Part shown: positions 1 through 64,000 of the stretch, in pieces
Position numbering within the stretch: the first letter of the stretch is position 1
Layout of the letters: each line of letters opens with the position of its first letter
Assembly: GCF_028641065.1 (NCBI RefSeq)
Contig: NC_073397.1
Location: 37,820,001-37,884,000, forward strand
Length of the DNA stretch: 64,000 nucleotides
From: Leucoraja erinacea
Taxonomy: Eukaryota
Direction of reading: 5' to 3'
The notes under the pieces: generated by a model
Databases searched by the model: none
Told to the model about the DNA's origin: nothing
Seen by the model: the letters and a program-made list of their open reading frames with translations, nothing else
Program-made: the position numbers and the translations under genes

Positions 1-180
1 TCTTCCCATCTCCTTTTGCAAAGTGCTCTCTCTGTCTGTGAGTGCGAGATATTTGTGGTTACATCCACTGTTGAAACAGGGTGCGTCTCTGCTCAGTTCT
101 TGAACATGTTGGTTCAAATACGGGCTGCGTGAAGACATTTGCCAGCTCCTGATGCTCCTCCCAAAAGCGTGAGATGAAGA

Positions 181-310
181 TCCACGCTCCACACTCCACG
201 CTCCACACTCCACACTCCACGCTGCCCGCTCCACGCTCCACACTCCACACTCCACACTCCACGCTCCACACTCCACGCTGCCCGCTCCACGCTCCACGCT
301 CCCCGCGCTC
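181..310. repeat. 7-bp tandem repeat (ctccaca/ctccacg)
   Basis: Directly visible. Confidence 0.9.
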
Positions 311-3300
311 ACTGGAGGCCGGGCTTGAGAAGATTATTTCTGTGTCGGTCACAGGTTAATGACATTGTCATCTACTTGGCTAATGTCTTGAGTCCAGAAT
401 ATCAAGTCAGTTTGTCAACGTTAACCTCCAATGCTAAAGTGACAATGATTTATGAAAAGCCTCTCGAGGTTTCAGTCTTGAAGCCGAGTTCTAACAAGCT
501 GCTGCGAACATTATCCAATGGAGAGGAATTGTTGGCAAAGTGGAGATGACCCTCTGTACGTTCTGCCGTGGGTTGTGAGTGAGTGAGTGAGTGAGGTGGG
601 TGGCGTGGGCCAAGACTGAGACCACATGGATGTACTGGCCATGGTCTGTGACGCTGGCAGCCAGCATCCCTACAGGATGTCCTCAGTAGATGGGAAGTGG
701 AGAGAAGATCTTGGGAATGGGAGAGTAACGTTGACTGTTGAGAGAATGAGGAAGCACGGGAGTGACCGGTGGAGAAACAGAGAGGCTCGTGTCACCGCCT
801 GGAGGTCACAGGTCAACGCAACGNNNNNNNNNNNNNNNNNNNNNNNNNNNNNNNNNNNNNNNNNNNNNNNNNNNNNNNNNNNNNNNNNNNNNNNNNNNNN
901 NNNNNNNNNNNNNNNNNNNNNNNAGCCAGATGTATTTGAGAGATGCTGTTCCTAGTGTGACCTCATCTACCTCATACTGAGACAGCCAAGCCCAGAACCA
1001 GACAGAGATCCACATACCCAACATCATCTGCTGTGGCAAGAGTTGGCGTCGCCCGCATTCACTGCCTTCAATGTTTTTTTCAGGACATTTGTGACAGATG
1101 TCCAGTTGAAGCGGTCTTGACGTTTGAATATACATAGGCTGCCCAGTTTACCCACACAGAAATGCTGCCTGACCCGCGAGGTCACCTAGAGTTTGCACGT
1201 GTTTACTCCAGCACTCTGTGGAAACGGTCACCATTTATCAATGTTTCTCCACAGATGCTTATGCAATCTGACCCGGCTGAGTCTGTAGTTACCCAGCACC
1301 TCTTTGAGTGATAAAGGTCGGACATATATCCATGTTATCCCCACAGATGCTGCCTGACCCGCCTGAGTTACTCAAGCACTCTGCTGAAACTGCCAAACCT
1401 ATCCATGTTCTCCACAGATGCTGCTGACCCCGCCTGAGTTACTCAGCATCTGTGTGAAACATAACCTATCATAGTGCTCCACAGATGCCTGTCCTGACCG
1501 CCTGAGTTACTCCAGCCGACTCTGTGTGAAACGTCACCGATCCATGTTCTACACAGATGCTGCAGGACCTGCTTGAGTTACCCAGAACCACTCATGTGAA
1601 ACAGTTCACCTAATACAGCTCTCTCCACAGATGCCTGCATGACCGCTGAGTATATTGCTGCGCAGCATCTAGCGAGTATAAGGCAACTAGGCAACTTTTC
1701 GGCGACCGAAGATCCTTCGGAAATAGCAACAGTTTCGCGGCCCGAAACCCTACGGGTTCGCAGACCGAAACGTGTTACCTATTCCTTACCTACATAGATG
1801 CTGCTGACCCGGTGAGTTACTGGAGCACATGATGACTTTTTAAACAAAGGTTAATTCTCACTGAATTAGCACAGGAGAATAGCAATGATGTATTGAAATG
1901 AGCTCGATCGAGTGTGGCCTCAATTCCACCAGGAATGAATCTTGTATATTGACGAATATTCATTGGACTGAATTTGGGCATTTAATTATCTTGGCGTGAA
2001 TGTTCACAGTCTCTCCCTGCCACTCCCCCTGCCTTTACCAATTACGTTTTTAGGTTTTGAGACAATAATTTCAGCATTTTCATGTGCCAATATAATTTAT
2101 CCATGCCCTCCTGTTTCCCCATCTTAGTCTGGGAGCGCCATGGCCAACCTTGATTCAGCCCTGCCACGATAATAATCACAAGAGCCCACTTGTGTTCCTT
2201 TTCACAAACTGGAATCCTACTCGGAGTAGTACAGAGAGGCAAGCTGATTGCCATGCGGTTGGTCCAAGAATAATTCATTGCCACCATTTATATTACCACA
2301 TGCCACTGAACATCTTGGAATCTCATTAGGATGTGGACAGACAGGTGTGTGTCTGTGGTGTGTGTGAGGAATTATGCGAGGGGCTTTATTCTGCGTACAC
2401 GTGCTGTGTGAGTGGATGAGATGGATGGAGTTATCCAGCTACACCGTGTGATGTGTGGAGGGAAGTCAGTTTGGGCGGGAAGGCATACAGAAGCTACATG
2501 GTTGTGTGTGGGACTGCGATATGCGCCAGTTTATCGACGTACCGTCGTGAGTGGGTGGACTGGTACGGGTTATCTGAAGTACACGTTGGTGGGGACTGGG
2601 TGGACTGGGACGGGGTTATCGAGTACACGCGTGTGTGTTGGACCGACGGAGACAGGGTTTTATACGAGATTACACGCGGATGTGTAGGGTGCTAGGCGAC
2701 GGGATGAGAGCTTCATCAAGGAGCCCTGCTGCAGCACGTGTGTGCCTGTTGATGGTGTGTCGTGTGCGGCGCGTGCTTATCTAGGAGCTGCTGCATGCAC
2801 ACTGTGCTGTAGCCCCCCGTCCCCCCCCATGTTGTTTGTGACTGCGTGTGAGGCGAGGTTCTATCAGGAGACTGATACGCCACACGTTCTGTTGTGCTAC
2901 GTTGTGGGCCTGGGTTTATCAAGGGAGTGCATACACACGTAGTGCTGGGTGTGGCGGAGCGGCTTATCAAGCGATGCTGTAGCAGCACGTGTGGTGGCCG
3001 TGTGTGTAGTGCTGGGACAAACAACAGCACGTCTCTCGCAATGCGTAAGAATTGACAGCCCCCACCTGCCACTCACCCGCTTCACTCGAATACTGTTAAT
3101 TCAGGGAATAATTAGCATGTCCTTTTGCATGCAGTAAAAAATCAATTGTTGCTGAATAATGAGGGTTTAATGCCGCGAATTTGATATTATAAGTCATCAG
3201 CGCCATGGATTAGATTTAAGTGGCGATGCCAGAATTCTGCTGAGCAATGATTACAATTTGTTTGCAAAAATACGCAAAATAAAATTCAATGAATATTAAA

Positions 3301-3384
3301 TATTTATTATCGCGGCTTGCTTTATTTTATGTTTACACCTCGTCTATTCAGATCGTATGAATATCATTAAACTTCCCAATCCCA

Positions 3385-3770
3385 ATTAGTTTCGTTTTCT
3401 AGAGATACAGCGCTGCGCGAAAAAGGCCCTCAGCGACCACCGCGGTCCGTGCCGACCAGCTGATCCACGCACACTAACACGTGTCCTACACACCCCTAGG
3501 GATCAATTTACATTTACACCAAGCCAATTATATCTACAAAGCCTGCACGTCTTCGGAGATGTGGGAGGAAACCCGAAGATCTCGGAATCGACGAAGAACA
3601 ACCCACGCAGGTACACGGGGGAGTAAACGAGAAAAGCAGAATTGATAGAAGAGACCTGTGCAAAACTACCGCTAACAGAACAGCAGCGCTAGTCGGATTA
3701 GAACCCGGATCTCTGTTGCCCACGTAAGCGCTGTAAAGCGCAGCAACATCTACCGCCCGTAGTGTCACTG
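3385..3770 (-). mobile_element. V-SINE copy with many indels
   Basis: Recognisable tail and V-domain, heavily interrupted by single-base indels. Confidence 0.7.
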
Positions 3771-4619
3771 CCCCTCTTTACTCAATGCGTTGAGTCAAAT
3801 TTAGTCTGCAGTATACTACCCGCACTACTGTCTGCCTTTTATGGTAAACAAGCCATCGTGCCACCTTCCTTGTTTCTACTGTTGTAATCTCTCCCCAGAT
3901 TTTCCGGCCCATTGCCCATCAGCCTACCACAGATTCTTCCCACACTGCGGGATATTAACACACCCACCTGCAGAATTTTTTACCACATGAGCGTGGTGAG
4001 TCTCTGGCAACTTCTGCTCACGGAACGGCAAATAAACTGTTTGAGAGCCAGTTCATTGGCTATATTTCAAGAGAGGAGTTCCAGATGTGGCCCTGAGTGG
4101 ACTAAAGGGTCAGGGGCACTATTGCGAGGAGAAAGGCAGGAACAGGACTAATGAGAAAGGGATTTTTGATCAGCCATAGATCCTAGGTGAATGGCGGTGC
4201 AGGCCTCTCGATAGGGTTATACCGAGTTACTCCACCTATTTTGTGTCCACCTATTTTCAACTTCCTACTCTGTTTCTAGGCAGTGACGGATGTGTGCGGA
4301 TGCTTGCACGGTCTTCTTCACTGCTTTGAGGATTCAAATGACAACACATTTCAGGCCATGAGAACAGGCTGCGTCAAGATGACCGCTCGTGCTCAGTTGT
4401 TGTCATAATCGACAGTCACTGTGAGGTCACACGTAGTGCATCCTTCGGCTGGCCGGCCCCTCTTACCCAGTCTCGTTTGGTTATATGTCCCTGCCCTGCG
4501 TGTATCCCTGGACGCAGAGGGCGCGCAATTACACAGTTAGTGCTGTCCACTGAGCGGACTCGTACGCTGGTTTCCTGCCTGTCAACGATGGTCGATTTGC
4601 GAAGCCGGGACCTGTCAAG

Positions 4620-5883
4620 AGTACAGATTCAAAGTGAGATTTATTTGTCATGTGTGAAGTCCAGAGTCAAGGGGTCAAGCTTATTTGCTCACATCCCACA
4701 CATACGAGATGTGCAAGAACTTTTAGACAGAGACCGGGTGAATCGTGGACAATGCTCGCCCCAGAGGGACTTTGTGCAAAATATCTGTTTTGTTTTTGCT
4801 ATATTTCCCAGGGATTAGACAATGACAATTCTTGCTTTGCTTCAGCACAACATGAAGACGATTAGGCATAAAAATAACTGAACAGACAGATCAGGTGTGT
4901 CCATAAACCATAAGGTACAGTATAGTAGATCCGAATTATATACACATAAATAAACCCTGAAAAAATGCATATGGGTCTATTAATGCATACCGAGTTTGTT
5001 TGAGTCTGCGTTTTATAGTCTGGATGGCTGTGGGGAAGAAAGCTATTCCTGCAAACTTGATGTTTCCTAGATTTCAGGCTCTGGTATGATATCTACTTGA
5101 AGGGCAAACGGATAAGTGGCGCAGGTGTTAGTGTAGGATCTTGATCGATGTGGCTGTAGTCCAGCCAAGTTTTTTTAGACATAGGCAGACGAGATGCGAG
5201 AGTTAAATACCAGTCGATGGTCGCGGCAGGGAGTGTCAGATGTCGAATGAATGGACTACTGGGCAGAGTGGTTACAACATATTCTTTTACATCCTAAATC
5301 TCGTACGCGGACGCCTCAAGTAGGTCGTGAACCAAGCCACGAATGCAACCGGTCAGACCATGGTTCTCTACTGTGCACCCTGGTAGAAGATTATTACAGT
5401 CCGTATCTCCTTTGACCCAAACTGACTATCCGTTAATCTTCTCAGGAAGTAAGAGGCGTATGATGAGCTTTCTTTATCAATTGCATCAGTGCGTTCTCGG
5501 ACCAGGAAAGATCTTCAGAGATGACCTGCACGCCCAAGAAATTGAAGCTCTTGACCCTTTCAACCGTTGATATAAATGGGACTGTTGGTCCCCATCCTAC
5601 TCCTTCCAAAGTCCACAATCAGTTCCTTGGTTTTGCTGGTGTTGAGGGCCAGGTTATTGTGCTGGCACCATATGGTCAGTCGGTTGATCTCACTTCTATA
5701 CTCTGACTCATCCCCATCAGTGATACGTCCCACAACAGCAGTGTCGTCAGCGAATTTGATGATGGAGCTCGCACTGTGACCAGCTACGCAGTCATGAGTA
5801 TAGAGTGAGTACAGCAGGGGCTGAGCACGCAGCCTTGAGGTGCTCCCGTGCTGATTGTTATCGAGTCTGACACATTTCCACAA
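4620..5883 (-). mobile_element. Rex1/Babar-like non-LTR retrotransposon, 5'-truncated RT and 3' end
   Basis: Minus-strand peptide PLLYSLYTHDC...IIKFADDTAVVGRI...NNLALNTSKTKELIVDF (RT catalytic FADD). The left part is indel-rich and its boundary is approximate. Confidence 0.8.
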
Positions 5884-6619
5884 GTCAAGTGTAATATTGA
5901 TAGTGGAATATTAATTTGACGACTGTTTGTTTGAAAACTGCCAATATAGGATGCCTTTGCTCGTGTTCATACTTTGTATGTTTTATGAATCAAAGTAATT
6001 GTAAACAAAAGAGAGATTGTGCACCCTCCATGTGGCATTGTGACCCTTACCCTCGGAGTGGGGATTGACCCCCTAGTGTCTGTGACGCTCGGATCCGATT
6101 CTGAGCATCGACCCTTGTGTCTGTGACTACTGTGCCACCCAGGGGGATATGGGTTGGAGCTGGAGCTTTGAATGAAGGTGAGAGATACCAGCAATGCAGA
6201 TTGTGAAACACACATCCATCCATCCATCCATCCATCCGTCCGTCCGTCCATCCATCGATTGCCTGGGGATGATTCTGCCCTCTGCCGTTTGGCCAGATAT
6301 ACTTCCTGTATGTTGGCAGGTGAGGGAAGAAGCACTGCAAGTATTTAAATCAGCCTCAGCCTGATAAGAGCAAACATATTTGTGGCTTGGAAAAGAGCAA
6401 TTATTGCTCAAGCTCTCTCCGGAGACAAGTCATTGGATACGGTTGCGGTGTGCAGCCAATCAGACAGCTCATTTATTAGTCCTAGATTGGCATTTTGTTA
6501 AATTGCGCTCTTTTAAACTCTGCTGTTTACACTGGGGGGTTGGAGAGGCCGTGCATGGTTGCGAAAAGTCGTTTCATCAGATGCCCTTGAACTTCCAGCA
6601 CACAGTCTCTGAGCGGTCA

Positions 6620-6920
6620 GCTCTCCAGCCCCAGCTCACCGATTGTGTAGCCAACACCAGTGTCCAGCCCAGCTCACCGCAGCCAGCACCAGTGTCCAGC
6701 CCCGCTCACCACAGCCCAGCTCACCACAGCCCAGCTCACCGCAGCCCAGCTCACCACAGCCCAGCTCACCGCAGCCCAGCTCACCGAGCTCACCGCAGCC
6801 CAGCTCACCGATGCCCCAGCCTCACCGATTGGTGCCAACACCAGTGTCCAGCCCAGCTCACCACAGTCAGCACCAGTGTCCAGCCCAGCTCACTGCAGCC
6901 CAGCTCACCACAGCCCAGCC
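6620..6920. repeat. 15-bp minisatellite (cagcccagctcacc(a/g)) with variants
   Basis: Directly visible. Confidence 0.9.
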
Positions 6921-8417
6921 GGCTCGGTGCCTTTGGGACAGCTGAGGTCTGCTGGTCCTTCTGCGACTTTGACCGAGATCCCGTTGGGTTCAGGGTGCGA
7001 TGTGGCCACTCGTTCCTGCCGCGGTGATCCATGGTTTACAAAACGTTCCCACAAATACTGAATGGTCTTGAGGTGTGTGGTAATAATATCCTTTTAAAAC
7101 TTAATATTACAATTTTAGTAGCTGGGGAATATTAACCTCCTCCTTCCTCTATAAGGATCTTCTGCAGTTTACTCAGAATCTATGTCCACTACAGAGTGAC
7201 TTCAGGACAGATGAAGCGGGGAACCAGAAACAGCCAGATTTGTAAAAGATTTTAGGACCTATATAGATAGGATAGTGGGATATGGCCAAATGCAAGCAAT
7301 TTGCCAACTTGGTCTGCACAGATAAGTTGGGCTGAAGGGCCTGTTTCCGTTTCGTATGACTGCTCACTGAAAGGATAATGATGATCCTCAGCAAGGTTAC
7401 ACGGCGCCTGTAGTAGAAATATGAACCAAGACCAATTTGTATCCAATTAACTAACGATGCCCTCCTGTTTTCCTCATTCCTCAATAACGCCACGACAGAA
7501 ATAGGCCCTTCGGTCCAACGCATCCCATGCTGACCCTGATGTCCCATCTAAGCTAGACCCATTCCATAAGTCCATGAGTTGTAGGAGCAGAATTAGGCCA
7601 TTCGGCCCATCTAATCTACCCTTCCATTCAATCATGGCTGATCTATCTCTCCCTCTCAACCCCATTCTCCTGCCTTCTCCCCATAACCCCTGACCCCCGC
7701 ACTAATACAGTTTGCCCGCATCTATCCCATAACCCCTAACCCTCTCCACTCCATGTACCTGGTCGTGACTTATACTTGCGTTCTTCCTCGTATACGTTGG
7801 GAGATTGTTTACTTTAAATATGTGCTTGAAGTTTTAGGAATCGGATTGTTTTATCCAATAGTGGAGTCAGGGGATATGGGGAGAAGGCAGGAACGGGGTA
7901 CTGATTGTGGATGATCAGCCATGATCATATTGAATGGTGGTGCTGGCTCGAAGGGCCGAATGGCCTCTACTCCTGCACCTATTGTCTATTGTCTAAATGA
8001 TGTTTCTCAGCAACTTGTATTCACGATGTCAACTTTTCTCTCTGATTAAGTCTGGACAACTTCTAGACCATAACTTTAAACTGCATCAGGCTGCTCCTTA
8101 TTAACCCATTCTTCAGGGCAGTGTGCAGGGTGGAGGGTGTGGTGCATACATACTAAACCCTTTCTCTGGTTTTCAACACTGGTTTTGTCAGTGCAGAGTA
8201 GAGTGGATCGAGCTGCTTCACCAGATTGAGAACTGAAAGAGAAATTCGGCTCGATCTTTGTGGGGCTGGCAGTGTGGGGGTGGTGGCTGACAAGGCAGCG
8301 TGATGGGGGATGTGGACATCTCGATGAGCTGAGTTCAACAGTGTACATTCCTGGCATCCCGCCTGGCCACTTGCCAATTGATGACCAAGTGCAGCCTAGT
8401 GGAGGTGCTGAGTGGGT

Positions 8418-8676
8418 CAAGCAGCATTAGTGGAGGACAAGCAGCATTAGTGGAGGACAAGCAGCATTAGTGGAGGACAAGCAGCATTAGTGGAGGACAA
8501 GCAGCATTAGTGGAGGACAAGCAGCATTAGTGGAGGACAAGCAGCATTTGTGGAGGACAAGCAGCATTAGTGGAGGACAAGCAGCATTAGTGGAGGACAA
8601 GCAGCATTAGTGGAGGACAAGCAGCATTAGTGGAGGACAAGCAGCATTAGTGGAGGACAGGCAGCATTTGTGGACA
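8418..8676. repeat. 20-bp minisatellite (caagcagcattagtggagga), about 13 nearly perfect copies
   Basis: Directly visible. Confidence 0.95.
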
Positions 8677-8839
8677 TCCTGCACTAGAGCGGAGGGTGAA
8701 GAGGAGAGGTAACCAGGTGATAGAGGTGGGACGGGCAGGTGGGACCAGGTGAGGTTCAAGGGGCAAGAACATGCTGACCCAGCCAGTCCAAGCCCATGCC
8801 TCATCAGCTCTGGACACCAGCCACTGCTGATGCTGGTTT

Positions 8840-9250
8840 ACACAGTAGAGTTGCTGCCTTACAGCACCAGGGACCCGAGTTTGATCCTGACTACGTCTGC
8901 TGTCTGTACGGAGTTTGTGAGTTTTAGTTTAGTTCATCGTCACGTGAACCGAGGCCCAGTGAAACGTTTTTGTTGTGTCCTAACCAGTCAGCAGAAAGAC
9001 AACACATGATTACAATCGAGCCATTTACAGTGTACAGATATATTCTCCCTGTGACCACATGGGACATCTCCGGTGCTCCGGTTTCCTCCCACATTCCAAA
9101 GACATGCAGGTTTGTAGGTTAATTGGTTTTGGTAAAGATTGTAAATTGTCCCTGGTGTGTGTGCAGGTTAGTGCTAGTATGCAGGGATCGCTGGTCAGAG
9201 TGGACTTGGTGGGCCGAAGGGCCTGTTTCCATGCTGTATCTCTAAAGTAA
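8840..9250 (+). mobile_element. V-SINE interrupted by a ~125-bp insertion (about 8918-9040)
   Basis: SINE head up to ...gagtttg, foreign segment, then resumes at ttctccctgtgacc through the tail. Confidence 0.8.
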
Positions 9251-9365
9251 TCTGAGACACAAAGTGCTGGAGTAACTCAGTGGGTGAGGGGCCATCTGTG
9301 GAGAGCAGGGATGTTGCCTGATCCACTGGGTTACTCCAGCACTGTGTGTGTCCTTCCTTATCACC

Positions 9366-9646
9366 TTAGTTTAGTTGAGAGATACAGCGCGGAAACAGGC
9401 CCTTCGGCCCACCGAGTCTGCACTGACCAGTGATCCCCGCCCACTAGAACTATCCTACACACACTAGGGACAATTTACATTTACACCAAGCCAATTAACC
9501 TGCAAACCTGCACACACAGCTTGGAGAAACCACACGTAGGTCACGGGGAGAACGTGCAAACTCCGTACAGACAGCGCCCGTGGTCGGGATCGAACCTGCG
9601 TCTCTGCTGCTGTGAGGCAGCAACTCTACCGCTGCGCCACCGTGCC
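9366..9646 (-). mobile_element. V-SINE with internal deletion
   Basis: Head, part of the V-domain and tail are recognisable. Confidence 0.85.
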
Positions 9647-10217
9647 ACCCAGTTATTTCATCCAATTTCAAGACATCTACATCTAACCTGCCACCGTCAC
9701 CATTAACCCCTCACTCTCTGTGTTACCCACCCACACTCACTCCACAACCGCAGACTCTTTGTCTGGTGCCCAAGGTTTCTGCTGATGAATCCAGCAACAG
9801 TGAGAGTCTCATCTCGGCCAGACCGCCCCATGGCCTGTGGACGTTCTCTGTGGTACAGCAATATGAATAGCATTTAGTATCTGTGAAATAAAGTGGTTTC
9901 CATGTGAACCATCTCTGCGCTGGAGATTGTATCAGCTCTTCACTTCAATTATACAAATGGAACGCTCCGAGCTATAATAACATCTTTAGTGGTTTTACAA
10001 CAATGTCATTGTGGAGCTTGTTTGTATCAGAGAAAGATATTAATTGCAAATGGGAGTCATAGACATGCCTGAAATGCAATTATCTGTTACAGCAAACATC
10101 ATTAAAACGCAAATCTCATTTGAGGAGGCGAAGTGAATAAATCTGTTTTCTGCCGTGAACGCAAACTGTGGGGTTACATCACGGCCCTGGTGTGGCAACA
10201 GTCCTGCCCTAGACAGC

Positions 10218-11020
10218 AATGTAGACTGTAGATGTAGCCCAGCCCGCCATTGGAGATGTAGCCCAGCCCGCCATTGTAGATGTAGCCCAGCCCACCATTG
10301 TAGATGTAGCCCAGTCCATCACACACACCACACTCCCCACCATTGTAGATGTAGCCCAGTCCCACACACACCACACTCCCCACCATTGTAGATGTAGCCC
10401 AGTCCATCACACTCCCCACCATTGTAGATGTAGCCCAGTCCATCACACTCCCCACCATTGTAGATGTAGCCCAGTCCATCACACACTCCCCACCATTGTA
10501 GATATAGCCCAGCCCGCCATTGTAGATGTAACCCAGTCCCACACACTCCCCACCATTGTAGATGTAGCCCAGCCCACCATAGATGTAACCCAGTCCCACA
10601 CACTCCCCACCATTGTAGATGTAGCACTGCCCACCATTGTAGATGTAGCCCAGCCCATATCACACACACCACACTCCCCACCATTGTAGATGTGGCCCAG
10701 CCCATCACACTCCCCACCATTGTAGATGTGGCCCAGCCCATCACACTCCCCACCATTGTAGATGTAGCCCAGCCCATCTCACACACACCACACTCCCCAC
10801 CATTGTAGATGTAGCCAGCCCAGTCCCACACACACCACACTCCCCACCATTGTAGATGTAGCCCAGTCCCACACACACACCACACACTCCCCCACCATTG
10901 TAGATGTAGCCCAGTCCCATCACACACTCCCCACCATTGTAGATGTAGCCCAGTCCCATCACACACACCACACTCCCCACCATTGTAGATGTGGCCCAGT
11001 CCATCACACACACCACACAA
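10218..11020. repeat. Complex minisatellite, core cactccccaccattgtagatgtagcccag
   Basis: About 22 variable-length units; a related array in opposite orientation lies at 31875-32130. Confidence 0.95.
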
Positions 11021-11649
11021 ACAGGACGTTCCTTTAGGAAGGAGATGAGGAGGAATTTCTTTAGTCAGAGGGTGGTGAAACTGTGGAACTCATTGCCACA
11101 GACGGCGGTGGAGGTCAAGTCAGTGGATATTTTTAAGGCAGAGATAGATAGATTCTTGATTAGTACGGGTGTCAGGGGTTATGGGGAGAAGACAGGAGAA
11201 TGGGGTTAGGAGGGAGAGATAGATCAGCCATTATTGAATGGCGGAGCAGACTTGATGGGCCGAATGGCCTAATTCTGCTCCTATCACTTATGGCCATTCC
11301 CGAGAGAAAGCCCCATTTGCATTATTGATTATGATCCCTGTGATCAATCCCTGTTCCTGCAGATGTCCCCGTGCAAATCAGTATGATGTGCCCAGCTTAG
11401 CTTCCAATCAGAAGCCTTTTTATCTTTAATTTGTTATTCCTGCAGCCGGGTTTGAGGTGGTTGGGAGAAAACTGCTCGTTATATGCTGGCGAATCTATTG
11501 AAAGTGACATGAGTATTCCGAAACGTCCCCTATCCATTCCCTCCGTAGATGCTGCTGCACCCGCTGAGTTCCTCCAGCACTTTGTGTTTTGCTCAGGATG
11601 AGAGCTGCTCACCTCTTCATTGCTGTTTGCAGGACAAGACCCTGAATAA

Positions 11650-12015
11650 TGTGTTCACACGTGTGTGTGTGCGTGTATGTATATGTGCGTGTGTGTATGT
11701 ATGCGTGTGTGTGTGTGTATATCAGTGTGTATGTGTGTGTGTATATCAGTGTGTATGCGTGTGTATATGAGTATGTGTGTGTGTATATGAGTGTGTATGT
11801 ACGTGTTTGTACGTGTGCGTGTATATCAGTGTGTATGTGTGTGTGTATATCAGTGTGTATGTGTGTGTGTATATGTGTGTATGTATATGAGTTTGGATGT
11901 ATGCGTGTGTATATGAGTATGTGTGCGTGTATATGAGTGTATGTTTGTACGTGTGCGTGTGCGTGTATATGAGTGTGTGTATGTACGTGTTTGTACGTGT
12001 GCGTGTGTATATATT
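11650..12015. repeat. Degenerate (TG)/(TA) microsatellite
   Basis: Directly visible. Confidence 0.95.
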
Positions 12016-12432
12016 GGATGAGCCACTGAAACAATATTTTTGCAGTAAGGCAACTTGAGAAACTGTAGCCTGTTGTCTCCACATGTAACTGGATTAAAGT
12101 GCGAGTTATTACACCGGGCGGGCGGGTAATGAGATTTTATCTGAGGCAGTAAATGGGGAGTGAATGTCCAAGAATGTCCAGGCTCTTTGTATCGAGTGCC
12201 TTGTGCATCTTGCTGCCATCACAATGTCAGATCCGTCACAGGCACTGTGGTAATCCAGTTGCTGGTTGACGTTTGATAGAAGTGTCTTTCAGCTGCCTGT
12301 AATCGGCAAGTCCCCTGTGGCCGTCTGCAATGTTAGCTCAGAGCTAAGCAAAACCTCTCAGCTGCTTTTCTGTACATCATTTATGCAGCAAAAAGTCTAC
12401 CTGCTCTTTGATTCACAGCTGGAGTATCATTC

Positions 12433-12915
12433 TGTGTAGGAAGGAACTGCGGATGCTGGTTTAAACTGAAGATAGATACAAAATGCTGGAGTAACTCAGC
12501 GGGACAGGCAGCATCTCTGGAGAGAAGGAATGGGTGACGTTTTGGGTCGAGACCCGAGGGTCTGAAGAAGAGTCTCGACCTGAAACGTCACCCATTCCCT
12601 CTGTCTACAGACACTGCCTGACCCGCAGAGTTACTCCAGCACTCTGTGAAACGTTACCTATCCATGTTCTCCACTGATGCTGCCTGACCCGCTGAGTTAC
12701 TCCAGCACTCTGTGAACCGTCACCTATCCGTGTTCTCCACAGATGCTGCCGGACCCGCTGAGTTTCTCCAGCACTCTGTGAAACGTCACCTATCCATGTT
12801 CTCCACAGATGCTGCCTGACCCGCTGAGTTACTCCAGCACTCTGTGAATCGTCACCTATCCATGTTCTCCACTGATGCTGCCTGACCCGCTGAGTTACTC
12901 CAGCAGTCTGTGTCT
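12433..12915. mobile_element. Penelope-tail foldback (inverted copies meeting at the hammerhead motif) followed by a 66-bp tandem array
   Basis: Minus copy 12433-12552, junction gggtcgagacccgagggtctgaagaag, then plus copy and about 4 further units of gaaacgtcacctatccatgttctccacagatgctgcctgacccgctgagttactccagcactctgt. Confidence 0.85.
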
Positions 12916-15900
12916 ATCTCCAAGTTTAAGATTCAGATTCAAGATTCAGATTCAGATTTCAGATAAGGAACTTGTTCTCTTGTCTTTCTGTGAAGCCGGC
13001 TGCTGTCTCTATTCTCTCAAGCCCCACCCTAGGGTAAATGCAGAACTGAACTCTGTAACGCAGCTGAACCAAAATAGACCAAACTGTTGTGGAAAGCACA
13101 AAGGCGTGACTGGCCGACAGTTCAGCTGGAGCTGGCTGAATAAGGCACAGGTTTAAATAGCCTCTTGTGCAAGTCCCACTGAGGTCCAAGAAGGAACTGC
13201 AGATGCTGGAAAATCAAAGGTAGACAAATGTACTGGAGAAACTCAGCGGGTGCGGCAACATCTATGGAGCGAAGGAAATAGGCAACGTTTCGGGGCCGAA
13301 ATCCTTATGGAAATAGGCAACGTTTCAGGCCGAAACCCTTCCGGGTTTCGGCCCGAAACGTTGCCTATTTCCTTAGCTCCACAGATGCTGCCTGACCCGC
13401 TGAGTTACTCCAGCACTCTGTGAAACGTCACCTATCCATGTTCTCCACAGATGCTGCCTGACCCGCTGAGTTACTCCAGCACTCTGTGTCTGTCTTCGTT
13501 CATTCTCAGTTAGTGGGTAGTCAATCGCAAGTTCAAACCCGGGTCGACTCGGTCTCAAATCACCTTGCCTTGGTCGCTTGTGGATGCACCAGGCCCCATC
13601 CTCGACTGAGACGGGGGGGGGGGGGGGGGGGGGGATATAAAATATACCCTTCTTCACATTGAGGTCCTATGTTAGTGGCAGTCACTACTGCATCAGCTGT
13701 GGCATTGTCCTATTCACATTGGTTAAAGTCTGTGGCCACAAATGGAACTGAAATGACCAAGAGCTGATCCATCTTCCCAACTGGGCATCTGCAGTGACAG
13801 TTACTCCACTGGACCAGGGAGCTTGTACTTGTCCAACATCATGTCTGGTTTCTGTCAATAACAATAGGTGCAGGAATAGGCCATTCGGCTCTTCGAGCCA
13901 GCACCACCATGGCTGATCATCCCCGTTCCTGCCTTCTCCCCATATCCCCATTACTTGGCTTTGAAAAGTCTGTAGAGGATTGTGTTCCTCTACGTTTCAA
14001 TATTACTGGCAGGCAGAATATGTGAATGGACAGCTTTATCCAGCAACAGCAACGAGAATCATTGGCACAGCATTTTCCTGGGATATGTGAGGGGATTGTT
14101 TCCAAGAACTGAATAACCTATTGAATCTTTCACCATGACAATGTCGATTGGATGAGTCATTGATGTGACTTTACACATGAATTAATAGTGGTGCGGACTG
14201 CAGGAGTTGTACACTTGGCCTGTGATTGTGTGAAGCAGATCAGTGTTGATCCAATGCCTGTTGTATCTGTGTGTGAGCGTCACTCTGAGAGTGTTACTCC
14301 CGTTCCCACTTACAGATTATATATATATATATATATGATAGAAGATAGACACACAATGCTGGAGTAACTCAGCAGGATAGGCAGCATCTCTGGAGAGAAG
14401 GAATAGGTGATGTTTCAGTCTGATCGAGCCCTTCTCGACCCGAAACGTCACCCATTCCTTCTCTCCAGAGATGCTGCCTGTCCTGCTGAGTTACTCCAGC
14501 ATTTTGTGTCTATCTTTGGTTTAAACCAGCATCCTTTTTCGTTAGTTTAAATATTCTGTTGTGCTGCTGCTTTGCAGAATAATGAAAGGCCTGGATAGAG
14601 TGGATGTGGAGAGGATGTCTCCACTAGTGGGAGAGTCTATGACCAGAGGTCAGAGCCTCAGAATTAAAGGACGTTCCTTTAGGAAGGAGATGAGGAGAAA
14701 TTTCTTAAGGCAGAGGGTGGTGAATCTGTGGAATTCTTTGCCACAGACGGCTGTGGAGGCCACAAGTCAGTGGGTATTTTTAAGGCAGAGATAGATTCTT
14801 GATTAGTGCGGGTGTCAGGGGTTATGGGGAGAAGGCAGGCGAATGGGGTTAGGAGGGAGAGATAGAACAGCCATGATTGAATGGTGGAGTAGACTTGATG
14901 GGCCGAATGGCCTAATTCTGCTCCTATCACTTAGAAAGTAAGAATGCCATTGTTCTATCTGGGACACTCTTGACAACATGAACATTGTTGTTGGGGGGAG
15001 TTGGTCATCTCCAGACCAGCACACAGTTGCTCAAACATTTACTCCATTCTGCCGGAAACGTCACCTACTCCTTTTCTCCCAAGATGCTGCCGTACCCGCT
15101 GAGTTTCTGCAGCATTTTTTGTTTCTGCACCATGTTCACTTTAGTTTTTCACTGGCGGTTATCATTTGTGTTTGCAATGTGATAAACCTAGTGGCCAGAA
15201 CCAGTTGCTGGTGCCTGGTGGAGCCGTTGGTTCCTTTGTGCCTCCAGGGCTGGTATTTGGAGCTGGTTCACCTTCACGGTATATGGTGCTTTGTTAGTAA
15301 CGCAGGGCTGGGTCATTCTGCCTGGGAGTTTTCACAGAGCTGACCCCTGTATGTCTGCACACTGGTGCTCACTTTCCCCACCAATTCAGTCGCCATGCTT
15401 GTTTATATTGTGTGTCAGTGGACAGAATAACCACAACAGTTTGACGTGATCAAGCAGCCCTGCCCCCCTCAGTCACGTGTGTGTTGGAAGTTTCAATAGA
15501 GCATGTGAGTTGGTGACGCACATTAGATAATTACCTCTCTGAGCCGTATATTTGGTCCTGACCATGGGTGTTGTTTGTGTGGAGTTTGCACGTTGCCCCT
15601 GCCTCTTCTGGTTTCACCCCCACATCCTCAACACATGCTGATTTGGGAGATTAGTTACGTCTTGTCCATTATCCCCGGCATTGGGATGAAATTATGGGAG
15701 AGAAATAAGTGGAGATGTAGGATTGTGGGAGAGCCAGCATCAGATCGAGGGGCAGAGTGGCTGCACTATGAAAGGGGAATGATAATTGTAGTATATTGTC
15801 ACGTGTAACGAGGTGCAGTGACCAGCTTTAGTTGCGCGCTAACCAGTCAGCGGAAAGATAACACATGGTTACAATCGAGCCGTGTATAAGGGAGGAGTAG

Positions 15901-15982
15901 CGATGGTCTAGTGTGGGGCAATGTAATATGTGATTAGTCGCCGGGGCTGGGCGCCATCTTGCTGTGCGTGTGTCATATGGTC

Positions 15983-16525
15983 ACAAGTGATAGGAGCAGA
16001 ATTAGGCCATTCGGCCCTTCAAGTCTACTCCGCCATTCAATCATGGCTGTTCTATCTCTCTTTCCTAACCCCATTCTCCCCATAACCCCTGACACCCGCA
16101 CTAATCAAGAATCCATCTATCTCTGCCTTAAAAATATCCACTGACTTGGCCTCCACAGCCTTCTGTGGCAATGAATTCCACAGATTCACCACCCTCTGAC
16201 TAAAGACATTTCTCCTCATCTCCGTCCTAAAGAAACTCCCTTTAATTCTGAGGCTGTGCCCTCTGGTCCTAAACTCTCCCACTAGTGGAAACATCCTCTC
16301 CACATCCACTCTATCCAGGCCTTTCACTATTCAGTACGTTTCAATGAAGTTCCCCCTCATCCTTCTAAACTCCAGCGAGTACAGGCCCAGTGCCAACAAT
16401 CGCTCATCATATGTTAACCCACTCATTTCAGGGATCATTCTTGTAAACCTCCATTGGACCCTCTCCAGAGCCGGCACATCCTTCCTCAGATATGGGGCCC
16501 AGATTTGCTCACTGTACTCCAAATG
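15983..16525 (-). mobile_element. CR1 LINE 3' fragment (tail type A)
   Basis: Peptides EYSEQIWAPYLRKDV..LERVQ.RFTRMIP...LGLYSLE and TRGHSLRIKG...FSQRVVNLWNSLP; tail gggccgaatggcctaattctgctcct. Other type A copies at about 7570-7705(-), 11020-11295(+), 14575-14932(+), 18525-18645(-), 23060-23420(-), 29690-29920(+), 42615-42975(-), 47115-47270(+), 52350-52800(-). Confidence 0.92.
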
Positions 16526-17017
16526 CAGGCCTTATAGAGCCTGTTTTTGTATTTGAGTTAACCTCTGTGTATTTGTTCCTGTGTCCACGTGCGTGCTCCC
16601 TGTGTCTTCTCTCCACCACGTGGACCTTGTTTGTTTTCCCTGGGGAGTGTGTGCAGACAGGACCAGCCCCAGACTTGTCCTTCACTATAGCTCGGGCTTT
16701 CCCCTCCAGCCCGCCTTGTTTCACCTTCCCTGAGTGTGGGATACTGAGTCAGCATTAATCACTGGGTCCTGGCAAATGCTCAGCATGTGTTTATATTCCT
16801 TCAGCGTGGAAATTAAACTTCCAACTCGTTCACCCGTAATCTGTCAGCGCAGGCCCTGCTGTGAGAAGCTGGAAACAAAGGTTTAAACATTCTCGTGACA
16901 TATGGAATACAAAATTAATAATCGAGACTAAAGTCTAATAAATCACTCCATAAATCGCACTGAACCAACAAAAAGATTTGATTGGAAATGGAAGCGGAAT
17001 CAAGGGATATGGGGAGA

Positions 17018-17380
17018 AGGCAGGAACGGGGTACTGATTGGGGATGATCAGCCATGGTCATATTGCAGGAACGGGGCACTGATTGGGGATGATCAGCCAT
17101 GATCATATTGCAGGAACGGGGTACTGATTGTGGATGATCAGCCATGGTCATATTGCAGGAACGGGGCACTGATTGTGGATGATCAGCCATGGTCATATTG
17201 CAGGAACGGGGCACTGATTGTGGATGATCAGCCATGGTCATATTGCAGGAACGGGGCACTGATTGTGGATGATCAGCCATGGTCATATTGCAGGAACGGG
17301 GCACTGATTGGGGATGATCAGCCATGGTCATATTGCAGGAACGGGGTACTGATTGGGGATGATCAGCCATGGTCATATTG
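17018..17380 (+). repeat. 45-bp x ~8 tandem expansion inside a CR1 type B 3' UTR
   Basis: Unit ttgcaggaacggggcactgattgtggatgatcagccatggtcata, flanked by contiguous CR1 tail sequence on both sides. Confidence 0.93.
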
Positions 17381-17746
17381 AATGGCGGTGCTGGCTCGAA
17401 GGGCAGAATGGCCTACTCCTGCACCTATTGTCTGTGTTTCTATGAAACAGCAGTATTTGAGGAGTCACTGAATAATCGCAGTTGCAGGAACAAACTGCAG
17501 CAGTGTATATTGGGAGTGGTACTGGGTTTGTAGTAGTGGATGGAGTAAGGCATCTTTCAATGGGTACAGAAGATGATGACAATCAGTCACAGGGTCAAAC
17601 AGCGCAGAAACTGGCCCTTCGGCACGACCTGTCCATGCTAACCAAGTTGCTGAACCGAGCTAGTCCCACATGCCAGCGTTAGGCCCAAATCCCTCTAAAC
17701 CTACCCTGAACCATGTATCTATGTACCGTCCAAATGTCTGTTAAAC

Positions 17747-18057
17747 TTAGTTTAGAGATACAGCGCGGAAACAGGCCCTTCGGCCCACCGGGTCCGTGCC
17801 GACCAGCGATCCCCGCACACTAACACTATCCTACACACACTAGGGACAATTTTACACTTATACCAAGCCAATTAATCTACATATCTGCACGTCTTTGGAG
17901 TGTGGGAGGAAACCGAAGATCTCGGAGAAACCCCACGCAGGTCACGGGGAGAACGTGCAAACTCCGTACAGACAGCGCCCGTAGTCGGGATGGAACCCGG
18001 GTCTCCAGCGCTGCATTCGCTGTAAGGCAGCAACTCTACCGCTGTGCCACCGTGACC
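17747..18057 (-). mobile_element. Full-length tRNA-derived V-SINE (HE1-like)
   Basis: On the minus strand: head ggtcacggtggcacagcggtagagttgctgcc (A box), cccgggttccatccc (B box), V-domain gtttgcacgttctccccgtg...ggtttcctccc, CR1-like tail gggccgaagggcctgtttcc, ending in taaac repeats. Confidence 0.88.
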
Positions 18058-19047
18058 ACCACAATGTTGTTATTGAACCTGCATCAATAACTTGGTCCAA
18101 CAGCCCTTCCTGTTTCTATTCAAACCTACGCCCTTGAATTCTTGTTTCTCCTACTCTGTGGGTTAAAGCCTCTATACAACCATCTTATCTATTCCCTTGT
18201 GACCTTATACACCTCTATAAGATCACCGTTCAGCCTCCTGAGTCCCAGCCTACCCAATCTCTCCCGACAACTCAGGCCCTTGAGTCCCGGCAACATCCTT
18301 GTAAATCATCTCTCATCTCTTTGAAATTTCCTTTTGGAAGTTGAATATTTTTCCCCATCCGTCCTGGGCAGGAATTCCAGGTCAGGATTGTTCATAGAAA
18401 ATGCTTTTCTTCAAGGCTTTCCTGTTTTAAAATGTTCCTTCTGTTCCTGGTGTCTCTGCCATTAGAGGCACGCTGGCTCAATCACTTCACAACTTCTCCA
18501 CCAATCCCAACTTCCACCCAAGTTCATAAGTGATAGGAGCAGAATTAGGCCATTCGGCCCATTCAGTCGTGGCTGATCTATCTCTCCCTCCTAATCCCAT
18601 TCTCCTGCCTTCTCCCTGTAACCCCTGACACCCGCACTATTCAAGTTCTTCATCCCAGGACCACCCTACGGAACCAGGCGACAGATTGGTGGGAGATTTC
18701 TAGAGTAGAATGTGTTTCCCCATTCTCCACCACTCCGCTGCCAGCTCCTTACGTTCAGCATTCGTGTCTCGTTGGAGTCGACCTGAAATTAAAAATAGAC
18801 AGAGATTGTCAAACAGACACGGGTGCAAGAGGAGTCAACCTGTGTCACTTTATCTGTAGTTATCAACATTAACTTGCAAGTAATTTAACCTTCAGTGATG
18901 TGTGCTGGCTGCATTAGACACAGACTAACGTGCGCTCATTGTTAATGGGACACTTCTATTCCATAAAAGTCATCAAATATAAATGCAGCGCAGGTCCCGC
19001 TGAGAATATTCATGAAGCATCAAAGTGGCCTTGTCCTTATTGCACCC

Positions 19048-19450
19048 GTGTGGCAGCAAGTGTGAGTGTGAACAAGGGTGGTGACAGCAAGTGTGAGTGT
19101 GAACAAGGGTAGTGGCAGCAAGTGTGAGTGTGAGCAGGGGTAGTGGCAGCAAGTGTGAGTGTGAACAAGGGTAGTGACAAGGAGCAAGTGTGAGTGTGAA
19201 CAAGGGTAGTGGCAGCAAGTGTGAGCGTGAACAAGGGTGGTGGCAGCAAGTGTGAGTGTGAACAAGGGTAGTGACAAGGAGCGAGTGTGAGTGTGAACAA
19301 GGGTAGTGACAAGGAGCAAGTGTGAGTGTGAGCAAGGGTAGTCAGCAAGCCTGAGTGTGAACAAGGGTAGTGGCAGTCAGTGTGAGTGTGAACAAGGGTG
19401 GTGGCAGCAAGTGTGAGTGTGAGCAAGGGTGGTGGCAGGAGTGAGTGTGA
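19048..19450. repeat. ~31-bp minisatellite (gcaagtgtgagtgtgaacaagggtagtggca)
   Basis: About 12 units visible. Confidence 0.93.
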
Positions 19451-20570
19451 TTAGGGGTAGTGTTGGGGGTGAATGTGATTGGGGCAGTGTCGGGGGTGAG
19501 TGTGAGCAGGATTAGTGTCAGGAACCATGCACACCACTGATCCCCTTGGGTGAGCGTGTGATGTGGGCATTGTTGGCTAGTTGTGGACAGAGTGGTGTGA
19601 GCTGCTGACCTGGGCACATCGCAGCGTGGACACTCCAGTTGTGCCAGGATATTCACTCTGCACCATGGCTGTGCACACACCTGTCATCACACACCTGTGA
19701 TCACTCACCAGTCAGTGAACACACACGCCTCAGTGAACACACATATCTGTGAACACACACGCCTCAGTGAACACGCACGCTGGTGTGAACACACGCCTCA
19801 GTGAACATGCACGCTGGTGTGAACACACGCCTCAGTGAACACACATATCTGTGAGCACACACGCCTCCGTGAACACAAACAGATTTGTGACCATGCACTC
19901 GTGTAAACGCCACGCCCGTGTAGACATCCCCCCCCCCCAATACTAGTGTGATCTGGTCAACATTATCATTGGGAGATTTTCTGCAGAATACCAAATTTGT
20001 AAATATGTATGATGCTTATAGTTGTCACAGCTTTAATATATTTTAAATTAAAGTGTTATTTCTAAGAAATGTGAAATCCTAAAATATCTCAATCAAATCT
20101 TTTAGACACAGGGAACTGCAGATGCTGTTTAATTAAAAAAAAGACACAAGGTGCTGGAGTAACTCAGTGGGTCAAGCAGCATCCCTGACCCGCTGAGTTA
20201 CTCCAGCACTCTGTGAAACGTCACCTATCCATGTACTCCACAGATGCTGCCTGACCCGCTGAGTTACTCCAGCACTGTGTGGTCAGTCTAGTAGGGCAGT
20301 GTAGCAGTATAACTGGAGCCTGGTCACTGATGGTCCAAGTCACCATCTGGAGGCGGTAGAATCACGTCACCGTTTTGTGTCCTGCTGGACAGAGTCAAGT
20401 GTTGGGGTCGGGGAGAGGTCACTGCACTGGTCTCTGCTCTGGCCCAGAGTTATGTCTGGAGTTAACGGCTGCTCTGCCTGCCCTCCCGTCTTGTGGTTCC
20501 TCAGTTACCGCGACCGGCTGTTTGACCTTCGATTCCAGCAATGGTGGGGGGGGTGGGGTGGGGGGGAACA

Positions 20571-20872
20571 GCACGGTGGAGCAGCGGTAGAGCTGCTGCC
20601 TCACAGCGCCAGAGACCCGGGTTCCATTCTGACTAAGGCTGCTGTCTGTGCGGGGTTTGCACGCACGCTCTCCCCGTGACCTCGTGGGTTTTCTCCGGGT
20701 GCTCCAGTTTCCTCCCACACTCCAAAGACGTGCAGGTTTGTAGGTTAATTGGCTTCATCAAGATAGTGAATTGTTCCTTGTGTGTGCAGGGTAGTGTTAG
20801 TGTGCGGGGATCGCTGGTCAGCCCAGACTCGAAGGGCCGAAGGGTCTGTTCCCACACTATCTCTAAACTAAA
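20571..20872 (+). mobile_element. V-SINE (HE1-like)
   Basis: Same head, V-domain and tail as 17747-18057. Confidence 0.88.
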
Positions 20873-23777
20873 TGGCAAATGACGTTTTGAAAGTGGAACT
20901 GGAGCCATGCAAGTTGATCATTTAGTTGGTATTTTAAATAATCTGTCACAGTTTAGTTGCATTTCTATTTCATCAGCAAAGTATTAAACTCCATCAGTAA
21001 GTTGTTCAGGTATAATGTATTCCACGATCTGCACACGTACCTGCTCATGGAGTTTTCCCTTATTGCCGTGTGGAGGTATTAACTTTGAAGCAACACTAGA
21101 ATCTTCCTTATCGCAATAACACAGTAGGATTTGTCACACACAATGAGTTGTTATGCTCAACATCTTGATGGATATATGCAGGGAAAGTATACCTTATTGT
21201 ACAAAACCAGCGGGCAGTGAGATGAGTTCCATCATTGGTTGTCAGCATGACACGTTCTACAGCCCTGTTGCTGCTGGTGAGGAGATTCAGGTATCAGGCC
21301 CTTCGGCCCAACTTGCCCACACTGGCCAACATGCCCCATCTACAACAGTCCCACCCACCTGTATTTGACCCATGTCCCTACAAACCTGTCCCATCCATAT
21401 ACCTGCCCAAATGTTTCCCAAACATTGTACTCTACATCTGGGAGATTCAGGTGTCCTATACACCTGGAGGTTCAGGTGAACTCTACACCTGGAGGTTCAG
21501 GTGAACTCTACACCTGGGAGATTGGTGTACCTTCTGTACTGGACATCTTGATTGCTTGACATCAATCTGCAGACAGAGATTGTCCAGTTAGACGGTCAAG
21601 TCCGGACCGGGCAGCTAATTGGATCCGTTCCCAACGTCGATTATCTCTGAAAACTATTTGCACCTAAAGATAATTTTCTAGAGAGGGCCAAAGGTAACTC
21701 TTCAACTACCTCCCATATTTTGTTGCTGCGGTGTGTTTGAGATTGTGAATGGTGATGTTGGGGTGCGGGGCCCCCAGGCTCAGTGTGGGCAGGGTTGGGT
21801 GACTTGCAGCTCCAAATCCACCTGTGCCAATTCGCAGCCACACCTGAAGCATGTTCAACATGTCAGCATTTGCCCACTGCCCACAAAGACAAGTATTCGC
21901 ACCTGTACTTGAGTCAGTGTGTGTGTGAGCACAGATGTTATGGGGCATCATGTTTAGGGGGTAGGGCAGATTTTGGTCCTCACCCATCCCTGTCATTCTC
22001 TACTTTATCTAATGTGTGACACCGTGACTGAGATATCCCCAGCTTCACACGGCAATGGTGGTGACCTCACCTGGGTCAGTCAGTGCGTTATTGCTCTGAT
22101 CCTTTTGCTGAGGGTGTGTGAAGATATTCTCCATGCTGCAGCCAATTCCACGTTATGCAATATTGTGTGGGACTGCTCCGTTGCTTTGGGTCTGTTAAAC
22201 CTCAGCGGCTCAGCCTGGCAGGTTAGAAAGGACTTGGTGGGGAAAAGGCAGGAATGGGGTACTGATTGTGGATGATCAACCATGATCACAGTGAATGGTG
22301 GTGCTGGCTCGAAGGGCCGAATGGCCTACACCTGCACCTATTGTCTATTGACAAGTGCAATCTAATACGTTCCCAATAAATACTGTAATGGGTCTGTCCG
22401 ACTTAGGCGACTGCAGGAGACTATGTGGTCACCACATGTTTCCAGGAGTCACCTTCATGGGCGTGAGGAGTTCCTGCATTCTGGAAACTAGTCGCGACCT
22501 CATTATGTATCAACATGTACACTGATCCAAGTTCCACCCTTCTCTCATCTCACTGGGGTTTATCTATCTATACAACAACTGGCCACTAGCACCCCACACT
22601 GCTGTGTTTACAGTTTGGAGTAACTCAGCGGGACAGGCAGCATCTCTGGAGAGAAGGAATGGGTGACGTTTCGGGTCGGGACCCTTCTTCAGTGTGTGTT
22701 TACAGTTTTGGACAGAGGATTGCAAACTGACTGTTACAAGGTGAAGGTCACGGTTCTGATTAAACATTATTTTATATAATTACTCGGCTCCAATCGTACC
22801 GGCCGTGTCTGGAACCCGTCTTTCTCAGTCAAGTCCGGAACATTTTCTCACCATCCCCTTTGGAATAATAGGAAACATTTGGCTCAGCAAATTATTAAGC
22901 TCAAGTAGCGTTCGACATTAACCACACTCCTCCAGTCTGTGTGTTTAGTGAGTCTCTAACCTAGCTAGTCCATGACGGAGTCTGATGCACAGCTGACCAG
23001 GAGCCTAAATTCAAGTAACTCCTCCATTCCCCCCCCCCCCCCCCCCCCCCCCCTTCATTCATAAGGAGTAGGAGCAGAATTAGGCCATTCGGCCCATCAA
23101 GCCTACTCCACCATTCAATCATGGCTGATCTATCTCTCCCTCCTAACCCCATTCTGTCTTCTCCCCATAACCCCTGACACCTGTACTAATCAAGAATCTA
23201 TCTATCTCTGCCTTAAAATATCACAGACGTGGCCTCCACAGCCGTCTGTGGCAAAGAATTCCACAGATGCGCCACCCTCGGGCTAAATAAATTCCTCCTC
23301 ATCTCCTTCCTAAAAGAACGTCCTTTAATTCTGAGGCTGTGGCCTCTAGTCCTAGATTCTTCCACTAGTGGAAACATCCTCTCTATCCAAGTTTCACTAT
23401 TTTGTATGTTTCAATGAGGTCCCATTTTCTAATGGAGTAATCCTCTGGGACAAAGCAGGGCTGAGAGGGGCAGCACTCCAGAGGAACAGAGGTAGAATTC
23501 CCACAGATTATTCCATATAATCTAATGCCCCATGAAATGTAAAATCATTCTCACACCTTGGCAGAAGGAGCCCTCAATAATCGCTATTCGATCCGATCCG
23601 ATAGAACGTTATTTACACCAGGAGGGGAATTCTCTGTTTCGCTGAAGCTGGGGATGAAAGTGCTGACTTGCCGATAACCACAGGAGATGCAGCTGCCAGG
23701 TGGACCGGCCACATTCCTGAAGCAGCCTTGCTTCTGCCAGCCACAGATGTGGGTCGCTTGCCTGCATCTGCCTCCAG

Positions 23778-24048
23778 CACTGTGTGGATGACCGGTGCAT
23801 GGTCCACGCTGCAGCCACTGTGTGGATGACCGATGCATGGTCCACGCTGCAGCCACTGTGTAGATGACCGGTGCATGGTCCACGCTGCAGCCACTGTGTA
23901 GATGACCGGTGCATGGTCCAAGATGCAGCCACTGTGTGGATGACCGATGCATGGTCCACACTGCAGCCACTGTGTAGATGACCGGTGCATGGTCCACACT
24001 GCAGCCACTGTGTAGATGACCGGTGCATGGTCCTCGCTGCAGCCACTG
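23778..24048. repeat. 38-bp x 7 minisatellite (cactgtgtagatgaccggtgcatggtccacgctgcagc)
   Basis: Directly visible. Confidence 0.93.
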
Positions 24049-24214
24049 TACTGTGGAGAACAAGAAGCTTGGTAAACGAGGGAATGTGCTGAGTCAGCGC
24101 TCCACTCATGACGAAGAGATAATCTTTGTAATTATGCACCCACGTTTGAAAGCAGAATAGATCCATTTGGAATTTATGAGTAAGAAGCTGTGAAGGATGA
24201 CATGGTTGGCAGCT

Positions 24215-24622
24215 CTGAGTGTACAGTGCGGTGCTTGGACTGTCAGTGAGTGTACAGTGCGGGCGGTGCTTGGTGTGAATGTACAGTGCGGGCAGTGCTT
24301 GGTGTGAGTGTACAGTGCGGTGCTTGGACTGTGAGTGAGTGTACAGTGCAGTACTTGGTGTGAGTGTACAGTGCGGGCAGTGCTTGGACTGTCAGTGAGT
24401 GTACAGTGCGGGCAGTGGTTGGACTGAGTGAGTGTACAGTGCAGTACTTGGGCTGTCAGTGAATGTACAGTGCGGTGCTTGGTGTGAGTGTACAGTGCAG
24501 TGTTGGACTGTGAGTGAGTGTACAGTGCGGTGCTTGGACTGTCAGTGAGTGTACAGTGCGGGCGGTGCTTGGACTGTCAGTGAGTGTACAGTGCAGTACT
24601 TGGTGTGAGTGTACAGTGTACA
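24215..24622. repeat. Variable minisatellite (gtgagtgtacagtgcggtgcttggact)
   Basis: Directly visible. Confidence 0.9.
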
Positions 24623-25454
24623 GTTGGACAGGTTTACAAGTCTGAACTTCACTGGCTCCAGGTGAGAGAGACACCAGATTTTATTTACATTACACCAGGT
24701 TTATCAGTAACGCTGGTGTGATCTTATACAAACATATAAGATTTTTAAGGGATTGGACAGGCTAGATGCAGGAAACATGTTCCCCATGTTGGGGGAGTCC
24801 AGAACCAGGGGTCACAGTTTAAGAATAAGGGGTCAGCCATTTAAGGCAGAGATGAGGAAACACTTTTTCACCCGTAGAGTTGTGAATCTGTGGAATTCTC
24901 TGCCACAGAAGGCAGTGGAGGCCAATTCACTGGATGTTTTCAAGAGAGAGTTAGATTTAGCTCTGAGGGCTAACGGAATCAAGGGGGATGGGGAGAAGGC
25001 AGGAACGGGGTACTGATTGTGGATGATCAGCCATGATCACATTGGATGGCTGAATGGCAGCTGCTGCACCTGTTATCTATGTTTCTCTGCGTACCAGCGC
25101 GCTGGACTCACCATTGGTCTGAGCGGACAGTCTCGCTGATGGTCCCGTGTGGCAATTGTTGTGGCCGTGAGGTGGTCCATGTTCTGACAGGTGGGTGTAA
25201 ACCGGAGGCAGTCACTGAAGTCCAACGTGCTTCATGATGTCCTGACCAGTGTTCATCCCATGGACATTTTGGAGAGTGTGCAGAAGAGACTCACCTGGAT
25301 GTTGCCTGGGTTGCAGCCTAGTATAAGGAGACAACAAACCTGGATTATTTCTCTGGAGCATCTGGGACTATGTTAAAGGGTCCAGTTACGGACAAGATAA
25401 ATGCACCTGTTTATGCATGGACAATCTATTTGAGGGTCACTTTGAAATGTATCT

Positions 25455-25882
25455 GTGAGCTTGGTCGTGCCAGGTAGATACACCTGTGTTCAGCTTGGTC
25501 GTGTCAGGTAGATACACCTGTGCTGAACTTGGTCGTGTCAGGTAGATACACCTGTGCTGGACTTGGTCATGCCAGGTAGATACACCTTGTTGTTGCTGGA
25601 CATGGTCATGTCAGGTAGATACACCTGTGCTGAACATGGTCGTGTCAGGTACATACACCTGTGCTGAACTTGGTCGTGCCAGGTAGATACACCTGTGTTC
25701 AGCTTGGTCATGTCAGGTACATACACCTGTGCTGAACTTGGTCGTGTCAGGTACATACACCTGTGCTGAACTTGGTCATGTCAGGTACATACACCTGTGC
25801 TGAACTTGGTCATGTCAGGTACATACACCTGTGCTGATCTTGGTCATGTCAGGTAGATACACCTTGTTGTTGCTGGACCTGT
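25455..25882. repeat. 34-bp x ~12 minisatellite (ttggtcgtgtcaggtagatacacctgtgctgaac)
   Basis: Directly visible. Confidence 0.93.
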
Positions 25883-25959
25883 GCTAAGGGTCTGCGTGGA
25901 TGAAGTTCACTGTCGGCATCAACCAGTGGCTCAAACACTGCATTGCCATTAACATTAAG

Positions 25960-26190
25960 TCTAGTTTAGAGATACAGCACGGAAACTGGCCCTTCGGCCC
26001 ACCGGGTCCGTGCTGACCAGCGATCCCCGCACACTTACACTATCCCACATACACTCTCGGGACAATTAACCCTGCACGTCTTTGGAGTGTGGGAGGAAAG
26101 TATCGCACCCTGAGACTCCGTACAGACAGCACCCGTAGTCGGGATCAAACCCGAGTCCCTGGTGCTGTGAGGCAGCAACTCTACCGCTGA
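25960..26190 (-). mobile_element. V-SINE, internally deleted
   Basis: Matches the other SINE copies. Confidence 0.8.
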
Positions 26191-26589
26191 GCCACGTTCT
26201 GCTTTGGCCGTGCATGTTGGACTGCCTGGAGCCAGCCTCATCAGAACATCTCCCTCCCCACCCACTCCCCGCTCTATCACCAGATCCTTCAAGTTGCAGC
26301 CTTGGTGCTGCATCCATCATTCCTTGTTCCACCAGACTAATGATCATCAGGTCCCTGTGGTACCTGACGCCAACTGTTGGTCTCACCTGTGCCTTGTTGA
26401 CAATTTCAAGGATCAGGTGTTTAATTCTTTACCCTCGTGAGGCAGAGATTCCAGTTTTTAACCAGTAGTGAGCAAGTGTGTGGGTGGTGACATCTCTCCG
26501 TGGATGGTCACCTTGTTGTGATGGAGAAGATTGTGTGGTCCTGAGATCCTGAGAGCGATGCCGTCTGGAGCTATGCTCCTGGTAGGGCC

Positions 26590-38485: not shown

Positions 38486-38796
38486 CAGCTGTGAAGTACT
38501 TCTCCGCTGAAATATTTATATCCCTTGGAGCTAAGTTCTGCAGCACACTGTTCTTTTGTTTCTCTGTCTGTTGCCTGCCTCATAGTGGTGCAACGTCTCA
38601 CAATTCATTCTAAACTGCACAACTAGCATCCTGATGTGTGGCAACAATTAGCGTCACTTTCTGACTCCGATCCTAAAATTCCCTCAGCAACTCGATGAGC
38701 GAGATGCAGAATGTTTTGTGGCTGTCAAAACAAATCCTATGCTGTGGCTCTTTGTACATTTTAACATCTCTGCTCGGGCAGTATATTTTATTCATC

Positions 38797-39745
38797 TGTG
38801 TAGGAAGGAACTGCAGATGCTGGTTTACACTGAAGACAGGCACAAAATGCTGGAGTAACTCAGCGGGACAGGCAGCATCTCTGGAGAGAAGGAATGGGTG
38901 ATGTTTCGGGTCGAGACCCATCTTCTGACTGATGTCGGGGCAGTGGGTGGGACAGAGATGGAATGTAGTCGGAGACAGTAAGACTGGCGGGATAACTGGG
39001 AAGGGGATGGAGAGAGAGGGAAAGCAAGGGCTAACTGAAGTTAGAGAAGTCAATGTTCATACCGCTGGGGTGTAAGCTGCCCAAGCGAAATATGAGGTGC
39101 TGTTCCTCCAATTTGCATTGGGCCTCACTCTGACAATGGAGGAGGCCCAGGACAGAAAGGTCAGTGTGGGAATGGGAGGGGGAGTTGAAATGCTGAGCCA
39201 CCGGGAGATCAGGTAGGTTAAGGCGGACTGAGCGGAGGTGTTCAGCAAAACGATCGCCGAGCCTGCACTTGGTCTCGTCGATGTTGAGAAGTTGACACCT
39301 GGAACAGCGGATACAGTAGATGAGGTTGGAGGAGGTGCAGGTGAACCTCTGCCTCACCTGAAAAGACTGTTGGGTCCTTGGATGGAGTCGAGGGGGGAGG
39401 TAAAGGGACAGGTGTTGCATCTCCTGTTGTTGCAGGGGAAAGTACCTGGGGAGGGGGTGGTTTGGGTGGGAAGGGACAAATTGACCAGGGAGTTACGGAA
39501 GGAATGGTCTCTGTGGAAAGCAGAAAGAGGTGGAGATGGGGAGATGTGGCCAGTGGTGGGATCCCGTTGGAGGAGGTGAAAGTGTTGGATGATTATATGG
39601 TGTATGTGACGGCTGGTGGGGTGGAAGGAGAGGACAAGGGGGGCTCTGTCCTTGTTACGCATGGAGGGAGGGGGAGCTGCGGGATATCGAGGAGACCCTA
39701 GTGAGAGCCTCATGTATAATGGAAGAGGGGAACCCCCGTTCCCTA
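38797..39745 (-). mobile_element. Penelope-like element, GIY-YIG endonuclease region plus 3' tail (degenerate)
   Basis: Minus ORFs ...PGTFPCNNRRCNTCP and FTCTSSNLIYCIRCSRCQLLNIDETKCRLGDRFAEHL...VAQHFN...EQHLIFRLGSLHPSGMNIDF, frameshifted. Followed by the tail shared with many short copies. Confidence 0.9.
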
Positions 39746-39875
39746 AAGAGTGAAGATGGAATGGCCGCCAGGAAGGACCACAGTCTCTGCGTTTCACCTC
39801 CGGCCTGGATCACATCACGTTACCTGTTTTAAATCAATTTCTAGCTTTGTGAGGTAATTGCTTGGCATTCTCTGC

Positions 39876-40033
39876 AGGCAGTAAACGGGCAGTAAACGGG
39901 CAGTAAACGGTCAGTAAACGGGCAGTAAACGGCCAGTAAACGGCCAGTAAACGGGCAGTAAACGGTCAGTAAACGGGCAGTAAACGGGCAGTAAACGGGC
40001 AGTAAACGGGCAGTAAACGGGCAGTAAACGGTC
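39876..40033. repeat. 11-bp tandem repeat (gggcagtaaac) x ~14
   Basis: Directly visible. Confidence 0.93.
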
Positions 40034-41712
40034 AACGTTTCATCCAGTTTATTGTAGATTATGTTTAAAAACTGTAGATCAAGCAAATTGTGTTAATTTG
40101 TAGGAGAAGGAGTTTGAGGTCCCTGGGCAATGTTGGGAACATTAACTTGCAAATGATTTAGTCTGGTCAAGTTGCCAACTGGATGTGAGGCTGTGCTGGA
40201 TGACTTCATCATTGTTAACCTTCTCATGCCATTTATTATCTGTGTGGATATTTTTAAAGACATTTCTCAGCCTCTGCGAACATCTAGCGCAACATTTGGA
40301 AGAGTCTTTGTCCTTTCCCACACTGCAGGTTAGGTGCAGTGAAATATTGATTACCATTCAGGAGGTGAAATATTGATAATGAACCTTTCCAATTAGAGCT
40401 GCTGCCCGCATGGAGCTCGGTGATGCCACCAGCTTCATTACTTGACCTATCTGGGAACTTGCTTGAAGGAAAGTTCCAGAAGGAATCTCTCGAGTTGCTG
40501 CTGGGGATTTTTCACACACACACACACACATTCAGCGACAGTTACAGCAGCGTTGAGCCTAGTTTGTCCCCGCTCCGTGCTACTGTACAACGCATCGATG
40601 GTTAGCGTCCACTCGCTGGGCTAAAGGGCCCGTCTCCACGCTGCATCTCAAGACCCTCAACCCGGTTTTGATCCTTGTTCTGGTGGGGAAATGCTCGGCC
40701 TTCTCCTTGCTCCCAATAATAGTTTGCAGACTCCAATTCAAGCAAAGTCCAAGAGCTGAGAGACACAAAGGGTGGTGGGTGTATGGAACGAGCTGCCAGA
40801 GGAGGTGGGACTGTCCCAACGTTTAAGAAACAGTTAGACAGGTACATGGAAAGGACAGATTTGGAGGGATTTAGACCAAACGCGGGCAGATGGGACTAGT
40901 GAAGGGACAGGTGGAATATCTGTGGAATTCTCTGCCTCAGAAGGTAGTTGAGGCCAGTTCTCTGGATGCTTTCAAGAGAGAGCTAGATAGGGCTCTTAAA
41001 GATGGCAGAGTCAGGGGATATGGGGAGAAGGCAGGAACGGGGTACTGATTGGGGATGATCAGCCATGATCACATTGAATGGCGGTGCTGGCTGGAAGGGC
41101 TGAATGGCCTACTCCTGCACCTATCGTCTATTGTCTAGTGTAGGTGGTGCATGTTGGCCGGTGTGGGCAAGTTGGGCCGAAGGGCCTGTTTCCACACTGT
41201 ATCACTGTATGATGGGTGACAACTGTCCCATTGGCTGCTGTGTGTGTGAAGATGAGCAGGCTCCTCCACATGTCACAACATCGATGCAGTATCAAGCTGT
41301 TCCGGGGCTGGCAGATATGTTCTTCTAAATTATTGTAATCGTGCTTTGTCCTCATTAGTTTAGATACATTGATGAATCTACAGCACAAGTTTCATGTATT
41401 ATCTAATTGCTAAAATGTTTGTTGTAGACAAATGGGGTTAGGAGGGAGAGGTAGATCAGCCATGATTGAATGGCGGAGTAGACTTGATGGGCCGAATGGC
41501 CTAATTCTGCTCCTCAGATTCAGATTCAGATTCAACTTTAATTGTCATTGTCAGTGTACAGTACAGAGACAACGAAATGCATTTAGCATCTCCCTGGAAG
41601 AGCGACATAGCAAATGTCTCCTATCACTTAGGACATGGAGCTTGCTTCACAAGGAGATATTGCTTGGGTAAAATATACAAAATAATGCCAGGAAAGACTA
41701 AACCATGCACTT

Positions 41713-42232
41713 CACAGATGCTGCCTGACCCGCTGAGTTACTCCAGCACTCTGTGAAACGTCACCTATCCATGTTCTCCACAGATGCTGCCTGACCCGCT
41801 GAGTTACTCCAGCACTCTGTGAAACGTCACCTATCCATGTTCTCCACAGATGCTGCCTGACCCGCTGAGTTACTCCAGCACTTTGTGAAACGTCACCTAT
41901 CCATGTTCTCAACAGATGCTGCCTGACCCGCTGAGTTACTCCAGCACTCTGTGAAACGTCACCAATGCATGTTCTCAACAGATGCTGCCTGACCCGCTGA
42001 GTTATGGTGCAGCAGCATCTATGGAGCGAAGGAAATAGGCAACGTTTCGGGGCCGAAATCCTTATGGAAATAGGCAACGTTTCAGGCCGAAACCCTTCCG
42101 GGTTTCGGCCTGAAACGTTGCCTATTTCCTTAGCTCCATAGATGCTGCTGTACCCGCTGAGTTACTCCAGCACTCTGTGAAACGTCACCTATCCATGTTC
42201 TCCACAGATGCTGCCTGACCCGCTGAGTTACT
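41713..42232 (+). repeat. 66-bp Penelope-tail array with embedded foldback module
   Basis: Period 66 (gaaacg at 41755, 41821, 41887, 41953); inverted module ...aacgtttcaggccgaaacccttccgggtttcggcctgaaacgttg. Confidence 0.9.
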
Positions 42233-44062
42233 CTTTGCCACCAGACTCTCTGCCATCTGTGTACTGAGCCTGCACACTACAAGTTTGATTTCCTGCAGAT
42301 TAATCACAGTGGACTGAAAGCTGATGTATATTTGGGGCAATTTAAGATTGCGTGAGGTTAAATCCTTCCTGGCCCGAGAAAAATTGATCACAACTTTGAA
42401 GATAGTGCAGTGGGAAAGTTGAAGTGGTGAAAGTGAGATATTTAATGTACTTCTGCTATTTCCGACACACAAGCTCCCAGAGACTCTGGAATGATCTGTG
42501 GAGTCCTAGTGTGTCCATAGAGCAGGGGTGGGCAACCTTGTTCTGCAACAAGGGGCCAGGACGCATGTGTGTGAGGTCGGTTCAAGAACCTGATGGTTAT
42601 GGGCAAGTAGCTCATAAGGTGACAGGGGTAGAATTAGGCCATTCGGCCCATCAAGTCTACTCCACCATTCAATCATGGCTGATCTATCTCTCCCTCCTAA
42701 CTCCATTCTCCTGCCTTCTCCCCATAACCCCTGAAGCCCGTACTAATTAGGAATCTATCTATCTCTGCCTTAAATATATCCACTGACTTGTGGCCTCCAC
42801 AGCCGTCTGTGTGGCAATGAATTCCACAGATTCACCACCCTCTGACTAGAGACATTTTCCCTCACCTCCTTCCTAAAAGACCATCCTTTAATTCTGAGGC
42901 CGTGCCCTCTAGTCCTAGACTCTCCCACTGGTGGAAACATCCTCCTCACATCCACTTTATCCAAGCCTTTCACTGTTCTCTGGCTGTTGCTGTGTGACTG
43001 TAGGCTGCACCTCCTGCCCGACATGGTGAAGCTGAGGCACGACCATCACCGTGGGGGCTGTGTGGTTTGCTGAGCATTGCCAGGAATGTTGCAATATTTC
43101 TACATCTCTATTCTCCCCTCTGCCTTCTGCCTGTACAAACGTCTTCAATTCCAACACAATATTAATTAGCTCACAATGATCTCATTAGCCACCAGACTCA
43201 TGGCAGAGCTGCCTATAACTGTGTAACGTGATCTTTCTCAATCTGCTCTTTTCACGGAGTCTTTAGGCTCTTTAGGCTAAATGGTTCATTATCCCAGTGA
43301 CAAAGGCATGATAATATGACCAGGGTAACGATATATCACTGGGGTGACTCCATAATTAGTTGTTGGGTGATTAATGTGTCTATACTGTGGGATGTGTCTG
43401 CTGATCTCCCACCCCCCACCCCTCCCCCACATCTACTGTACCTGCCCGCTCTGAGTAAGGTCGTGGATGTGGGGTTTGGGCTCTGGGTCTACAATGAGAC
43501 ATGGAGACTGTACCTTCTCCACCACTGTCACCACCCCAGCCATGGCTCTGCTGTTGTCTAATTACTAGAGACAGGCTGCAATAATGAATCCGATGCTTCC
43601 ATTCACCCACCAGCAGGATGAAGAGAGAGCAAAGGGACTTTGATCTTCCCACTGTCGACGTTTCTCACATTCATGCCTTCATTTTGCAACCAACCCTCAG
43701 GCCTCTCTGTAATCTTGTTTAAGAAGGAACTGCAGATGCTGGAAAATCGAAGGTAGACAAAAATGCTGGAGAAACTCAGCGGGTGCAGCAGCATCTATGG
43801 AGCGAAGGAAATAGCCGAAACCCTTCTTCAGACTGAGTTTCTCCAGCGGTTTTGTACCCTCTCTGTGAGTTTGCCCTTCATTCAAATCTTCTCGGATTTA
43901 CCGAATATATTCAGGGTGAATGATGGACAAGACAGTGTCCGGGCAGGGGATAGGTCGGCCGTGTGCTGGCTCTCTCTGTACCACATATCCACAGATCCCA
44001 CACGTGGATCGGGGCATTTCAAATTTCACATTTCTTTGCGCAGATTAAACACTTGTGGTTTG

Positions 44063-44368
44063 TTTAGAGGTACAGCGCAGAAACAGGCCCTTCGGCCCAT
44101 CGGGTCGGTGCCAACCAGCGATCCCCATACATTATCACCACCCAACACCCACTGGGGACAATTTGCATTTACACCAAGCCAATTAACCTACAAACCTGCA
44201 CGTCTTTGGAGTGTGGGAGGAAACCGAAGATCTCGGAGAAAACCCACGCAGGTCACGGGGAGAACGTGCAAACTCCGTACAGACAGCGCCCGTAGTCGGG
44301 ATCAAACCCGGGTCTCTGGTGCTGAATTCGCTGTAAGGCGGCAACTCTACCGCTGCGCCACCGTGCCC
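44063..44368 (-). mobile_element. V-SINE (HE1-like)
   Basis: Near-identical to 17747-18057. Confidence 0.88.
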
Positions 44369-45009
44369 GCCCTTATGTTTGCTAATCTGCTCAAATCTTC
44401 TCGAGAAGTTGTTACAATCTGGTGGCATCATGTTGTAAAATAATGTTGCCTGTAATGTCTAATACAATCTCTGCCCAATGAGGGGAGACGGCTTTAAATC
44501 TGCCATGGACACATGGACACATGGACAACTCAGGCCAATGAGACAACATCACGATGGAGTGGATGGGATGATGCAGAGAGAGAGAGAGAGAGAGACAGAC
44601 AGAGCGGGGGGGGGGGGGGGAGGATGAGAGGGAGGGGTGAACTGCCTCTTCTGTCCTGGGCCTCCTCTACACCAGACTGTGGCCCAGCACACATTGGACA
44701 AACACCATCTGCAGTTCATTCATTCACGTACTGCCGTAAAACGTTTGTTCTCAAAAATAGCGAATGCCTTAAATTCTGTAATGTCACGCTGCGGTACAAA
44801 GTGTTTCTGTAACTCTTCAAAATCACACACCTCGTTACACAAAATTACATACACTGCGGCAAATAACGGCTGTAAATGAGTTAAAGAAATGATTCATACA
44901 AGATGTCCCTGTTGATGGCAGCAGCTGCCATGGTTTGTCTCAAATTGTTACGATGAATCGGTGTAAAGGAAGTCAACTTCATCCCGTCCCTTATACCATC
45001 TAAAGGAGG

Positions 45010-45430
45010 TGGAGCGAGAGAGAGGGGGAAGGAGAGAGAGGGGGAGTGAGAGAGAGGGGGAAGGAGAGGAGAGAGAGAGAGAGAGAGAGAGAGGTTGAGA
45101 GTGAGAGGGGGGTGCGAGAGAGAGGGGGGGAAGGAGAGAGGGGAGAGATAGAGGGGGAGCGAGAGAGNNNNNNNNNNNNNNNNNNNNNNNNNNNNNNNNN
45201 NNNNNNNNNNNNNNNNNNNNNNNNNNNNNNNNNNNNNNNNNNNNNNNNNNNNNNNNNNNNNNNNNNNNNNNNNNNNNNNNNNNNNNNNNNNNNNNNNNNN
45301 NNNNNNNNNNNNNNNNNNNNNNNNNNNNGGGGGAGTGAGAGAGAGGGGGAACGAGAGAGAGCGGGGGAGAGGAGGAGCGAGAGAGAGGGAGAGGGGGAAG
45401 GAGAGAGCGGGGAGCAAGAGAGAGGGAGCA
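45010..45430. repeat. GA-rich polypurine tract spanning a gap
   Basis: Directly visible. Confidence 0.9.
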
Positions 45431-46279
45431 GCTGGTTTATAGATTTCTTCGTTCATTTAAGCCACATCAAGATATGCGCGTTTATTTGCTGTTGCTGCAG
45501 GCCAATTGATCTGTCTATTTGGAAAGAATCAGACTGGGTGTAATTGCGTTGCCGATGCGGCAGTGTTTATTCTTCAATGTTGTGTAATTTAACGGCTCGC
45601 CAGTGAAGTCTGAGTGGATAATGAGGCTTGAGAAACACAATGTGAAAGGCCCGCTGAAATCCCAACACAAATGCCAAGTGAGCAGAGAGAACATTAAAAT
45701 TGTCCCAGCCCAAGACAATTAAATGTATTTGCCTCGAACGATGAGGAAGTGGAGATGATGACACACGGTGAAATCACCACTTGTCCTTCGTGAAGATCTA
45801 ACCCGGTGAAGATCAGTAATCAATACTTGGTATCAATACCAGGGTGGTGAATATAGAATACGTTTATTGTCATTCCATTGCATCTCCTTCGGTTTAAAAA
45901 GAACAAAACACAACAGCCATTGACTCACATATACACAAATCAGTAAAAAAAAAAAAAATAGGTATTAGAAATATTTTAAAAGAATATTTCGCATTATCTT
46001 GCACCCCAAATATAGATTGGTGATCAATAAGGGATCAATACTAGGGTGGTGAAGATGGGTAATCAATACTTGGTATAGAAACAGAAAAATAGATGCAGGA
46101 GTATTCATTCTGCTTGTTACATCCTCAAAGAATTCCAGAAGATTAGTCAAGCATGATTTCCCTTTCATAAATCCATGCTGACTCTGGCTGATCCGGTCAC
46201 TGCTTTCCAAAATCAATACTAGGGTGGTGAAGATGGGTGATCAATAAGGATAACACTCTGCCTTCTCTCCACTGTGTAG

Positions 46280-46384
46280 AAGCGAGCCAAAGGCCAACTT
46301 CTCTTTGATCTTGTGTGTGAGCACCTCAACCTGCTGGAGAAGGATTACTACGGCCTGACCTTCTGCGACTCCGACAGTCAGAAG
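46280..46384 (+). CDS. epb41l1: FERM exon [35 protein letters not shown]
   Basis: gtgtag| ... |gtgagt, 105 nt (conserved 4.1-family size). GLTFCD.DSQK is characteristic of 4.1N. Confidence 0.96.
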
Positions 46385-49352
46385 GTGAGTCAAACCTGGC
46401 ACCGTGCGTCTGGGTCTTTGGTCCAAGAAACACTGCCGACCATGCAGCGCATACACACGGAGAGTACACACGGAGAGTACACGCAACACGTACACACAAC
46501 ACGTACACACAGAGAGTGTTGCTGAACTCTCGTCAGAGAGAGAGAGATGTACAACTCCACACAGCCAGTCTGGGTTGCAGCAGCACCAGCAGCAACAGCA
46601 GCAGCAGCAGCAGCTATGAGGTTTGTGAATATCTCGGGGGTTGCTGTAATGTGTAGTCTGGTGTCCTGCCTTCACGGATGCTGGATAATTGTCTGGTTTT
46701 ACACATTCACGGACTGTCTGGGCATTCTGCTGAAATGTCATTCTGATGATTTATTACCCAAGCTGTCGGTGATTGAGCTTGGCTGTAACAGTTATCACAG
46801 ATATAAAATCCCAGCTCAAACAAGAAGCTATTCAGCACGGACAGAGCCAGTGATTGGCTGACTTCACAAGCCAAATTACCAGAAGATGAGGTGTCCCCAG
46901 AGACCAGGAACATCCAGGTTCCAAATGGAGAAATTGGCAGAGGATTCAACCATGAGAGTAACTGGAGTGGGGAATGAGGAGGGAAGAATGTTCCTGGTTG
47001 GGGTTGCTGCTCTGCGAGTCCCCCCCGACCCCCCCCCCCCCCCCCCCCCCCACCCCCCCGCCCCACAAAGCCTTTACTTGGGATTTTCAATGTGATTCTT
47101 GGATTATTACCGATGGATAATTTTAAGGCAGAGACAGATAGATTCTTGATTAGTGCAGGTGTCCGGGGTTATGGGGAGAAGGCAGGAGAATGGGGTTAGG
47201 AGGGAGAGATAGATCAGCCATGATTGAATGGCGGGGCAGACTTCATGGGCCGAATGGCCTAATTCTGCCTTCATGAACTTATTCAGAACGGAACAGAGTG
47301 GTAGGTGACCACTAGGTGACCACTAGGTGACCAGCTGTTTTCACATTGCCATCATATTTACATGCAAACTAATTAAGCCAACATTTAATTTTTTCCTGTC
47401 GGAGTGAACTGCAGATGCCGGTTTAAACCGAAGATCGACACAAAATGCTGGAGTAACCCAGCGGGACAGGCAACATCTCTGGAGAGAAGGAATGGGCGAC
47501 GTTTTGGGTCGAGATACTTCATTGGACCGCTCAGTTCGAAGAAAGACCTCGACCCGAAACGTCACCCATTCCTTCTCTCCAGAGATGCTGCTGCCGGTCC
47601 CGCTGAGTTACTCCAGCATTTTGTGTTTCATTTCTTCCTGTCTATTTGTGTGTGGGTTTCATGGCGACCGGTTGCTAATGTGGAGAAAGTCTGGGTGTGT
47701 AAACTAGAAACAAAGTTCTCCCCCCATCCCTTCCTCTGTGTGGTGTTGCCTTTGTGGTGACATCACTCTGTCCATAGGGGTGGGGAGACCCCTGGACCCC
47801 ACCATTGCATCACTGCCCATAGGGGTGGGGAGACCCTTGGACCCCACCATTGCATCACTGTCCATAGGGGTGGGGAGACCCCTGGACCTCTCTCCCACAG
47901 ACACATCTGATAACATCTGCAGAGTTATTAGTGCAAGCTCATAAAACGTGTCATTGGGAACCAGGAGCAGTCCACGTGTCATGGGTGCAGTGATCATTGC
48001 AAAGCCCAGCTTTTTTTTCAGGCGCAGCCCACAGTAGTGGAGATGTATTCAAGAGAGAGTTAGATTCAGCTCTGACGGCTAACGGAATCAAGGGATATGG
48101 GGAGAAGGCAGGAATGGGGTACTGATTCTGGATGATCAACCATGATCATATCGAAGGGCCGAATGGCCTACTCCTGCACCTATTGTCTATGTTTCTAGAA
48201 TCTATCTGTAATTGCTGTTGGGACCATCAGAACAAACCGACCAAGTCAGGGCTCATTACAAGAACAAAACAACGGTTGTGGGGATTGAGTGATTTGTGGG
48301 AATATTTCCAACAAGTATTTATAGTTTTTATAGTTTTACTTTTATAGTTGAACTTATTTTTGCTGTTTCCTAATATAATCTTTGTGTTGCTGTCTTTAAG
48401 TTGCATGAAAGCCCCATTGTTGAAGCCGTCCCGCAAGTAATGAGTGCAGACAGTTTAACCATTGATGCTGATTGCCGATAAACTGCACGCTGCTAGCTTC
48501 TGCATTTATTGATGTTGTGCCTCAGGATTAGGCCTGGGCACAATCACAGGTTTGCAATGTAATCACAGGAGCTAGAGTAGCGGTTCAGAGCTCATCATAT
48601 TTTGTGAGGCTCGGCAGAAGTGAAGCCATCAGTTTTCTATTTACGTGACTGATGCTTAATGAAGGCTGGAAATAAAATACAGTTTTGGTTGTAGAAACAT
48701 CGACAATAGGTGCAGCAGGAGGCCATTCGGCCCTTCGAGCCAGCACTACCATTCAATATGATCAAGGCTGATCATCCACAATCAGTACCTCGTTCCTGCT
48801 TTCTCCCCATATCCCTTGATTCCTTTAGCCCTAAGAGCTAAATCTAACTCTCTCTTGAAAACATCCAGTGAATTGGCCTCCACTGCCTTCTGTGGCAGAG
48901 AATTCCACAGATTCACAACTCTCTGGGTGAAGAAGATTTTCCTCATCTCAGTCCTAAATGGCCAACCACTCATTCTTAAAGCTGTATCAATAATACCATT
49001 CTTCTCGGAGAGAAACAAAAGGCTGCTGTAACTCAGTGGGACGGGCAGCATCTCTGGAGAGAAGGAATGGGTGATGTTTCAGGTCGAGACCCTTCTTCAG
49101 ACTAACCAGCATCTGCAGTTCCCTCCTACACATTAAAATAAACTCATTCAGCACTGACTCCAACGTTATACCAGGCTCTGCTGTTTTATTCTAACAAACA
49201 TAATGGTGAATAATCATGCTTTGTTAAGGTCTTTGTACATATCTTCTAACTTGAGATCTTGTTAACTGGTTTATTAGACACTTGCCTCTTGTGAAAAGTG
49301 GTTGTATGGACATTTGCCGCTTTCCTGATATTTATTTTATTTTTGTTTTCAG

Positions 49353-49395
49353 AACTGGCTCGACCCGTCAAAAGATATAAAGAAACAAATTCGAA
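49353..49395 (+). CDS. epb41l1: FERM exon NWLDPSKDIKKQIR(S)
   Basis: Strong acceptor ttttgttttcag| and donor |gtgagt, 43 nt, phase 0/1. Not in the ORF track; read directly from sequence. Confidence 0.95.
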
Positions 49396-49507
49396 GTGAG
49401 TTTTTTTCTCCACCTCCTTGCCGACAATCAGACATCCGTTTACCGTTGGTGCTGAGAATAGATTCACTGTTCCCCGCAGTCCTGTGTTAACGCTGGTCTT
49501 GTATGCA

Positions 49508-49692
49508 CTCACTATCGCAGCAAGCCCACTTACATCACGCTGTTGTTCACTATAGCAGCAAGCCCACTTACATCACGCTGTTGTTCACTATCGCAGCAAG
49601 CCCACTTACATCACGCTGTTGTTCACTATCGCAGCAAGCCCACTTACATCACGCTGTTGTTCACTATCGCAGCAAGCCCACTTACATCACGT
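49508..49692. repeat. 38-bp x ~5 minisatellite (cactatcgcagcaagcccacttacatcacgctgttgtt)
   Basis: Directly visible, about 110 bp downstream of the 43-nt exon. Confidence 0.93.
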
Positions 49693-50067
49693 CTCCTACA
49701 TGCCCGTCTGTGTCAATGTTACTCACAGTCACCAGGTAGATGCAGTACCCTTCACCAGTCAATGCCGTCACCTTGCCTCTCATGCTTTCCCCTCTCTAGT
49801 CATTACGCGCTCATCTGAATGCGTGTGCGCGCTCCACTGTCATTTTCTTGTCAGATTTATACACCAGGTGATCTGTAGCTTTCTATTTCTGGCTTAGTCC
49901 TAATAACGACCTCTCTGTGTAAAAATAAAAGAAAACTTTCCCTTCAAACCTCCCTTTAAAATTCCGTCCACCCACCTCAAGCCAATGCTTGCTTCTGATT
50001 CATTAATGTATCAAATGATGCCCAGTCTTTGACTTTGTGCTTGTACTCGATGTGGAATATGTCACTG

Positions 50068-50375
50068 TGTGTAGACCATGCATGATGCTGCAGTGTAGAC
50101 CATGCATGATGCTGCAGTGTAGACCATGCATGATGCTGCAGTGTAGATGTAGACCATGCATGATGCTGCAGTGTAGACCATGCATGATGCTGCAGTGTAG
50201 ACCACACATGATGCTGCAGTGTAGACCACGCATGATGCTGCAGTGTAGACCACGCATGATGCTGTAGTGTAGACCATGCATGATGCTGCAGTATAGATGT
50301 AGACCACGCATGATGCTGTAGTGTAGACCATGCATGATGCTGCAGTGTAGATGTAGACCACGCATGATGCTGCAG
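50068..50375. repeat. 24-bp x ~12 minisatellite (tgtagaccatgcatgatgctgcag)
   Basis: Directly visible. Confidence 0.93.

Positions 50376-64000: not shown

What the first reader, a model, noticed from the sequence alone, without database searches (positions are those of the whole stretch)
41713..42232. Dispersed 66-bp tandem arrays share one junction next to the ribozyme cleavage triplet: retrozyme-like spread
Seen: the same unit and the same junction (ccagcactctgtg|aaacgtcacc) recur at about 1150-1640, 12610-12910, 13380-13490, 20185-20280, 41713-42232, 54940-55240 and 59287-59550(-). The unit starts at the GAAAC-GTC half of the hammerhead and lacks the CTGANGA half. Independent slippage would not be expected to give an identical junction seven times. 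Inference: the multimer is itself mobilised, for example by Penelope RT copying a multimeric or circular RNA, or by repeated template jumps. This resembles retrozymes but with a much smaller unit, and may be undescribed in elasmobranchs.
Basis: partly seen in the sequence, partly recalled or inferred. Interest (0 to 1): 0.7.

Follow-up and report, generated by a model that had tools for sequence, protein, structure and literature searches.

The report
Penelope-tail minisatellite colonising chromosome ends
A 66-letter piece of a jumping gene's end sits in short tandem runs with one shared seam at thousands of sites near chromosome ends, and it likely spread by repair-type copying into older copies of the same jumping gene nearby, not as a self-cutting circular RNA.

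Summary
The arrays are real. The junction occurs 18 times in the window and 18,764 times genome-wide. The unit is the tail of a Penelope-like element's pseudo-LTR and has no CTGANGA half, so it fails the retrozyme definition. The junction arose once: only 17 equivalents exist on the dominant tail subtype.

Ordinary tails are spread evenly, but 49 of 54 sampled junctions lie within 6 Mb of a contig end. Arrays sit inside older resident tails of several subfamilies, chimeric at both ends. A second passenger has 62 of 94 copies in 4 Mb of one contig and is also pasted into residents without the donor's tail end.

Best reading: a TE-derived subtelomeric minisatellite spread by ectopic DNA-level conversion (0.65); local RNA-templated homing is not excluded.

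The parts
41713..42004 (+). 4.4 head-to-tail 66-bp units of a Penelope-like pLTR tail; junctions at 41754/5, 41820/1, 41886/7, 41952/3; begins mid-unit with no hammerhead head
42005..42111 (+). Passenger 'B block': inverted piece of another tail subfamily with a 35-bp internal duplication; identical entry junction 2,000 times genome-wide
42066..42129 (.). Perfect palindrome, 30-bp arms, 4-nt spacer; the spacer is found in both orientations among copies
42112..42233 (+). B/array chimeric unit, fifth junction at 42178/9, last unit cut at phase 55
12562..12912 (+). Resident fold-back copy with intact CTGAAGA...GAAACGTC core and diverged first unit, followed by 4 junctions
13190..13488 (+). Resident inverted B-type copy running into B block and 1.7 units; next 119 bp (13489-13607) shared with 55244-55362 and nowhere else in the genome
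20184..20281 (+). 1.5 units behind an inverted resident tail
54735..55243 (+). Degenerate hammerhead head, one unit, B block, 4 junctions
59294..59577 (-). Degenerate hammerhead head plus 4 units, 3 junctions
1155..1828 (+). Degenerate, indel-rich array plus B block

Best explanation
The arrays are a single-origin minisatellite made from the 66-bp tail of a Penelope-like element, which likely spread by homology-directed DNA repair (ectopic gene conversion) into resident Penelope ends within and between chromosome-end domains. Steps: (1, shown) the unit is the pLTR tail behind a GIY-YIG ORF end, minus the ribozyme's 5' half. (2, inferred) One event joined a tail end to GAAAC of another copy, through 1-2 nt of microhomology or a Penelope self-insertion at the RT start site. 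(3, shown) Arrays now sit inside older residents of several subfamilies, with resident bases on both sides. (4, inferred) A break or nick in a resident tail or fold-back copy is repaired from a nearby donor; out-of-register re-annealing adds units, and anything lying between two homologies in the donor (B and D passengers) is carried along. (5, shown) Arrays then change locally by duplication of sub-blocks. (6, inferred) Confinement to ends reflects high recombination and physical contact there.
For: Single origin: 18,764 junctions on the array subtype versus 17 on the subtype that makes up most ordinary tails. End confinement: 49 of 54 random junctions within 6 Mb of an end (19% of length); 1 junction and 35 other tails in 200 kb of interior versus 64 and 96 in 200 kb beside the window. 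Grafting: resident-type bases in 11-17 of 58 first units at positions 12-27, falling to 0 by position 61; in 23-25 of 130 complete last units at positions 61/63 versus 1-4 of 270 inner units; 44 different stem-II strings among 52 parsed heads, a few spurious; arrays behind a B-type and an old ORF-linked resident. No free young family: a perfect unit behind stem II ends as monomer 36 times and runs into an array 298 times. Locality: B blocks differ 0.048 within versus 0.070 between contigs (58 of 71 blocks); two variants give 92 vs 4 copies on C17-C20 and 1 vs 37 on C1-C16; passenger D has 62 of 94 copies in C18:1.0-4.9 Mb on both strands. No need for the RT start site: of 34 D copies lacking the 5' probe, 16 enter a resident through its antisense arm, and 13 of these 16 revert to resident bases before the tail end. 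A 119-bp unique 3' flank was co-copied once over 42 kb. Palindrome spacers occur flipped.
Against: No recombination map or Hi-C was available; GC at ends is only modestly higher (0.467 vs 0.433). A dense internal domain on C2 (24-29 Mb) has no excess of other minisatellites (2.3% vs 2.1% interior). RNA-templated repair primed inside homology would leave the same chimeric anatomy, and array RNA exists on both strands in a related organism. Most arrays end at the native tail end (110 of 168 at phase 60 or later), as Penelope RT initiation also predicts. 19 of 21 D copies found with the 5' probe keep a downstream tail. The 16 antisense-arm copies could be the source of D rather than its recipients. 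The unit folds as a circular rod better than shuffles, unlike control tails (z -2.4). The 165-168 arrays analysed are not a fully random sample.
Confidence: 0.65

Rival explanations
1. Local RNA-templated homing: read-through RNA carrying tail multimers binds Penelope RT/endonuclease, which nicks nearby resident pLTRs and copies the RNA into them, near the site of transcription.
For: Penelope protein cuts its own ORF-pLTR junction and starts RT internally in a tail stem-loop in vitro (PMC11167929, parts 1-2 read). The unit ends at the native short-tail end and keeps the hairpin. Junction RNA is present in poly(A) reads. Passengers B and D lie upstream of a tail.
Against: Residents exist genome-wide but arrays are confined to ends. 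Variants sort by chromosome end. 13 of 16 antisense-arm patches lack the donor tail end. A 3' flank was co-copied. An intact autonomous partner with this tail was not found in the one family search.
Confidence: 0.2
2. Small circular DNA excised from arrays reintegrates by homology into resident tails near its origin.
For: Proposed beside interlocus conversion for Rsp-like repeats entering 1.688 clusters (PMC7403614 passages). It fits variable unit numbers and passengers flanked by homology.
Against: Circles of a few hundred bp should diffuse, yet D is concentrated in one 4-Mb domain. No eccDNA data were examined.
Confidence: 0.08
3. Retrozyme-like route: an intact hammerhead half cleaves each unit in trans at GUC, 66-nt monomers circularise, and rolling-circle RT makes the arrays.
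For: Each unit holds the substrate half with the palindromic ACGU that lets minimal hammerheads act as dimers (PMC4209133 part 1). 15 of 165 arrays have an intact core upstream. The circular fold gives z -2.4, 5 of 300 shuffles as good.
Against: No CTGANGA in the unit. Only 2 adjacent stem-I pairs by eye; no Rfam hammerhead hit. No variant is shared by all units in 37 arrays with 3 or more inner units (excludes circles from diverged loci only). A 66-nt circle cannot carry the 160-250-bp passengers. Locality as above.
Confidence: 0.05
4. The junction forms repeatedly and independently by RT stalling at stem II or by slippage.
For: A stem-II hairpin lies just upstream of the seam; other one-off tail duplications occur, for example a 31-bp array at 63268-63555.
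Against: 17 versus 18,764 junctions by subtype; inner units are 98% identical to one sequence; identical passenger junctions.
Confidence: 0.02

Closest known systems
Xenopus 52-bp SINE/tRNA-V tail minisatellite of extended subtelomeres (PMC10794172, passages read; lead from note e1-8848157)
   Same: A short piece of a TE 3' tail is expanded only in subtelomeric copies while intact elements are genome-wide; attributed to recombination.
   Different: Here the source is a Penelope pLTR; a single shared seam, grafting into other subfamilies, passengers and end-specific haplotypes are shown. The frog passage reports none of these, and frogs have a recombination map.
Rsp-like repeats invading 1.688 clusters on the Drosophila simulans-clade X (PMC7403614, passages read)
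   Same: One rare junction makes a hybrid that seeds new clusters at loci already holding the homologous repeat; interlocus conversion or eccDNA proposed.
   Different: Recipients here are dispersed single TE ends rather than satellite clusters; the scale is about 10^4 loci over many chromosome ends.
Animal non-LTR retrozymes (bioRxiv 10.64898/2026.07.22.740005 parts 1-3 of 5; PMC7229834 passages)
   Same: pLTR-derived tandem repeats; monomers evenly spread and multimers enriched at chromosome termini in Xenopus; the preprint reports units from 51 bp up.
   Different: Defined by a complete type I hammerhead in consecutive units and, where tested, circRNA; this unit has no CUGANGA half. The preprint's supplements were closed, so I could not see its chondrichthyan families.
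Partial tandems, inverted copies and tails of EN+ Penelope-like elements; multicopy head-to-tail non-autonomous Chlamys such as MRC1 (PMC8557442 passages)
   Same: Source of the unit and of the fold-back residents; the CX2-5CxxC motif before GIY-YIG points to the Neptune/Nematis type.
   Different: Those structures arise per insertion or as free non-autonomous families; a free young family of this unit is almost absent (36 vs 298).

Membership tests
Non-LTR retrozyme | Complete type I hammerhead in at least two consecutive units | tested here: not met
   No CTGANGA in unit or dimer on either strand; no Rfam hit
Non-LTR retrozyme | Head-to-tail tandem repeats, dispersed, related to a pLTR | tested here: met
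Non-LTR retrozyme | Self-cleaved monomeric linear or circular RNA | tested here: inconclusive
   Junction reads on both strands and no start/stop pile-up, but oligo-dT and single-cell libraries of organism A cannot show 66-nt circles
Non-LTR retrozyme | Ribozyme cleavage in vitro | not testable with these tools
   Bench test
Penelope-like pLTR derivative | Sequence lies 3' of a GIY-YIG ORF end with a minimal hammerhead-like core | tested here: met
   29 tails within 420 bp of an ORF-end motif; Pfam GIY-YIG at E 0.002, below cut-off, for one 342-aa frame
Penelope-like pLTR derivative | Duplication is part of the autonomous element's normal end | tested here: not met
   27 of 29 ORF-linked tails are monomers; Dfam/Repbase consensus not available
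TE-derived subtelomeric minisatellite | Tandem expansion of a TE fragment confined to chromosome-end domains while the parent is genome-wide | tested here: met
TE-derived subtelomeric minisatellite | Domains have high meiotic recombination | not testable with these tools
   No map; proxies mixed (GC; other minisatellites)
Repeat spread by interlocus conversion (Rsp-like/1.688 type) | Shared junction; insertion at loci that already held the homologous repeat | tested here: met
   Chimeric first and last units and diverse resident heads; only 58 of 165 arrays keep a recognisable head, against 125 of 293 monomers in the same domains
Repeat spread by interlocus conversion (Rsp-like/1.688 type) | Orthologous empty site carries the resident repeat | not tested
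   No assembled relative was available

The most novel reading that the evidence does not exclude
The array is a selfish 'conversion drive' on a transposon's own ends: a protein-free, ribozyme-free, hairpin-optimised tail multimer that colonises resident Penelope ends faster than it is lost, possibly helped by Penelope endonuclease nicks or by RNA-templated repair in cis, and that ferries palindromic passengers from end to end. The two bases by which the unit differs from interior copies of its parent subtype both tighten the tail hairpin (few copies, post hoc).
Probability: 0.2. Interest if true: 0.75.

Novelty: new variant of a known kind. Interest (0 to 1): 0.5.

Why it matters
About 10^4 marked patches, with passenger variants that sort by chromosome end, form a natural tracer of ectopic exchange within and between chromosome ends in a slowly evolving vertebrate genome that has no recombination map here. 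They make it testable whether contact or distance governs such exchange. The case also warns that pLTR-derived tandems enriched at chromosome termini, the pattern used to call vertebrate retrozymes, can arise with no ribozyme core in the unit.

Tried and rejected
An apparent plus-strand bias on C2 in the listing was a listing artefact. Mid-unit 3' truncation does not separate arrays from monomers (117 of 165 vs 132 of 164 reach the core). The 5' versus 3' flank-sharing test was swamped by passenger blocks and is not used. The first-unit classes were mis-anchored and were redone. Rfam found no hammerhead in the window at gathering score or in three loci at E up to 10. Pfam gave nothing at E 0.001 for the ORF-end frame. 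Run search: no holder on record as RNA was listed. In one search only one listed contig piece (X18 record 9) has 31 or more letters on both sides of the junction; shorter pieces cross it in runs of organisms B, C, E and F. Assembly artefact is rejected for the family because raw reads of organism A carry the junction, though the 1155-1830 copy looks error-rich. Independent stalling or slippage is rejected. Literature: searches listed no paper describing this repeat; subscription journals, Dfam and Repbase were not searchable. The scan look-ups by sequence and near this place were blank.

Full report
Observation. The 66-bp unit and its junction are present as described: 18 junctions within 3 mismatches at six loci, none in 100 shuffles, and a degenerate seventh copy at about 1155-1830. 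The focal locus is composite: 4.4 units (41713-42004), an inverted piece of another tail subfamily with a perfect 64-bp palindrome (42005-42129), then 1.8 units. It has no hammerhead head; the nearest upstream CTGANGA is at 38830. The seam lies about 8 nt upstream of the predicted cleavage site, so it is not itself a ligation scar.

Source of the unit. Among fetched loci, 29 tails lie within 420 bp behind a Penelope-type ORF end. One such frame has a CX2-5CxxC motif before a GIY-YIG motif (Pfam GIY-YIG E 0.002, below cut-off), which PMC8557442 (passages) gives for Neptune and Nematis. The parent ends carry a minimal-hammerhead-like core of the kind described in PMC4209133 (part 1 of 4 read). 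Only two adjacent stem-I pairs are visible and Rfam does not score it, so its activity is unverified. 27 of the 29 ORF-linked tails are monomers, so the duplication is not the element's normal end.

Abundance and single origin. The genome holds 18,764 exact junctions and 7,160 adjacent pairs, so at most about 11,600 runs. Arrays examined held 1-13 junctions (168 arrays). Inner units differ 1.8% from the window's unit, and 98 of 270 are identical. The dominant ordinary tail subtype shows the same seam only 17 times. A perfect unit behind stem II leads into an array 298 times and ends as a monomer 36 times, so no large free family of this subtype exists. Raw reads of organism A carry the junction, and contig pieces cross it in organisms B, C, E and F, one with 31 or more letters on both sides. 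The junction is therefore likely older than those splits.

Distribution. Ordinary tail ends number 36,531 exact copies, with 100 in the first 7.3 Mb of C1, close to the genome mean. A flank-keyed random sample gave 75 junctions. I dropped 15 on small unplaced contigs and 6 on contigs under 12 Mb. Of the remaining 54, 41 lie within 3 Mb and 49 within 6 Mb of an end (10% and 19% of length). One end usually dominates, but both ends carry arrays on C5, C9 and C10, and there are internal domains on C2 and C5. The window is about 0.5 Mb from the end of C21. Twenty interior 10-kb controls held 1 junction and 35 other tails; 200 kb beside the window held 64 and 96. Other minisatellites cover 2.1% of interior controls, 5.1% of sampled ends, 10.6% of the neighbours and 14.8% of the window, but only 2.3% of the C2 domain. 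Higher GC at shark chromosome ends is reported in PMC10620051 (passages); no recombination map was available.

Anatomy. In 165 arrays (partly selected samples), 58 keep a hammerhead 5' half and 15 an intact core. The heads show 44 different stem-II strings among 52 parsed, a few of them spurious matches. First units carry resident-subtype bases in 11-17 of 58 cases at positions 12-27, 5 at position 40 and none at 61. Complete last units carry them in 23-25 of 130 cases at positions 61 and 63, against 1-4 of 270 inner units. The 16 long tails that follow arrays all differ. Two ORF-linked residents, one of the B subfamily, switch into an array inside the shared core. Arrays were thus grafted into many pre-existing copies. 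Later local change is visible: in 37 arrays with 3 or more inner units, 22 variants are shared by a subset of units, 130 are single and none is shared by all.

Passengers as tracers. The B junction occurs 2,000 times. Among 58 near-full blocks of 71, distance is 0.048 within and 0.070 between contigs (permutation p 0.0005; nearest neighbour on the same contig 20.7 times versus 6.5 expected). Two B variants have 157 and 180 copies. On C1-C21, where both 100-row listings are complete, they split 92 vs 4 on C17-C20 and 1 vs 37 on C1-C16 (copies are not independent, so the p-value is descriptive). The palindrome's spacer occurs in both orientations (GGAA 21/TTCC 10, TTAC 9/GTAA 2, TTAT 6/ATAA 2). 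A second passenger, D, has 94 copies: 62 in C18:1.0-4.9 Mb on both strands, 8 on C11, 4 on other large contigs and 20 unplaced. All 21 examined have a tail upstream and 19 downstream. A probe for D's middle gave 117 hits. Of 34 listed hits lacking the 5' probe, 16 enter a resident fold-back copy through its antisense arm, 11 are full or slightly deleted D, and 7 are other. Of the 16, 13 revert to resident bases before the tail end, 2 were scored donor-type (one a false match in a following fragment, by eye) and 1 is uninformative. These patches did not need the donor's RT start site, unless they are D's source rather than recipients. In the window, a 119-bp unique 3' flank is shared only between 13489 and 55244.

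RNA. In two oligo-dT runs of organism A the 66-bp go-back joint is seen on both strands (534/795 and 737/1106 reads; 23/155 in a single-cell run), with no place where many molecules begin or end. This fits read-through transcription and cannot test for small circles. Organism A may not be the window's species. The unit folds as a hairpin, and as a circle it beats 295 of 300 shuffles while three control tails do not. The two bases that separate it from interior copies of its parent subtype both improve pairing (few copies, post hoc). This is unexplained: it could reflect selection on an RNA or DNA hairpin, or template-switch correction.

Mechanism. Shown: pLTR origin, single seam, end confinement, grafting into residents, block transfer, locality. 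Inferred: that transfer is DNA-templated repair, and that recombination and contact explain the geography. I put this at 0.65. Local RNA-templated homing by Penelope protein, which in vitro cuts its own pLTR region and starts RT inside the tail (PMC11167929, parts 1-2 of 4), would give similar chimeras and gets 0.2. Circular DNA gets 0.08, trans-cleaved 66-nt circles 0.05, independent origin 0.02.

Comparison and novelty. It is not a retrozyme by the working definition in bioRxiv 10.64898/2026.07.22.740005 (parts 1-3 of 5; supplements closed) or PMC7229834 (passages). It works like the Xenopus SINE-tail minisatellite (PMC10794172 passages) and like Rsp-like spread into 1.688 clusters (PMC7403614 passages). 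Nine literature searches listed no description of this repeat. An unreviewed note of this scan, e1-8848157, reached the same reading on another piece of this genome. I saw it after recording my own reading and do not count it as support; it supplied the Xenopus lead. Verdict: a real, very abundant, apparently undescribed variant of a known kind; interest 0.5.

Noticed in passing
L224:1560-3836(+), L225 and L226 (ends of C23, C39, C37): The three best GIY-YIG hits are 759-aa open frames with RT and GIY-YIG matches, each within about 4 kb of a contig end and beside variant telomere-like or satellite repeats. They may be an intact, end-associated Penelope-like family; they lack the tail studied here.
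   Followed up: partly
G000 C18:1.0-4.9 Mb (L122, L124, L125, L207-L210, L238-L275): Passenger D includes an intact hammerhead-like core and a long palindrome between two tails, so tail-D-tail repeats look more like a retrozyme unit than the 66-mer does.
   Followed up: partly
G000 C17-C22 versus C5, C11, C24-C28: B-block variants are shared among ends of contigs of similar size rank, which may reflect nuclear neighbourhoods.
   Followed up: partly
G000 C2:24-29 Mb, C5:76 Mb, C9:18.6 Mb: Internal array-bearing domains; the C2 domain shows no B junction in 167 kb. They may be old chromosome ends at fusion sites.
   Followed up: no
window 63232-63563: A separate 31-bp minisatellite (9.3 copies) derived from the same tail behind a hammerhead-like head, with its own one-off junction.
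   Followed up: no
window 1050-1900: Indel-rich copy of the array plus B block next to an N stretch; looks like low-accuracy sequence.
   Followed up: no
whole window: About 15% of the window is other minisatellite with period 10 or more.
   Followed up: partly
G000 C18:988834-988999: The 35-bp repeat inside the B block is itself expanded to five copies at one locus.
   Followed up: no
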